Both the position numbers and the translations under genes were made by a program. This document shows positions 1 through 64,000 of a DNA stretch of 64,000 bases, one piece after another. Below the pieces are notes generated by a model. That model made no database searches. It was given only the letters and a program-made list of their open reading frames with translations, and was not told the DNA's origin. The first letter of the stretch is position 1, and every line of letters begins with the position of its first letter. Source of the stretch: Candidatus Kuenenia stuttgartensis (GTDB lineage: Bacteria; Planctomycetota; Planctomycetia; Pirellulales; UBA1268); the NCBI GenBank assembly GCA_945891385.1, contig CAMDDJ010000005.1, positions 5,819 to 69,818 of the forward strand, in the 5' to 3' direction.

Positions 1-50
1 GGTAGCGAAGCATGGGAGTTGTTGCCGACACCGCAGGTGGGCGGCCGAGA

Positions 51-929
51 TCACCCTCCGAAGGCACTGTATCGCCGCGTGCCCCGCCGCCAGGCGAGCC
101 GGCAGGCCACGGCCATCACCACCACCCAGACGGCCTCGACCACGAGCAGCCGGACGAGCTCCGCTCCCCGCACCTTCCCCAGCCAGACGGCGGCCGGAAA
201 GTAGGCCGTGAACTGAAAGGGCAGCCAGGACACGACATCGGCCAGGCTCGTGCCCGGGATGCCGGAGGGAATCCCGGCCAGCATGTCGATCGGAAACATG
301 TGGCCCGAGAGCAGGTACTGCACGAGCATGTAGCCGAAGACCAGGCTCGAGATCTCGAGAAACCAGAAGCCGAGCATTCCGAGGGCGGCCTCGAGAAAGA
401 AGCCGAGCAGGAAGGAGAGCAGCAGCGCGCCCAGGAAGGCCGCCACGGTCGTGGCGTCGGGGAGCGGCGGAAAGAAACTGCGGCACAGAAAGAACACCAG
501 GGCGAAGGGGGCCGCAGCCACGGCGTAGTAGACGAGCTTGTGGGCGACGCGGGAGGCGAGCAGAAACGAGAGGTAGTCGACTGGCTGCACGAGAAACTTC
601 TTGATCGAGCCGTCGCGGATGCTCCGGGCGATCCCGGTGGCCAGGCCCGGCATGCTGGAGAAGGCCCGGGAGAGCATCGTGAGCAGGTAATAGGCGACGA
701 TGTCGTTGCGGGAGTAGCCGGCAATGTCGCCGCGGGCGGTGGCCGAAAAGACGGCGGTCCAGAGAAACACCTGGGTCACGATCGGCAGAAACCGCATCAG
801 CGTGCCCAGGGCGAAGTCGCCCCGGTAGACGAGCCGCTCCTCGATCGAGATCACGAGCATCGTCCACCAGATCCGCAGCCCGGCCAGCGGGTCGGAGGCA
901 GCGGCGGACGTGTCGGACGGGCCGCTCAT
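51..929 (-). CDS. ABC-2 type transporter permease
   Basis: 292-aa ORF with a multi-helix hydrophobic profile. Its ATG (927-929) overlaps the stop (926-928) of the upstream ABC ATPase as ATGA, which fits a coupled ATPase/permease pair. Confidence 0.7.
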   Translation of the reverse strand: MSGPSDTSAAASDPLAGLRIWWTMLVISIEERLVYRGDFALGTLMRFLPIVTQVFLWTAVFSATARGDIAGYSRNDIVAYYLLTMLSRAFSSMPGLATGIARSIRDGSIKKFLVQPVDYLSFLLASRVAHKLVYYAVAAAPFALVFFLCRSFFPPLPDATTVAAFLGALLLSFLLGFFLEAALGMLGFWFLEISSLVFGYMLVQYLLSGHMFPIDMLAGIPSGIPGTSLADVVSWLPFQFTAYFPAAVWLGKVRGAELVRLLVVEAVWVVVMAVACRLAWRRGTRRYSAFGG

Positions 930-1966
930 CGGCTCGCCTCCGCAGGCTGCGACCGGCGGTCGGCCGACCGGAACAGTCCGGCCACGATCTCCTCGAGCGG
1001 CACGTCCTCGACCGACACGTCGAGCACGCCCGAGTCGCGGAGGAGTTCCGGCAGGGCGTCGGCAATCCGGGCCCGGTCGATCCGGAGCACGACCCGGGGC
1101 CCGCGAACCTCGCAGGGGAACCCGAGCCGGGCGATCCGGGCCGGATCGGGTTCCGCGTCGAGGTCGAGCGTCACGATCTTGTGCGTCGTGAAGCGATCGA
1201 CGATCTCGGCCAGTGAGCCGTCGTAGAGGATCTCACCACCGGTGATCACCACCAGCCGTTCGCAGAGGGCGGCCACATCCTTCATGTAGTGGGTCGTGAG
1301 GATCACGGTCATCTGCCGCTCCGCCTGCACGTGCCGGAGAAAGGCGTGGATCGTGTGCTGGGCCACCACGTCGAGGCCGATCGTGGGCTCGTCGAGAAAC
1401 AACACCTCCGGCTCGTGGAGGAGCGCCGCGACGAGTTCGAGCTTCATCCGCTCGCCGAGCGAGAGTTCGCGGACCGGCTGGAGGATCAGCTTGCGGACGC
1501 CCAGCAGATCGACCAGTTCGTCGCGGGTGCGGGCGAACCGGGCCGGATCGAGCCGGTAGATCTCCTGGTGGAGCCGGAAGCTCTCGGCCGCCGGCAGATC
1601 CCACCAGAGCTGATTCCGCTGGCCCATCACCAGGGCGAACCGACGGCGGAAGTCGTCGGCCCGTTCCCAGGGCACATGGCCCAGGACGGTGGCCGTGCCG
1701 CGGGTGGGCGTGATGATGCCCGAGAGCATCTTGAGGAGCGTCGTCTTGCCGGCCCCGTTCGGTCCGAGAAGCGCGACGAACTCGCCCCGGGCCACCTCCA
1801 GATCGACGCCCCGCACGGCCTCGACCGTCCGGCTCCGGCGACGAAACAGAGCCCGGACGCTCGCGAGCAGCCCTTCCGGCTTGTCGAAAACCCGATATTC
1901 CTTGGCGAGCCCCGTCACGCGGATCACGGGCTCGGCGTCCCCGACGGCGCCGGTGGCGTTGTGCAT
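926..1966 (-). CDS. ABC transporter ATP-binding protein
   Basis: Walker A GPNGAGKTT, signature LSLGERMK, Walker B LFLDEPT. Start taken at MHNATG (cat at 1964-1966). The rest of the 966-aa track ORF is antisense to ispF/cysS. Confidence 0.85.
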   Translation of the reverse strand: MHNATGAVGDAEPVIRVTGLAKEYRVFDKPEGLLASVRALFRRRSRTVEAVRGVDLEVARGEFVALLGPNGAGKTTLLKMLSGIITPTRGTATVLGHVPWERADDFRRRFALVMGQRNQLWWDLPAAESFRLHQEIYRLDPARFARTRDELVDLLGVRKLILQPVRELSLGERMKLELVAALLHEPEVLFLDEPTIGLDVVAQHTIHAFLRHVQAERQMTVILTTHYMKDVAALCERLVVITGGEILYDGSLAEIVDRFTTHKIVTLDLDAEPDPARIARLGFPCEVRGPRVVLRIDRARIADALPELLRDSGVLDVSVEDVPLEEIVAGLFRSADRRSQPAEASR

Positions 1967-2003
1967 GCGACGAGTATAGGCGAAAACGCTGCCTACCCCG
2001 GAG

Positions 2004-2495
2004 GTGTTTTCAATCATGCATCGCGTCGGCATCGGCCACGATACCCACCGCCTGGAAGCCGGCACGGCGCTGGTGCTCGGTGGAATCACGATCCCCCACG
2101 ACAAGTCGGCGATCGGCCACAGTGACGCCGACGTGCTCCTCCACGCGATCACCGACGCCCTGCTCGGGGCGGCCGCCCTGGGCGACATCGGCGAGTTGTT
2201 TCCCGACACCGATCCGGCCAATCGGGGCCGCGACTCGGCCGAAATGCTGCGGGCCGCGGCCGATCGCCTGGCCGCCGCCGGCTGGCAGGTTGCAAACCTG
2301 GATTGCGTGATTTTCGCCCAGCGGCCCAAAATCCTCCCGCACCGTCCCGCCATCCGGCGACGGATCGCGGAGATCCTCGGCCTCGACGAACAGGCCGTCT
2401 GGCTCAAGGCGAAGACCGGCGAAGGGGTGGGACCGATCGGCGAGGAACGGGCGATCGCCGCGGAGTGCGTCGCGCTCGTCGAGCGCCGGGCCTGA
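2004..2495 (+). CDS. ispF: 2-C-methyl-D-erythritol 2,4-cyclodiphosphate synthase
   Basis: 163-aa ORF with GIGHDTHRL and HSDADVLLHAITDALLGA motifs typical of IspF. The start could be the second ATG at 2016. Confidence 0.9.
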   Translation: MFSIMHRVGIGHDTHRLEAGTALVLGGITIPHDKSAIGHSDADVLLHAITDALLGAAALGDIGELFPDTDPANRGRDSAEMLRAAADRLAAAGWQVANLDCVIFAQRPKILPHRPAIRRRIAEILGLDEQAVWLKAKTGEGVGPIGEERAIAAECVALVERRA

Positions 2496-2533
2496 GCCCG
2501 GCGGACAGACACCACGAGGAGTACATAGTCACG

Positions 2534-4123
2534 GTGGAAACCAAGCAGACGGCGGCAGGACCCGATTCGCTCCCGGCGATCGAGGTCTACAGCACCCTTT
2601 CCCGCACGAAAGGCCCGCTGGACACCGTGACGCCGGGCCACGTCGGGATGTATCTCTGCGGACCGACCGTCTACAAGCCCAGCCACATCGGCCACATGGT
2701 GGGCCCGGTGATCTTCGACACCGTCAAGCGGCACCTCGTCTACTCCGGGTATGGCGTCACCTGGGTGGTCAACATCACCGACGTCGACGACAAGATCATC
2801 GCCGAGAGCACGACCCGCGGCACGACGATGGCCGCGCTGGCCGAGGAAATGACGGCCGATTACCTGGCCAACCTCGCCTGCCTCGGTGTGACCGGCATCG
2901 ACGAGATGCCCAAGGCCACCGACCACATCGGCACGATCATCGCCTTCATCGAAGGCTTGGTGGCCAAGGGCTGCGCCTATGCGAGCGACGGCGACGTCTA
3001 CTTCGACGTCACCCGCGATACCGACTACGGCAAGCTCACCAACCGGTCCGTCGAGCAGATGCAGGGCGAAGGCGGCTCGACCGCCGATCGGAAGCGGTCT
3101 GCGGCCGATTTCGCCCTCTGGAAGCAGGCCAAGCCGGGCGAGCCCTCCTGGGAGAGCCCCTGGGGTCCAGGCCGCCCCGGCTGGCACATCGAATGCTCGG
3201 CGATGAGCAAGGCGATTCTCGGCGAGACCTTCGACATCCACGGCGGGGGGCTCGACCTCGTCTTTCCCCACCACGAGAACGAGATCGCCCAGAGCGAGTC
3301 GCTCCACGACCGGCCGATGGCGCGGGTCTGGATGCACAATGGCCTGATGCAGGCCGGCGGCGCCGCCGGGAAGGTGGGCGGCCGTCCGCGGGAAGCCGGC
3401 CAGCCCGACGAGGCAGCCGACGCGGCGGCCCAGGCCGCCACCAAGATCTCGAAATCCACCGGCGCCGAGCCGTTCAAAACCCTCCTGGCTCGGCATCGTC
3501 CCGAGGCGATCCGCCTGCTCCTCATCTCCACCCACTACCGCAGCCCGATCCATTTCGGCGAGGAGCCGCTGCGGGAGAGCGCGAAGGCGATGGAGGCTTT
3601 CGAGCGGCTCTTTGCCCGGTTCGCCCGGATCGGCGGCAAGGCCTTCCACTCGCTGCCCGGCCGGACCCGGAAGGCCGGCGATGCCGCGGTCGCTGCGGCC
3701 GGCCCGGAGGCGGTCCAACTGCGGGCCAAGTTCCTGGCCGCGATGGACGACGACTTCAACACCGCGATCGCCGTGGCCGCCCTGTTCGACTTCGTCCGCA
3801 CGGTCAACAAGTACATCGATCAGCACGCTCTGGAGACGAAGAAGCCTCCGGCCGAACTCGCGGGCCTCGAAGCCCGGATGCTCGTGCTCCGTGAGCTCAC
3901 CGGCGTGCTCGGCCTGTTTCTCGAACCGCCCGCGGCCGAAACCGGGGGCGAGGCCGACGAGGGCCTCGTGGGCAAGCTCATGGAGCTCGTCATCGAGATC
4001 CGGGCCAACGCCCGCGCGAACAAGGATTTCGCCACGGCCGACCTGGTCCGCAACCGACTGGGTGAGGCCGGCGTCGTGCTGGAAGACCGCCCCGACGGCA
4101 CCGGCTGGTCACGCAAGCCGTGA
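2534..4123 (+). CDS. cysS: cysteine--tRNA ligase
   Basis: Class I aaRS HIGH-type motif (PSHIGHM), WHIECS zinc site and a KMSKS variant (KISKS). In-frame GTG at 2534 follows GAGGAG. The upstream part of the track ORF is Arg/Pro-rich and overlaps ispF. Confidence 0.88.
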   Translation: METKQTAAGPDSLPAIEVYSTLSRTKGPLDTVTPGHVGMYLCGPTVYKPSHIGHMVGPVIFDTVKRHLVYSGYGVTWVVNITDVDDKIIAESTTRGTTMAALAEEMTADYLANLACLGVTGIDEMPKATDHIGTIIAFIEGLVAKGCAYASDGDVYFDVTRDTDYGKLTNRSVEQMQGEGGSTADRKRSAADFALWKQAKPGEPSWESPWGPGRPGWHIECSAMSKAILGETFDIHGGGLDLVFPHHENEIAQSESLHDRPMARVWMHNGLMQAGGAAGKVGGRPREAGQPDEAADAAAQAATKISKSTGAEPFKTLLARHRPEAIRLLLISTHYRSPIHFGEEPLRESAKAMEAFERLFARFARIGGKAFHSLPGRTRKAGDAAVAAAGPEAVQLRAKFLAAMDDDFNTAIAVAALFDFVRTVNKYIDQHALETKKPPAELAGLEARMLVLRELTGVLGLFLEPPAAETGGEADEGLVGKLMELVIEIRANARANKDFATADLVRNRLGEAGVVLEDRPDGTGWSRKP

Positions 4124-5173
4124 ACGACGGCGGGCGATCAGCCAGGTTGCCATGACTGCCGCCGCGCCGCCCAGGCCGAGCGCAGGCTCGGGCACGACGG
4201 AGAGGGCATAAAGATCCTGATTCAGCCCGCCGCCGTTGTCTGAAATCAACAGCAGACTCCGCGAGCCATCGGCAAGCACGGGCCCGTAGCTCATGCCCTC
4301 GAAGTTCGACAAGCCGAATGACCGCTCCCAGAGCAGGGTCTTGGCGAGGGGCGTGAAGCCCCCGGCGTCGATCGTGGGCAGCGCCGAGACATCGCTGCCG
4401 CTGGTCGTATCCACCAGGTAGAGGCGGGAGCGAAACTGGGGCACGACGGCCCCACCGAGCTCCCGCTCCAGCACCAGCAGCTCCGTCTCGGTCCAGGGCA
4501 GGATGTCGACCACGCCGCTCCGCTCGGCCGAGATGAAGGGGTTCAGGGCGGTGATCGGATCGGTGCGGTAGCCCCACTGCCCCGCGGTCGTGAGCGACTC
4601 GTCGAATCGCTGAATCCGCACCCAGCTGCCGGCGGTCGTCGTCGCGAGCGGGCCATCGGGCGCGAGGGCTTCCTCGTTGGCCGTCCAGAGACCGCCGGCG
4701 CCGAAGGCCAGCGACTCGAGCCCCATGTTGCTCTGCACGTTCGCCGCCGCGTAGATCGCCGGCACGCCCACGCTGCCGACGAGACCGCCGGTTGAAAGAC
4801 TGAATTCGTTGATCGTGGAGGCGACCTCGTCGGAGACGAAGACGGTGCCCGACGCGGCCCGGTAGGCGATGCCCTCGGAATCGGTGCCGAGCCCCGGGGC
4901 CGCGATGCCGCCGGTGACCGCCGCCGACCCGATCCAGCCGGTCGCCGGATCGATGCTCAGCGAAAGGGTCCAGATCGTCGCCGCAGCGTTGTCGCCGACG
5001 GCGTGGTAGGTCGAGCCACCGACGTGCGTGATGCCGCTGAGTTCCGCGGCGGCCGTCGCCCCGGAGGAAAGCGACACGCTCCCCTGCCCCGGGTCGATCA
5101 CCGCAGGCTGGCCGCTGGCGACCGCCGCCGCCAGGCCCCAGCACCCGAGCGTGATCACGATTGCCCGCCTCAT
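4109..5173 (-). CDS. secreted phytase-like (esterase-like activity of phytase family) protein with PEP-CTERM anchor
   Basis: N-terminal signal peptide (MRRAIVITLGCWGLAAAVASG). The C-terminus is VPEP + hydrophobic helix + RRRSR, the PEP-CTERM architecture. The body resembles phytase-like beta-propeller proteins. The family call is by recollection only. Confidence 0.65.
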   Translation of the reverse strand: MRRAIVITLGCWGLAAAVASGQPAVIDPGQGSVSLSSGATAAAELSGITHVGGSTYHAVGDNAAATIWTLSLSIDPATGWIGSAAVTGGIAAPGLGTDSEGIAYRAASGTVFVSDEVASTINEFSLSTGGLVGSVGVPAIYAAANVQSNMGLESLAFGAGGLWTANEEALAPDGPLATTTAGSWVRIQRFDESLTTAGQWGYRTDPITALNPFISAERSGVVDILPWTETELLVLERELGGAVVPQFRSRLYLVDTTSGSDVSALPTIDAGGFTPLAKTLLWERSFGLSNFEGMSYGPVLADGSRSLLLISDNGGGLNQDLYALSVVPEPALGLGGAAAVMATWLIARRRSRLA

Positions 5174-5204
5174 CGCCCCATCTCCCTGCCGGCCACTCTC
5201 GATT

Positions 5205-7133
<1,929 letters not shown>

Positions 7134-7222
7134 CCATCGAACCGCTGCCAGACGAGTCATTTCCAAATGGCCCTTGGGGGCCGGGGCCCGAACTGCTCGC
7201 GTCGTTCGCCCAGTTTCCCGGC

Positions 7223-7250
7223 TTGCATCATTTCTACGTTTTCGTAGAGT
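7223..7250 (+). promoter_or_regulatory. putative sigma70-type promoter with palindromic operator for the TA operon
   Basis: TTGCAT (7223-7228), a 16-nt spacer, then TAGAGT (7245-7250), 44 nt before the antitoxin ATG. The perfect palindrome CTACG-TTTT-CGTAG (7234-7247) overlaps the spacer and -10. Confidence 0.4.
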
Positions 7251-7293
7251 TATGGATCGGGCTTTCAACGCTTCGGCGAGGTGGGAGATACCC

Positions 7294-7566
7294 ATGGCAG
7301 TTGACGTGTCACAAGTTTCCGCCGTGATCGCCGACACGACTCGCGAGCGGCTCGAGCGATTCGCCAAACAGCACGGGGTCAAGAAGTCCCACCTGATCGA
7401 AACAGCCATCCTGCATCATCTGGCCGCGCTCGAGGAGCTGCCAGCCGACGTCGTGGTGCCCCCGGCGCTCGTGCTTTCTCGCGAGGAGGGGGCTGATCTG
7501 ATCCGCCGCATCGAGCGGCCGGCGCCGCCAACACCGGCACTGAAGGCCCTGTTCGATGCAGATTGA
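7294..7566 (+). CDS. ribbon-helix-helix (CopG/Arc-like) antitoxin
   Basis: 90 aa. GGGAG lies 6 nt before the ATG at 7294. The N-terminal RHH-like segment is VIADTTRERLERFAKQHGVKKSHLIETAILHHL. It overlaps the GNAT gene by 11 nt. Confidence 0.7.
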   Translation: MAVDVSQVSAVIADTTRERLERFAKQHGVKKSHLIETAILHHLAALEELPADVVVPPALVLSREEGADLIRRIERPAPPTPALKALFDAD

Positions 7567-8074
7567 GATCCGGCCGCTGCGGCTGGAGGACGAGCGGTCT
7601 TCGTTCTCGTCCGGTGACATCGAACTCGATCGCTTCTTTCGCAACTACGCAGGCCTGAACCAGTTTCGTCTCCATCTGGGCACGACCTACGTAGCTGTCG
7701 GCGACGGCACCGTCGTGGGCTATGCAACGGTCGCGCCGGGATCGATCGCGATCAGTCAACTGCCACGATCGGAGCGGCGGCGTTTGCCGGCCTACCCGCT
7801 GCCGATCCTGCGTCTGGCACGGCTCGCTGTCGCCACAACTCACCAAGGCCGCGGCATCGGCTCACGGCTCGTACGATTCTCGCTGGAGCTTGCCCGTGAG
7901 ATGGCGACGCGGTTCGGCTGCATCGGCGTCGTTGTCGATGCAAAGCCCGCCGCGGTGGCCTTTTACGTGCGCCTCGGGTTCGCGGGCCTGGTGGTCGAGG
8001 CTGGCGAACTGCCCAGCCGACCTCGGCCGCAGGTCTTGTTTCTGCCAATCGGGTCGATTCCCCCCCGCCGGTGA
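7556..8074 (+). CDS. GNAT-family N-acetyltransferase toxin (TacT/AtaT/KacT-like)
   Basis: 172 aa with acetyl-CoA motif HQGRGIGSRL. Its size and its overlap with an upstream RHH gene match type II GNAT/RHH TA modules. Confidence 0.72.
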   Translation: MQIEIRPLRLEDERSSFSSGDIELDRFFRNYAGLNQFRLHLGTTYVAVGDGTVVGYATVAPGSIAISQLPRSERRRLPAYPLPILRLARLAVATTHQGRGIGSRLVRFSLELAREMATRFGCIGVVVDAKPAAVAFYVRLGFAGLVVEAGELPSRPRPQVLFLPIGSIPPRR

Positions 8075-8082
8075 CGACCGAC

Positions 8083-8285
8083 CCGCGTCGCCGGGGCCGC
8101 GGAAGTGCCAGAGGCCGAGCGAGCCTTTGAACTCAGAGCGTCTTGAGGTACTCGAGCAGGGCCCGCTTCTGGTCGTCGTCGAGCACGTCGGCGAAGTCGT
8201 GGCCGGCGGCGCTCTTCCCGGGGCGACGCGTGTCGAAATACCGACGCCGCTCCGCAGGCCGTAGCCTGCCCTCGGGCAGGTCGGC
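8083..8285 (-). repeat. copy B of the cytochrome c gene 3' end plus 50 nt of downstream sequence
   Basis: ~203-bp direct repeat of 12511-12713. The TGA is retained (8133-8135). Most differences from copy C are synonymous third-position changes. Confidence 0.85.
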
Positions 8286-8306
8286 TCGACTCAACTAGCT
8301 ACCCGA

Positions 8307-11300
8307 TCAAGACCAGCCGAGAGCTTTGAACTGTTGTAAGAACAACTTCGTCGCTTCCCCGGGCCGCCCACCGTTGTTGGCAAAGGGCACCTCATCGACC
8401 ACCTCGATCCTCGGCAGGTCAGTGCCGTATTTCTCGTTGAAGGCCTTGAGGTCGTCGAGTCTTTCCTCAAGGTCTGCGTCATTTATATCGCCAATTGCTT
8501 CGAAAATGCTCTCGTCCGTGAGGACACTTTCAGCAAAGGACGATCCGTCGGCGGCAGCTACGGACACGGAATCGACGGTGGCGTCGACGACTTCGGCGCC
8601 AGCAATGGCGGCGTCTCCCGTGCCCAAGGTCAGGATTGAGACTCCAACGAGGGCGATAGCTTCGCCAGCGATTTCCTCGAGAGCGACGGCCCAGGGTGGC
8701 TGATCGTTGATTTCATTTTGCGTCATCAGCTTGAACTGGGCGCCTGCAGGCGTGCTGCCGCTTGCCGCCGGAAGACCTTGCCCGCTCGGGGACGATAGGT
8801 AGCCGTTGTATCCCAGACCTGCGTTCTGGATCGTCATCGTCCAGTGTTGGCCGGCCCTCATCTGTGAGTTAAACAACGGCGTGATTTGGGCTGCCCAATA
8901 CATGCTGCTGCCCGAGCCATCAGCCCAGTCCGCGAGGTAGGTGCTGCAGTCTTCACCGACGCACGTGCCGTCGGCCTTCTGCACGGAGAACGTCATCTGG
9001 CTCGAACTGTCCGGTGCGATGTAGGCGATGGTCGTCTGCTGCCCCATCGGCACCGTCACCTGCTTTGTCGTGTAGGTAGGCGGTGTCGTGGTCGATCCCT
9101 TCTCCGGCTGGTCGGCGAAGTAGAACGTCAGCGGCCCGCCACCCGCACCGATGTTCGACTCGTTCACGATCGTGAGCGCCATCAGATCGACGCCCGTCAG
9201 GTGAACGGTGCCGAGCACGAGGGACTCGAACCCCTGGTCGAGCGCGATCACCGGGGCCTTGGACACGACGGCGCTCAGGATGCCGATGTTTTGGTTGTTC
9301 GGCAGCGTGAAGCTCGCCAACTGCTTGCCGTGGAGATTGCGGCAATAACCAAAAATGTGGGCCGGCGTGGTGACCAGGTCGCCCTGCTGATTGATCCGTT
9401 CGGGCTCCGTCTTGAGATTCAGCTCGCCAACAAAAGGCCGAGGCGTCGGCACCGGCGGGGCTATTTCGACGTAGGTGAGGTCATAAGCCATCGTGAGCGG
9501 GTCGGTGTTTTCCCAAAAATACTTGCCGCCGTTCGTGGTGCCAGAGAGCACAGGCATGCTCTCATTCCACTGCTCCTCCGGTGTCAAGGCATCCTTCGCA
9601 CGGGACCACGCGCCTGCGGAGGCAACATAGATGCCGTTGTATTGCTCGTAGACTTGGTTCTTCACCAGCACGCGATCACCCTCGGCCAGTGTCACGCCGT
9701 CGATCGTTTGGAGACCTGCAAATATCTCGGGAGTGAGATACAGGTTGGTGTTTTGCACAGGCGCGGTGGTGGCAACTCTCACCGGCATTTTTTCATTGTC
9801 CCCGGGAGCTATCGTGTAAACGGGCGGCCAGGGCGGATTTGACGACTGCGGCGGGCCGTCGCTCGCCCAGTCGTGGAACGACTGAGTCCACGTCTCCGTG
9901 GTGCCGTCGGTGAAGTTCAGCGTGATGGTCTGCGACAGCTGGTCGCCATTGGATGCCGCGCCGGCCAGGTAGAGATAGTCCGACTTGTCGGCATCGACGC
10001 TGACTTGGATCGTCTGGCCCTGGGCCTGGACGAAGTTCAGGGGGTTGTTCGTTGCGCTATTTCCACCGCCCCCAACTTGGCTCAACGCCGTGGGGATGGG
10101 GCCGATGGGGAACGAGATGCCATTGTAGATGATGGGCGTGCCGGGAATGGGTTCGCTCGTAGCCGAGCCGGTGTAGTCTGAGTTGTAGTAATTGCCGTTC
10201 CGGTCGAAGCCCTGGCTGTTTGGTGCCTGCCACGGCGGCGTCGTGATGCCAAACGCATTGAAGCTGCTCGAAAGGTCGATCGGCGTCGAGATCGGCGTCG
10301 CTGTTGATGAGGTCACTCCGACGGAGGGCGTGGCCGGCTGCGTCTGATACTCCAGCCGCACGCGCACGCTGTTCATGCCATATGGCACGGGATACTTGTG
10401 CGAGAAGCTTCCGTCCGCAGCGACCGGGATTCGGGCCTCTTGGAACCACGGGCCCAGTGAACCGTCCTGTAGGTTCTGGGCTTTTTCCACCACGATCGTG
10501 GCCCCAGCACGGACGCTCGCATCCACCTTCCCGGCGAACCGGAGCATCTCCCCAGCCTGGAAATGGGCCCGGAGTTGGTCGGGCTGGACCTCGCCGTTCA
10601 CGGTGCCGGGGAACAGATGGCTCGCGTAGATCGGATTGTCCTTGAGGTCTGCACGTTGCTTGGGGGTGAGCTTGCTCGTGTCAGACGAGATGATCATCGG
10701 GGTACCGGCGGGGAGGCCCTGCTCCGCTTCGATGGCGTCCGGAACGGCGTCCACCTGCAGATACACGAGACCCGCATGGCTGTCGCCGAGTGGGAGGCTC
10801 TTTGTGAACTGCTTCTGGGTGAGGCTGTTTGCGAGCTGCGCACGGGCTTTTGCTCCAGGATCCATAAAGGAGGCGCTGCTCCTGATGGTAAAATCGAGCT
10901 TGTTTGCAAAATCCGCCACTGTTGCCAAATCGTAGGAGCGAGCCTCACCGGCACCGGTCTTGGTAGCACCCCAGATTCTGGCGCTGCTGACCACTCCACC
11001 TTCGACGCTCGAGACTCCGTGCACGGTGGCCGGCACGTTGTAGACAAACGTCTTGCCGTCCTCGCGGGTCAGCTCGATCGTGTACCGGGTGCTCCGGCAG
11101 CCGCACCCATCCGTCGGTGCGCCCCAGGTGATCTTGGATCCCACGCCCGCTGTGTAGTCGATCGAGGGGCTCACGAGCCGGCCCGGCACCGCGCCCACCT
11201 CCGGGGTCGGGGCGATCGGGCCGCCAGCGGTGTCCAGGGGGCTCAGGGTGAACGCCGCAGCCATACCGACGTCGCCGCGGGCAGGCGTCCACCGGACAAC

Positions 11301-12323
11301 GTCGTTGAACGCGATCTTGCGAATCGCGGGAACCTTCTGGAGCGAGGCCGGGTCCGTACCCGTCACGGCTCTCGCCGGAACCGTCACCCAGGCATTCTTG
11401 GCCGGCACCCACTTCTGCAGGGTGCCCCGGAGCACCTGCGTCACAGTGAAGCCCTGCGATCCTTGACCGAGGAGATGCGCCGCCGTCAGTTCGATGGTCT
11501 GCCCGCCCGTAGCGTCGAGCATCACCGTCCGCGGACCGTTGACCGTGACCTGGAGGCTCGTCGGCTCGCTTTCAAGCCCGGCCAGGTTCTCGACCACCAC
11601 CGTGACATCGTGCACGCCGTTGGCAAGCTTCGGCGACTGGAGCAACCAGGCGCCGGTCTTGGCATCGCTCCTGACCCGACCCACCGGCACGTCGTCGATC
11701 GAGATGTTCACGAACCGATTGGGCTGCGCGACCCCGCGGAACCAGGGAGTGGCGTACGTCGTCTGGCCATCGCCCTTCATGCCGGTATCCGACAGAGCTC
11801 CCAGGACGAGCGTGGAAGGGGTCGGCGGCGTGGTCACGACCGTGAAGGTGAGCTCCTTGGAGAGTGCTCCAAAGCTCTTTCCAAACGTGCCCGAGGCGGC
11901 GACCGGACGGACGTTGATCGTGTGCTTGCCGGCAGCGAGGGCGGACTCGGCGGGCACCGTGTAGGTCCACTGACCATTAGTCACTGGCAGCGTAGCAACC
12001 CGCACTCCATCGATGCGGAGCCGAACCTGGCTCACGCCGCCCTGCACGCTGCCCGAAAACGCGGGGGTGCGATCGTACGTCAGGTTGTCGACCATCGAAG
12101 TCCCGGTGTCGCTCTCATCCGCGAGGTCGGCGATTCCCGCACGCATGCCGGCGTCGAACATCGTCCGCGACTCGAGCCGCTCGATCCGACACCTCGCGCG
12201 GGATGCCTTGCGGCGGCCGGAGCGCTGCGGCCCCGTGCCCGACAGCCAGTGACGCACTGCGATCAGGGCGGGAGAATCCAAGGTGATTCGCATCATGGCA
12301 GCAGGTCCTTCAAAGGGTTCCAA
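8307..12323 (-). CDS. large secreted mosaic surface protein (Ig-like repeats, carbohydrate-enzyme-type beta-sandwich-like module, tail-fibre-like module)
   Basis: 1338-aa uninterrupted ORF in a lower-GC block. It has an N-terminal RIERLESRTMF motif like the LEDR-type leader of large planctomycete secreted proteins. Two SDTG...D..T.D.TP.F.G Ig-like modules lie at aa ~68-262. See the findings. The start may be the Met pair at 12296. Confidence 0.8.
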   Translation of the reverse strand: MEPFEGPAAMMRITLDSPALIAVRHWLSGTGPQRSGRRKASRARCRIERLESRTMFDAGMRAGIADLADESDTGTSMVDNLTYDRTPAFSGSVQGGVSQVRLRIDGVRVATLPVTNGQWTYTVPAESALAAGKHTINVRPVAASGTFGKSFGALSKELTFTVVTTPPTPSTLVLGALSDTGMKGDGQTTYATPWFRGVAQPNRFVNISIDDVPVGRVRSDAKTGAWLLQSPKLANGVHDVTVVVENLAGLESEPTSLQVTVNGPRTVMLDATGGQTIELTAAHLLGQGSQGFTVTQVLRGTLQKWVPAKNAWVTVPARAVTGTDPASLQKVPAIRKIAFNDVVRWTPARGDVGMAAAFTLSPLDTAGGPIAPTPEVGAVPGRLVSPSIDYTAGVGSKITWGAPTDGCGCRSTRYTIELTREDGKTFVYNVPATVHGVSSVEGGVVSSARIWGATKTGAGEARSYDLATVADFANKLDFTIRSSASFMDPGAKARAQLANSLTQKQFTKSLPLGDSHAGLVYLQVDAVPDAIEAEQGLPAGTPMIISSDTSKLTPKQRADLKDNPIYASHLFPGTVNGEVQPDQLRAHFQAGEMLRFAGKVDASVRAGATIVVEKAQNLQDGSLGPWFQEARIPVAADGSFSHKYPVPYGMNSVRVRLEYQTQPATPSVGVTSSTATPISTPIDLSSSFNAFGITTPPWQAPNSQGFDRNGNYYNSDYTGSATSEPIPGTPIIYNGISFPIGPIPTALSQVGGGGNSATNNPLNFVQAQGQTIQVSVDADKSDYLYLAGAASNGDQLSQTITLNFTDGTTETWTQSFHDWASDGPPQSSNPPWPPVYTIAPGDNEKMPVRVATTAPVQNTNLYLTPEIFAGLQTIDGVTLAEGDRVLVKNQVYEQYNGIYVASAGAWSRAKDALTPEEQWNESMPVLSGTTNGGKYFWENTDPLTMAYDLTYVEIAPPVPTPRPFVGELNLKTEPERINQQGDLVTTPAHIFGYCRNLHGKQLASFTLPNNQNIGILSAVVSKAPVIALDQGFESLVLGTVHLTGVDLMALTIVNESNIGAGGGPLTFYFADQPEKGSTTTPPTYTTKQVTVPMGQQTTIAYIAPDSSSQMTFSVQKADGTCVGEDCSTYLADWADGSGSSMYWAAQITPLFNSQMRAGQHWTMTIQNAGLGYNGYLSSPSGQGLPAASGSTPAGAQFKLMTQNEINDQPPWAVALEEIAGEAIALVGVSILTLGTGDAAIAGAEVVDATVDSVSVAAADGSSFAESVLTDESIFEAIGDINDADLEERLDDLKAFNEKYGTDLPRIEVVDEVPFANNGGRPGEATKLFLQQFKALGWS

Positions 12324-12510
12324 CGCATCGAGTGCAGAGGCTTAGGGACGGGGCCCGCGGAGCGTGCTCGCCCAAGCAGATTGCCCGAAAGAGTAGCATT
12401 GCGAGGTATTGGCCGCAACATTTTGGTCAAAGCGTGAGAAGGTTGGGGCAAACAAACCCGTTCCGTGCCCGATGACCGGCATGACCGGCACAGCCGCTAC
12501 GGCCGTTAAG

Positions 12511-12713
12511 CCGCGTCGCCAGGGCCGCGGAAGTGCCAGAGGCCGAGCGGACCTTTGAACTCAGAGCGTCTTGAGGTACTCGAGCAGGGCTTGCTTCTGG
12601 TCGTCGTCGAGCACGTCGGCAAAGTCGTGGCCGGCGGCGCTCTTCCCGGGGCGACGGGTGTCGAAATACCGCCGCCGCTCCGCAGGCCGCAGCCTGCCCT
12701 CGGGCAGGTCGGC
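12511..12713 (-). repeat. copy C: the functional 3' end of the cytochrome c gene plus 50 nt downstream
   Basis: Direct repeat of 8083-8285 and, for the coding part, of 6703-6846. It is contiguous with the intact gene at 12561-13979. Confidence 0.85.
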
Positions 12714-13979
12714 CCGCTCCTCGACCTCGAGGCCGACCCGAGCCTCGTCATAGCCGGTCGGCGTCCGCCGCCACACCGTCGGCCGCGCGGCCGGATTGAG
12801 CACGTGCCAGAGGGTGGGCACGGAGCCGTTGTGGAAGTAGGGCGCACTGGCCCAGATGCCGTCGAGCGGCGGGGCTACATAGCCCCGGGGAGCCTCGCGG
12901 TCGCGGAGCCCGTCGGCTTCAGCGTCGGCCCCAGAGTGGCCAAACCAGCTGTCGTTGAGCGCCCGCCGGTCGGCCGCCGAGAGCGAATCGAGCCGCACGC
13001 GGTCGGTGCCCACCGCCTCGATCGGCACGAGCCGCTCGGGATAGTGCCCGTCACCGCCGTAGCTGCCGTGGCACTCGGCGCAGTGGTTCACGAAAACAGC
13101 CTCCCCGGCCGCGGCGAGCGTGTGGTCGAGCGGGCCGGACCAGGCGGGCGGCTCGAGCGCGGCGATCCAGGCCTCGATCTCCCGAAACTCGTCTTCCCAC
13201 TCCCGAAACCGCTCCGGCCCGTTCTCCTTGACGAGCAGAAACTGCATCAACGGCCGGTGCCCCTGGGCAGCAAAGCCGTCGATATAGAGACTCTTCCGCT
13301 TGGAATAATGCCACCAGGGCGGCGCATCCATGTCGTGATGAACGAGGTCGAATCGCGGCGGCATCTGGATGATGTTCAGCTCGGCATCGCGGTGCCGCAT
13401 CAACGCGACGCCGAAGATCACGGCATTCGTCGTGCCCACCGTGGTGCCAAGCGGCAACAGGAGCGAGCCGAGATCCATGTGGCCAAACGCTTTCCGTTGC
13501 CGCACCTTGACCGCCCGCACCTCTTCCGTGAGCGTCTCGAGGGCGTAATTGGAGTTGGGCAATCCCGGGATCATCCGGCCACCGACCTGGCCCTGGTGGC
13601 AGGCGAGGCAGCTCATCGTCCAGCGACCGGCCTCATCGACCACATACTGGAGCGACCGGGCCGGATCCTCGGGATCGGGCAACAGCCCGTATCGCTCCAT
13701 CGCCATCCGCCGCCGCTCGGCCAGGCTGGCCCCTTCCGCCTGCGATTTGAGCGGCTCTTCCCAGGTGGTCCAGAGTTCGTCGAACACCTCCTGGTCGAAG
13801 TCGGAGGGCAGGTAGGCCCGCTGGCGGAGATGGTCAAAACCACGGGCCGCCGGAGCGGTTTCAGCGAAGGCCGACCCGGCGGCAGCCGCCGCCGTCATGA
13901 TCACGAGCATCATGGCGATCCCGCGGCGGCCGCGGATCTTCATGGGGGCCAATCTGGCTGCTGCGGCGTTCGGGTTCAT
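12561..13979 (-). CDS. di-haem c-type cytochrome (peroxidase/oxidoreductase-like)
   Basis: Two CxxCH motifs (CLACH, CAECH), a signal peptide after MNPNAAAARLAPMKIRGRRGIAMMLVIMTAAAAAGSAFA, and PPLDGIWASAPYFHNGSVPTLWHVL typical of di-haem peroxidase-like proteins. Start at 13979 (alternative 13943). Confidence 0.8.
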   Translation of the reverse strand: MNPNAAAARLAPMKIRGRRGIAMMLVIMTAAAAAGSAFAETAPAARGFDHLRQRAYLPSDFDQEVFDELWTTWEEPLKSQAEGASLAERRRMAMERYGLLPDPEDPARSLQYVVDEAGRWTMSCLACHQGQVGGRMIPGLPNSNYALETLTEEVRAVKVRQRKAFGHMDLGSLLLPLGTTVGTTNAVIFGVALMRHRDAELNIIQMPPRFDLVHHDMDAPPWWHYSKRKSLYIDGFAAQGHRPLMQFLLVKENGPERFREWEDEFREIEAWIAALEPPAWSGPLDHTLAAAGEAVFVNHCAECHGSYGGDGHYPERLVPIEAVGTDRVRLDSLSAADRRALNDSWFGHSGADAEADGLRDREAPRGYVAPPLDGIWASAPYFHNGSVPTLWHVLNPAARPTVWRRTPTGYDEARVGLEVEERADLPEGRLRPAERRRYFDTRRPGKSAAGHDFADVLDDDQKQALLEYLKTL

Positions 13980-14064
13980 GGCATACTTGCGCGGCTGATC
14001 CGGCCCTGCGAACGATTCCGCCCGCAGTATAGGCCTCCCTCCTTTCCTGGCCCGACCTGCCGCC

Positions 14065-15411
14065 ATGCCCTCCGCCAATCCCATCCTGCTGCCCGAACTC
14101 CGTGTGATGCTCGCCGAGGGCGACACCGCCGGGCTCCGCGAGGTGGCCGAGGAACTGCATCCGGCCACGGTGGCGGAGTTTTCCGAGGGGCTCGCCGAAG
14201 CCGAGATCTGGCAGGTCTTCGCCACGATTCCGGTCGAACGGCAGGCGGAGATCTTCCCCTACTACCCGCTCTCCCGGCAGGTCGACCTGCTCAAAGCCGC
14301 CGACCGCCGCCAGCTCGGGCCACTGATCGAGTGGATGGCGGCTGACAACCGCGACGACCTGCTTCGGGAACTCGAGCCCGAGTTCGTCGAGGAGATCCTC
14401 CCACTCGTGGCCAAGGCCGAGCGGCACGACATCCGGCTCCTGCTCTCCTGCCCCGAGGATTCGGCCGGCGCCCTGATGACGACCGAGTATGCCTCGCTGC
14501 CCGCCGACATCACGGCCGGTGAAGCGATCGCCAGACTCCGGTCACAGGCGCCCGACAGCGAATCGATCTACTACATCTATGTGCTCGACCCCGAGCGGCA
14601 TCTGGTGGGGTTCGTGTCGCTCCGCGATCTGATCCTGGCCAAGCCGACCGCTCTGGTGGGCGACCTGATGCAGCGGGACGTGATCAGCGTCCGGATCGAC
14701 GAGCCGCAGGATAAGGTGGTCGAGCAGCTGGCCCGATTCGACTTCATCGCGATTCCGGTCGTCGACGACCAGAACCGGCTCGTGGGCATCGTCACCCACG
14801 ACGACGTGCTCGACGCCGTCCGGCAAGAGGCCACCGACGAGGCCCAGATGAGCGCCGCGATCGCGCCGCTCGGCGAGGGCTACCTCGAGGCGGCCATCAC
14901 CTCGATGACCTGGAAGCGGGGCGTGTGGCTGGCGATCCTGTTCGCCACGGCCGCCGTCACCGCGATGGTGCTCTCGAATTGGGAGCCCGCCGAGTCGCAG
15001 CTCTGGCTGGTGGCCTTCATCCCGCTGGTCGTCGCCAGCGGCGGCAACTCGGGCAATCAGTCGGCCACGCTCGTGATCACGGCACTCTCGACCGGCGACT
15101 GTCGGCTCTCCGACTGGAAGCGAATCCTGAAGCGGGAGTTCGTGCTCGGCCTCGTGCTCGGGGCGATCCTGGCGGTTCCGGGGTATCTGCTCGCGCTCGC
15201 CTATGCGCCGACACCGCTCCAGGCCATCGTGATCCCCGCCACCATTCTCTGCGTGGTGCTCGTGGGCGCGCTCGTCGGCTCCGTGCTCCCCCTGCTCTTC
15301 CGCTCGATCGGCCTCGATCCGGCCCTGATGAGCAATCCCTTCGTGTCGGCGATCGTCGACGTGGTCGGCATTCTCGTCTACATGGGCCTGGCGATGGTGG
15401 TGCTCGGCTGA
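14065..15411 (+). CDS. mgtE: magnesium transporter MgtE
   Basis: 448 aa with an MgtE N-domain, a CBS pair (ERHLVGFVSLRDLI / NRLVGIVTHDDVLD) and a C-terminal 5-TM MgtE channel domain. Confidence 0.9.
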   Translation: MPSANPILLPELRVMLAEGDTAGLREVAEELHPATVAEFSEGLAEAEIWQVFATIPVERQAEIFPYYPLSRQVDLLKAADRRQLGPLIEWMAADNRDDLLRELEPEFVEEILPLVAKAERHDIRLLLSCPEDSAGALMTTEYASLPADITAGEAIARLRSQAPDSESIYYIYVLDPERHLVGFVSLRDLILAKPTALVGDLMQRDVISVRIDEPQDKVVEQLARFDFIAIPVVDDQNRLVGIVTHDDVLDAVRQEATDEAQMSAAIAPLGEGYLEAAITSMTWKRGVWLAILFATAAVTAMVLSNWEPAESQLWLVAFIPLVVASGGNSGNQSATLVITALSTGDCRLSDWKRILKREFVLGLVLGAILAVPGYLLALAYAPTPLQAIVIPATILCVVLVGALVGSVLPLLFRSIGLDPALMSNPFVSAIVDVVGILVYMGLAMVVLG

Positions 15412-15428
15412 GCGACCGCTCCGCTCAG
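15408..15428. terminator. GC hairpin between convergent genes (candidate bidirectional terminator)
   Basis: CTGAGCG (15408-15414) pairs with CGCTCAG (15422-15428) across a 7-nt loop. It sits between the mgtE stop and the stop of the 15448-17283 gene. There is no U tract. Confidence 0.3.
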
Positions 15429-15447
15429 TCCCGGCCCGTGATGCCGC

Positions 15448-17283
15448 TCAGCGTGCGGCCGGCGGAGCAAATTCGGCCGGCAGGGAGTCGCCCCGCTTCT
15501 CCGCGGCAGCGCGGGTGGTGATCAGGATCGATTCACCGGAGTCGGCCTGCCGCACGACGTAGACGAGCTTCCCGTCGGGGTTGGCCTTGGCGAGGATCGT
15601 CTGCAGCACCTCCCGGGCCGGCTTGTCGCGTTCATCGAGGCCGAAGGATTGGTTCTTGGTGATGCCTTCGAGCTGGAGATCGGGGCCCATGATTTCCAGC
15701 GGGATGCCGGCCTGCTCCGCGACGAATTGCACGGCCATTTCGAGCGTGTCTCGGGGAAACACCAGCGTGATCCGTTGATCGAGCGCCTCGCCCGCGGTGC
15801 GGCGGCGGCCCGGCTCGGCCGCGGCGCGGGTCGCCACCGGCGGGCCGGCTCCGGCTGCCTGAGCCAGCGCGAGTTCGGTGGCGACGATCAGATTGTGGGC
15901 CGCGTGTTCCGGGAGATAGGCGTTGATCACGAGGCCTTCCCCTTCCGGCGCCCAACGGGCTTCGGCCACGAGCATTCGCAGCATCGCCGGCAGCCGGAGC
16001 ACGAGGATCTTGCCGTAGGGATCGAGGTTCATGCTCGCGATCGCAGCCTCCACGGTTCCCGGCACCGCCGCAAGCCGATCGAAGACGGCCGGCGCTTCCT
16101 TTCGCGGCGGCTGGGCGAAGGGCGTCACCGCGTCGAATTCGAGATAGCAGGTGTCGCTGACATGGAGCGACAGCGCCGCAGCGGCGAGCGACTCGCCGAA
16201 GAAGCCGCGGAGCGGCTCGAGCAGGTTGGCCAGCGGGCCGGCCAGCGCGACCCGCCCGCGGTTCACGAGAAAGTGGGGCGTGCCGAAGAGCGTGACGTGG
16301 CGTTCGGCATCGAGCATGCCGACGAGCACGGCGAGGTCGCGGGGGAGATCGACGGCCAACTCCGTGGCCGGGAGGCCCCGGGCTTCGAGCGCCGCACGAA
16401 CCGTGTCTTCGATCAGGGGTGAGCCGCCACCGGCCGGCCCAGCCGATGGGGCCCGGGGCGACTCCGACACCACCACGAGCACCCTGCTGCCCTCGTCCTC
16501 GGGCACCCAGAATGAATGGCCCTGACCGCGATGGTAGGTCTGTCCCTGAAACGATACGTCAGTCGTCGCCCCCCAGGCGGCCTTCCGACTCGCGTCATCG
16601 CCCGGCACCTGATGGCCGGCGGTCAGCCTCACGGCGACGCCCCCGAGCACCTCGTCCGGGCCACCGCCCTGCCAGCCGGCCTGGATGAATTCAATGTCAC
16701 CGGGTTCGCAGCCGCACCAGGCCGCAAGTTGTTTGAGGGTCGCGTCGGCGACCGGCCCAAGCCCGCGGAGCAACAGCGGGCCTTCATCCTGGGCGAGCAG
16801 GTCGGCCGGGCGACACAGGAGCACGAGCTGCGACCCGGGCGGCAGATAGTCGAGCCGCGGCCGCGGGCCCGACGTGGGCGGCGCCCACGGCATCCGGCCC
16901 GTATCGACCACGAGATACCGGCCTGACACCGAAGGCTGGTCGTCCTCGCCGCTCGCGATCGCAGGATCCGGCGCGGCCGACGGATCCGCCAGCGTAGGTG
17001 CCGAACCGGCTACTTCGCCCTGGCTGGTCGCTGCCTTCCGGGCCGGCGGCTCGCGGCCCGGCCCCAGTAGCACGAACAAAAGCCCCGCCATCACGGCGGC
17101 CACGGCGACCAAACCAAGCACGAGCGGCGCCGACGAGCGGCGGCGTTTCCGCCGGGGGGCCGGCTCGATCACAGGCGGCACGTCGGACTGCCGCGGTCCG
17201 CGCGGGTTCGGCCGGCCTGCGGCGGCAGGCGGTCGGCGAGGTGGGCCAGACTTCGAAGGATCAGGTGGCATGGGTAGGGACAT
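15448..17283 (-). CDS. hypothetical single-pass membrane protein with Pro/Arg-rich N-terminus
   Basis: 611-aa ORF. It has a basic Pro-rich cytoplasmic head, one TM (APLVLGLVAVAAVMAGLLFVLLG) and a large extracytoplasmic body. I recognise no family. Confidence 0.6.
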   Translation of the reverse strand: MSLPMPPDPSKSGPPRRPPAAAGRPNPRGPRQSDVPPVIEPAPRRKRRRSSAPLVLGLVAVAAVMAGLLFVLLGPGREPPARKAATSQGEVAGSAPTLADPSAAPDPAIASGEDDQPSVSGRYLVVDTGRMPWAPPTSGPRPRLDYLPPGSQLVLLCRPADLLAQDEGPLLLRGLGPVADATLKQLAAWCGCEPGDIEFIQAGWQGGGPDEVLGGVAVRLTAGHQVPGDDASRKAAWGATTDVSFQGQTYHRGQGHSFWVPEDEGSRVLVVVSESPRAPSAGPAGGGSPLIEDTVRAALEARGLPATELAVDLPRDLAVLVGMLDAERHVTLFGTPHFLVNRGRVALAGPLANLLEPLRGFFGESLAAAALSLHVSDTCYLEFDAVTPFAQPPRKEAPAVFDRLAAVPGTVEAAIASMNLDPYGKILVLRLPAMLRMLVAEARWAPEGEGLVINAYLPEHAAHNLIVATELALAQAAGAGPPVATRAAAEPGRRRTAGEALDQRITLVFPRDTLEMAVQFVAEQAGIPLEIMGPDLQLEGITKNQSFGLDERDKPAREVLQTILAKANPDGKLVYVVRQADSGESILITTRAAAEKRGDSLPAEFAPPAAR

Positions 17284-17477
17284 CCTCCGACAAAATGGTA
17301 CCAGCCGCAGTCTCGGGCGGTCGTGTGCGTCTGCCGCTGCAAGGCACGCAGCACCTGGCGAATCAGTGACCGGCCCCGGACCTCATCCGGGCAGGCTGCA
17401 CGCCCAGCCCCCGCAGGCCAACTGAGACACGGGCCAGGACGGCACTTCCAGAGCACGACAAACCGTGTCGACAGTTC

Positions 17478-17522
17478 GGGGTTGCCCGTGCCCTGGGGCC
17501 GGCGTAGGAAACCAAGCGCAGC
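17478..17522 (+). repeat. short repeat motif, family 2 (GGCGTAGGAAACCGAGCGCAG core)
   Basis: 36/45 positions identical to 33410-33454 by hand alignment. It lies in the 317-nt spacer upstream of gdh. Confidence 0.45.
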
Positions 17523-17599
17523 GGGTCGTGTTGTCGGGCGGGACGAGCCGGGCCTATCATCCGCCGGACTCATTCGCGACCGCAGGAGGCCGGCCAACC

Positions 17600-18835
17600 G
17601 TGCGTGCCACCGACGCCACCCGCCTCTACTTCGATGCGGCGGCCGACCAACTCGACCTTTCCCCCTCGATGCGGGAACTCCTGCTGACCGCCAAGCGGGA
17701 GGTGCAGGTGCAGATCCCGATCGAGCGAGACTCGGGTGAACTGGCCACCTTCATCGGCTACCGGGTGCAGCACAACGATGCCCGCGGGCCGTTCAAGGGA
17801 GGCCTCCGCTACCACCCCCAGGTCGATCTCGACGAGGTGCGGGCTTTGGCGGCCTTGATGACCTGGAAGACGGCGGTGGTGAATATTCCGTACGGCGGAG
17901 CCAAGGGAGGCGTGGCGATCGATCCCCGCAGCTGCTCGGTTCGGGAACTCGAGCGGGTCACCCGCCGGTTCGTCGATGCGATCCACGACCTGTTCGGACC
18001 CGACGTCGACATCCCCGCCCCCGACATGGGCACGTCGGCCGACGTGATGGCCTGGATCATGAACCAATACGGCAAGTATCACGGCTTCGCCCCGGCCTGC
18101 GTGACGGGCAAGCCGGTCGAGTACCACGGCATTCCGGGCCGCGAAGAGGCGACGGGCCGTGGTGTCGGCACCCTCACGCTCAAACTGCTTGGCCGAATCG
18201 GCCGCCCGATCCCAGGCACGCGGATCGCGATCCAGGGCTTCGGCAACGTCGGCACGCATACTGCCAAATATCTTCATGACGCGGAGTGCCGGATCGTGGC
18301 CGTGGGCGACGCCACCGCCGCCTTCCACCGGGCCGATGGGCTCGATGTGCTGGAGCTGCTCCGCTACGCGCGGGAGCACGACGGCCGACTGGCCGGCTTT
18401 CCCGGCGGGGACGCGATCACCGGCGCGGAGCTGCTCGCCGCCGAGTGCGAGGTGCTGATTCCGGCGGCACTCGGGGGCGTGATCACGACGGCCAATGCGG
18501 GGGCCGTGCGGGCCAGGCTCATCGTCGAGGCGGCCAATGCGCCGGTCGAGCCCGATGCCGACACGATCCTGGCTGAGCGGGGCATCACGGTGCTGCCCGA
18601 CATTCTCGCCAACGCCGGGGGCGTGACGGCCAGCTGGTTCGAGTGGGTGCAGAACCGTCAGCATTACCAATGGGGCATCAACCGGGTTCGCCAGGAACTC
18701 GATCGGATTCTGTCGGAAGCCTTCGAGCAGGTCTGGCATCTCGCCCAGTCGCGGCAGGTGCCCCTCCGCACGGCCGCCTACATGGTCGGCCTCGGCCGCG
18801 TCGCCCGGGCCACGGTGCTCGGCGGCCTGGCCTAA
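17600..18835 (+). CDS. gdhA: Glu/Leu/Phe/Val-family glutamate dehydrogenase
   Basis: PYGGAKGG catalytic Lys motif and a Rossmann GFGNVG. In-frame GTG at 17600 sits 10 nt after AGGAGG. Confidence 0.88.
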
Positions 18836-18889
18836 GCTGAACGCCTCTCCCGGAACCGACCCGCTGTAGTCGCTCGTTGGTCACTCGTC

Positions 18890-19543
18890 ATGCCAGGCAC
18901 CGCTCCCTATCCGCCGCGCGATGCGCACGAAGAGTTTGCCAACACGCTCACGCATGGCGTGGGAGTGGTGCTCAGCGTGGTCGGTGGGGTCGCCTTGCTG
19001 TCGAGCTGTACCCACTGGACCGTCGCGGTGGCCTGCGGCCTGTACGCCCTCACGCTCGTGGCGACGTATGCGGCATCTGCCCTCTCCCACGGCGTGCGGC
19101 GGCCTGATTGGAAGCATCTGCTCAGCATTTGGGACCAGGGGGTGATTTTCCTGCTCATCATCGGCACATACACCCCGTTTCTCGTGGCGTACCTCCCGTC
19201 GGCATGGACGATGCCCGTGCTCGTGCTCCTGTGGGGAGCGGCACTGCTCGGCTTCGCCTCGAAGGTGCTCGCGAAGCATCGCATCGACCACACGTTCTCG
19301 CCGCTTCCGTACGTGGCGCTCGGCTGGCTGCCGGCGATGATCCTCACTCCGTTCGTGCCGTTGGCCTGCCTCGCGTGGATGGCCGTCGGGGGCGTGCTCT
19401 ACACGGTGGGCGTGATCTTTCTCGTGCTCGATCGCCGAGTGCGATACTTCCACGCCGCCTGGCACCTGTTCGTGCTGGGGGGCAGCACCTGCCACTACGT
19501 CGCGATCCTCTCGTTCGTCGTGCTGCCAGGCGGGATCGCGTAG
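18890..19543 (+). CDS. hemolysin III / PAQR family membrane protein
   Basis: 217 aa with 7 predicted TM helices, an EEFANTLTHGVG N-motif and an HLFV motif near the C-terminus. Confidence 0.85.
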   Translation: MPGTAPYPPRDAHEEFANTLTHGVGVVLSVVGGVALLSSCTHWTVAVACGLYALTLVATYAASALSHGVRRPDWKHLLSIWDQGVIFLLIIGTYTPFLVAYLPSAWTMPVLVLLWGAALLGFASKVLAKHRIDHTFSPLPYVALGWLPAMILTPFVPLACLAWMAVGGVLYTVGVIFLVLDRRVRYFHAAWHLFVLGGSTCHYVAILSFVVLPGGIA

Positions 19544-19630
19544 GGATGCCAGGTATGTCCCGTGAGCCGCCATCCCGCAGGCTCTCCATCTGAGACGGCA
19601 TCGATCGTGGGTGTCGGCCGAAGCAGGCGG

Positions 19631-21661
19631 TCAGTGGCCAGGGTGATACCACTCGCCTCGCAGCCAGTCGACGACGAGGCCAATCTGTTCCGGGGTGAGC
19701 AGCGGCATGCTCCCCTCGGCCGCTCGGCCGAAGCTCGGCATGCGGTCGTTGGAGTCGCCGTAGAACCGCTCGTGGGTCGGGTCGGTGATGAGCCCCACGA
19801 GCCACTCGCGGCTGCCCCAGCCGGTCAGATCGCAGGCGGTGCCGAGGTCGGTGCCGTTGTCGCGAAACCGGTGGCAGGCACCGCACCGCTCGTCGCTGGC
19901 CACGAGTTCGCGGCCGCGGGCGAGCAGGTCGGCCGAGGCCGTTGCATCGCCCCGCTCCGCCTCCGCCGCCATCGCCTCGATGACTGCCTCGATGTCGGCC
20001 GGCTTCCAGGTGTCATGATCCTGGAGGTCGCCCTGCACAAAACCCACCATGTCGCCGTCCTTGTGGGCGGTGTTGCCGAAGTAGGCCGGCCCTGCCACCT
20101 GATCCGGGTTGAGCAGGCCCTGCATCCAGGCCGCCGTTCCGAAGCCGTGCAGATTGGCCGCCGATGCCTTGGCCAGCACGGTCGCCGCGTCGGGGCTCGT
20201 GGGATCGACATGGGCATGGCAGCTGCCGCAATGCTGGGCGAAGAGCCTGGGCCCCTGACTGGCCGGATCCCGCCGGACCAATTCCAACGCGCCGCCTGGA
20301 GGAATCCGCTCGGGCCGGCCGGCCAACTCCACCGCCCGCTCGGCGTCGGCTTGGGCCATCTTCACCGCCGCCAGAAAGGCCTCGCTGCGGCGGAGCTTCT
20401 CGACCGCGGGAAACTGCCGGGCGATCGCCGCGGCCTTGGTCGCATCGCCACCAACGGCCGCCAGCAGCTTCTGCTCGTCGCCGCCGGTCGCTTCGAAGAG
20501 CGACGCCGCCTCGGCGAGCTTCGTCCGGTCGGCCCAGAGAGCGTAGTAGTCTTCGTTCAAGGCCAGGCCCGTCAGCAGGGCCACACCCGCGAGCAGCCCA
20601 AGCGTGAAGGCGATGTTGAACCGATGGCCGAGCTGCCAGCGGCCAACGATCGGCATCAGGAACATCACGCCCATGATCAGGCCCGGCACCACGATCGCCC
20701 CGAGAAACTCCCCCGTCGCCCCCCAGCCCTCGAACACCTTGAGAAACTGGAACAGAAACAGGAAGTACCACTCCGGCCGGGCGGCGGCGTAGGGCTGCGA
20801 TGGATCGGCCGGAGCGCCGAGTTCCGCCCCCACGTTCCCCCAGTCGACGCTGCCGCCGGCGAGGATCGTGCGGATCGCCGGCACGAGGATCACGCCGAGC
20901 ACCACCGCCATCACGGCCAGCATCGCCACGGCGTCCTTGAGCACCTGGTCGGGCCAGAACATCGCGTCGGGCTTGGTAAGCGGCTGCTTCGCGCACAGGC
21001 CGTGCTTGCGGAAGAGCACGAGGTGCACCACCAGAAACAGCACGAGCGTGGCCGGCAGGAACCCGGCGTGGAGGGCGAAGAACCGGGTCAGCGTGTGGTG
21101 GCCGTAGTCGGGCCCGCCCACCACCAGCTGCTGGAGGGCAGGCCCGACCAGCGGCACGAGCCCGGCGAGGTTCGTGGCCACGCGGGTGGCCCAGTAACCC
21201 TTCTGATCCCAGGGCAGGAGATAGCCCGTCAGTGCCATCCCGAGCACGAGCATCATCAAGACGAGTCCGAGCCAGAAGTTGACCTCGCGAGGGGCGCGGT
21301 AGGCGCCGTCGATCACCACCTGCAGGAGATGCAGCGCGAGCAGCACCACCATCGCCTGGGCCATGAAGTGGTGGATGCCCCGCAAGAGCCAGCCCCCGGC
21401 CATTTCGTGCTGGATGTACCAGACGCTCTCCCAGGCCGTTTGGCCGCTCGCCGAATAGCTGGCCCAGAGGAAGAGCCCGGTGATCACCTGCGTGAGAAAG
21501 GCGAACACGAGCGTGCTTCCCCAGACATACCGCCAGCGGGCCCCGCCCGGCACCCGCTCGTAGAGCGCCTCGTGGAGGGCCGCCCGCCAGCCCGTGCGGT
21601 CGTCGAGAAAGTCTCCGAGTCGCGCGACGAGCCCGCGCCGGTTGCTGGCGGCTCCGCTCAT
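19631..21661 (-). CDS. cytochrome b (bc-complex) fused to a C-terminal di-haem cytochrome c domain
   Basis: Cytochrome b core (RGIHHFMAQAMVV, PWDQKGYWAT, WYFLFLFQ) is followed by CGSCH and CGACH motifs. The ATG at 21659-21661 overlaps the Rieske stop as ATGA. Confidence 0.85.
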   Translation of the reverse strand: MSGAASNRRGLVARLGDFLDDRTGWRAALHEALYERVPGGARWRYVWGSTLVFAFLTQVITGLFLWASYSASGQTAWESVWYIQHEMAGGWLLRGIHHFMAQAMVVLLALHLLQVVIDGAYRAPREVNFWLGLVLMMLVLGMALTGYLLPWDQKGYWATRVATNLAGLVPLVGPALQQLVVGGPDYGHHTLTRFFALHAGFLPATLVLFLVVHLVLFRKHGLCAKQPLTKPDAMFWPDQVLKDAVAMLAVMAVVLGVILVPAIRTILAGGSVDWGNVGAELGAPADPSQPYAAARPEWYFLFLFQFLKVFEGWGATGEFLGAIVVPGLIMGVMFLMPIVGRWQLGHRFNIAFTLGLLAGVALLTGLALNEDYYALWADRTKLAEAASLFEATGGDEQKLLAAVGGDATKAAAIARQFPAVEKLRRSEAFLAAVKMAQADAERAVELAGRPERIPPGGALELVRRDPASQGPRLFAQHCGSCHAHVDPTSPDAATVLAKASAANLHGFGTAAWMQGLLNPDQVAGPAYFGNTAHKDGDMVGFVQGDLQDHDTWKPADIEAVIEAMAAEAERGDATASADLLARGRELVASDERCGACHRFRDNGTDLGTACDLTGWGSREWLVGLITDPTHERFYGDSNDRMPSFGRAAEGSMPLLTPEQIGLVVDWLRGEWYHPGH

Positions 21662-22218
21662 GTCCGCGCCTTCTTCTCGGCGATGCCGCTGTAGAAGTTC
21701 TCCCACTTCACGGCCACCTCGCCGTGAGGCCCCACCCGGCACTCGAGCGAATCCATCGTCCGCGGGCTCGGGCTTGGCTCCACGATCCCGCCGTCGAGCG
21801 TGAAGGTGCTGTTGTGGCAGGGACAGCGAAAGCAGCGGGCATTGCCTTCGAGTTCGACGAAGCAGCCGGCGTGGGGACAGGTGGCCGACAGGGCCTCGAC
21901 CTGCTGCGACCCCTTCTCCCGCCGGAGGTAGACCGCCCCGATCGGCTCCCGCGGAAAGCCCGTCCAGGCGTCGATCCGCTCGGCGACGACCGCGAACTGC
22001 CGCGGCACGCCGTCGTCGGGAATGGCAGAAAGTTCCGTGATCGGGAGAAAGGACGCCGCTGCTCCCTTTCGCCGCAGCGGGTCGAGAAACGACCACACCC
22101 CGACCGCCACCGGGGTGAGCGTGGCCAGGCCGCCGGCGGCCACCGCCGCCAGCTTCGCGAGGAAACCCCGCCGCGAATCCACCGCGGCCGCTGGCTGGGA
22201 ACCGTTCGGCTGCTGCAT
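21658..22218 (-). CDS. Rieske 2Fe-2S protein with Tat signal
   Basis: SRRGFL twin-arginine motif plus CPHAGC...CPCH cluster ligands. Confidence 0.88.
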   Translation of the reverse strand: MQQPNGSQPAAAVDSRRGFLAKLAAVAAGGLATLTPVAVGVWSFLDPLRRKGAAASFLPITELSAIPDDGVPRQFAVVAERIDAWTGFPREPIGAVYLRREKGSQQVEALSATCPHAGCFVELEGNARCFRCPCHNSTFTLDGGIVEPSPSPRTMDSLECRVGPHGEVAVKWENFYSGIAEKKART

Positions 22219-22257
22219 GGTGAACGCTCCTCCTGAAACCGCCCCGGCCGCCGTCGG

Positions 22258-23259
22258 TCAGGTGCCGGCGCGGGCCAGCCAGGCCTGATCCACCGCCGCC
22301 ACCACCCGCTCATGGGCAACTTCGAACGGGCCGTCGAGAATCGCGCCGGCCGCCGCCTTGTGTCCGCCGCCGCCGAAGGTGCCGGCGAGCGCACTACAGT
22401 CGACGGGCCCACGGCTGCGGAAACTTGTCTTGATGCGACCGTCGGGCTGCTCGATCAGGATCGCGGCGACTTCCGTTCCCTTGACCGTCAGCGTGAGATT
22501 GACAAGGTCTTCGGTGTCGGCGGGCAGCGCCCCCACCTCCTTGATGTCGGCCTGACGGACCTGCGAATAGATCACACGGCCGTCGTGGGCCGTGGTCGCT
22601 CCGGCGATCGTCCGGCCCACGAGGTGGAGCCGGGCGAGCGTGTCCTGCTCGAAGAGCTCCCGGTAGATCGCCGGCGGGCTCGCCCCGGCATCGACCAGCC
22701 GGGCAGCCACACGGAAGCTCTCGCCGCTCACCGACGGGAAGCGAAAACCACCGGTGTCGGTCGAGAGTCCGGCATAGAGCGGCGTGGCGATCCGCTCGGT
22801 GAAGGGCACCCGCAGCCGCAGGCCGATCTCGTAGACGATCCGCGCCGTCGCCTCGGCGGAGGTGTCTTTAAACCACATGTCGGAGAGGTCGTCTTCGCTG
22901 ACGTGATGATCGATGACGACCACGTTGTGCCGCATCGACTTGGCCACGTCGCCCATCGCGCCGAGCTGGGCCCAGGCACTCGTGTCGAGCACGACGAACA
23001 GATCGCGGTCAGCGAGGTCGGCCGGCCGGACCTTCTCCTGAAGGGACTCGATCCTGCCCTCCGGGTCGATCCACTTCAGGTTCGGCGGCGTGGCCTGGGC
23101 GTTGACGATCCGCACGTCCTTGCCGAGCGCCTCGAGAATCCCGGCCAGGCCGAGTTCGCTGCCGAGGGCGTCGCAGTCGGGTCGCACATGGCTCGTGAGC
23201 ACGAACCGGTCGCGGTTTCTCAGCAGGTCGAGCAGGCTTGCCCAGTCGAGTCGCATCAC
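22258..23259 (-). CDS. DHH/DHHA1 phosphoesterase (NrnA-like oligoribonuclease/pAp phosphatase)
   Basis: HVRPDCDALGS, VIDHH and GGGH motifs. Confidence 0.8.
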   Translation of the reverse strand: MMRLDWASLLDLLRNRDRFVLTSHVRPDCDALGSELGLAGILEALGKDVRIVNAQATPPNLKWIDPEGRIESLQEKVRPADLADRDLFVVLDTSAWAQLGAMGDVAKSMRHNVVVIDHHVSEDDLSDMWFKDTSAEATARIVYEIGLRLRVPFTERIATPLYAGLSTDTGGFRFPSVSGESFRVAARLVDAGASPPAIYRELFEQDTLARLHLVGRTIAGATTAHDGRVIYSQVRQADIKEVGALPADTEDLVNLTLTVKGTEVAAILIEQPDGRIKTSFRSRGPVDCSALAGTFGGGGHKAAAGAILDGPFEVAHERVVAAVDQAWLARAGT

Positions 23260-24176
23260 ATCTCCCGTGCGGTGGTGGCGGCCGGCGAAGCCACCACGGC
23301 GGCGGCCCTGGCCACGTCCGCGGCCAGCTGTGTCTTCAGATCTTCGACCGAACTGAAGCGTCGAGTGTCGCGCAGCCGCGCGAGGAAGTCAACGTCGAGC
23401 ATGTGGCCGTAAAGGTCTCCCGCAAAGCCAATCAGATGGACTTCGACCGTCATGAGCGTCGAGTCGAAGGTGGCGGCGGAGCCCACATGGACGGCAGCAG
23501 GATGGGTGCGGCCCGCGACCACGGCCCGCGCCGCGTAGACGCCCGCGGCCGGCAAGAGCGTGGCGATCTCCGCGAGATTCGCGGTGGGAAACCCGAGGCC
23601 GGTGCCACGTCTCGCCCCGACCACCACTCTCCCAGTCGCCCGATGCGGAGCAGTTCCGAGGCTCGCGGCTTCCGCCACGTCGCCCGCCGCCACGAGCCGC
23701 CGCAGCCGCGAACTGGAGACGGGCTCTCCTCCGACCAGCACCGGCTCGACCACCTCGACCCGCGCGGTATCGGCCGCCGCGAGCCGCGCGAGCAGTTCGA
23801 CGTCGCCGGCGCGACCGGCACCAAACCGAAAATCCGGTCCTTCGACGATCGCGATGGCCGCCAGGCGGTCGCGGAGCACGAGCCCGTAGAATGCCGTGGC
23901 GTCGAGGCCGATCAGTGCCGCATCCGCGGGCTGCACCAGCACCGCGTCGAGCCCGAGCGCGAGCAGGAGTTCGGCCCGTCGGGCCGGCGTCGTGAGCGGC
24001 ACGGGCGCTGATTCCGGCCGCACGATCGCGGCGGGGTGCGGATCGAACGTGACCGCGACCGCCGGCACCCCGGCCTCGTCGGCCGCATGCCGCAGCCGCC
24101 GGGCGATCGCCGCATGCCCCAGGTGCACACCGTCGAAATTCCCGACAGCCACGGCCGAGGCGGCCAGCGGCGGCAT
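23256..24176 (-). CDS. ribF: bifunctional riboflavin kinase / FMN adenylyltransferase
   Basis: GNFDGVHLGH, SSSRLR and GFPTAN motifs. Start taken at MPPLAAS (24176). Its stop overlaps the start of the downstream DHH gene. Confidence 0.88.
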   Translation of the reverse strand: MPPLAASAVAVGNFDGVHLGHAAIARRLRHAADEAGVPAVAVTFDPHPAAIVRPESAPVPLTTPARRAELLLALGLDAVLVQPADAALIGLDATAFYGLVLRDRLAAIAIVEGPDFRFGAGRAGDVELLARLAAADTARVEVVEPVLVGGEPVSSSRLRRLVAAGDVAEAASLGTAPHRATGRVVVGARRGTGLGFPTANLAEIATLLPAAGVYAARAVVAGRTHPAAVHVGSAATFDSTLMTVEVHLIGFAGDLYGHMLDVDFLARLRDTRRFSSVEDLKTQLAADVARAAAVVASPAATTAREM

Positions 24177-24304
24177 GCAGGCGGGCGACCCGAAGACGAG
24201 CGGGAGCGGAAGAGACAAGGGCTGGTGCTGCGGAGGACACGCGACGCGGACGGACAAAATCTTCCGTTGATCCGCAGCCACGATTGTAACCGATCGACGG
24301 TATC

Positions 24305-25942
24305 ATGGACCCACCCGCCGGGAAACAGTCCGTGGACCAACCGCACGAAGACCGCCAGATCTGGCTCTCCTCCGAAATGGCCAGCCGACTGGCTGCCATC
24401 GACATCGGATCCAACAGCGTGCGGCTGTTCGTGGCCGAGGCGATCCGCGGCGGCAACTACCGGATCCTCGACGAGGAGCGGGAGCCGACCCGGCTTGGCC
24501 GGAGCGTTTCGTCGCTCGGCCGGCTCGACGACGAGTCGATGGACAGGACCGTCGCTGCCCTGCGCACCTTCAAGGAGATCGCGGCCGGCTACCAGGTGAC
24601 GGCCCTGCGGACGATCGCCACCTGCGCGGTCCGCGAAGCCCGCAATGGGCCCGAATTCTGTCGCCGCGTCCGCGAACAGGTCGGCCTGGAGGTCGAGGTG
24701 ATCTCGGGCGACCGGGAGGCCCGGCTGGCCTTTTCCAGCGTTCAGCACGCCTTCGACCTGACCGGCCGCAACGTCGTCGTAGCCGACATCGGCGGCGGCA
24801 GCACGGAAATCGTGTTCACCACTGGGCAGCTGATCGAGTCGATCTTCTCGACGCCGCTCGGGGCCGTACGGCTCACCGAGCAGTTCGGGCTCGGCGAGGG
24901 AGTCGACGCGGCCGACATTCCGCAGCGGCTCGAGCGGCTCGACGAAGCGATCGCCGACTGCCTGAAGCGGGAGACCACCCGACCCCTCTTCGCCCCGCAC
25001 TTCCTCGTCGGCTGCGGCGGCACCTTCACCACGCTCGCCGAACTGGTGATGGCCGCCAAGCACGAGGTCGACATTCCCGTCGCCGGTTATCGCGTCTCCC
25101 ACGCCGAGGTTCGCCATCTCCTCGACCGCCTCCGGAAGATGCCGGTGCGAGCCCGCCGCAACCTCACCGGGATGACACCCGACCGGGCCGACATCATCGT
25201 GGCTGGTCTCTCGATCATCGATGCTCTGATGAAGCGGTTCCGCGTCAATCTGCTGGCGGTTCACACCCGCGGGGTGCGGGACGGGCTTGTTCGCGAGATG
25301 ATCGAGGAACTGCAGGGCGGACCGGCGGCGGGTGACACGGCCGCCCTTCGGGAGGCGGCGATCGAACGGCTCGCCGCCGCCTGCTCGGGCGAAATCGAAC
25401 ACGGCCGGCAGGTGGCCACGCTTGCCGGACGGATCTTCGAGCAGCTCGCCGATCCGCTCGATCTGCCGGCCGGCGACCGGCTCCTGCTCGAATGCGCCGC
25501 CCGGCTCCAAGACGTCGGCTACGTGATCAATTACGACCAGCACCACAAGCACAGCTACCACCTGATCCGCAACGCCCGGCTCCCCGGCCTCCGGGCTCAC
25601 GAGTTGGAGCTCATCGCCAACATTGCCCGGTACCACCGCGGCGCCCTGCCCAAGCGGAAGCACAAGAACCTGGCCCGGCTCTCCCTCGACGACCAGCAGC
25701 GGGTGCATCGACTGGCCGGCCTGCTCCGGCTCGCAGGTGGCCTCGACCGCAGCCGCACCCAGCAGGTGCGGGATGTCCGAGTGCAGATCATGGACGGGCG
25801 GGTCGTGCTCGACGTCATCGCCGACCAGGAACCCCAGGCCGACATCTGGGGCGCGCAGCGGCGGGTGGAACTGTTTGAGAAGGCATTTGACCGGTCCGTG
25901 GAGATCCGCTGGGCATCAGCGACCGCTGCCGCGGCAGGGTGA
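24305..25942 (+). CDS. ppx: exopolyphosphatase / pppGpp phosphohydrolase (Ppx/GppA) with HD-like C-domain
   Basis: AAIDIGSNSVRL and DIGGGSTE actin-fold motifs. Alternative start at 24377 (MASRLAAID). Confidence 0.85.
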   Translation: MDPPAGKQSVDQPHEDRQIWLSSEMASRLAAIDIGSNSVRLFVAEAIRGGNYRILDEEREPTRLGRSVSSLGRLDDESMDRTVAALRTFKEIAAGYQVTALRTIATCAVREARNGPEFCRRVREQVGLEVEVISGDREARLAFSSVQHAFDLTGRNVVVADIGGGSTEIVFTTGQLIESIFSTPLGAVRLTEQFGLGEGVDAADIPQRLERLDEAIADCLKRETTRPLFAPHFLVGCGGTFTTLAELVMAAKHEVDIPVAGYRVSHAEVRHLLDRLRKMPVRARRNLTGMTPDRADIIVAGLSIIDALMKRFRVNLLAVHTRGVRDGLVREMIEELQGGPAAGDTAALREAAIERLAAACSGEIEHGRQVATLAGRIFEQLADPLDLPAGDRLLLECAARLQDVGYVINYDQHHKHSYHLIRNARLPGLRAHELELIANIARYHRGALPKRKHKNLARLSLDDQQRVHRLAGLLRLAGGLDRSRTQQVRDVRVQIMDGRVVLDVIADQEPQADIWGAQRRVELFEKAFDRSVEIRWASATAAAAG

Positions 25943-26099
25943 TCCGGCGCGTGGCGGCATCGAAACGGAGCTCGCTACAACCGCTGCCACCCCCCTGGCC
26001 CCTCGCATTCGACCCGTCGGCGAAGTCGCAGGCTGGCTTCTGTCGATGACGACATACAGTTCTCAGCGCCCGCTCCCCTGCTCCTCTCCAAGGCCCGTC

Positions 26100-26450
26100 A
26101 TGCGCACCGCCCCGATTCGCCTCCGCAGCACCTTCTGCCTCGTGCTGCTGCTCGCGCTGGCCGCCTGTCTGCCGGCCGAGGCCGGCAGACGCCGCTGGGG
26201 AGGAGCCCGGTCGGCCGCATCACTCGGCGAACCACAGAATCAGGCCCCCTACCAGCCGGGCGCGAGCCCGTACGAAACGGCCCATGGCAGCCGGCCGAAG
26301 TACTTCGTGCCCCCGACGGTGCCCCGAACGCCCACCTGGAAGATGTACGGCACGCCCCCGGGGGTCGTCCCGGGAGACTGGCCCAGCTACGCTCCCCTTG
26401 GATTCGGCGGGTATCGCTTTCCCGCGGTGGGCAGCCAGGCCTACCGGTAG
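26100..26450 (+). CDS. small hypothetical secreted Pro/Gly/Tyr-rich protein
   Basis: 116 aa with a signal peptide (MRTAPIRLRSTFCLVLLLALAACLPAEA). No family recognised. Coding status is uncertain. Confidence 0.45.
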   Translation: MRTAPIRLRSTFCLVLLLALAACLPAEAGRRRWGGARSAASLGEPQNQAPYQPGASPYETAHGSRPKYFVPPTVPRTPTWKMYGTPPGVVPGDWPSYAPLGFGGYRFPAVGSQAYR

Positions 26451-26482
26451 TCACTCCGCCCGCCGGTCCGAGGGCCGCCGGG

Positions 26483-27553
26483 ATGGAGGATCTGCTCGCC
26501 GTCACCGAAGCCGGCCTGTATTGCGCTGCGGGTGATTTCTTCGTCGACCCCTGGCGACGGGTGCCGCGGGCCGTGATCACCCACGCCCATGCCGACCACG
26601 CCCGAACCGGCTGCGGCCGGTATCTCTGCGCTGCGGCCGGCAAGCCCGTCCTACGGATCCGGATGGGCTCGAATGCCGTGATCGACACCGTCCGCTACGG
26701 CGAACCGACCACGATCAATGGAGTGCGGGTGTCGCTCCACCCCGCCGGCCACGTGCTCGGATCCGCGCAGGTGCGACTGGAACACCGCGGGCAGACCTGG
26801 GTGGTCAGCGGCGACTACAAGCTCGAGGCCGATCCCACCTGCGCTGCCTTCGAGCCGGTGCCCTGCCACGTGTTCGTCACCGAGTCCACCTTCGGCCTGC
26901 CGGTCTACCGCTGGCCGGAGCCCGCCGTCGTGGCCGCGGAGATCAACGCCTGGTGGCGGGCCAATCGCGACGCCGGCCGCACGAGCGTGGTGCTGGCCTA
27001 CGCGCTGGGCAAGGCTCAGCGCATCGCCGCGCTCGTCGATCCGGAGATCGGCCCGATCGTAGGCCACGGCGCCGTCATGAAGCTCGTCGAGGCCTACCGG
27101 GCCAGCGGAGTCCGGCTGCCGTCGATCGACCGCGTGCCACCCCGGGCTCGCCGGGTCGGCGGCGGCCGGGCGCTCGTGATCGCGCCGCCGAGCGTGCTCG
27201 GGAGCCCGTGGCTGAAACTCTTCGGCGAGACGTCGGTGGCGGTGTGCTCCGGCTGGATGACGGTCCGCGGTGTCCGCCGCCGACGCAACGTGGAGAAGGG
27301 CTTCGTCGTCTCCGACCACGCCGACTTCCCCGGCCTCGTGGCCGCCATCGACGCCTCTCGGGCCGAACGGGTGCTCGTCACGCACGGCTTCGCCGACGTG
27401 CTGGCCCGGTATCTCCGCGAACGCGGCCGCGACGCCAAGCCGCTCGCGACCCGGTTCACCGGCGAGGCCCTGGGCGAGTCCGGCGACGACGACGAATCCA
27501 CGGCCGAGTACAACGGGGGCGAGCCGCCCGACACCCAGCCTGCCCCGCCATGA
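26483..27553 (+). CDS. ligase-associated DNA damage response exonuclease (MBL-fold)
   Basis: ITHAHADH metallo-beta-lactamase motif. The stop overlaps the ligase ATG (ATGA at 27550-27553). Its context with ligase/helicase/PdeM matches the TIGRFAMs 'ligase-associated DNA damage response' set. Confidence 0.8.
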
Positions 27554-29202
27554 AGGCCTTCACCGATCTCTACTGGCGGCTCGACGCCAGCACGAAGACC
27601 ACCGACAAGCTGGCCGCCCTTCGCGACTATTTCGCGACTGCGGCCCCTGCCGACGCCGCCTGTGCGCTCGCGGTACTCACCGGCGGCCGCCAACTCCGGG
27701 CGGTCTCCACCGCGGACCTGCGGCGGTGGGCCGCCGAGGCCGCGGGCCTGCCCCTCTGGCTCGTAGAGGAATCGTACGCCCACGTCGGCGATCTGGCCGA
27801 GACGCTCGCGCTCCTGCTGCCCGAACCGAACGAGCCCTCTGAGCAGGCGAGCGACGGACACGGCCTGGCAGACGTGATGCGGGACACCGTGCTCGCGCTC
27901 CGCACAGCCGACGAGGGCTGCAAGCGGGAGGTCGTGACCACGACCTGGCAGCGGCTCGCGGCCCGCGAACGCATCGTCTGGCACAAGCTCGTGACCGGCG
28001 GCCTGCGCGTGGGCGTCTCCCGCACGCTCGTCGCGCGGGCCCTGGCCGATCTGGCCGGCGTGGAGCCCGCCGTGATGGCCCACCGGCTGATGGGTGAGGT
28101 CGCATCAGACGCAGCCAGCTTCCAACGGCTCCTGGAGCCTGTGACGGCGGCAGACGATCGGCGGCCCTATCCGTTTTTTCTTGCGTCGGCTCTCGAGCCC
28201 GCCCAACTGCCCGCGGTGGCCGCGGCCTTGGGCGCGGTCAGCGAGTGGCAGGCCGAATGGAAGTGGGACGGGATGCGGGCCCAGCTGGTCTGCCGCGGCG
28301 ATTCCGTCACGGCCTGGAGCCGGGGCGAGGAGCTCGTCAACGAAGCCTTTCCGGAGCTGGTGTCGGCGGCCGCAGCGCTGCCATCGGGCACGGTGCTCGA
28401 CGGGGAGATTCTGGCGGTCGAGCGGCCCGCCTCGGGGCCACCGCGGCTGCTGGGCTTCGCCGCCGTCTCGAAGCGTTCCGGTCGCCGGCGGGTGCCCCGC
28501 AAACTCCTCGCCGAGATCCCCTGCGTGTTCGTGGCCTACGACCTCTTGGAGGATGACGGCGAAGACATCCGGTCGCTTCCGCTGGAGGAACGCCGGCGGC
28601 GGCTGGAAACGATCGTGCCGCGGTGCTTCGCATCGGCCTTGGAGGGAGAACTGCCTCACGACGCCACGCTGTTTCATTCGCCGCTTGTGTCCGCCGACGC
28701 CTGGGAGACGCTCGCGGCCCGGCGGGCAGAGGCGCGGAGCCGCGGCGTCGAAGGCCTGATGCTCAAGCGTCTCACGAGCGGCTACGGCGTCGGTCGAACG
28801 CGGGGCGACTGGTGGAAGTGGAAGATCGAGCCGCTCGAAATCGACGCCGTCCTGCTCTACGCCCAGGCCGGGCACGGGCGGCGGGCAGGGCTCCATAGCG
28901 ACTACACGCTCGGCGTCTGGGACGGCGACCGGCTGGTGACGATCGCCAAGGCCTACTCGGGGCTGACCGACGCCGAGATCGTGGAACTCGATCGGATCGT
29001 GCGGGCCACCACGCTCGAGCGGCATGGACCGGTGCGGATCTGCGAGCCAACGGTCGTCCTCCAACTTGCCTTCGAGGGCGTGGCCGCCTCGGCCCGGCAC
29101 AAGTCCGGCGTGGCGCTGCGGTTTCCCCGGATCGTCCGCTGGCGGCGAGACAAACAACCGGCGGAGGCGGGGCAGCTCGCCGACCTGAAGCGGATGCTGT
29201 GA
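27550..29202 (+). CDS. ATP-dependent DNA ligase (ligase-associated damage response type)
   Basis: Adenylation motif I EWKWDGMR (KxDG), 550 aa, translationally coupled to the exonuclease gene. Confidence 0.85.
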
Positions 29203-29390
29203 CGGCCAACTGTTTGCCCAGATTCGCCGACCGGACCGGTCGCTGCGGACACCCTGGCGACGCTTGCCCAGCTTGCCCGGCCGCCTGGTGCGGTTCGAAC
29301 GATCGTGAATCGGGCTGCGGGAAGTGCCGAAAGAAAGGATGCGGGGAGGATTTCCTACGGAATCGATGGCAACGGCATGGGGGTGTGACG

Positions 29391-30629
29391 ATGGCACGCA
29401 GCGGATGGCGGATCGGTTCGTGGGCTGTGGTGATGGCAAGCCTCACGGCCGGCCTGGGAGCGGCGGCAGCCGTTGGTGATGAGGGGCTGCTTCTGGGCGA
29501 TGCGGCGAGCGTCATGACCGGCGACGACGTCGTGGTCGGTGAAGTGGCACCGAATACGTTCGTCCCGGATGAATCCTCGAGCCCCGGCATCCCGCTCGAG
29601 TCTCCCCCGCCGAACGGCTTCGCCACGGCAGGCCTGCCCGGCTGCACGGGGCCGGGCTGCACCGGCTCCGGCTCCGGCCTCGACGAGACCTACTGGCTGT
29701 TCGACGTCGTCTTCTTGCAGCGAGATAACCAATCGACCGATCAGATCCTCGCCGCCGTGAACGGCAATGCCCTGATCACGACCGGAGAGCCCCAGTTCAC
29801 CGTGCAGCCCGGCATTCGCCTGTTCCGTGGCAGCATCGACGACTGCGGCCGCGGCTGGGAGGTGGGCTACCTCGGCGTCTGGAACATGTTCGCCAATCTC
29901 TCGGAAGGCGGAGCCGCGAACATCACTGGCGGCGACCCGCTCTCGTTCGGCGTCGACGGCTTCAACGACCGCTCGCTGGCCCGGGCCACCTACCTCTCCT
30001 CGCTCAACACCGCCGAGGCCAATCTGCTCCTGAGAAGCTGCCACCGCGGCTTCTCGCGGGTCTCGGCCTATCCCTGGGAACGGTGCGGCAACTACCGGCG
30101 GGGCACCTTCGACTGGCTGGCCGGCTTCCGCTGGGCCGGACTCGACGAGGCGGCCGGCCTCGAGTTTTCCGGCGGCGGCTTCCCGGGTCGGCCCTTCCCC
30201 GGCCCGAGTTTCTACAACGTCCGCAGCACGACCAACTTCTTCGGCGCCCAGATCGGCGGCCGCGGCCGGATGGAGTGGGACCGGTGGGCGATCGACGGCT
30301 GGGCCAAGGCGGCGCTCGCCGGCACCGCGATGTCGCAGTCGGCCGATCCGATCGTGTCGGCGTTCAATCCGGCCGACCAACTCCGGCCGGCCCGCTCCGC
30401 CACCGAAGGAGGCGTGGGCTTCATCGGCGACATCAACCTCAATCTCTCGTATCGGATCAACGACGCCTGGCGGCTGCGAACGGGCTACAACTTCCTCTGG
30501 CTGACGGGCGTGGCCCTCGCCCCGAACCAGTTCGACTTCGGCGCGACCGACACCGCCGGCACGGGCCTGGCCGGCGGCGCCGGCGTGTTCCTCCACGGTG
30601 CGAACCTCGGCCTCGAGACGGCCTGGTAA
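29391..30629 (+). CDS. outer-membrane beta-barrel-like protein (BBP7-like)
   Basis: Signal peptide MARSGWRIGSWAVVMASLTAGLGAAAAVG, alternating-pattern C-terminal strands (LNLSYRINDAWRLRTGYNFLWL) and an aromatic C-terminus (ETAW). The family call is tentative. Confidence 0.6.
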   Translation: MARSGWRIGSWAVVMASLTAGLGAAAAVGDEGLLLGDAASVMTGDDVVVGEVAPNTFVPDESSSPGIPLESPPPNGFATAGLPGCTGPGCTGSGSGLDETYWLFDVVFLQRDNQSTDQILAAVNGNALITTGEPQFTVQPGIRLFRGSIDDCGRGWEVGYLGVWNMFANLSEGGAANITGGDPLSFGVDGFNDRSLARATYLSSLNTAEANLLLRSCHRGFSRVSAYPWERCGNYRRGTFDWLAGFRWAGLDEAAGLEFSGGGFPGRPFPGPSFYNVRSTTNFFGAQIGGRGRMEWDRWAIDGWAKAALAGTAMSQSADPIVSAFNPADQLRPARSATEGGVGFIGDINLNLSYRINDAWRLRTGYNFLWLTGVALAPNQFDFGATDTAGTGLAGGAGVFLHGANLGLETAW

Positions 30630-30706
30630 GACCGAGCGGATGTGGGCGGGCCGGTAAAGCGCATCTCCGATGGCTGTAGCGATTACTTGGCACACTGCGC
30701 AGGGGA

Positions 30707-30786
30707 AGCGAGGGGGCCGGCAAACGCTCGAGGAGCATAGGGGCGTATCCTCGCCCGCGACGAGACTTTTGCCGCCCCCGAGCCGG
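30707..30786 (+). repeat. ~81-bp inverted-repeat intergenic element, family 1, copy 1 (degenerate left arm)
   Basis: Matches the consensus AGGCTCGGGGGTCGGCGAACGCTCGCGGAGCATCGGGGCGTATCCTCGCCCGCGACGCGACTTTTGCCGCCCCCGAGCCGG. Confidence 0.7.
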
Positions 30787-30823
30787 TGGTGCACGTAACT
30801 CGAATGCGCGCTACGCTGACGGC

Positions 30824-33361
30824 ATGCCCCGAAGTTCGTCCCGATCGTCGTCAGTTCCTCGCCACCGCAGACCCGACTCGGGCGGCCCGATCGACGACGT
30901 GATGGATCGCTTCCGCGGCTGGTTTGCCGACCGCGGCTGGGAGGTGTTTCCCTTTCAGGAAGAGGTCTGGCGAGCCGCGGCCGCGGGCCAGAGCGGGCTC
31001 GTGCATGCACCGACGGGCACGGGCAAGACCCTGGCCGCTTGGCTCGGCTGCGTGGCCCGGCTGGCGGCCGATCCGATTCCACCGCCGGCCGGCGGGCTGC
31101 GGGTAGTCTGGCTCACGCCGCTTCGCGCCCTCGCGGCCGACACGGCTGCGGCGCTCGCCGAGCCGCTTGGCGGTCTGGGCCCGCTCACCGGCGGCTGGCA
31201 GGTCGATCTTCGCACCGGCGACACGTCGGCGGCCGACCGGCGTCGCCTCCGCGACAACTGGCCAACGGCGCTGGTCACCACACCTGAATCGCTCTCGATC
31301 CTGCTCTCGCTCGACACGGCCCATGAGGTCTTCGCCAACCTCGAGGCGGTGGTCGTGGACGAATGGCACGAACTCCTCTCGACGAAGCGGGGCGTGCAGA
31401 CGGAGCTGGCGCTGGCCCGGCTCCGGGCGATCCGGCCGGGGCTCGTCACCTGGGGACTCTCCGCCACGCTTGCCAACCTCGACGAGGCGGTCGCAGCGCT
31501 CGTGGGCATCGGCCCGGGAAGCCCCCCGCAGGTCGTCTCGGCCGCGATCCCCCGCCGGCTCGAGATCGAGACCCTGATCCCGGAGCCGATGGAACGCTTT
31601 CCCTGGGCCGGCCACATGGGGATGCGACTGCTGCCCCAGGTCGTGGCTGCGCTCGAGCGGGCGGCGACCTCGCTCGTGTTCACCAACACGCGGTCGCAGG
31701 CGGAGCGCTGGTTCGACGCCATCGGCCAGGCGCGACCCGAGTGGAAGCGGCAGCTCGCGCTGCACCACGGGTCGGTGGATCGTGAGCTCCGATCGGCGGC
31801 CGAGACGGGACTCAAGCAGGGCCGGCTCAAGTGCGTCGTGGCCACGTCGAGCCTCGACCTGGGGGTGGATTTCGGGCCGGTCGAGCAGGTCTTTCAGATC
31901 GGCAGTCCGAAGGGGATCGCCCGGCTCTTGCAGCGGGCCGGCCGCAGCGGCCATGCGCCGGGTGCGGTCGGCCGGCTCGTGTGCGTGCCCACCCATGCCC
32001 TCGAACTCATCGAGTGCGCCGCCGCCCGATCCGCGGCCGAGGCCGGCACGGTCGAGGCCCGGCCCCCACTCACCGCCGCGCTCGACTGCCTGGCCCAGCA
32101 CATCGTCACCGTGGCGTGCAGTGGAGGATTTCGCGAAGACGACCTCCGCCGCGAGGTGCAGAGCACCCGGGCCTTCGCCGACCTCGATGAGGCCGCCTGG
32201 CGGTGGGCGATGGATTTCGCCACTCGGGGCGGCCCCGCCCTCGCGGCCTATCCCGACTACGCGCGGATCAAGGAACGATTCGGGCGGTGGTATGTGGCGA
32301 GCCCCGCGATCGCCCGTCGCCATCGGATGAGCATCGGCACGATCGCCGGTGATGCCACGGTCGAGGTGAAGTGGCTGCGGGGAGGCCGGCTCGGCACCGT
32401 CGAGGAGTCGTTCGTCTCACGGCTCAAGGAGGGAGATCGCTTCCTGTTCGCCGGCAAGCCGCTGGTGCTGTTTCGGTTCGACGGGCTGACGGCCTGGGTG
32501 AAGCGGTCGCGGACGCTCGCACCGCTGCAGGTGCCCCGCTGGAACGGAGGCCGGATGCCGCTCTCGACGCTGCTCTCCGAGTCGGTGCTCGACCTCGTAC
32601 GGGGAAGCGCGACCGGCCGCAACCGCCCCCGGGAACTCACCGCCGTCGGGCCGCTGCTCGAGATTCAGGCGCGGTGGAGCCGGCTGCCCGACCGCGACAC
32701 GCTCCTCGTCGAACGGTGGCGGGGCCGCGACGCCGACCACGCCTTCGTCTTCCCGTTCGCCGGCCGACTCGTGCACGAGGGGCTGGCGTCGCTCGTGGCC
32801 TGGCGGCTGGCCAACCGCCGGCCGAGCACGCTCACGATGGCCTTCAACGATTGGGGCTTCGAGATCTCCGGCCGCGACCGGCTGCCGACGACGGCCCGCG
32901 ACTGGCGGCGGCTGTTCTCGACCCGTGACCTGCTCGAGGATCTGCTGGCCTGCCTGAATTCGACCGAGATGGCCCGCCGCCACTTCCGCGAGATCGCCCG
33001 CGTGGCCGGCCTCGTGCAGAGCGGCGGCCGCACCGACCGGCAGACGCAGGCCTCGGCCGGGCTGATCTTCGACGTGCTGGCCGAGTACGACGCCGACAAC
33101 ATGCTGCTCGCCCAGGCCCGGCGGGAGGTGCTCGAGCGGCAGTTCGAGTTTCGCCGGCTGACGGCCTCCCTCGAGCGGATCACCAGCCAAGAGATTCGCG
33201 TGATGGAGACACCCCGGCTGACACCGCTGGCCTTCCCGATCTGGGCGGAGTTCGTCCAGTCTCGGCTCACGACGAAGGACTGGCTGACCCAGATCACCGA
33301 CATGGCCCGCGAACTCGAGACCGCCGCTGCGAAGCCCCCCCAGGGCCATGCGGCAAACTGA
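30824..33361 (+). CDS. ligase-associated DNA damage response DExH-box helicase (Lhr-like)
   Basis: Motif I HAPTGTGKT, motif II DEWH, and a long Lhr-type C-terminal domain. Alternative start at 30902 (MDRFRGWF). Confidence 0.85.
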   Translation: MPRSSSRSSSVPRHRRPDSGGPIDDVMDRFRGWFADRGWEVFPFQEEVWRAAAAGQSGLVHAPTGTGKTLAAWLGCVARLAADPIPPPAGGLRVVWLTPLRALAADTAAALAEPLGGLGPLTGGWQVDLRTGDTSAADRRRLRDNWPTALVTTPESLSILLSLDTAHEVFANLEAVVVDEWHELLSTKRGVQTELALARLRAIRPGLVTWGLSATLANLDEAVAALVGIGPGSPPQVVSAAIPRRLEIETLIPEPMERFPWAGHMGMRLLPQVVAALERAATSLVFTNTRSQAERWFDAIGQARPEWKRQLALHHGSVDRELRSAAETGLKQGRLKCVVATSSLDLGVDFGPVEQVFQIGSPKGIARLLQRAGRSGHAPGAVGRLVCVPTHALELIECAAARSAAEAGTVEARPPLTAALDCLAQHIVTVACSGGFREDDLRREVQSTRAFADLDEAAWRWAMDFATRGGPALAAYPDYARIKERFGRWYVASPAIARRHRMSIGTIAGDATVEVKWLRGGRLGTVEESFVSRLKEGDRFLFAGKPLVLFRFDGLTAWVKRSRTLAPLQVPRWNGGRMPLSTLLSESVLDLVRGSATGRNRPRELTAVGPLLEIQARWSRLPDRDTLLVERWRGRDADHAFVFPFAGRLVHEGLASLVAWRLANRRPSTLTMAFNDWGFEISGRDRLPTTARDWRRLFSTRDLLEDLLACLNSTEMARRHFREIARVAGLVQSGGRTDRQTQASAGLIFDVLAEYDADNMLLAQARREVLERQFEFRRLTASLERITSQEIRVMETPRLTPLAFPIWAEFVQSRLTTKDWLTQITDMARELETAAAKPPQGHAAN

Positions 33362-33373
33362 CGCCACCGGCGA

Positions 33374-33598
33374 GGCTCGGGGGTCGGCGAACGCTCGCGG
33401 AGGCTGGAGGAGTTGTCCGTGCCAATCGAGCGGCGTAGGAAACCGAGCGCAGCCACGATGGCAAAGCGAGGTTTCCTCCGAGTGAGCGAAGGTCAGGATG
33501 ACCGAAGCGAACGTCCGGCGAGATGGCACGGGCAACTCCGGGCTGCGCACTCAGCCCGGGAACGCCCGCGACGCGACTTTTGCCGCCCCCGAGCCGGT
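33374..33598 (+). repeat. family 1 element, copy 2, interrupted by a nested ~130-160-bp insertion
   Basis: The left arm (33374-33402) and right arm (~33565-33598) match the consensus. The central CATCGGGGCGTATCCT is replaced by an insert with 16-bp inverted ends (33410-33425 / 33525-33540). Confidence 0.7.
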
Positions 33599-33702
33599 GC
33601 TACAACTCCTTCGGGTATTCTCCCATGAGTTGAGTTCCGTTCGGACCGGCCTGCGAGGCCGCGGGGCGGACGGCGGAATCTCCATCAAGACAGGCTTTCG
33701 GC

Positions 33703-34083
33703 ATGAGCGATTCGAGTGTCCGCGGCGTCGTCCACCTGATCGAAGAGACCAAGACCTTCGGGCAGAAGGGCTTCCGCAAGCGGCTGGTGGTGCTCGAGCA
33801 GCAGAAGGGCACCTTCACCAACTTCATCCCGCTCGAGTTCGTCAAGGATGGCTGCGATGCGGTCGACGATCTCAGTCTGGGCGACGAGATCGAGGTGAGC
33901 TACCGCCTCAGCGGCCGCCGCTGGCAGCGGGATGCCGCCAGCGAGGTGAAGTTTTTCTTGAGCGCGGAAGCGACTTCCTTTCGGCGGCTCTCCGGCGGGG
34001 ACGACTCGACGGCCGGCCGGAGCAAGGGCATCGATCCCAACGACGCCTTCGCCGAAGCCGCCGACGACGACGTGCCGTTCTGA
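33703..34083 (+). CDS. DUF3127-like OB-fold protein with SSB-type acidic C-terminal tip
   Basis: 126 aa. The core (FRKRLVVLEQQ...IPLEF...GDEIEVSYRLSGRRW) resembles DUF3127. A disordered tail ends in DDDVPF-stop (gac gac gac gtg ccg ttc tga at 34063-34083). Confidence 0.7.
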   Translation: MSDSSVRGVVHLIEETKTFGQKGFRKRLVVLEQQKGTFTNFIPLEFVKDGCDAVDDLSLGDEIEVSYRLSGRRWQRDAASEVKFFLSAEATSFRRLSGGDDSTAGRSKGIDPNDAFAEAADDDVPF

Positions 34084-34178
34084 GGCTCCGCTGCGACGCG
34101 GCTCGAGGCCGGAGTCGTCCGACCCCTCCTGCCGTTCGTAGCCCGGCTGTCCGCTTTCCGCGTTTCCGAGCAATCTGC

Positions 34179-34901
34179 ATGCACTTCGCCGTCATCCAGT
34201 CGCCAGCCGATGCCGCCCTGACCGCGGCCGACGTCGTACTCCTCCCGGGCCGAGCGGCCTATCTCCCCGCCTCAGCCACGCTGCTCGTCGCCGATCTCCA
34301 CCTGGGCAAGGCCGCCACGTTCCGCAGCCAGGGGATCCCCGTGCCCGAGGGATCGTCCGCCCAGGATCTCGCCCGGCTCGTCGCACTCGTGGCCGCGACG
34401 CAGGCCGGACGGCTGCTGATTCTCGGCGACCTGTTCCACGCCCGCAGCGGCTGCACCGCCGAGGTCTTCGCGGAGTTCAGCGCCGCCCGCTCACGCTTCG
34501 CCGGCACGGAGGTGCTGCTCGTGGCCGGCAATCACGACCGGTCGATCGGCCGCTTGCCTCAGGGCATCGGGATCGACTCCGTGCTCCGCACGCTCGATGA
34601 GCCGCCGTTTCATTTCGTGCACGAGCCCGGCACGCCGCTGCCCGAGCCCGACCGCGACGAGCCGTTCACGATCGCCGGCCACCTCCATCCCACGCTCGCG
34701 ATCCGCGCGCCGAGCGGGGAACGGATCGCCGACCGTTGCTTCTATGCGGAGCCGGGACTGCTCGTGCTGCCCGCCTTCGGATCCTTCACAGGCGGCCACC
34801 GGGTGTCGCCGACCGAACGCCGGCAGCTCTGGATCGCCCGCGACGACGGCGTCGCGGACGTCACCCGGCTCGCCCGCCTGGCGGCTGCTCGAGGCTCATG
34901 A
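34179..34901 (+). CDS. pdeM: ligase-associated DNA damage response endonuclease PdeM (metallophosphoesterase)
   Basis: VADLHLGK, LGDLFH and GNHD motifs, 240 aa. Start ATG at 34179 within a longer track ORF. Confidence 0.8.
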   Translation: MHFAVIQSPADAALTAADVVLLPGRAAYLPASATLLVADLHLGKAATFRSQGIPVPEGSSAQDLARLVALVAATQAGRLLILGDLFHARSGCTAEVFAEFSAARSRFAGTEVLLVAGNHDRSIGRLPQGIGIDSVLRTLDEPPFHFVHEPGTPLPEPDRDEPFTIAGHLHPTLAIRAPSGERIADRCFYAEPGLLVLPAFGSFTGGHRVSPTERRQLWIARDDGVADVTRLARLAAARGS

Positions 34902-35760
34902 ACGCGACGTGCAGCCGGTCGAGCAGATCGCGGGCCGTCATCGAGACCACGCCGAGAGCGGCCGCAGCAGCATCGCCCGCCGCCCCGTGCACCCAGACAC
35001 CCAGGCGGGCAGCGGCGAAGGGCTCCATGCCCTGCGCGAGCAAGCTGGCGATCACGCCGGTCAGCACGTCGCCGGTGCCAGCCGTCGCCATGCCGACGTT
35101 GCCGGTCTCGTTGGTCGCCTCACGGCCGGTGCCGATCACGAGGCTGCCGGCGCCCTTGAGCACAACCACGGCAGCCGCGGCCGCCGCGAATCCGGCCGCC
35201 AGCCCGGCAAGCGTCCCGCGGTCACGGGCGGCGGCGTCTCCAGGCTCCCGCGCCGAGAGCCGGAGCATCTCGCCGGCATGGGGCGTGATCACCCGCGGCC
35301 CACCGTGTCGTGCCGGTGAGCCGGGGGGCCGCTGCGCGAGCGCCCAGAGGGCATCGGCATCGAAGACGGCCGGCTGGGGCAACTCCTCCCAGAGCCGGGC
35401 GACCAGCCCGATCACCTCATCGGACCGGCCCAAACCTGGGCCGACCGCCACGGCCGAGGCGGTGGCTGCCCGGGCGAGGATGTCGTCGGCGGCCGCTGCT
35501 GCGAACGTGCCTGCGAAGCCGGAGGCGAGGCCGCGGGTCATCACGCACGGGTCGAAGCCAGCAGCGACCAGCGCTACAGAATCTGGCACGAGGAGCTCGA
35601 CAAGACCCGCCCCGCTCCGCAAAGCCGCCATCGCCGAGAGGGCCGGCGCCCCCGCCATTCCGGCCGAACCGCCCACCACCAGCACGCGGCCGAAGTCTCG
35701 CTTGCTCGCCGCGCATGGCCTGGGAGGCAGCGGCGGCAGGTCGGGCGGAAGCATGACCAT
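34861..35760 (-). CDS. nnrD: ADP-dependent NAD(P)H-hydrate dehydratase (YjeF C-terminal type)
   Basis: FGRVLVVGGS..GAP and GTGDVLTG motifs. Start MVMLPP at 35760. The 3' end overlaps pdeM convergently by 41 nt. Confidence 0.8.
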   Translation of the reverse strand: MVMLPPDLPPLPPRPCAASKRDFGRVLVVGGSAGMAGAPALSAMAALRSGAGLVELLVPDSVALVAAGFDPCVMTRGLASGFAGTFAAAAADDILARAATASAVAVGPGLGRSDEVIGLVARLWEELPQPAVFDADALWALAQRPPGSPARHGGPRVITPHAGEMLRLSAREPGDAAARDRGTLAGLAAGFAAAAAAVVVLKGAGSLVIGTGREATNETGNVGMATAGTGDVLTGVIASLLAQGMEPFAAARLGVWVHGAAGDAAAAALGVVSMTARDLLDRLHVAFMSLEQPPGGRAG

Positions 35761-35856
35761 CGTGGCCGTACCTTGACCGAAACGTCCCGCGGCGGCTACC
35801 CTCCCCCCGTGTTTCCCGCGGAATTTCCGGCCGTCGCGGCGGCCGCCCCGGAGAGT

Positions 35857-36345
35857 ATGTCCCCAATGTGTGCCGCCCCGACGCCCGGCGACGTGTTCGA
35901 CGTCAAGAAGGTTCGCCGCCTGATCGAATTGATGAAGGAGCACGACCTCTCCGAACTCGATCTCCGGCAGGCAGACCATCGAGTCAAGATCCGACGGGGG
36001 GGCGATGTGGTCGCCTACTCGGCACCGGTCGCGGCGGCCCCGCTGGCAGCGGCGCCGGCTGCATCGGCTGCGGTGGCCCCACCAGCGGCCGCCGATGCGC
36101 GGATGCTCATCATCAAGAGCCCCATGGTGGGCACCTTCTACAAGGCTTCGGGGCCCGAGTCGCCCGCGTTCGTCAAGGTGGGCGACCGGATCGGTCCTGA
36201 AAAGACCTGCTGCATCATCGAGGCGATGAAGGTGTTCAACGAGATTCCGGCCGGCGTCTCCGGCCAGGTGGTGGCAGTGCTCGTGGAAAATGGCGCACCG
36301 GTCGAATTCGGCCAGCCGCTGATCAAGGTCGATCCCGAAGCCTGA
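35857..36345 (+). CDS. accB: acetyl-CoA carboxylase biotin carboxyl carrier protein
   Basis: EAMKVFNEI biotinylation motif and an Ala/Pro linker. The start is uncertain (35857 chosen). Confidence 0.85.
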
Positions 36346-36421
36346 GCGGCGCCGATCCTTGTCTTCCTGGTCCGGAGCGGAGGCCGGGCCACGACCGGTT
36401 TCCCCACACCAGAAACTGCCG

Positions 36422-37765
36422 ATGTTCAACCGGATCCTGATTGCCAATCGTGGTGAGATCGCCCTCCGCGTCATCCGGGCCTGTCGAGAGCTCGGCATCG
36501 AATCGGTGGCCATCTACAGTGAGGCCGACCGCGACGCTCCCTACCTCGATCTGGCCGACGAGGCGATCTGCGTCGGATCGGCCAAGGCGTCCGACAGCTA
36601 CCTGCGGATCGACCGGGTGATCAGCGCTGCCGAGATCGGCAACGTGCAGGCGATCCACCCCGGCTACGGATTCCTCTCGGAGAATTCCCACTTCGCCGAG
36701 GTCTGCCGCTCCTGCGACATCTGCTTCATCGGCCCGACTCCCGAGGCAATGGAGCGGGTGGGCGACAAGAACTCCGCCCGCGAACTCGCTCGCAAGGCCG
36801 GCGTGCCCACGGTTCCGGGCAGCGACGGGCTCGTCGCGAGCGAGCAGGATGCGGTTCGCGTAGCGCGTGAAATCGGCTTTCCGGTGCTCCTCAAGGCCAC
36901 GGCCGGTGGCGGCGGCAAGGGCATGCGGGTGGCGGCCAACGACCTGTCGCTCTCCAGCGCCTGGCAGCAGGCCTCGGCGGAGGCCCAGGCCGCCTTCGGC
37001 AATCCGGGCATCTACATCGAGCGGTATGTCGAGCGGCCGCGGCACGTCGAGATCCAGATTCTGGGCGACCAGCACGGGCAGATTTTCCACCTCTGGGAAC
37101 GAGACTGTTCCACCCAGCGCCGGCACCAGAAGTTGATCGAAGAGAGCCCGTCTCCGAGGCTCCCGCAGGCCACCCGCTTGGCGATGGCCGATGCGGCCGT
37201 CCGGCTGGCGAATGAGGCCGGCTACTACTCGGCCGGAACGGTCGAATTCATCGTCGACCAGCAGGACAACTTCTACTTCATCGAGGTCAACGCCCGGATT
37301 CAGGTCGAGCATCCCGTGAGCGAGATGGTCACCGGGATCGACCTCGTGAAGGCGCAGATCCGGGTCGCAGCCGGTGAGAAACTCGACCTCCGGCAGGAAG
37401 ACATCGTGCCCCGCGGACACGCGATCGAATGCCGGATCAACGCCGAAGATCCGGCCCACGGATTCCGCCCGAATCCTGGCCTCATCGAACGGATCGTGGC
37501 ACCGGGCGGGTTGGGCGTGCGCTGGGACTCCCACGCCGAGACCGGGTACCGGGTGCCGCCTCACTACGACTCGCTGGTCGGCAAACTGATCGTCCACAAG
37601 CCGACCCGGGCCGAGGCGATCACCACGATGATGCGGGCGCTCAAGGAGCTCCGCGTCGCCGGCATCGCCACGACGGTCCCTCTCCACCTGGAGGTGCTCG
37701 CCAACACGGCCTTCCACGAGGCCACGATCGACACCACCTTCGTTGAGCGGATGCTGGCGGGCTGA
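36422..37765 (+). CDS. accC: acetyl-CoA carboxylase biotin carboxylase
   Basis: [20 protein letters not shown] start, an ATP-grasp domain, 447 aa. Confidence 0.92.
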
Positions 37766-37846
37766 CCGGCCGGTCCACACCGAACTCCGTCGGCCGAGTC
37801 CACTCACTCGTTCACCATTCCTTCCCTTTCCTCGAGACACACCTCC

Positions 37847-39157
37847 ATGAGCGAATCCCTCTCCCGTCCTCCGCAGGCCAGTCATCACTTCCGCAAGGTC
37901 GCGATCCTGTTCGCGGGCGGTCCGGCCCCGGCCGCCAACGCGGTGATCTCCACCGCGGCCACGTCGTTCATGCGGAGCGGCACCGAGGTGCTCGGCATGA
38001 AGCACGGCTACTCGTCGCTGGCCGACTTCTCTCCCGCCAAGCCGCTCACCGCCGGCAGTGACTACATCAAGATCACGCCCGAGTTCCTCAAGCGAACCCG
38101 CAGCGGCCAGGGCATCATGCTCGGCACCGCCCGCACCAACCCGGGCAAGCATGTCTCCTCGCCGGCCCACTTCGACGACGCCGAGCGGGTTCGCCCTCTG
38201 GCCAACGTCTACGCCGGACTCCGCAGCCTCGGCGTGGAAGCTCTGATCTCGATCGGCGGCGACGACACCCTCAAGACCGCCAACAAATTCAAGCTCTACC
38301 AAGACCGGCTCCCCGCCGACGCTCCCCGGATCCCGGTGGTGCATCTGCCGAAGACGATCGACAACGACTACATGGGCATCGACTTCACCTTCGGCTACTT
38401 CACCGCCGTCGATTTCCTCGGCGGCGAAATCCGCAACCTGCTCTATGACGCCGAGGCAAGCCGGTCGTATTTCCTCTGCGAGACGATGGGCCGCAGCGCC
38501 GGCTGGCTGTCTTACGGGGCCGCGATCGCCGGCGAGGCGAGCCTCGTGATCAGCGTGGAAGACGTCCACGGCAAGTACCGAGGCGAGGAGACCGTCACCG
38601 AACCCGACGGCACGACCCGGATCAAGCCGGTGATGAACATCGACCTGATCGTCGATCGGATCGTGAAGACGATGCGGGTTCGCCAGGAGCAGGAGGGCAA
38701 GGAATACGGCGTGATCGTGCTGGCCGAGGGCCTGGCGGAGTACCTGCCAGCCAAGAGCCTGGAGGGCATCCCGCGAGACGACCACGGTCACATCTCGATT
38801 TCGCACGTCCAGCTCGGCAAGATGTTCGCCAAGCTCGTATCGGACGAATTCAAGAAGCAGACGGGCCGCTCCCGCAAGGTCGTGGGCCTGCAGCTCGGCT
38901 ACGAGTCTCGCTGCGCCAAGCCCCACGCCTTCGACGTGATGCTCGGCAGCCAACTCGGTGTGGGCGCCTACCGGGCCCTCGCCGAGCGGGGCCTCAACGG
39001 CGTGATGGTGAGCGTGTCGGGCCAGCTCGACCTGAATTACGTCCCCTTCGAGGAACTGGTGAACCCGGAAACCCTCGTCACGGTCGTGCGTTACGTCGAG
39101 CGGGGCAGCGACTTCCACCGCCTGGCCCGGTTTCTCGAGACATACGTGAACGAATAG
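37847..39157 (+). CDS. pfp: 6-phosphofructokinase, probably PPi-dependent
   Basis: GGDDT (Asp instead of Gly) and PKTIDND motifs are characteristic of PPi-type PFKs. Confidence 0.82.
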   Translation: MSESLSRPPQASHHFRKVAILFAGGPAPAANAVISTAATSFMRSGTEVLGMKHGYSSLADFSPAKPLTAGSDYIKITPEFLKRTRSGQGIMLGTARTNPGKHVSSPAHFDDAERVRPLANVYAGLRSLGVEALISIGGDDTLKTANKFKLYQDRLPADAPRIPVVHLPKTIDNDYMGIDFTFGYFTAVDFLGGEIRNLLYDAEASRSYFLCETMGRSAGWLSYGAAIAGEASLVISVEDVHGKYRGEETVTEPDGTTRIKPVMNIDLIVDRIVKTMRVRQEQEGKEYGVIVLAEGLAEYLPAKSLEGIPRDDHGHISISHVQLGKMFAKLVSDEFKKQTGRSRKVVGLQLGYESRCAKPHAFDVMLGSQLGVGAYRALAERGLNGVMVSVSGQLDLNYVPFEELVNPETLVTVVRYVERGSDFHRLARFLETYVNE

Positions 39158-39212
39158 GGGAGTTCGCTTCCGACAGAGTTGACGCCGCCTCGACTCCCGC
39201 CAGGCCGAACAC

Positions 39213-39818
39213 TCACGACTGCGTGAGCGTGCCCTTCGTGCTCGGGATGCCGGGCTGACGGGGATCGGGCTCCACGGCCATGCGAAGGCTGCGTGCCAGG
39301 CCCTTGAAGACCGCCTCGGCGATGTGGTGGCCGTTGCGGCCGTGGTGGAGGACGGCGTGGACGTTCGCTCCCGCCGTGGCCGCGACGCTCTCCCAGAAGA
39401 CCTCGACGAGCTGCGCGTCGAAGCTGCCGATCGTGGGCACGGGAAAGTTCACGGCCAGCACGCAGGCCGACCGGCCGCCGACGTCGACCGCCGCGGTCAC
39501 GAGCGCCTCGTCCATCGGCAGCACAGAGTGGCCATAGCGGCGGATCCCACGGCGCTCGCCCAGAGCCTGGGCCAGCGCGAAGCCGAGCGCCCGACCGACG
39601 TCCTCGACCGTGTGGTGGCCATCGACCTCGAGGTCGCCCTGGCAGGCCACCTGCAGGTCGAACAGGGCGTGGCCGGCCAGGAGCGTGAGCATGTGGTCGA
39701 AGAAGCCCAGGCCGGTCGAAATGTCGGCCCGGCCGGTGCCATCGAGATCGAGGGCCAGGCGGATGTCTGTCTCGTTCGTCGTGCGGGATACGGTAGCGGT
39801 GCGGGACATGGGCGTCAC
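39213..39818 (-). CDS. hisB: imidazoleglycerol-phosphate dehydratase
   Basis: RTTNETDI, GFFDHML and HHTVED motifs. Confidence 0.9.
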   Translation of the reverse strand: MTPMSRTATVSRTTNETDIRLALDLDGTGRADISTGLGFFDHMLTLLAGHALFDLQVACQGDLEVDGHHTVEDVGRALGFALAQALGERRGIRRYGHSVLPMDEALVTAAVDVGGRSACVLAVNFPVPTIGSFDAQLVEVFWESVAATAGANVHAVLHHGRNGHHIAEAVFKGLARSLRMAVEPDPRQPGIPSTKGTLTQS

Positions 39819-39867
39819 GAAGCTGGGCGGGGGGTGGTGGGAGTGGTGCGGATCGAGGGCCGTGGCG

Positions 39868-40944
39868 TCAGAGGGTCTTCAGGCAGGCGAGGAAGGCGTC
39901 GATTTCGTCGTCGGTGCCCACCGTGATCCGCAGGCCATCGCCCCAGCCGGGATACTGCATGAAGCGAATCAGGATCTGCCGGGCCTTGAGCCCCTCGTAG
40001 ATTGCCCGGTGCGGCCGCTCCGGGTGGGTGCACCAGACGAAGTTGGCCTGGCTTTCCACCGGCAGGAAGCCGAGGTCACGGAGCGATTCGGTCAGCCGAC
40101 GACGGGTGGCGACAATCTTGTCGATGCAGTCCGCCAGCCAGGCCTGGTCATCGATCGCGGCGGTGGCGGCGGCGATCGAGAGGGCGTCGCAGTTGTAGGA
40201 GTCCTTGACCTTCCGCAGTTCGGCGATGATCTCCGGCCGGGCCACGGCGAAGCCGAACCGGAGGCCGGCCAGGGCGTACGACTTGCTGAAGGAGCGGGTC
40301 ACGATCACCCGCTCACACTGCCGGACGAGGTCGAGGCAATCGGCGTCGGCGAAGTCGCCGTAGGCTTCGTCCACCACCAGCGGACAGGGCAATTGATCGG
40401 CGATGGCCCTCACTTGCTCGGGCGGCACGAGCGTGCCCGACGGGCTGTTGGGATTTGCCAGGAACGCCAGCCGCAGGTCCGGCCGGACCGCGGCGAAGTC
40501 GTCGCCGAGCGACCAGTCGCTACGAAACATCACCTCTTCGCAGCCGGCTCCCTGAATCTCGGCCAGCGTCTTGTAGAGAATGTAGGAGGGATACGCCGTC
40601 CGCAGACACTGCCCTTCTCCAACGAAGGTCCGGACGAGGATCGTCAGCAGATCGTCCGAGCCGTTGCCGCAGAGGATCCAGTCGGGCTCGACGCCCAGGA
40701 GTTCGGCAGCCCGCACCCGGAAAACGGTGGCATGCGGATCGGGGTATTTGGCCAGCGTGCGACCGGCCACTGTGGCGGCGATCGCCCGGGCCACGGCCGG
40801 CGAGGGCGGATAGGGATTTTCGTTGGTGTTGAGTTTGATCCACTTGCCCACCTGGGGCTGCTCGCCGGGCACGTAGCCCTGGATCGCGGCAATGGCGGGG
40901 CGGACGAGGCGGGATGCAGCCGAAACCGAGGTGGCGGGATTCAT
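39868..40944 (-). CDS. hisC: histidinol-phosphate aminotransferase
   Basis: KLNTNENPYPPSP, NPNSPSG and SFSKSYALAGLR (PLP Lys) motifs. Start MNPATS at 40944. Confidence 0.88.
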   Translation of the reverse strand: MNPATSVSAASRLVRPAIAAIQGYVPGEQPQVGKWIKLNTNENPYPPSPAVARAIAATVAGRTLAKYPDPHATVFRVRAAELLGVEPDWILCGNGSDDLLTILVRTFVGEGQCLRTAYPSYILYKTLAEIQGAGCEEVMFRSDWSLGDDFAAVRPDLRLAFLANPNSPSGTLVPPEQVRAIADQLPCPLVVDEAYGDFADADCLDLVRQCERVIVTRSFSKSYALAGLRFGFAVARPEIIAELRKVKDSYNCDALSIAAATAAIDDQAWLADCIDKIVATRRRLTESLRDLGFLPVESQANFVWCTHPERPHRAIYEGLKARQILIRFMQYPGWGDGLRITVGTDDEIDAFLACLKTL

Positions 40945-40947
40945 GGC

Positions 40948-41000
40948 GGTGCCTGGGGCGAATCTCGGAAACTGGAACGACGGCGTAGCAAACCGAGCAG
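40948..41000 (+). repeat. family 2 short repeat motif (diverged, with internal insertion)
   Basis: GTGCCTGGGGC...CGGCGTAGCAAACCGAGCAG resembles 17478-17522 and 33410-33454. It sits directly next to family 1 copy 3. Confidence 0.35.
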
Positions 41001-41004
41001 GGAC

Positions 41005-41084
41005 GGCGAGGGGGTCGGCGAACGCTCGCGGAGCATGGTTGCCTATCCTCGCCCGCGACACGACTTGTGCCGCCCCCGAGCCGG
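41005..41084 (+). repeat. family 1 element, copy 3 (in the hisD-hisC spacer)
   Basis: GGCGAGGGGGTCGGCGAACGCTCGCGGAGCATGGTTGCCTATCCTCGCCCGCGACACGACTTGTGCCGCCCCCGAGCCGG. Confidence 0.7.
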
Positions 41085-41162
41085 TGCTCCATGGGACCTG
41101 GATGCTCGAAGGCGTCGCTGAAGTCTACCTCACGGCCCGGCTCGTCTCCGCCGGCGGAACCC

Positions 41163-42539
41163 TCACGACCGCTCCAAGCGGACGTCCACGCTGCGGCGAT
41201 GGGCCGTGAGGCCCTCGGTGTCGGCCAACGTCCGGATGTCGGCGGCCAGGTCGGCGAGGTCAGCCTCCGCGAGGGTGATCACGCTCCCGCCGCGGACAAA
41301 ATCGTTGGCCGAGAGGCCGGCCGCGAACCGGGCCGTGCCGCCGGTCGGCAGGACGTGGGACGGACCAGCCGCGTAGTCACCCGCAGCCACCGGACTCCAC
41401 GGTCCGAGGAAGGCGGCGCCGACGTGGCGGATCCGAGCGAGCGTGGCCTCGGGATCGCGAGTGTCGATCGAGAGGTGCTCGGCGGCAAGCTCATGGGCGA
41501 GATCGGCCGACTCCTCGTCGCTGCGGGTGACCACGATTCCGGCAAACCGCTCCAGGCTGTCGCGGGTAAGGTCGGCCCGTTCGAGCCCCGCAAGTTGGTC
41601 GGACAGCCGGGCGGCGACCGCATCCGCCACAGCATGGCTGGCTGTCAGCAGGATCGCGGAGCCGGGCGAATGCTCCGCCTGGGCAAGCATGTCGGCTGCG
41701 ATACTCGCCGGCCGTCCGGCATCATCCGCCACAACCACGATCTCGCTCGGCCCGGCGATCGAGTCGATCGCCACGTCACCGAACACGTATTCCTTGGCCA
41801 AAGCCACGAACAGATTGCCTGGCCCGACGATCTTGTCGACCCGAGGGAGCCCTTCGACCCCGTACGCAAGCGCGGCCACAGCCTGGGCCCCGCCGGCCCG
41901 CACGACGGTGGTCACGCCGAGTTCGTGGCAGGTGGCGAGCACCTGCTGGTTGTCAGCGCCGAACGGCGTCGGGGGAGCGACGACGACGATCTCGCCCACA
42001 CCGGCCACGCGGGCGGGCACGACCGTCATCAAGAGCGTGGAGGGATACGCCGCCGCGCCACCGGGAACGCACACGCCCACGCGATCGAGGGGCACATACC
42101 GCTGCCGCAGCGAACCGCCACCAGGGAGCGGCACCGTCACGTCGCGGGCGAGCACGGCCTCCTGGAATCGGATGACACGATCACGGATGCGGCGCACCGC
42201 TCCCAAGAAGCCGGGATCCGCCGCGGCGTGGGCGGCGGCCAGCCGCGCCGCCGGAACGATCAGCGACCCCGCGTCGGTCTCGGCCCGGTCGATCCTCCGC
42301 GAATAGTCGAGCAGGGCCTCTCGTCCTTTGGCCCGAACGTCTTCGCAAATCCGGGCGACGACCTGCCGCGGCGAAAGAGGCTCACCGAAGACGTCGATCG
42401 TGCGTTGGCGACTGGCCGGGCTGACGACGTCGCCCTGCGAGACGAGTTTCGACCGAAGGGCATCGAGCCGCGCCCGTCCGTCGGACTCGGCGAGATCGAT
42501 GCGGGCACAGAGATTCAATGCGTTGGATGCGACAGTCAT
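41163..42539 (-). CDS. hisD: histidinol dehydrogenase
   Basis: 458 aa with RVGVCVPGGAAAYPSTLLM, GGAQAVAALAYG and QAEH motifs. Confidence 0.9.
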   Translation of the reverse strand: MTVASNALNLCARIDLAESDGRARLDALRSKLVSQGDVVSPASRQRTIDVFGEPLSPRQVVARICEDVRAKGREALLDYSRRIDRAETDAGSLIVPAARLAAAHAAADPGFLGAVRRIRDRVIRFQEAVLARDVTVPLPGGGSLRQRYVPLDRVGVCVPGGAAAYPSTLLMTVVPARVAGVGEIVVVAPPTPFGADNQQVLATCHELGVTTVVRAGGAQAVAALAYGVEGLPRVDKIVGPGNLFVALAKEYVFGDVAIDSIAGPSEIVVVADDAGRPASIAADMLAQAEHSPGSAILLTASHAVADAVAARLSDQLAGLERADLTRDSLERFAGIVVTRSDEESADLAHELAAEHLSIDTRDPEATLARIRHVGAAFLGPWSPVAAGDYAAGPSHVLPTGGTARFAAGLSANDFVRGGSVITLAEADLADLAADIRTLADTEGLTAHRRSVDVRLERS

Positions 42540-42672
42540 ATGCCTTTCAAGATACCCGCCAGAACTTCATGGGGTTGAACGTGATTCCGTACGGGTTGGC
42601 CCCAGGGAACGCGGATGGAACCCTCGACCATTGCCGATAGTAGCCGCTGCCCACAAGCCGGCGAGCGGCGGG

Positions 42673-43695
42673 TCAGCGATCCGCAGGGGTGTTGGCCGCC
42701 AGCGCGACGGCCGGAGCCGACACGTCGCCGTGCAGCCAACGTTCCTCGATGGCCGCCAGCATCGTTCGGGCCGGAGCGTCGCCTGCCGGGAGATCGGCAG
42801 CCAAATCCTGAAGAATCCGCCGTCCACGAACGCGGAGCGGAGCGACCTGACCGGGCTCGTCCTCGGCGAGCCGGCCGTCGAGCGCGACGGCCCTGGCGCA
42901 GGCTGCCTCGGCCTCGTCGCCGCGGCCGAGCCAGGTGAGCACCATCGCCTGTCGAATGTAGAGGTCTGGATCATCGGCCGCAGCTGCCACGGCGCGGCGA
43001 TACGAAGCCGCAGCGGCCGAAAGCCGCGCCGGCTCCGCGCCGGAGGCGAGCAGATGCCGGTCACCGGCGGTGACGAGGCCCGCCGCCCGCTTGCGAGCGG
43101 CGACGGTGATCGGCCGGCGGAGTCTCGGCGCGGGGGCCGCGGCGACGGCCGTCGGCACTGGCCTGACCGGGGCAGGAATGACCTGAACCGGTGACGCTGC
43201 CACAGCCGTCATGGCAGCCCGCGGACGCGACACCTCACCGAACCAGAAGGGCGGCACGCCATAAGGCGCCCAGACCGGCACAGGATAGGGCACGACGCTG
43301 CCCGAGAAAAACGTAGCCCCGCCGCCGAAGGGCACGCTCAGGAAGACACTTTCGCAACCAGAGGAGAATCCGCCACCGTACCAGCCGCCGAAACCCGGCC
43401 AGCCATACCCGTAACTGATGCAGGGTGCTCGCCAACCAAAAAATGGACGGCAGCCGAAGCCCCAGCCGTATGCGGGCCCGACAAACCCGGGCCCGACAAG
43501 GCCAGGGCCGCACCAACCGCGGCTCCAGCCCCATCCGTAGCCGAAGCCACGGTTCACGAAGCCGACTCGACCGCACCCGCGCCATGCCAAGGCCTCGGGT
43601 GCCCCAGCGACGACGATCAACGCTGCCACCATCGCTGAAAACCAGGTGCTTCGCATACCCGAGTCCCTCCGGAGCGGCGGTGATGCGTGTGACAC
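42673..43695 (-). CDS. secreted Gly/Trp/aromatic-rich protein with TPR-like C-terminus
   Basis: Signal-like N-terminus (MRSTWFSAMVAALIVVAGAPEALA), a ~115-aa G/W/F/Y/C low-complexity region, then a helical Ala-rich TPR-like tail. Confidence 0.6.
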   Translation of the reverse strand: MSHASPPLRRDSGMRSTWFSAMVAALIVVAGAPEALAWRGCGRVGFVNRGFGYGWGWSRGWCGPGLVGPGFVGPAYGWGFGCRPFFGWRAPCISYGYGWPGFGGWYGGGFSSGCESVFLSVPFGGGATFFSGSVVPYPVPVWAPYGVPPFWFGEVSRPRAAMTAVAASPVQVIPAPVRPVPTAVAAAPAPRLRRPITVAARKRAAGLVTAGDRHLLASGAEPARLSAAAASYRRAVAAAADDPDLYIRQAMVLTWLGRGDEAEAACARAVALDGRLAEDEPGQVAPLRVRGRRILQDLAADLPAGDAPARTMLAAIEERWLHGDVSAPAVALAANTPADR

Positions 43696-43802
43696 TCACC
43701 GCATCCAATCGTACCGCAGTCGGTGATGCCGGGCGAACCCTCTTGGCTCGTTCGCGTCGGGCACCTCCTCACGAAAAAACCACAGATTCTTCGATTTCGG
43801 CT

Positions 43803-44504
43803 ATGATCCCTGGGACGGAAGGCTTTCGTTTTCGTATGGAAGCTGCGGCAGAGCCGGAGGTTGGTCGGATGCTACAAACGCTTGCAGAGGCAGTCAGCCT
43901 CGGTCTTCCCCGGGACGTGGAATCAACGCTCAGGGGTCTGCGAACCCCGTCGAGAATCCAGAATTTCATCAATCGGATTCCGTGGAACTACGGGGAAAAC
44001 GGTCACACATCCCGATCCGTCGCCGGAGTGCTCGAATACAACGTGGCCCACTGCATCGAGGCGGCGTTTGTGGCTTCGGCGGCACTGGCCCTGAACGGCC
44101 ACCCCCCCCTTCTGATGGACATGGGGGCCGCCCGGGGCGACGTGGACCATGTCGTGGCCCTATTTCGCCGCCGGGGGTTGTGGGGTGCGATTTCCAAGAG
44201 CAACAGCCCCCTGCTCCGCTATCGCGACCCGATCTACCGCTCCCTCCGAGAACTCTCGATCTCGTTCTTCCCCCAGTATGTGAAGGGGCGGAGAAAGACC
44301 CTCCGAACGTATTCCGTCCCGGTGGACCTGCGGAAGTACGACCCGGCCCTGTGGGTGACCCGGGCGGGCGACTGCTGCGTGGAGATGGTGGAGATCCTCA
44401 CGGCTGCTCGCCACTTTCCGATCGTGCCCCCGGAGATGGAGGGCAACCTCCGGCCGATCGACGAGATCGAGGAGCGGGGCAGCCTGATCTACGAGCACGA
44501 GTGA
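43803..44504 (+). CDS. hypothetical protein, possible Cys-His hydrolase (transglutaminase/papain-like) fold
   Basis: 233-aa ORF in a visibly lower-GC patch. It has a candidate catalytic spacing of AHCIEAAF ... DHVVALF. The start is ambiguous (43803/43836). Confidence 0.5.
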   Translation: MIPGTEGFRFRMEAAAEPEVGRMLQTLAEAVSLGLPRDVESTLRGLRTPSRIQNFINRIPWNYGENGHTSRSVAGVLEYNVAHCIEAAFVASAALALNGHPPLLMDMGAARGDVDHVVALFRRRGLWGAISKSNSPLLRYRDPIYRSLRELSISFFPQYVKGRRKTLRTYSVPVDLRKYDPALWVTRAGDCCVEMVEILTAARHFPIVPPEMEGNLRPIDEIEERGSLIYEHE

Positions 44505-44540
44505 CGGCTGCGGCTCGCGGCTCGGGTCAGCTCTGGCGTG

Positions 44541-44622
44541 CCGGCTCGGGGACGGCAAAAGTCGCGTCGCGGGCGAGGATACGCCCCGATTGCTCCGCGA
44601 GCGTTCGCCGACCCCCAAGCCT
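44541..44622 (-). repeat. family 1 element, copy 4 (inverted orientation, between convergent genes)
   Basis: The reverse complement reads AGGCTTGGGGGTCGGCGAACGCTCGCGGAGCAATCGGGGCGTATCCTCGCCCGCGACGCGACTTTTGCCGTCCCCGAGCCGG. Confidence 0.7.
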
Positions 44623-44645
44623 CGGGTCAAACCTGGCGCTGCGGC

Positions 44646-45464
44646 TCACATCGCGGCCTGGCCGAGCAGCTTCCGGAGGGCGGTGATGGCGATTTCCCCG
44701 AACTGCCGCGGCGGCACGCCCCAGAGGCCGGGATTATGGAGCTCCACGGCCACGGCTCCCAGGTAGCCGATCTGCTCGAGCCTTGCGATGAGGTCGGTTG
44801 GGGGCGAGTTGCCCTCGCCCGGCAGGATCCGATCGGCGTCGCTCGCCATCTCGCGCGGCACGTCGGTGATGTCGGAGAGGTGCACGTGGGCGAGCGTCTC
44901 TTTCGACAGAAGACCGAGGTCGAGCGGTTTGCTCGGGCCGACGGTGAAGTGAAACCAGTCGAGGCAGAGGCCCAGCGCCGGGTGTCCCACGTCCTCCACC
45001 ACGGCCAGAGCCGACTGGAGGTTGTTGGGGAAGGCGGCCCGAGCGTCGAACTCCAGGGCCAGCCGCACGCCGGAATCGGCGGCCCGCTTGGCGGCCTCGA
45101 CGAGGCTGGCCGAGAGGCGGCCGAGATCCTGGGGCGAAAGCGGCCCGAAGGCATCGCCCGCGACGACGAGCACGGGGATGCCCAACTCGCGGCAGAGCGT
45201 CAGCCGACCCTCGAAGGTCTTCCAGTGTTCCCGGCGGGCCTCGCCCTGGCTCGTGAGCAGGCCTCCCTGAAAGCTCGCGGCGACGGCCGCCATGCCCTGC
45301 CGAACGAAGAGTTCTCGCAGGATCTCCACCGGGCGGTCGGCGAGAAAACCGTCGGCCTGGCCGAGCCAGAGATCGACGGCATCGACATGGCCCGCCGCGT
45401 AGTCCTCGAGGATCGTCTCGAGCGGGCTCTCAAGACTCGAGACCGTGGCGATCGCAGGCTTCAT
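44646..45464 (-). CDS. sugar phosphate isomerase/epimerase (xylose isomerase-like TIM barrel)
   Basis: 272 aa with RLALEF and HVHLSD motifs. The ATG overlaps the glyQS stop (ATGA at 45461-45464). Confidence 0.72.
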   Translation of the reverse strand: MKPAIATVSSLESPLETILEDYAAGHVDAVDLWLGQADGFLADRPVEILRELFVRQGMAAVAASFQGGLLTSQGEARREHWKTFEGRLTLCRELGIPVLVVAGDAFGPLSPQDLGRLSASLVEAAKRAADSGVRLALEFDARAAFPNNLQSALAVVEDVGHPALGLCLDWFHFTVGPSKPLDLGLLSKETLAHVHLSDITDVPREMASDADRILPGEGNSPPTDLIARLEQIGYLGAVAVELHNPGLWGVPPRQFGEIAITALRKLLGQAAM

Positions 45465-47104
45465 CCGAGCCGATCCCGCAGCAGGTCCACCACCTCGGCG
45501 AGCGGCAGCCGCTCCTGAGCGAGCGAATCGCGGTCGCGGAGCGTGACCGTCTTGTCCGACAGGGTCTGGCCGTCGATGGTCACACACCAGGGCGTGCCCG
45601 CCTCGTCCTGCCGGGCGTAGCGGCGGCCCACGGAGCCCTTCTCGTCGTATTGGCAGGGCATGTGCCGCTTGAGGCTCCGGTAGAGCTCAATGGCGACTTC
45701 AGGCATCCCGTCCTTCTTGACCAGCGGAAGAATGGCCGCCTTCACCGGGGCCAGGCGGGGGTGCAGTTTCATCACCGTCCGGCTCCGGGGCTTGCCGTCT
45801 TCGTCGGGCACCTCGTCTTCGTGGTAGGCATCGCACAGGAATGCGAGCACCGCCCGATCAGCGCCGGCCGAGGGCTCGATCACATGGGGCACGTACCGCT
45901 CCCTCGTGATGTCGTCGAAGTAGGAGAGATCCTTGCCGCTGCCGCGGTGCCGGGGCTTCCCGTCGTCGCCGGTCTCGACCACGAGTGCGCCGTCGCGGCG
46001 GACGAGCTTGCCCTCCATGTGGCTGCGGAGGTCGAAATCACCGCGGTGGGCGATGCCCTCAAGCTCACCGAATTCGCCCTCGGCCAGGAATGGAAACGCG
46101 TATTCGATGTCGGCGGTACCGACGGAATAGTGGGAAAGCTCATCTTTGTCGTGCTCCCGCAGCTGGAGCTTGCCCTCGGTGAGCCCGAGATTGAGATACC
46201 ACTTCCAGCGACGGTCCCGCCAGTAGCGATACCACTCGGAGGAATCGGCAGGCCGGCAGAAGAACTCGATCTCCATCTGCTCGAACTCACGGGACCGGAA
46301 GGTGAAGTTTCTCGGCGTGATCTCGTTGCGGAAGCTCTTCCCGATCTGGGCGATGCCGAAGGGCACCCGCACCCGCGAGGTGTCGCAGACGTTTTTGAAG
46401 TTGACGAAGATACCCTGGGCGGTCTCCGGCCTGAGGAACGCTCGGTCGTCATCGTCGCCGGCCAAGGCGCCGATCCGCGTCTCGAACATCAGGTTGAATT
46501 CGCGCGGTTCGGTCAGCGTGCCGGCCGCGGAAGCATCCGGGCCGATCGCCTCGGCCAGGGCCACCCCGGCCGCGACCGCGGCGGGAAGCGGGAGCGGCTC
46601 CCCTTCCCACTCGATCTCCTCGACCTGCTTGGCCCGCAGACCGAAGCACTTCTGGGCCCGGGCGGTCAGTTCCGTCGGCACGTCGTCACCGGAGGCGTCG
46701 GTCGTGACAAAGGCCCGCTTGCCCCGGTGGACCGCCCAACGGCCGCTGAGGTGGTCGTAGCGATACCGCCGCTTCGACTCGCGGCAATCAATCATCCAAT
46801 CGTGAAAGAGATCGAAATGGCCCGAGCACTTCCAGACCTGCGGGTGCATGATGATCGTGCAGTCGAGGCCCGCCATTTCGTAGGGCGACGGGGCGCCGGC
46901 CAGCGTGGCCAGTTCGTCGTGGCCCGCCACCATGTCGTGCCACCAGCAGTCCTTCAGATTTCGCTTCAGGGCCACGCCCAGGGGCCCGTAGTCCCAAAAG
47001 CCGTTGAGACCGCCGTAGATCTCGCTCGACTGAAAGATGAAGCCGCGGCGTTTGGCCAGCGACACGATGCGGTCCATCCGCGACTGGTCGTTCGGTTTGC
47101 TCAT
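45461..47104 (-). CDS. glyQS: glycine--tRNA ligase (dimeric GlyQS type)
   Basis: RRGFIFQSSEIYGGLNGFWDYGPLG N-terminus and class II motifs. Start MSKPND at 47104. Confidence 0.9.
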   Translation of the reverse strand: MSKPNDQSRMDRIVSLAKRRGFIFQSSEIYGGLNGFWDYGPLGVALKRNLKDCWWHDMVAGHDELATLAGAPSPYEMAGLDCTIIMHPQVWKCSGHFDLFHDWMIDCRESKRRYRYDHLSGRWAVHRGKRAFVTTDASGDDVPTELTARAQKCFGLRAKQVEEIEWEGEPLPLPAAVAAGVALAEAIGPDASAAGTLTEPREFNLMFETRIGALAGDDDDRAFLRPETAQGIFVNFKNVCDTSRVRVPFGIAQIGKSFRNEITPRNFTFRSREFEQMEIEFFCRPADSSEWYRYWRDRRWKWYLNLGLTEGKLQLREHDKDELSHYSVGTADIEYAFPFLAEGEFGELEGIAHRGDFDLRSHMEGKLVRRDGALVVETGDDGKPRHRGSGKDLSYFDDITRERYVPHVIEPSAGADRAVLAFLCDAYHEDEVPDEDGKPRSRTVMKLHPRLAPVKAAILPLVKKDGMPEVAIELYRSLKRHMPCQYDEKGSVGRRYARQDEAGTPWCVTIDGQTLSDKTVTLRDRDSLAQERLPLAEVVDLLRDRLG

Positions 47105-47290
47105 GAAAAGAGGCTGCAAGAGGGGGGCAGGCACCGCACCCGGGGCCTGAACTGGTATCACGAGGCTCGTACCTTACCCAGATTTGGTGGCAGGCACCAT
47201 TTCAGCCTGGTTTTGAGCCTGAGTGGCCGCGATCATCGATCGCTCCGCCGGAACAGAGCCGTTTCTCTTTCTCGTCGGGGGCCTACCATA

Positions 47291-48151
47291 GTGGAGGTCC
47301 TGCGACCCGACGATCATCTTGACCCCGATTTCGAGCTGCCAGTGTCTGCCGATCCAGCCACCTTCGCCCCACCCTTGCCAACCGCCTCTGGCAGCCAGGT
47401 CTCCGGTGGCGTCGACAAGACGGGCGACCGCGTCCGTGGGATGTTCGCCGAGATCGCTCCCCGTTACGACCTCGCCAACCGGATGCTCTCAGGCGGCATC
47501 GACGTGCTCTGGCGGCGAGCCACGGTGCGGCGGGCGCCGCCGCCGGCTGCCGGGGCGATCCTCGACGTCTGCTGCGGCACCGGAGACCTTGCGCTCGCCT
47601 ACGCGGCCAAGGCGGGGCCGAACGTTCGGATCGTGGCCAGCGACTTCTGCCGACCCATGCTCGACCGGGGCGCAGAGAAAGGAGCCCGGGCGGGCCGGCC
47701 GATCGAATGGGTCGAGGCCGACGCCATGGCCCTGCCCTTCCCGGATGCGACGTTCGATCTCGTGACCGTCGCGTTCGGTCTGCGAAACATCGCCGATACG
47801 AGCCGTGGCCTGGCCGAGATGGCCCGGGTGACAAGGCCTGGCGGCCGATTGGCGATCCTTGAGTTTTCGTTGCCTCGCTCCGCTCTGATCCGACACGGCT
47901 ATCTCTGGTACTTCCGCAACGTGCTGCCGCGGCTGGGCAACGCCCTGGCCCGCAACCGGTCGGATGCCTACACCTATCTCAACCAGAGCGTGGAGGAGTT
48001 TCCGTCGGGCGAGCGGCTCGCTGCGGTGGTACGTGCGGCGGGTTACGAGGCCGTGACGATGCTCCCGCTCACGTTCGGAATCGCCACGCTCACCATCGCC
48101 ACACGGGCAGCGACTGCTGCGGCTTCCGCGGGGGCTGCAGTGAATGGCTGA
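47291..48151 (+). CDS. ubiE: demethylmenaquinone/ubiquinone C-methyltransferase
   Basis: FAEIAPRYDLANRMLSGG and the SAM motif LDVCCGTGD. There is no upstream ATG, so the in-frame GTG at 47291 was chosen (uncertain). Confidence 0.8.
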   Translation: MEVLRPDDHLDPDFELPVSADPATFAPPLPTASGSQVSGGVDKTGDRVRGMFAEIAPRYDLANRMLSGGIDVLWRRATVRRAPPPAAGAILDVCCGTGDLALAYAAKAGPNVRIVASDFCRPMLDRGAEKGARAGRPIEWVEADAMALPFPDATFDLVTVAFGLRNIADTSRGLAEMARVTRPGGRLAILEFSLPRSALIRHGYLWYFRNVLPRLGNALARNRSDAYTYLNQSVEEFPSGERLAAVVRAAGYEAVTMLPLTFGIATLTIATRAATAAASAGAAVNG

Positions 48152-48755
48152 TACGTTCCCGCTCGTCGTGGCGATCACTGGAGCCTCCGGGGCTCCCTAC
48201 GGCGTCCGCCTACTCGACGTGCTCCTGGCCGCAGGCCGGGAGGTGCACCTGATTGTCAGCCCCGCGGGGCAGGCGGTGATCGCAGAGGAACTCGGCAGGC
48301 GAGTCGACCTCGAATCGCTGGATCCGCTGGTTTTGCTCGGCCACCCCCCACCGGCCGCCGGCCGGCTGCATCTCCATCACTACCGCGACCTGATGGCCCC
48401 GATCGCCAGCGGCTCATTTCTCACAGCGGGCATGGTGATCTGTCCCTGTAGCGGCAGCACGCTCGCGGCCGTGGCCCACTCCATGGGCGAGAACCTGATT
48501 CACAGGGCCGCGGAGGTTCACCTCAAGGAGCGGCGAACGCTCGTTGTTGTGCCGCGTGAGACACCACTCTCGCTTCCGCAGCTTAAAAATATGCAGGCCA
48601 TCCACGAGGCCGGGGCCGTCGTACTTCCGGCTTCCCCTGGTTTCTACGCCAAGGCTGAAACCGTGGCTGATCTCGTCGATTTCGTCGTCGCTCGCATCTG
48701 CGACCAACTCGGCGTTGCCAACTCCTTGATCCGCCGATGGGGCACGGAGGCATGA
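48144..48755 (+). CDS. ubiX: flavin prenyltransferase UbiX-family
   Basis: VVAITGASGAPYG and PCSGSTLAAVA motifs. Confidence 0.88.
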   Translation: MADTFPLVVAITGASGAPYGVRLLDVLLAAGREVHLIVSPAGQAVIAEELGRRVDLESLDPLVLLGHPPPAAGRLHLHHYRDLMAPIASGSFLTAGMVICPCSGSTLAAVAHSMGENLIHRAAEVHLKERRTLVVVPRETPLSLPQLKNMQAIHEAGAVVLPASPGFYAKAETVADLVDFVVARICDQLGVANSLIRRWGTEA

Positions 48756-49735
48756 TGGCCACTTCCACGATCACCCCGGCGGCTACGGACCACCGCACCG
48801 CGGCGGAGTCTCCGGCGAGGCTGAACCGGGGGCGGCTCGGCACCTATCTCGAACTCGTGCGGTTCAGCCACACGATCTTCGCCCTGCCCTTCGCCGTCAT
48901 GGCCGCGTTGATCGCGATTCATGCCGATGGGCAGGGCGGCTCGGCCGGCTTTACGCAGTCGCTCGTCCTCCGGATGCTCGGCATCCTGGCCTGCATGGTG
49001 ACGGCCCGCACGGCCGCGATGGCTTTCAACCGGCTTGCAGACCGCACGATCGACGCTGAAAACCCCCGCACCGCCAATCGGCACCTGCCGCGGGGCGACG
49101 TGTCACCCCGGAACGTGCTCCTCCTCGTCGTTGCCTCTGCGATCGGCTTCATTGCCGCCACGCTGCTGTTTCTGCCCAATTGGTTGCCGCTTGTCCTCGC
49201 GCTGCCGGTACTCGCCTGGCTGCTCGGCTATTCATTTGCCAAGCGATTTACGTCGCTCGCACACCTCTGGCTGGGTGCGGCCCTGGGGCTGGCGCCCGTC
49301 GCCGCCTGGATCGCCCTCCGCGGCGAGACGCTGCTCCACGATCCGGCCGACATGACGCCCGCCCTGATCCTCGGATTGGCCGTCACCGCCTGGGTTGCGG
49401 GTTTCGATATCATCTACGCCTGCCAGGACGCCGGCTTTGATGCCTCCCACGGCCTTCACAGCGTGCCCGCCCGGGTGGGCGTGGCTGCGGCGCTCACCCG
49501 GGCAAAGTGGCTCCACATCGCCACGCTCCTGCTGCTGGCCCTGCTCCCGCAGGCTGTGCCAGAACTCGGCGCGATCTACTGGGTCGCCGTCGCGGCCATT
49601 GCCGCGTTGCTCGCCTGGGAGCATGCTCTCGTGCGGCCAGACGACCTCTCCCGCGTCAACCAGGCCTTCTTCACCGCCAACGCCGCCATCGGCCTCGTCC
49701 TTCTGGCCGCGATCGGCATCGACCTCTGGGTGTGA
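48737..49735 (+). CDS. UbiA-family aromatic prenyltransferase (MqnP-like)
   Basis: NRLADRTIDAENPRTANR Asp-rich motif and about 8-9 TM helices. It overlaps the ubiX end (alternative start at 48752). Confidence 0.8.
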   Translation: MGHGGMMATSTITPAATDHRTAAESPARLNRGRLGTYLELVRFSHTIFALPFAVMAALIAIHADGQGGSAGFTQSLVLRMLGILACMVTARTAAMAFNRLADRTIDAENPRTANRHLPRGDVSPRNVLLLVVASAIGFIAATLLFLPNWLPLVLALPVLAWLLGYSFAKRFTSLAHLWLGAALGLAPVAAWIALRGETLLHDPADMTPALILGLAVTAWVAGFDIIYACQDAGFDASHGLHSVPARVGVAAALTRAKWLHIATLLLLALLPQAVPELGAIYWVAVAAIAALLAWEHALVRPDDLSRVNQAFFTANAAIGLVLLAAIGIDLWV

Positions 49736-49827
49736 CGATCGTCGCTCCAGTTGCGAATTCCGCCCGCCTGCGGTTCTCTAGGTGAACCCGGGGTCCAGGA
49801 CGGTCCCCCCAACCGAGGAGATTCCTC

Positions 49828-50961
49828 TTGATCCGCGCGATAACGCCGTCTCTGGATGCGATTCGTGAGAAAGTGGAGAACGGAGAGCGGCTTACGGCTG
49901 CCGAAGCGGAGTCTCTCTGGGATCCAGCCATCGACCTTCACGAACTGGGGGAACTGGCAAATCTCGTCCGCGAGCGAAAGAACGGTAATTTCGCCTACTA
50001 CAACATCAACACCCACCTAAACCCCACCAACGTGTGCGTCTATCGCTGCACATTCTGCGCGTTCCGAGCCGACCTCCGAGACGTGCGGGGCTATGTGATG
50101 AGCGACGAGCAGATCCTGGCCCGGGGCCGAGAAGCGGTCGAGGCGGGTTCGACGGAGATGCACATCGTCGGCGGCCTCCATCACCAGAAAGACTACGACT
50201 GGTATCTGAACCTGATCCGCATCCTGCATGACGCCTACCCGGCCCTGCACCTCAAGGCCTGGACGCCGGTCGAAATCAACTGGTTTTGCCACCTGACCAA
50301 GCGGAGCATCCGCGACATCCTCGTCGAACTCAAGGATGCCGGCCTCGGTAGCCTGCCCGGAGGCGGGGCCGAAATCTTCCATCCGGAGATTCGCGACAAG
50401 ATCTGCGAGCACAAGGCCGACACCAAGGAATGGTTTGATATCCATCGCACGGCGCACGAACTCGGGCTCCGCAGCAACGCCACGATGCTCTACGGTCACA
50501 TCGAGAATGCCTACCACCGCACCGATCATCTCGTGCGGCTGCGGGAACTCCAGGATGAGACCGGCGGCTTCCAGACCTTCATTCCGCTCGCGTTCCACCC
50601 AGACAACACCCGGCTTTCACACATCCCCAAGCCGTCGCCGGCCATGAGCCTGCGGACGATGGCGATCAGCCGGCTGGTGCTCGACAACTTCGACCACATG
50701 AAGGCCTACTGGATCATGCTCGGCATCGGCACGGCCCAGGCCGCCCTCGCCTACGGAGCCGACGACCTCGACGGCACGGTGCGGCACGAACTCATCTACC
50801 ACGACGCCGGGGCGACGACACCCGAGGTTCTGTCGGTCGATGACATCACCCGGTTGATCCGCGAGGCGGGCCGCGAGCCGGTGGAGCGCGACACGCTCTA
50901 TCACCGCGTGGAACGAACCGGAGCCACCTGGCGGACCATGGAGCCGATCTATCAGGGTTGA
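49828..50961 (+). CDS. radical SAM enzyme of the futalosine pathway (MqnE/MqnC family)
   Basis: CVYRCTFCAF (CxxxCxxC) cluster motif. TTG start follows GAGGAG. I cannot separate MqnE from MqnC by eye. Confidence 0.85.
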   Translation: MIRAITPSLDAIREKVENGERLTAAEAESLWDPAIDLHELGELANLVRERKNGNFAYYNINTHLNPTNVCVYRCTFCAFRADLRDVRGYVMSDEQILARGREAVEAGSTEMHIVGGLHHQKDYDWYLNLIRILHDAYPALHLKAWTPVEINWFCHLTKRSIRDILVELKDAGLGSLPGGGAEIFHPEIRDKICEHKADTKEWFDIHRTAHELGLRSNATMLYGHIENAYHRTDHLVRLRELQDETGGFQTFIPLAFHPDNTRLSHIPKPSPAMSLRTMAISRLVLDNFDHMKAYWIMLGIGTAQAALAYGADDLDGTVRHELIYHDAGATTPEVLSVDDITRLIREAGREPVERDTLYHRVERTGATWRTMEPIYQG

Positions 50962-51090
50962 CGCCCTGCCGGAGCGGCCCCGGCCAAATCAGGCGAGTGA
51001 AGACGGTCTCGCGCTGCTCGTGCCAGGAACCCCGCAATCTTCCGCGGGGTATACTCGAGACTCGGAAACGCCGCCGCCGGGAACTCGCCC

Positions 51091-51849
51091 ATGTGGATTT
51101 TGCCGTGGCTTGCAGGAGCAACGCTCTGCTGCACCGTGGCCACCGCCCAGACTCTGGAAGCCCAGGCGACCGAGTTTCTGAGGCAAGGCCGGCTGGCGGA
51201 AGCGGACGTGGTCGCCAAGCAGTTGGTGGAGGAAGCGACCACGCAGAATGGGCCGGAACATCCGACCACGGCCCGCTGCCTCAACGACCTCGGCTTCATG
51301 TACTACAGCCACGCCAAATACCCCGAGGCTGAAACCTACTATTCCCAAGCTCTCGCCATCCAAGAGAAGGCGATCGAACCGGATCACCCGGACTTGATCC
51401 GCAGCTTGAACAACATCTCGATGCTCTACCTGAAGCAGGAGAAATACGCCGCGGCGGAGCCCTTCGTGAAGCGGGTTCTGGAGATCCAGGAGAAGAAACA
51501 CGGCCCGGAGCACGTAACAACAGCCGTGTGCCTGAGCAACCTGGCGGCTCTGTATGACAAGCAGGGCAGGCTCGATGAGGCCGAAGTTCTCTGCAGACGA
51601 GCCCTGGCCATCTTCGACAAGACCTACGGCCCTGACCATAAAGCCACGGCGTTGAGCCTGAGCAACCTCGCCATCTTGTCCCAAAAGCAGGGCAAGTTCG
51701 ACGAGGCTGAGCCTCTCTTCAAGCGGGCGATCGTGATCCTGGAGAAACTGCTGGGGCCAAACGATCCGAACACGAAGAACGTGAGAGATGCGTTTGCGGC
51801 GATGCAATTCAAGCGGGACTGGGGCAAGGTTACGCCGAGCCCGCAATGA
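51091..51849 (+). CDS. tetratricopeptide repeat protein (TPR_10/12, kinesin-light-chain-like) with signal peptide
   Basis: Five tandem ~42-aa repeats of the type A..YE.AL.I.EK..GP.HP.TA..LNNLA.LY. GC is lower than in the flanks. Confidence 0.75.
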   Translation: MWILPWLAGATLCCTVATAQTLEAQATEFLRQGRLAEADVVAKQLVEEATTQNGPEHPTTARCLNDLGFMYYSHAKYPEAETYYSQALAIQEKAIEPDHPDLIRSLNNISMLYLKQEKYAAAEPFVKRVLEIQEKKHGPEHVTTAVCLSNLAALYDKQGRLDEAEVLCRRALAIFDKTYGPDHKATALSLSNLAILSQKQGKFDEAEPLFKRAIVILEKLLGPNDPNTKNVRDAFAAMQFKRDWGKVTPSPQ

Positions 51850-51902
51850 GCCCTCTGTGGGCCGGCCCGGCTCCCGCCGCCAGCCGCCCGGCGGACACCT
51901 TG

Positions 51903-52736
51903 TCAGAACCGCCAGCCGGCTCCGGCATCCACGAAGTAGCCCGCCGCGTCGCGGGTGAGGCCCCAGCCCATGCGGCAGCCGATCTCGAACGACGGCGTCA
52001 GCATGAAGTGGGTACCCGGGCCGGCAAACGGCTGCACCTTGTCGTTGGCCAGGCCCTGCGTCCAGCTGCCAAACCACTCGGCATGGACCTCCCAGCGATC
52101 CGTCACCGGCATCCGCAGTACCGTCGACGGCATCCAGCGGTCGAACCAGCCCTCCTCGCTCTCGGCACGGGCATACCGAATCGCGGTGTCAAACCTCCAC
52201 TCGGCGGGCAACTCCCAGCCAAACGTGTAGGTAGCCGAAGGTTCGGTGCCCCAGATGTCGCCGGCAACGGGCGTGAACGCCTCCACGATGGCCGCACTCC
52301 GGGGCATCCAGCCTGCCTGGTCGGTGACTCGGAGCTTGCATCCGTAGAGCAGATTCGCCTCCTCTGTTCCGGCCTGGCCCTCCGGCGGCTCACCGACTTC
52401 AACGGCTGCAACGACGCTCCCCCCGGAGTTCTGCTCAAAGTTGAAGCCAAGCCGCCATTCGAAGCGTTCGCGCACGCCAAGCCTCACGAGCAGCTCCGGG
52501 AAGCTGTTCGTGGCCGGCAGACCGCGGTTGTCGATCCACACGTACGACGCTTCGGTCAGCACGGTGCCCACCTTCGCGGTCGTGGTCGCAGGCGTGAAGG
52601 CGTCTCGATCGGTGTCGAGTTCATGAAACTCCGCCCCGCTGAGCGGCGCGAGGCAGGCAAGCCATGTCATCACGACGACCGCAGTCGGCCTTCCGAGCCC
52701 CGTGATGTCCTTCGGCCGAGAGGTCATGGCTCCCAT
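51903..52736 (-). CDS. outer-membrane beta-barrel protein (MetA-pathway/transporter-like)
   Basis: Signal peptide after MGAMTSRPKD...VVVMTWLACLAPLSGAE, alternating beta-strand pattern, and a C-terminal GWRF. Confidence 0.6.
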   Translation of the reverse strand: MGAMTSRPKDITGLGRPTAVVVMTWLACLAPLSGAEFHELDTDRDAFTPATTTAKVGTVLTEASYVWIDNRGLPATNSFPELLVRLGVRERFEWRLGFNFEQNSGGSVVAAVEVGEPPEGQAGTEEANLLYGCKLRVTDQAGWMPRSAAIVEAFTPVAGDIWGTEPSATYTFGWELPAEWRFDTAIRYARAESEEGWFDRWMPSTVLRMPVTDRWEVHAEWFGSWTQGLANDKVQPFAGPGTHFMLTPSFEIGCRMGWGLTRDAAGYFVDAGAGWRF

Positions 52737-52896
52737 GGTTTCGGCACGACCGAGCCACAGGGTGCAAACTGCCGGCCAGAAACGGCTGTTCGGCCCCATG
52801 CGGCCCGACGGTCTCGGAAGCCTGGAGAAAACGGGCATGATGCGGCGGCTGCCACGCCAGCGCCAACCGAACTGCGGCTGCGGAGGTGTCCCACCG

Positions 52897-53487
52897 TCAC
52901 TCCAGTTGGCCGTCGACGGCCAACTGGTGGAAGTAGTGGGGCACCTTCGCCTGGTTGGCCAGCAGCCACTCGATCGTGGGCTCGTGTCGCATCGCCTTGC
53001 CGATCGCTTTCGCGGTGGCTTCGCGGTTGGTCCGAAACAGCACCTCCGGATCGTAGGCCGCGTCCACAATTCCCGGGTCGAGCCAGACCGAGACGATGAT
53101 CCCGATCTCGTTGACCTTCTTCTTCGGGATGGCACCCGCCCGAACGGCATCGAGCACCCCATGGGCGATCGCCGCCTGAACGGTGCCCATCAGGATGTTG
53201 GTGTACTTCGAGTTGTTGACGGTGACCTTGCTCACCATCAGCGTCGCGGGCCGAACCTGGACGTCGGAGTTGAGGATCGCGAACACCCGAGTGTGGCCCT
53301 TGGTCTGGTCGCCGAGCAGGTTCGCGATCGCGTAACCCACCGGCCCGTCGAGTTCGCCCACCACGACCTCCGGCTCGGCGGCGCTCCAGGCCTCGTCGGC
53401 CTCAACAAGTGCCTCTCCGGTCCGCAGACCAATTCGGCCGCCGGCAGCCTTGAGCTTGCCCTTGGCATCCTGCTTCTTCTTCGCCAT
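52897..53487 (-). CDS. formaldehyde-activating enzyme (Fae) family protein
   Basis: Aligns by eye with Methylobacterium Fae: GEALV, P.TLM..KVT.N, Q.A.AHGV.DAV..G.IP, V.VW. It has a Lys-rich N-terminal extension. The alternative start at 53520 adds 11 aa. Confidence 0.68.
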   Translation of the reverse strand: MAKKKQDAKGKLKAAGGRIGLRTGEALVEADEAWSAAEPEVVVGELDGPVGYAIANLLGDQTKGHTRVFAILNSDVQVRPATLMVSKVTVNNSKYTNILMGTVQAAIAHGVLDAVRAGAIPKKKVNEIGIIVSVWLDPGIVDAAYDPEVLFRTNREATAKAIGKAMRHEPTIEWLLANQAKVPHYFHQLAVDGQLE

Positions 53488-53579
53488 GCCCGCTGCTTCT
53501 CCTGGGTTGTGAACGGGCATTCCGAGGCCCGGTCGCCGACCAGCATAGCGGCAACGCGCATCCCGTTCGAAGCGTGCGA

Positions 53580-54425
53580 TCAGGCCACGCGGGGCGTGTC
53601 GGCGAGGGAGAGGTTCGGGGCGAGCATCGCGGCGATCGCCGGCTCGAAAAGGGTGTCGGCCGCTGCCGGCTCCTCCTGCACCGTCGGCTGGCCCTCCAGC
53701 CAGGTGTGATCGACCAGCTCGATCCGGCCGTCGAGGTGCTCGACGAGCGCCGTGCAGTGCTCCATCCAGTCACCGCAGTTGAAGTACTCGACGCCGTCGA
53801 TCTGCCGGATCGCCGGCACGTGGATGTGGCCGCAGATCACCCCCGTGCAGCCCTTCTTCTTGGTGTAGCGGGCCACGAAGTGCTCGAAATCGTTGATGAA
53901 GTTCACCGCCCGCTTCACCTTGCTCTTGAGCAGCGAGGAGAACGACCAATAGGGATAGCCGAGCGACCGGCGGGCGATGTTCATCCACTTGTTGAGGTGC
54001 AGGGCCAGGGTGTAGGCCCGGTCGCCGAGGTGATAGACCCAGGCGGCATGCTTCGTGAGATGGTCGAAGAAGTCGCCGTGGATCACGAGCAGCCGGCGGC
54101 CGTCTGCCGTTTCGTGGATGCACAGGTCGACGAGCTCCATGTGGCCGAAGGCCTGGGGGGAGAAGGTGCGGAGAAACTCGTCGTGATTGCCCGTGACGTA
54201 GACGATTCGGGTGCCGCGCTTGAGCATCCCCAGGATTCGGCGGACTACGAAGCTCGACGTATCGGTCCAGTAGAACGACCGCTTCAGCTTCCAGCCGTCG
54301 ATGATGTCGCCGACGAGATAGAGCCGGTCAGGCTCGATCCGGCCGAGAAAGGCGAACAGTTCCTCGGCCCGAGAAAATCGGCACCCGAGATGGACGTCGG
54401 AGATAAAAAGGGAACGAACCCGCAT
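53580..54425 (-). CDS. UDP-2,3-diacylglucosamine diphosphatase-like metallophosphoesterase (LpxH family)
   Basis: SDVHLG, VGDIIDGW, GNHD and GHIH motifs. Confidence 0.8.
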   Translation of the reverse strand: MRVRSLFISDVHLGCRFSRAEELFAFLGRIEPDRLYLVGDIIDGWKLKRSFYWTDTSSFVVRRILGMLKRGTRIVYVTGNHDEFLRTFSPQAFGHMELVDLCIHETADGRRLLVIHGDFFDHLTKHAAWVYHLGDRAYTLALHLNKWMNIARRSLGYPYWSFSSLLKSKVKRAVNFINDFEHFVARYTKKKGCTGVICGHIHVPAIRQIDGVEYFNCGDWMEHCTALVEHLDGRIELVDHTWLEGQPTVQEEPAAADTLFEPAIAAMLAPNLSLADTPRVA

Positions 54426-54560
54426 CCCAAGGGCTCCGTCGATTCGAGGAGGCCCGCCGCGTCGACCGCGATCGGGACTGCCGTCCCTGGAAACCGTACC
54501 GTCCGCATCGGCAAATCGGCAGCGCGAAAAGCCGTGAGAATTCGATGAGGGCAGGTCGTC

Positions 54561-56747
54561 TCAGCCCACCTGGCCGAGGCCGAGCATCTCGCCCCAGCGG
54601 TCGATCACGAGCTTCCGCAGCCGGTCGTACTTCGGATCGGCGAGCTCCGGGGCGGTCTCGAAGATCGCCAGGGCGTCGCGCCGGGCCTCTGCCACCACGG
54701 CCCCGTCGCGAAGAAGGTCGGCCAGGTAGAGCGGCGGGGCGCCGCTCTGCCGGGTGCCCACCAAGTCGCCGGGGCCCCGCAGCCGCAGGTCCTGCTCGGC
54801 CAGGTCGAAGCCATCGCAGCTGGCGACGAAGGCATCCACCCGGGGATGGGGCTCGTCGCCCGAGCCGGTCACCGCCCCGCAGATGCCGCGAGTGGGACCG
54901 CGGGCCACCCGGCCGCGGAGCTGGTGGAGCTGGGCCAGGCCGAACGACTCGGCGTCGAGGATCGTCATGAGTGTGGCGGCCGGCACGTCGATGCCCACCT
55001 CGATCACGCTCGTCGCCACGAGCACGTCGAGCCGGCCGGCCCGGAAGTCTTCCATGATGCCCGCCTTCGCGACCGGTTTGAGCCGGCCATGCACGAGGCC
55101 CAGCCGAAAGGCTTCCAAGGGCCCGTTGGCCAGCTCCTCGAACGCCGAGGAAATGCTCGCCAGATCCCGCTTCGACTCCTCCACCGATGGCACCACCACA
55201 TAGCCTTGGCGACCGGCGGTGAGCTTGCCCCGGAAAAACTCCCACCAGCGGTCGAGTTCCGCCGGCGTCACCCGGTAGGTGGCCACCGGCTGGCGACCCG
55301 GCGGCTGGCCGTCGAGCACGGAGATGTCGAGGTCGCCGTAGACCGCATGGGCGATCGTGCGGGGAATCGGCGTGGCCGTCATCACCAGCGTGTGCGGCTC
55401 GGCCTCGCCCTGCTGGAGCACCGCCCGCTGGAGCACCCCGAAGCGATGCTGCTCGTCGATCACCACGAGACCGAGCTGGCGAAACCTCGCCCCGCCACAG
55501 ACAAGGGCCTGGGTGCCCACCACGATGTCGGTCTGACCCGCGGCGATCCGGCCAAGAATCTTCTCCCGCTGCTTCGCCGTCTGCCCGCCCACGAGGAGCT
55601 GCACCTCGACGCCGCTGCCGGCGAGCAGCCGCTCGAGGCCCGCGAAGTGCTGCCGGGCGAGCAACTCCGTCGGAGCCATGATCGCGGCCTGGTAGCGGGC
55701 CGGCCTCGCGCCGGATGCGGACTCCACGGTGGCCGGCTCACCAGGGGCTGCCTCCGCCGCGGCCGCCTCTCCCGCGACGCTAGCAGGCTTCACCGGCGTG
55801 GCCACCGCGGCGAGCATGGCATAGGTCGCCACGGCCGTCTTGCCGCTGCCCACGTCGCCTTGGAGCAGGCGGTTCATCGGCTCGGATCTCGCCAGGTCGG
55901 TCGCGATCTCGCCGCAGACCTTCCGCTGCGCCGCCGTGAACTCGAAGGGAAACCGGGCCCGGATCCGGGCATCGAGCCGGGCGTCAACGGCGATCGCCGG
56001 GGCGGCATGGGCCCGCTTCTGCTGACCGCGGTGCATTCGCAGGGCCAGCTGGAGCATCAGCAGCTCCTGATAGACGAACCGGCGGTGGGCCGCCGTGATC
56101 ATCTCGGCGCTGGCCGGACAATGGATCTGCCGCAGAGCCTCGTCGATCGGCAGGAGATGCTTCTCGGCGAGCGTCTCCGGCGGCAATGCCTCGGGAACGA
56201 TCGTCGCGGCATGATCGAGCGCCGCCTGCACGGCCAGCCGCACGTGTGACTGCTGCACGCCCTCGGCCAGGGGATAGATCGCCAGCCACTCCGAGGCGTG
56301 GGCCTGCTCGTCGGCGGTGAGCCAGCGGACTTCCGGATGGGCAAACTCCCAGCCCTGCCGGCCGCGGCGGGGCTGGCCGGCGATGACCACCCGCATCCCA
56401 GGCTCGAATCGCTTGGCCATGAAGGGCATGTTGAACCAGATGGCCTTGACCCGGTCGCCTGCTGCGGCCTCGATCGTGACGGTCAGCATCGCCCGGCCCT
56501 GGAAGGTGGTGCGGCTGGCGACGTCGGTCACCAGACCGGCCACCGACGCATGTTCTCCCTCGACCAGATCGGCGATCGCATGGGCCCCCGAGAAGTCCTT
56601 GTAGTCTCGAGGAAAGTGCATCAAGGCGTCGCGGACGGTCATGAGTCCCAGCTTCGCCAGCCGCTCGGCCCGGGCCGTGCCCACCCCCGGCAGCCGCTCG
56701 AGTCGGGTCGTGAGGCTCGGCTCGGCGGTGTTCGGCAAGGCTTCCAT
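54561..56747 (-). CDS. recG: ATP-dependent DNA helicase RecG
   Basis: Wedge domain, GDVGSGKT and DEQHRFG motifs. Start MEALPNT at 56747. Confidence 0.9.
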   Translation of the reverse strand: MEALPNTAEPSLTTRLERLPGVGTARAERLAKLGLMTVRDALMHFPRDYKDFSGAHAIADLVEGEHASVAGLVTDVASRTTFQGRAMLTVTIEAAAGDRVKAIWFNMPFMAKRFEPGMRVVIAGQPRRGRQGWEFAHPEVRWLTADEQAHASEWLAIYPLAEGVQQSHVRLAVQAALDHAATIVPEALPPETLAEKHLLPIDEALRQIHCPASAEMITAAHRRFVYQELLMLQLALRMHRGQQKRAHAAPAIAVDARLDARIRARFPFEFTAAQRKVCGEIATDLARSEPMNRLLQGDVGSGKTAVATYAMLAAVATPVKPASVAGEAAAAEAAPGEPATVESASGARPARYQAAIMAPTELLARQHFAGLERLLAGSGVEVQLLVGGQTAKQREKILGRIAAGQTDIVVGTQALVCGGARFRQLGLVVIDEQHRFGVLQRAVLQQGEAEPHTLVMTATPIPRTIAHAVYGDLDISVLDGQPPGRQPVATYRVTPAELDRWWEFFRGKLTAGRQGYVVVPSVEESKRDLASISSAFEELANGPLEAFRLGLVHGRLKPVAKAGIMEDFRAGRLDVLVATSVIEVGIDVPAATLMTILDAESFGLAQLHQLRGRVARGPTRGICGAVTGSGDEPHPRVDAFVASCDGFDLAEQDLRLRGPGDLVGTRQSGAPPLYLADLLRDGAVVAEARRDALAIFETAPELADPKYDRLRKLVIDRWGEMLGLGQVG

Positions 56748-56760
56748 GAAGCCCAGGATT

Positions 56761-57240
56761 CTACCGCCGCAGGTCGGCCTGGAGCTGCTTGTAGGCCTCG
56801 ACCGCCATCCGGTCGCAGGCCTCGTTTTCCGGGTGCCCAGAATGCCCGGCGACGTGGGAGAAGCGGATCGTGTGGGCCGACGCCAGCCGGTCGAGTTCCC
56901 GCCAGAGGTCCTCATTCTTGACCGGCACGAACTTCCCTTTCTCCTTCCGCCGCCAACCCTGGGCCTTCCACTTGGGCATCCACTCCGAAAGCCCGGTGCC
57001 CACGTAGACGCTGTCGGTGACAAGTTCCACCTTCGTCGGCCGCTTGAGCTGCGCGAGACCGCGGACGACGGCCGTCAGCTCCATGCGATTGTTCGTGGTG
57101 TCGGGCTCGGCCCCGGAATCGGCCAGCTCCTTGCCGGTGCCCGGATGCCGCAGGATGAAGGCCCAGCCCCCCGGGCCCGGATTGCCGCTGCAGGCGCCAT
57201 CGGTGAAGAGCACGACTTCGGAGGCGGGTTCAGCGGGCAT
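56761..57240 (-). CDS. rnhA: ribonuclease HI
   Basis: TDGACSGNPGPGGW, NNRMEL and DSVYV motifs. Confidence 0.9.
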   Translation of the reverse strand: MPAEPASEVVLFTDGACSGNPGPGGWAFILRHPGTGKELADSGAEPDTTNNRMELTAVVRGLAQLKRPTKVELVTDSVYVGTGLSEWMPKWKAQGWRRKEKGKFVPVKNEDLWRELDRLASAHTIRFSHVAGHSGHPENEACDRMAVEAYKQLQADLRR

Positions 57241-57282
57241 GAAAGCCTTTCGTGATGCGTGGGGCCCCGACCCGGCCGGCGC

Positions 57283-58998
57283 TCAGGCCACGCCCCGGGC
57301 GACGGCATCGAGCCGGGCATCGTCGGCTTCGTCGAGCTCCAATTGCAAGGGCAGCCGCACGGTAAAGCGGCTGCCCCGGCCGAGCTGGCTCTCGAGAGCC
57401 ACATCGCCGCCGAGCAGCCGGCAGAGTTCCCGCACGATCGAGAGGCCCAGGCCTGTGCCGGAAAACTCACGGGTCATGGCATCATCCCGCCGAAACGCGT
57501 TCCCCTGGCGAAACTTCTCGAAGATCGTCTGCTGCTCGTCGGCGGCGATCCCCACGCCCGTGTCGGCCACCTCCAGGAGAAACTCCCGCGGCGGCCCCCC
57601 TCCGGCCGGCTCCGCCAGTCGCCCGATCACGTCGACCCGTCCCCCCTCGGGCGTGAACTTCACGGCGTTGGAGAGCAGATTGGCCAGGATCTGCTGCACC
57701 TTGGCCTGGTCCTGCTCGATCGCGTCCAGCCCGGGGCCGATCTCGAAGGCCAGCTCGATGTGCCGCTTTTCCGCCAAGGGGCGGGCCATGTCGCACTGGG
57801 CGCTCACCACCGCCTCCAGCCGAAACACCGTCGGCCTGACTTTCATCTTGCCCGCTTCGATCTTCGCCAGGTCGAGAATGTCGTTGATCATTTCCAGAAG
57901 CATCCGCCCGGAGGTGCGGATGTTCTCGACGTACCGCCGCTGCTTGGCGTCGAGCGACTCGATCGAGCCAAGCACGTCGGAGAAGCCGATGATGCTATTG
58001 AGCGGCGTGCGAAGTTCGTGGCTCATCGTGGCCAGGAAGTCGCCCTTGAGGCGGTTCATCTCGTAGAGGTTGAGGTTCGCCTGGGCCAACTCGTCCACCT
58101 TCTCGTCGAGCGTGTGATTGGCGGTGCGGAGCTCCTGCTCGGTGTCGATCAGTCCGCGGAGCATCCGATTGAAGGCCACGCCCAATTCCTCGAATTCGTC
58201 GGCGGTGTGGATGTCGGCCCGGGCCTCGACGTTACCCCGCCGAACCTCGTCGGTGACGTCGCGAAGGTGCTCGAGCGGCTTCACGATCACGTAGCGCACG
58301 ATCGCGTAGGCCACGAGCATCGCGAGAAAGACCGTGATGATGGCGGTGGCGAGCAGGATCGACCGGTTCCAGTTGATCGCCTTGCGGGTGGCGGCATCGG
58401 GCATCACAAGCTTGACGACGGCCATCAGGTCGCCCTCGGCGTACCGCGGCCGCTCACTGCCACCGGCTGCCGCCGGCCCCCGGTACTCGTGGCAGAGCCC
58501 GCAGTCCTGGCGAAACCGGATCGGTTGGTAGTAGTGGTATTCCGAGTTGTCTTCGGTCCGGAAGTCGCGGCATTCCACCGTGCCCGCGGCGGCCCCGAGT
58601 GCCGCCGTCGGCTGCGGCAGCGATGGCGTCTCCTGCTCAAAGGCCTCGAGCACCGCCCGGTCGAGCCGCTTGTAGGCAGCCTGCTCCTCGGGCGAAGCGT
58701 CAGGCTTCAGCAGCCGCCATTGATACTTCTCCCGCGCGAGCCGCTTCTCGAGGCTCTCGATCGTGCTCGCGTATTGCTGCTCCTTCTCCAGGGCCTTCCA
58801 GTGCACCTGGAGCATGACGGCGTCGACCACGTGCCTCCCCGTGGCCCGACTGCTCGAATACACGAGCTGCTCCGTCCGGTTGCCATACCACCAGAAGCTG
58901 CCCGCGATCAGCACGAACAGGCAGAGGCCGAACAGGAAGCGGACCTTCCGTTCGAGGCTCGTCTCGCCGAGGATGTCGCGGAGGGATCGGTAGGACAT
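57283..58998 (-). CDS. sensor histidine kinase with haem-c-type (CxxCH) periplasmic sensor, HAMP, HisKA, HATPase
   Basis: Two TM helices flank a sensor domain containing CGLCH (DUF3365-like). There is a HAMP domain, an H-box MSHELRTPLN, and N/G boxes (GTGLGLSI). No adjacent response regulator. Confidence 0.85.
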   Translation of the reverse strand: MSYRSLRDILGETSLERKVRFLFGLCLFVLIAGSFWWYGNRTEQLVYSSSRATGRHVVDAVMLQVHWKALEKEQQYASTIESLEKRLAREKYQWRLLKPDASPEEQAAYKRLDRAVLEAFEQETPSLPQPTAALGAAAGTVECRDFRTEDNSEYHYYQPIRFRQDCGLCHEYRGPAAAGGSERPRYAEGDLMAVVKLVMPDAATRKAINWNRSILLATAIITVFLAMLVAYAIVRYVIVKPLEHLRDVTDEVRRGNVEARADIHTADEFEELGVAFNRMLRGLIDTEQELRTANHTLDEKVDELAQANLNLYEMNRLKGDFLATMSHELRTPLNSIIGFSDVLGSIESLDAKQRRYVENIRTSGRMLLEMINDILDLAKIEAGKMKVRPTVFRLEAVVSAQCDMARPLAEKRHIELAFEIGPGLDAIEQDQAKVQQILANLLSNAVKFTPEGGRVDVIGRLAEPAGGGPPREFLLEVADTGVGIAADEQQTIFEKFRQGNAFRRDDAMTREFSGTGLGLSIVRELCRLLGGDVALESQLGRGSRFTVRLPLQLELDEADDARLDAVARGVA

Positions 58999-59056
58999 GG
59001 GCGGCTCTTCGCCACCATCCTACCCCGTCATCGTCCGGGCGTCGGTCCGTGAATCG

Positions 59057-61327
59057 CTACAGCATCTCGACCGGATCGACATCCACGATCCAGGCGATGC
59101 CGTCGGGGGTCTTGAGGCCGGCCGTGGCCCGCTGCACGAGCTGCCGCAGCGCCGGCCCGTCGGGGCCGTGCACCTGGAGGTGCCAGCGGAACCGTTCGCG
59201 AAGCCGCGGGATCGGGGCCGGCGCCGGCCCGAGCACCCGCACGCCTCCGGCCATCGGCTCCGCTCCGGCCCGCAGCCGATCGACCAGCGTGCCGGCCCAC
59301 TCGGCCACCCGCCGCTCGTCCGCGCCCCGCACCACGAACCGGATGACGTGGCCATACGGCGGATAGAGCAGCGCCTCGCGGATCGGCAGTTCGCTCCGCA
59401 CGAAGGCCTCGTAGTCGTGGGCCGCCGCCGCTCGGATCGCCGGGTGGTCGGGCGTGCTCGTCTGCACCACGACGCGGCCCCCGAGCGGTCCGCGGCCGCT
59501 GCGGCCGGCGACCTGGGTGACGAGCTGGCAGGTTCGTTCCGCCGCCCGAAAGTCGGCCAGATGCAGCGCCGCATCGGCGTTGACCACGCCCACGAGCATC
59601 ACGTTGGGAAAGTCGAGCCCCTTGGCGATCATCTGGGTGCCTACGAGGATGTCGATCTGGCGATCGCGAAAGGCGTCGAGCGTCCGCTCGTGGCTACCGC
59701 GGCTCCGCATCGTGTCGGTGTCCATCCGGGCCACGGCCGCGTCGGGAAACGTCCGCCGCACCTGCTCCTCCAACCGCTGCGTGCCGGTACCCCGCTGGAC
59801 GAGTCCGGGGGACCGGCACTCGGGGCAATCGGCCGGCACCCGGGTGACGAGGCCACAGCCGTGGCAGATGCCCCGGCTACCCGGCTGGTGGAGCGTGAGC
59901 GCGATATCGCACTGCGGGCAGTTCATCGCATGACCGCAGGCCTGGCACTGCACGTGGGTGGCGAAACCCCGTCGGTTCAGCAGCAGCATCACCTGGCCGC
60001 CGGCGTCGAGCGCCCAGCGAATCCCGGCGGCCAGCCTCGGACTCACCGCCCCGCGGGAGCGAGCTCCCCGTTCCCGGAGATCGACGGTGATCACGGCCGG
60101 CAGTTCCGCCCCGCCCACGCGATCGGCCAACCGACACATCCGCCACTCGCCCGAAAGGCAGCGGGCAAAGGTCTCGAGCGCCGGCGTGGCGGAGCCGAGC
60201 ACGAGCGGCACCCGCTCCGCCCGGGCGATCCATTCGGCGACCTCCCGGGCGTGATACCGCGGGGCAGTCGCCTGCTTGAACGAGCTTTCGTGCTCCTCGT
60301 CGATCACGATCAGTCCAAGCCGCGGCGTCGGAGCGAAGATCGCCGACCGGGCGCCGACGACCACGTTCACTCGGCCGGCTGCGATCTCCCGCCACTGGGC
60401 GTGCCGCTCGGCGGGCGTCAGATGGCTGTGCAGCACCGCGACGGTGCCGAACCGGGCCCGGAATCGATCACACGTCTGGGGCGTGAGGCTGATCTCGGGC
60501 ACGAGCACGATCGCCTGCCGGCCATAGGAGACGGTCTCCTCGACCGCCTGGAGGTAGACCTCGGTCTTGCCGCTGCCGGTCACGCCAAAGAGCACGATCG
60601 TCTCGTGCCGCGATTCCCGCATGCAGCCGGTGATCGCGGCCAACGCACCGGCCTGGGCCGGCGAGAGCGCGGCTGGCCGGTCGTGGACGATCGCCGCCCG
60701 CTGGCCGCGGGCCGACCGGGCCACTTCCACCGACCCGACCTCCCGCAGGTGGCCCGTCTTCACCAGCCGGGCGACCACGGCCCGGCTGGCCCCCGAGGCT
60801 GCCGCCAATTGCTCGGCCGTGGCCGGTTCCATCGCGGCGGCGAGCACGCGGGCCTGGCCAGGCGTGGGCGAGCGGGGCGAGGCCAAGCCGCTGGCCACGA
60901 GCAAGGGCGAGATCCGTCCCTGCTGACGAAACCGCACACCCGCCGGCAGCACCGCCTCGAGCACCTCACCCCAGCGGGCCATCCACCGCTCGGCCATCCA
61001 CTCGGTCAGGTCGAGCATCCGCCGGGACAGGAGCGGTCGGTCGTCCTCCACGCCGGCGATGCTCTTGAGCGGCTGCTGCGGCAACTCGTCCGACCGCACG
61101 GCCACGCAATAGGCGAGCCGCATCTGGTTCGCCTTCCCGAGCGGCACGCGTACGCGGCGGCCCGGCTCGACCGCAGCGGCCAGGGCTTCCGGCACCAGAT
61201 AATCGAGCGGCTTGGCGATGCCATCGGGCAACACCACCGTGGCGATCGTGCCACGGCGGACGTCGTCTTCCTCCCACGCGGGGCGGTGGTCGAACAGATC
61301 CCGCTGAGTGGGCTGGTCAGGCGGCAT
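59057..61327 (-). CDS. priA: primosomal protein N' (replication restart helicase PriA)
   Basis: GVTGSGKTEVY, DEEHE, and the Cys-rich zinc region CQACGH..CPQCD...CHGCG. Confidence 0.9.
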   Translation of the reverse strand: MPPDQPTQRDLFDHRPAWEEDDVRRGTIATVVLPDGIAKPLDYLVPEALAAAVEPGRRVRVPLGKANQMRLAYCVAVRSDELPQQPLKSIAGVEDDRPLLSRRMLDLTEWMAERWMARWGEVLEAVLPAGVRFRQQGRISPLLVASGLASPRSPTPGQARVLAAAMEPATAEQLAAASGASRAVVARLVKTGHLREVGSVEVARSARGQRAAIVHDRPAALSPAQAGALAAITGCMRESRHETIVLFGVTGSGKTEVYLQAVEETVSYGRQAIVLVPEISLTPQTCDRFRARFGTVAVLHSHLTPAERHAQWREIAAGRVNVVVGARSAIFAPTPRLGLIVIDEEHESSFKQATAPRYHAREVAEWIARAERVPLVLGSATPALETFARCLSGEWRMCRLADRVGGAELPAVITVDLRERGARSRGAVSPRLAAGIRWALDAGGQVMLLLNRRGFATHVQCQACGHAMNCPQCDIALTLHQPGSRGICHGCGLVTRVPADCPECRSPGLVQRGTGTQRLEEQVRRTFPDAAVARMDTDTMRSRGSHERTLDAFRDRQIDILVGTQMIAKGLDFPNVMLVGVVNADAALHLADFRAAERTCQLVTQVAGRSGRGPLGGRVVVQTSTPDHPAIRAAAAHDYEAFVRSELPIREALLYPPYGHVIRFVVRGADERRVAEWAGTLVDRLRAGAEPMAGGVRVLGPAPAPIPRLRERFRWHLQVHGPDGPALRQLVQRATAGLKTPDGIAWIVDVDPVEML

Positions 61328-61389
61328 GCCGCGAATTAGACCATATGGCGGCGGCGGTTCAGCCCGCCCGGATCAGGAGCACGGCACCG

Positions 61390-62013
61390 ATGCGGATCGG
61401 GATCTACGGCGGAAGTTTCGATCCGGTCCACGCCGGCCACCTGCTCGCGGCGGAAACCGCCAGGGAACAGTCCCGGCTCGACCGCGTGATCTTCATGCCC
61501 GCCGCCGCGTCGCCCCACAAGTCCGGCATCAGACTCGCCGCCGCCGCCGATCGCCTCGCCATGCTCACACTGGCCACGGCGGGCCACGATGCTTTTTCCG
61601 TATCTCCGATCGAACTCGACCGCGGCGGCCCGAGTTACACCGTTGATACCCTTGGCGAACTCGCCCGAGCCCATCCACAGGACAAACTCGTGCTGATCCT
61701 CGGGCCCGACGCGCTGGCGAGCTTCGCCACCTGGCGGGAGCCGGCCCGGATCGCGGCGCTCGCCGAACTCGTGCCGGTGGAACGGGAAATGCTCGACGAC
61801 GTGGCCGCGCTCGCAACCGCCGGAGGACTTGCCGCCGTCCTGGGACCAGAGGAAACGGCCGCCTTGGTCGCCCGGCGAGTGCGGATGCCGGCGATCGGCA
61901 TACGGGCCACCGGCATCCGCGCGGCCATCGCAGCCGGACGCAGCATCCGCTACCAGATGCCCCGTGCTGTCGAGCGATTCATCCAGACGCACGGCCTCTA
62001 CCGCTCGCGCTAA
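61390..62013 (+). CDS. nadD: nicotinate-nucleotide adenylyltransferase
   Basis: GIYGGSFDPVHAGH motif. Start MRIGIYGG at 61390. Confidence 0.88.
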   Translation: MRIGIYGGSFDPVHAGHLLAAETAREQSRLDRVIFMPAAASPHKSGIRLAAAADRLAMLTLATAGHDAFSVSPIELDRGGPSYTVDTLGELARAHPQDKLVLILGPDALASFATWREPARIAALAELVPVEREMLDDVAALATAGGLAAVLGPEETAALVARRVRMPAIGIRATGIRAAIAAGRSIRYQMPRAVERFIQTHGLYRSR

Positions 62014-62055
62014 GACCAGCGAACGGGGATGACGAATGGGCACCCAAAGCGGAAG

Positions 62056-62136
62056 AGGCTCGGGGGTCGGCGAACGCTCGCGGAGCATCGGGGCGTATCC
62101 TCGCCCACGACGCGACTTTTGCCGCCCCCGAGCCGG
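62056..62136 (+). repeat. family 1 element, copy 5 (closest to consensus)
   Basis: AGGCTCGGGGGTCGGCGAACGCTCGCGGAGCATCGGGGCGTATCCTCGCCCACGACGCGACTTTTGCCGCCCCCGAGCCGG. Lies between the convergent nadD and 62145-62414 genes. Confidence 0.75.
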
Positions 62137-62144
62137 CGATTCAC

Positions 62145-62414
62145 CTACCGCGGATCCGATCTGACGGCAGCGAGCCGAGCAGCGAGGAGGCGGCTCTTCG
62201 GCTCGGTCGCGACCCGCGGATCCTCCGCCAACGCGGCCACGAGTACCGAAAGCCGCTGGGCGGGGGCCTGTTCGAGATTCACGAGCAGCGTCCTCACGCC
62301 ACCCACGAGGCACAGCCCGCCCGGCAGATCACCGAGCAGCTCCTCCCGGACTTCGTAGCCGAGGTCGATCGCCACCTGCCGCGCTTCCTCGAGCAGCCCA
62401 AGGGTGTCATTCAT
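62145..62414 (-). CDS. small hypothetical protein
   Basis: 89-aa ORF with non-shadow-like composition (Leu/Glu-rich). No family recognised. Confidence 0.45.
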   Translation of the reverse strand: MNDTLGLLEEARQVAIDLGYEVREELLGDLPGGLCLVGGVRTLLVNLEQAPAQRLSVLVAALAEDPRVATEPKSRLLAARLAAVRSDPR

Positions 62415-62435
62415 AGCGTGAGCGGCTCCCGCCAG

Positions 62436-63179
62436 TCAGCGCGGGCCGCGGGAGGGCAGGCCACGCTCGACCCGTCGCTCCTCCATCGCCCGACGCCACT
62501 CTGTGTAACGGGCCCGCTCTTCGGGGTTCGTGCGATCGACCATCGATTTTCGCCAGCGATTTCGCTCTTCTTCCGAGCGACTTCCCCAGGACGAACTGCC
62601 CGGTCCCGGTGGTGGCCCCCCCGCGGGACGACTGCCCCCGGCCTGGGCCGAAGCTCCGCCCTGCCCGGAACCGCCGGCTTGTCCGCCCCCGACCGCGCTG
62701 ACCAAGGCCCGGCCGGCCTCGAAGGCCTTCCGCATCATCTCTTCCTGGTCGATCTGTCGATCGATCTCAGCCTGCCGCTTCTCGGGCGGCTGGGCGAAGT
62801 AATTATCGATCCGGGCCCGGAAGGCCGACTGAAACATTCGCTGCCCCGACCGCTCCGCCTGCGGCCGAAGGTGCTCCGGCAAGGCCTCGACCTTCTGCCG
62901 AATCTCCATCATCGAGCTCATCATGGCGGTGGCGTCGGTGAGATTCGTCGGGCCCCCGCTCTGCCCAAACCGCGCCATGGCCTGATCCTGGAGTGCCAGG
63001 ATCTCCGTGACCCGCGGATCGGTCGTGAATCGGATCCAGCCGGCGAGCCAGGCGATCAAAAATGCCAGCACCGCCACGAGCAGAATGACGGCGCCGGTGA
63101 TCACCGCCCGGGAGGGGCCGCCAGCCGACGTCGCCGCGGGCGGGCTGGAACGGGAGGTTCGGGCCGTGGCCATGCTCAT
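62436..63179 (-). CDS. hypothetical membrane-anchored protein with Gly/Ser-rich and Arg/Glu-rich C-terminal region
   Basis: Start MSMATART at 63179, one TM (AVITGAVILLVAVLAFLIAWLAGWI), and a coiled/charged tail. Confidence 0.5.
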   Translation of the reverse strand: MSMATARTSRSSPPAATSAGGPSRAVITGAVILLVAVLAFLIAWLAGWIRFTTDPRVTEILALQDQAMARFGQSGGPTNLTDATAMMSSMMEIRQKVEALPEHLRPQAERSGQRMFQSAFRARIDNYFAQPPEKRQAEIDRQIDQEEMMRKAFEAGRALVSAVGGGQAGGSGQGGASAQAGGSRPAGGPPPGPGSSSWGSRSEEERNRWRKSMVDRTNPEERARYTEWRRAMEERRVERGLPSRGPR

Positions 63180-63229
63180 CGTCGCGGTGCTCCGGTCTGG
63201 GCGAGTGAAGGAGGAACGAAATCGGTCGG

Positions 63230-63988
63230 TCAGAGGTTCTCGACGTGGCCGTCGAGGTAGAGGAAGTTGCGGGCCCCCTCGGGAGGCGTAGGCCGGTCGT
63301 TGAAGTCGGTTTCCTCCGCGGTCGGCAGGAATTGGAAACCGCCGTGGAAGCCGCTGAACTCGTACATGATCCAGAGTTTGCTCGACGCGCCCTGGCTCCC
63401 GCGGTAGCTGAGGGCGTCTTCTCGGGTGCGGCCCACCGTCTTGGCGACGATCTTGCCCGTGTTCGGGTCGGTCACCGACGTGGTCTCGGTCAGCCGCCGG
63501 GCGGGGTATTCGTAGCTCGTGCCCTCGTATGGAACGCCATCGTATTCCGCCGGGCGGGCGGCTGTCGGGATCCGAGCCCAATTCGCAGCGATCTCCTGGG
63601 CCTTCGGCGAGCCCGGGTCGCGGATGAAATAGGTCGTGTCAGACGGGCAGCGGAAGCCCTGCCGATTGTTCTCCATGAACGGCCCGAGCACCGCAACGAT
63701 GCTCGGCTTGATCGGCCGATTGGGCGCGTAAAAGGTCAACTCCTCACTCGGGATGATCGCCGCATCGGGAAAACGTCCCTTTGTCTTGCGGTCGAGATAG
63801 AGGTTCATCGCGATCCCGACCTGCTTGAGGTTCGACTTGCAGGCGGTGCGTCGGGCGGCTTCTCGGGCCGACTGCACCGCAGGAAGCAGCAGCCCGAGCA
63901 TCAGCCCAATGATCGCGATGACGACCAGGAGTTCGACGAGGGTGAACGCCCGGCGTGGGTGGACCGGCGAGACGGGGTGCGGCTGCAT
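63230..63988 (-). CDS. DUF1559 protein with prepilin-type N-terminal cleavage/methylation domain and H-X9-DG tail
   Basis: [37 protein letters not shown]-terminus and a C-terminal [10 protein letters not shown]. This is the hallmark planctomycete family. Confidence 0.85.
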
Positions 63989-64000
63989 GGCGGGGCGAAG

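Follow-up and report, generated by a model that had tools for sequence, protein, structure and literature searches.

A putative strain-variable surface protein gene in an apparently shuffled cassette array beside the RoxA-like cytochrome c gene of a freshwater planctomycete

The insertion between the cytochrome c gene and thiC

The window analysed here is a 64,000-nt stretch from a freshwater planctomycete, whose 3.77-Mb metagenome-assembled genome (MAG) consists of 150 contigs. A core gene for a RoxA-like di-haem cytochrome c (12561-13958, minus strand; Pfam RoxA-like_Cyt-c and NCBIfam) and the core gene thiC (5205-6563, minus strand; Pfam E 5e-192), which adjoins the cytochrome gene in relatives, lie on opposite sides of an insertion. 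The cytochrome gene was found in 21 of the 31 relatives searched. Of 80 species representatives, about 60 have MgtE, cytochrome and thiC as neighbours, with spacers of 41-650 nt. Because cytochrome and thiC are so close in these related species, the 5.95 kb that separate them here represent an insertion. Neither BIG nor GNAT was found between the two genes in any of the approximately 60 empty-site representatives. The accessory nature of the insertion was thus confirmed; the first-pass annotation had named orthologues at the same position in all relatives as a finding that would count against it, and about 60 of the 80 species have nothing at the site.

The insertion is an array of two cassettes, one carrying a single large gene (BIG) and the other an RHH-GNAT toxin-antitoxin (TA) pair with an IS91 stub. 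A terminal extra copy of the cytochrome 3' end closes the array. The block between repeat copies B and C does hold one gene, as first described, in the form of one ORF at 8307-12296 on the minus strand. A contig of another public assembly (L253, 50.5 kb) is arranged identically, and a one-contig assembly oddity was rejected. L253, which is perhaps from the MAG's own sample, differs from the window by 5 SNPs in 10,075 nt, with none in 6132-14074.

Cytochrome-end repeats and the 57-nt element

Only three copies of the cytochrome-end repeat, all on the minus strand, exist in the whole 3.77-Mb genome, and all are at this locus. Every copy is the last ~145 nt of the RoxA-like cytochrome c gene, to which a 57-nt element (E57) is added in copies B and C only. 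Copy C without E57 (12561-12716) is the functional 3' end of the cytochrome c gene, including its stop codon. Copy B (8083-8288) begins ~20-25 nt past the BIG stop and comprises an orphan cytochrome 3' end (~149 nt) and E57 (8083-8139). Copy A (6704-6846, 143 nt), also an orphan 3' end, has its stop changed to TGG and is without E57. It meets the IS91 stub exactly and is carried along with the TA cassette, and its junction with IS91 is repeated in at least nine other contigs (L253-L257, L262-L265). Taken as the repeat 12511-12716, copy C matches copy B at 95% identity over 206 nt; for copy A the identity is 97% with C and 96.5% with B. Copies A and B have left ends that agree to within 9-15 nt, which is also compatible with a site-specific process.

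At the head of each cassette stand its own copy of the final ~145 nt of the cytochrome gene and the 57-nt element. The E57 of copy C (12504-12560, minus strand) begins with GTTC right at the cytochrome c stop and forms the cytochrome-proximal boundary of the BIG cassette. In three genomes E57 is this constant boundary, and the sequence beyond it differs in each; E57 types are orthologous per cargo across genomes. Apart from two occurrences in this genome, the element was found in L173 and the L061/L063 lineage, always at this locus. It had no match in a collection of genomes from 185,579 species, was present on one other metagenome contig only, and was not found in the native spacers of relatives. 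Comparison with shuffled sequence revealed no structure or inverted repeat in E57 beyond chance. In L061, E57 repeats occur without a cytochrome-end copy, so that the junctions are not uniform.

The TA cassette and IS91 remnants

The putative TA pair (7294-8074, plus strand; unit end at 8075) is made up of two overlapping genes, one RHH-like (7294-7566, 90 aa) and one for a GNAT acetyltransferase (7556-8074). The GNAT gene was recognized by Pfam (E 5.6e-13), and the RHH-like gene gave a RelB-like match of 25.9 bits, below the cut-off. This unit was seen in many contexts at 98-99.8% identity. A 3' remnant of an IS91-family (Y2) transposase gene, together with a conserved IS end ...GGAAGTGCCATTCGCCGGACTATCCCT found by alignment, lies at 6847-7071 (plus strand). 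By tblastn, the remnant is 80-85% identical to the transposase of L043, which carries Zn_Tnp_IS91 and Y2_Tnp. IS91 stubs are present at the array, beside BIG in L043 and L061, and in at least 20 other places in the genome; no intact transposase gene was found in this genome, only IS91 fragments of 26-146 aa.

The BIG gene, its upstream region and composition

The BIG gene (8307-12296, minus strand; identical on L253) encodes a putative surface protein of 1329 aa. The listed ORF (8307-12323, minus strand) has 1338 aa when counted from a TTG at 12323, and to that extent the original length is correct. However, the homologues all begin MMRI.LDSPALIAVR, and the true start is thus the ATG at 12296, with AAGGA located ~10 nt upstream. 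Similarly, the arithmetic of the 187-nt upstream region given at first is sound, but the cytochrome stop and the ATG are in fact separated by 264 nt of intergenic sequence.

The upstream region that travels with BIG (12297-12503, minus strand) is 89% identical to that of the L061 orthologue and holds the TTGCGG-17-TACTCT originally put forward as a promoter. A TG precedes the -10 hexamer (TGCTACTCT at 12390-12398), giving an extended -10 form. This is the sole such 9-mer in the window, where 0.13 would be expected; at least one occurred in 12 of 100 shuffles. The motif is similar to motifs found upstream of thiC in relatives. On the other hand, it agrees with the consensus at only 6 of 12 positions, and a sigma-70 scan of 6400-13000 found nothing. 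It may be regarded as a candidate BIG promoter.

The GC content of the BIG gene is 0.630, the 3rd percentile of 4-kb genome windows (0.676 +/- 0.022). Only the 3' two-thirds, at 0.609 (0.4th percentile), show the fall; in the first 430 codons (GC 0.675) and the upstream region the composition is native-like. Atypical codon usage accompanies low GC in the 3' part only, and the same composition was seen in every family member examined. Contrary to the first suggestion, composition therefore does not single out the cassette as foreign, since the 5' third is native-like and the low GC of the 3' part is common to the family members examined.

Protein architecture and family

The N-terminal leader (12144-12296, minus strand) has a basic stretch followed by RIERLESRTMF, of the planctomycete LE.R.LL type, without a hydrophobic Sec core and with no Pfam match. 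Its description as planctomycete-style was borne out: at least 12 further ORFs (560-5700 aa) of the same genome have a basic stretch with an LE.R.(M/L)(L/F) motif close to their N-terminus. In three relatives a classical (Sec) signal peptide replaces the leader. The two predicted Ig-like modules proved to be Big_13 bacterial Ig-like domains (aa 64-262; 11538-12134, minus strand), matched by Pfam PF19077 in two stretches with E 2.7e-24 and 86 bits against a cut-off of 27 bits. They are followed by a domain chain (aa 263-690; 10254-11537, minus strand; AF2 pLDDT 88) of Ig-like, FN3-like, mixed alpha/beta and Ig-like units, for which Foldseek against the PDB returned FN3/Ig tandems at E 2e-5 and weaker.

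The N-terminal half of a split beta-sandwich (aa 690-830; 9834-10256, minus strand) recurs in 214 representative proteins at E<=1e-3, and its C-terminal half lies at aa 961-1030 (9234-9443, minus strand). Its module partners include proteases, phosphoesterases and beta-propeller proteins. The module previously noted at aa ~688-820 is thus real and recurrent, but its link to actinobacterial glycosidases was not reproduced, no glycosidases being found among these partners. The fold is like that of AziU3/U2 (7wuw; TM 0.71, E 2.5e-5, 347 query columns). Contig C88 of the same genome encodes paralogous modules in which both sandwich halves are contiguous. Nested between the halves is a phage tail-fibre/capsid-decoration-like module (aa 838-950; 9474-9812, minus strand), whose early recognition was justified by matches to PHROG tail-fibre and virion families (E about 1e-20 to 1e-8) and by 76 BFVD matches at E<=1e-3 (25-36% identity). 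This module is optional within the family: it is missing in 24 of 79 relatives, in which the flanks join seamlessly, and also in the L061 orthologue at the same hotspot. It occurs as well in giant ORFs (2000-5500 aa) of related genomes.

Conservation within the family is highest in a second beta-sandwich (aa ~1047-1200; 8724-9185, minus strand; AF2 pLDDT 65-91), which has invariant columns and a conserved Cys pair (1121/1126). After a conserved QPPW motif comes a hydrophobic, Gly-rich, transmembrane (TM)-like segment (aa ~1214-1245; 8589-8684, minus strand), and then an acidic C-terminal tail, variable in the family (8310-8588, minus strand). The weakly hydrophobic stretch and acidic tail described earlier were both recovered, with a 19-mer (aa 1223-1241) of Kyte-Doolittle (KD) hydropathy 1.77 and 22 D/E versus 7 K/R respectively. 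A 19-mer with KD>=1.6 is present within the last 260 aa of 88 of 89 full-length relatives. A C-terminal anchor would leave the Ig chain distal and the 'head' membrane-proximal, an arrangement unusual for an adhesin.

About 80% of the BIG protein is without a named family. It belongs to one large, coherent and strongly conserved, though unnamed, family that comprises more than 130 clusters; its members come mainly from freshwater Pirellulales, and some lie on Verrucomicrobiota contigs. Within this family only the module at aa ~830-960 and some other inserts are optional. The protein is therefore modular, as was claimed, but an ad hoc mosaic of unrelated parts was rejected.

Allelic mosaicism of the BIG gene

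Sliding identity and aligned breakpoints set three segments, all on the minus strand. Segment 1 (11100-12564) is 89-98% identical in nucleotide sequence to an L061/P0049-type allele; the flanking core genes are about 78-92% identical. Segment 2 (10925-11100), a patch of ~170 nt, is near-identical to an L043/P0003-type allele. Segment 3 (8365-10945), the 3' 2.6 kb, is 91-99% identical in nucleotide sequence to a P0004-type allele (contigs L047-L050), whose flanking genes are Terrimicrobiaceae-like (92-97% identical to Terrimicrobiaceae MAG genes). The closest counterpart of this part is thus carried by contigs of another phylum, Verrucomicrobiota, and the identity of the 3' 2.6 kb to it is also put at 95-99%. 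The separate phylogeny of parts recommended in the first-pass annotation agreed with this division: the window protein paired with P0003 in the N-core tree (support 97) and with P0004 in the C-core tree (support 99, 98% identity). As judged from these alignments, the BIG gene is evidently a recombinant of at least three alleles, and its stronger mosaicism is evidently allelic, the three segments having different nearest relatives. The available parental representatives share ~10 nt of identity at the first breakpoint and ~21 at the second. RecA-type exchange would normally call for more than ~10 nt, but the actual parents may not be the same as these representatives.

Cassette shuffling and alternative explanations

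The order in the window is cytochrome-BIG-TA, whereas L061/L063 and L254-L260/L265 have cytochrome-TA-BIG, with the repeat and E57 preceding each cargo. The same modules thus occur in reversed order on other contigs, in keeping with the cassette behaviour first suspected. The TA unit of L254, repeat included, is 99.6% identical to that of the window, although L254 comes from another species, in which the identity of core genes to those of the window is only 81-87%; the L254 copy of the cytochrome end is only 84.5% identical to the cytochrome gene of its own species. On these comparisons, the TA cassette evidently moves between species together with a copy of the cytochrome end, and cassette order evidently differs between closely related strains. 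The most likely mechanism would be homologous (Campbell-type) shuffling. Cassettes would be excised as circles via homologous recombination between the 143-206-nt direct repeats, and the circles would re-enter at any resident repeat by a single crossover, in the same cell or after transfer. Such shuffling would need no dedicated recombinase, and no tyrosine or serine recombinase was found on the 89.8-kb contig. The first junctions were probably made by IS91-family rolling-circle elements, and the array may tend to be stabilised by the TA pair.

The cassettes could instead be moved by a site-specific recombinase (tyrosine or serine) whose gene lies outside the array and whose attachment site would be either in E57 or where the cytochrome-end repeat has its left edge. 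On this model each cassette would be a mobilisable element without an integrase that restores the 3' end of its target gene, much as phage 21/e14 does at icd. Each cassette does supply a replacement cytochrome 3' end, and both the closely agreeing left ends of copies A and B and the constant E57 boundary are as such a process would leave them; other parts of the genome also hold seven tyrosine recombinase genes, including one on contig C2 at ~1.5 kb from an IS91 stub. We consider this explanation unlikely, however, given that no recombinase lies in the array, beside it or on its contig, that E57 is rarer than one would expect of a widely used attachment site and lacks inverted repeats or structure beyond chance, and that the junctions vary, as in L061. 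One-ended IS91-family rolling-circle transposition might likewise have produced the direct repeats and driven the shuffling, the elements picking up adjacent DNA including the cytochrome 3' end and the circles being rescued by recombination, as in the proposal for ISCR1-linked complex class 1 integrons with a duplicated 3'-CS. ISCR/IS91 elements do move adjacent DNA without target duplications and have been linked to 3'-CS duplications (PMC3575428). The transposase stub abuts copy A at base-pair precision in a junction fixed elsewhere, the L043 BIG homologue (84% identical) is flanked by two IS91-family transposase genes, one intact and one truncated, and a transposase 3'-end fragment follows BIG in L061. 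IS91 activity is nevertheless improbable as the driving force: the genome has transposase fragments only, no IS sequence lies within the BIG cassette, the conserved IS end (…TATCCYT) is inside the TA cassette rather than at its boundary, E57 differs from the IS end, and no transposase fragments occur near the BIG homologues in G001, G002, G010 and G013.

That the mosaic gene or the tandem arrangement, or both, resulted from co-occurring strains or species being joined at shared stretches during metagenome assembly is very improbable, even though the genome is a 150-contig MAG, the exact protein is recorded from one contig only, and all three 'parental' alleles are from lake metagenomes, two of them from one lake series. 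L253 repeats the whole 10-kb region, and the copy A/IS91 and TA-to-E57/copy B (beyond the GNAT stop) junctions are repeated in several other assemblies. In addition, the repeats differ by 3-4% and thus do not represent a collapsed graph cycle, the BIG-stop/copy B junction joins sequences without a common k-mer, and the bases shared by the parents at the breakpoints are too few for a switch in a k=141 graph. The match of aa 838-950 to phage tail-fibre, virion-structural and capsid-decoration families had also raised the possibility of a receptor-binding protein of phage origin, left over from a prophage, tailocin or other phage-tail-like particle. This origin is hardly credible, and the corresponding early proposal of a phage-derived host-recognition protein was abandoned: only ~110 of 1329 residues are phage-like, they are nested in a cellular domain and dispensable even in the same-site orthologue, the same module is found in the giant ORFs of related genomes, and no phage structural, lysis or integrase genes occur in the array or in homologous contexts.

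Inferred function

The domain types suggest that the beta-sandwich and tail-fibre-like head would bind a ligand outside the cell, with a glycan or a surface as the most plausible candidates, and that BIG may serve as an adhesin or receptor. The beta-sandwich module, as an accessory domain of secreted enzymes, counts in favour of a surface protein, as do the Sec signal peptide in three relatives and the TM-like segment in 88 of 89. Counting against predicted export is the absence of a hydrophobic core in the leader, and against binding, the fact that AziU3/U2, the sole PDB fold match of the split sandwich, is a pair of enzyme subunits. Overall, the best explanation, and one that we hold to be reasonably probable, is a strain-variable, exported, membrane-anchored surface protein encoded in a homologously shuffled cassette array. 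The diversity of BIG would then reflect selection on the cell surface.

The cytochrome c–thiC site

Genomes of the same genus carry MgtE, cytochrome c and thiC in that order, with 53–150 nt between the last two. In about 60 of the 80 species representatives with this cytochrome, thiC starts 41–650 nt downstream of it, and none of these has a homologue of GNAT or of the surface-protein gene BIG (8307–12296, minus strand) between the two genes. This adjacency sets the extra DNA of the window at 5.95 kb, from the cytochrome stop (12561) to the thiC start (6563). The first-pass annotation had regarded the block as an accessory, cassette-like insertion, which is borne out by the empty site in these representatives. 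Unrelated DNA of 1.8 to more than 3 kb also lies between cytochrome c and thiC in several other species (contigs L174, L186 of genome G005, L197, L241 and L245), so that the site is a hotspot beyond the lineage studied.

In relatives, thiC begins 41–150 nt past the cytochrome stop and is preceded by a conserved TGCTACCCT-like motif. Upstream of thiC in the window (6563–6703), no Rfam family matched at E ≤ 0.1, the TPP riboswitch included. An Rfam E-value scan of 5000–15000 returned no RNA family. A sigma-70 consensus scan of 6400–13000 found nothing, and the promoter proposed in the first-pass annotation is at most putative. The phytase-like esterase encoded at 4109–5173 has a hydrophobic, Arg-rich C-terminal tag.

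The RoxA-like di-haem cytochrome c gene occupies 12561–13958 on the minus strand. Read in its direction, the cytochrome body is followed by repeat copy C with a 57-nt element (E57), a 207-nt upstream region, BIG and some 20–25 nt. Next are copy B with E57, the GNAT gene and a 90-aa RHH-like gene (both on the other strand), an IS91 stub with its IS end, copy A and, after the native spacer, thiC. This is a tandem array, each cargo having a direct repeat of about 200 nt in front of it. Repeat search and alignment confirmed the three direct copies and found no others in the 3.77-Mb genome (150 contigs); together with the ORF listing, they also uphold the earlier observation of a single ORF between repeat copies.

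The repeat consists of the final 145 nt or so of the cytochrome gene. E57 begins with GTTC immediately after the cytochrome stop codon and is included in copies B (8083–8288) and C (12511–12716), which are 95% identical across 206 nt. In copy A, true homology spans 6704–6846, with 139 of 143 positions matching copy C; its stop codon is replaced by TGG and E57 is missing. The left ends of A and B lie within 9–15 nt of each other. The three copies are element-borne duplicates of the 3' end of the target gene that leave the cytochrome gene intact. They differ from one another by 3–4%, about as much as from L173, a contig of the closest relative, and this divergence fits import from strains of one population.

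Three readings of E57 were rejected. As a structured or attC-type hairpin it fails, since four copies fold no better than shuffled sequences (z −0.25 to +1.57). As a widespread site it fails because species-representative genomes gave no match and the metagenome collection gave a single contig, again of the L061 lineage, a related species. Although E57 starts directly after the cytochrome stop with GTTC, one of the two target motifs (GTTC/CTTG) next to which the ends (oriIS/terIS) of IS91/ISCR elements lie, it is not IS sequence: in ten aligned transposase 3' ends the IS terminates in ...CTATCCYT, at 7071 in the window, and E57 is therefore not an IS91 end. Its variants sort by cargo in both genomes, with GGTCCGCTC being the BIG type and GGCTCGCT the type of the putative toxin-antitoxin (TA) cassette, which comprises the RHH-like gene, the GNAT gene and the IS91 stub.

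Cassette order and movement

Exact-protein look-ups with the GNAT and RHH genes located further contigs. L253, a 50.5-kb contig from another public assembly, has the window arrangement with five SNPs in 10 075 nt and none within 6132–14074; four of the five are grouped at 4358–4405, within the phytase-like esterase gene. Eight other contigs or loci (L254, L255, L256–L260 and L265) have the opposite order, namely TA unit, repeat with E57, upstream region and BIG. At least nine other contigs share, base for base, the junction of copy A with the IS91 stub. In L173 (94.6% nucleotide identity), E57 follows the cytochrome stop and is itself followed by yet another sequence. Contig L061 has core genes about 78–92% identical to those of the window at the nucleotide level and a BIG orthologue at the same site; there the cytochrome gene and a first E57 are followed by a decayed GNAT gene, fragments of a transposase gene and three small genes, and a second E57 then precedes the upstream region, BIG and thiC.

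At 97.9% identity, contig L254 belongs to the L061 species. The TA unit that it carries and the attached copy of the cytochrome end are 99.6% identical to those of the window, whereas this copy and the cytochrome end native to the L061 species are only 84.5% alike. The repeat is therefore part of the mobile cassette and was not duplicated on the spot. Cassette order varies, cassettes have passed between species, and no recombinase is encoded in cis. The segment with the IS91 stub and the RHH and GNAT genes is itself a mobile module.

The GNAT gene matches PF00583 (E 5.6e-13). The 90-aa gene upstream overlaps it by 11 nt and has a RelB-like match of 25.9 bits, below the cut-off of 50. The IS91-family transposase 3' stub (6847–7071, plus strand) retains only transposase residues 455–498 (approximately) and the IS end, the conserved part of which (7045–7071) lies within the TA cassette. 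The stub is 80–85% identical to the full-length transposase of contig L043, which has Zn_Tnp_IS91 and Y2_Tnp domains and adjoins a BIG homologue.

Several further observations concern these elements. The whole unit (6847–8075, 1.23 kb) occurs at 98–99.8% identity in many short contigs from many samples, and the RHH protein is listed in 57 index blocks. Among loci L254–L266 the unit has two right-flank types, with an ISL3/PDDEXK neighbourhood in L266. In L043:1-7296, the BIG homologue (84% identical) stands between the intact transposase gene (4940–6544, minus strand) and a 5'-truncated copy located about 150 nt upstream of its start.

A mosaic gene in a conserved family

BIG belongs to an unnamed family of more than 130 protein clusters that is abundant in lake Pirellulales. 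The core (aa 10–830 and 961–1245) is collinear in about 100 clusters at 47–84% identity, and members 50–84% identical share dozens of invariant residues. The tree on aa 263–826 places the window protein as sister to P0003 (support 97), and the tree on aa 961–1245 places it as sister to P0004 (support 99, 98% identity). At the nucleotide level, 12264–11065 is nearest to L061 (P0049 type, 93–98%), approximately 11100–10925 is virtually identical to L043 (P0003 type), and approximately 10945–8365 is nearest to L047–L050 (P0004 type, 91–99%). Both switches occur at conserved motifs, DGCGC...STRY and ATKTGAGEARSYD. Judged from these alignments, the gene is a mosaic of alleles from three apparent parents.

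The P0004 block comprises the gene, about 520 nt upstream and about 1 kb downstream, and it stands behind two different left flanks in contigs whose flanks have 50–58% GC. Between L047 and L048 the block is 99.7% identical and the left flanks (first 1.1–1.2 kb) are unrelated; one carries an AAA-type ATPase gene and the other an autotransporter beta-barrel gene, both Terrimicrobiaceae-like. MAGs of Terrimicrobiaceae/'Spartobacteria' contain genes that match these flank genes at 92% and 97% identity. A block behind two unrelated flanks of this kind is mobile in Verrucomicrobiota too. BIG is absent from the Verrucomicrobiota MAG loci that carry the flank genes, and the phylum assignment of P0004 thus comes from its two flanking genes only. 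A 2.6-kb stretch of BIG is 95–99% identical to the gene on these Verrucomicrobiota contigs, which points to a recent exchange of this segment between Planctomycetota and Verrucomicrobiota, with no direction implied.

Base composition gave no sign that this insertion in particular is foreign. The whole gene has a GC content of 0.630 (about the 3rd percentile) and typical codon usage (KL 56th percentile), and a contrast is visible only after splitting it at the breakpoint. Codons 1–430 have GC 0.675, GC3 0.844 and codon-usage KL at the 9th percentile; codons 461–1329 have GC 0.609 (0.4th percentile), GC3 0.766 (5th percentile) and KL at the 93rd percentile. The 3' parts of L043, L047 and L061 have equal values (GC 0.61–0.63, GC3 0.77–0.79), so that low GC is a family trait rather than a mark of this insertion. 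It is due in part to amino-acid composition, as the GC1 of 0.60 (2nd percentile) indicates. A 'foreign 3' part' was therefore rejected, and with it the earlier use of low GC as evidence of a foreign cassette; low GC alone would mis-assign the 'foreign' part of the locus. The lowest-GC regions of the genome are elsewhere, at C9:34-44 kb and at C2:47-63 kb and 129-131 kb (GC 0.51–0.60); their codon usage is strongly atypical (KL 0.13–0.23), and they are likely recent foreign islands.

The BIG protein

The listed ORF (8307–12323, minus strand) has 1338 aa from a TTG. Homologues all begin MMRI.LDSPALIAVR, and the true start is therefore the ATG at 12296, which gives 1329 aa and has an AAGGA about 10 nt upstream. 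The N-terminal leader contains an LE.R motif and has no Pfam match; PF07595 (Planc_extracel), the planctomycete N-terminal motif family, did not match it even at E ≤ 10. At least 12 other ORFs of the genome (560–5700 aa) have an LE.R-type motif close to the N-terminus. Two Big_13 domains (PF19077, 86 bits against a gathering cut-off of 27) at aa 64–262 are the sole Pfam match for the whole protein, a Ca_tandemer match being weak. Separate Pfam searches of the leader, tail, nested module and C-terminal domain gave nothing meaningful, and a phmmer search of PDB sequences with the full-length protein gave nothing. About 80% of the length lies outside any named family.

AF2 with a 65-sequence alignment predicted a chain of Ig-like, FN3-like, alpha/beta and Ig-like domains at aa 263–690 (pLDDT 88). 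The model of aa 680–1338 (pLDDT 66 overall, higher within beta domains) contains a split beta-sandwich (aa 690–830 and 961–1030) with a nested module between its halves, a second beta-sandwich (aa 1047–1200, approximately), a helix at a hydrophobic segment (about aa 1210–1224) and a poorly predicted acidic tail to the C-terminus. The hydrophobic segment follows a conserved QPPW motif and is TM-like in 88 of 89 full-length relatives. Family N-termini vary (Big_13, FN3, DUF4214 or a signal peptide), and three relatives have a textbook Sec signal peptide instead of the leader. We infer that BIG is an exported, membrane-anchored binding protein. The first-pass description of a modular surface protein thus holds for modularity, which the domain evidence supports, and its surface role is probable; the picture of a mosaic of unrelated parts does not hold, as the protein represents one coherent family.

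Among PDB folds, the split sandwich is best matched by AziU3/U2 (7wuw, 8gs1) of Streptomyces azinomycin biosynthesis (TM 0.69–0.71 on target, E 2.5e-5 to 4e-4, 10% identity). The 7wuw match, at TM 0.71 across 347 query columns, is as expected if an insert of about 130 residues interrupts the domain. The likeness is one of fold, and the context of this cytoplasmic biosynthetic enzyme is wholly unlike that of BIG. The module recurs in 214 representative proteins. In nine distant module-bearing proteins, the partners identified by Pfam scans included S8 and S53-type proteases, a metallophosphoesterase, Vgb-lyase/NHL and Kelch proteins; neither these scans nor a region-restricted word search revealed the link to actinobacterial glycosidases proposed earlier. 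On contig C88 of the same genome (10763–12283, L042), a 640-aa contig-end ORF has three tandem beta-sandwich modules without the nested insert, 34–47% identical to aa 640–822.

The resemblance of the nested module to phage tail fibres is genuine. Matches to PHROG tail-fibre, virion and head-decoration families (24595, 11518, 2647 and others; E 9e-20 to 1e-8) and 76 BFVD matches are confined to aa 838–950, with both sequence and fold similarity; BFVD 'tail fiber' and 'Mtd N-terminal domain-containing' proteins are 25–36% identical to it. Derivation of the whole gene from a phage did not survive, as virion-fibre homology is limited to this module and no phage genes were found in the array, whose site has core genes on both sides, or around five homologues. 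Unlike its phage counterparts, the module is not part of a fibre; it is a single copy nested in a cellular beta-sandwich loop of a membrane-anchored protein and is dispensable: it is absent from 24 of 79 family members, in which the flanks join seamlessly, and whichever tree is used (N-core or C-core), two changes suffice to explain its presence and absence. Further family inserts follow aa 943 and aa 1080. The module (57–62% identical to aa 845–915) also occurs, up to three times per ORF, in giant ORFs of 2082–5475 aa in related genomes (G003:C25, G013:C2 and G017:C45).

BIG resembles Big_13/'Ca_tandemer' adhesins of the RTX and LapA/MpIBP kind in its two Big_13 domains, its Ig/FN3 chain with ligand-binding-type beta-sandwich modules and its strain-variable gene content. 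In contrast to them, it lacks signals for RTX or T1SS as well as a long array of tandem repeats, and its binding modules are membrane-proximal. Its leader is of the planctomycete type, its C-terminus combines a hydrophobic anchor and an acidic tail, and most of its length is without a named family.

Mechanism of cassette exchange

Homologous recombination between the repeats is the favoured, and probable, mechanism. Cassette circles would form by recombination between two repeats and re-enter through one crossover with whichever copy is resident; the TA pair may favour retention of the array, and the first odd junctions would probably have been made by IS91-type rolling-circle events. Continuing IS91 activity as the driver of the shuffling is improbable. 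Of one IS91-family transposase, the genome retains at least 20 fragments (26–146 aa) but not a single complete gene. An assembly artefact is the least credible reading of the array, the same arrangement being present in a second public assembly.

A recombinase acting in trans at the left edge of the repeat is a little less improbable than continuing IS91 activity, and still unlikely. The near-coincidence of the left ends of A and B speaks for it, but E57 is confined to this locus and unstructured. The 89.8-kb window contig (C5) encodes no tyrosine or serine recombinase and the cassettes no integrase. All seven PF00589 matches in the genome are on other contigs, with no IntI beside the array, and the small genes beside BIG homologues in L060 and L061 have no recombinase domains.

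Fragments of the IS91-family transposase were located on C10 (0.7–4.4 kb), C32 (2.0–8.6 kb), C55 (0–9.2 kb), C2 (72.9–73.1 kb), C12, C28 and C134 of the genome. Several precede the same conserved IS end, and the fragments are in regions with lower GC3 that resemble other islands. A tyrosine recombinase gene (C2:70853-71362) stands 1.5 kb from an IS91 stub.

Three known systems are comparable. Chromosomal (super)integron cassette arrays are stabilized by toxin-antitoxin cassettes. The window array shares with them single-gene cassettes bounded by a repeated element, one TA pair and a strain-variable order, but it has no IntI, its repeat is a gene fragment instead of a hairpin attC, and it has two cassettes only. 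Phage 21 and e14 insert into the 3' end of icd and carry a replacement end. Similarly, the copy nearest the gene body preserves the cytochrome gene and displaced copies decay, as the lost stop of copy A illustrates; unlike these elements, the cassettes have no integrase, their identity blocks are 143–206 nt, and they stand in tandem in an order that varies among strains. ISCR1-linked ('complex') class 1 integrons share the IS91-family association without target-site duplications, and likewise flank foreign genes with direct duplications (3'-CS against the cytochrome 3' end). The array differs in having no integron platform and a mere stub of a transposase, in duplicating a chromosomal core-gene end, and in its cargo, which is a surface protein and a TA pair where the integrons have resistance genes. 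For ISCR1-linked class 1 integrons with duplicated 3'-CS, homologous recombination is the proposed means of rescue (PMC3575428), which the mechanism suggested here would parallel.

Significance

The reshuffling array, the repeat that travels with its cargo, the apparent three-parent gene and the cross-phylum identity all go beyond the first-pass annotation. Strains that are about 95% identical in nucleotide sequence have their cassettes in different orders, and a species with core genes about 15% diverged carries one of the cassettes at 99.6% identity. The array is a compact case of accessory-gene movement in which core-gene-end repeats flank each cargo. A broader generalization is offered only as speculation: the cytochrome c–thiC site of these freshwater Pirellulales might be a recombinase-free cassette system. 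A handle of about 200 nt per cassette (core-gene 3' end and the 57-nt element) would permit entry, exit and change of position with no more than homologous recombination, both inside a species and across species boundaries. The system would serve to diversify a conserved surface-protein family, in which even Planctomycetota and Verrucomicrobiota exchange segments at 95–99% identity.

Should homologous recombination be the sole driver of the array, it would represent a simple and probably under-recognized route of cassette exchange. The identity over 2.6 kb indicates that phyla living in the same lakes have recently exchanged segments of surface proteins. The BIG family, uncharacterized and widespread, is a good target for structural and ligand studies on the little-known planctomycete surface.
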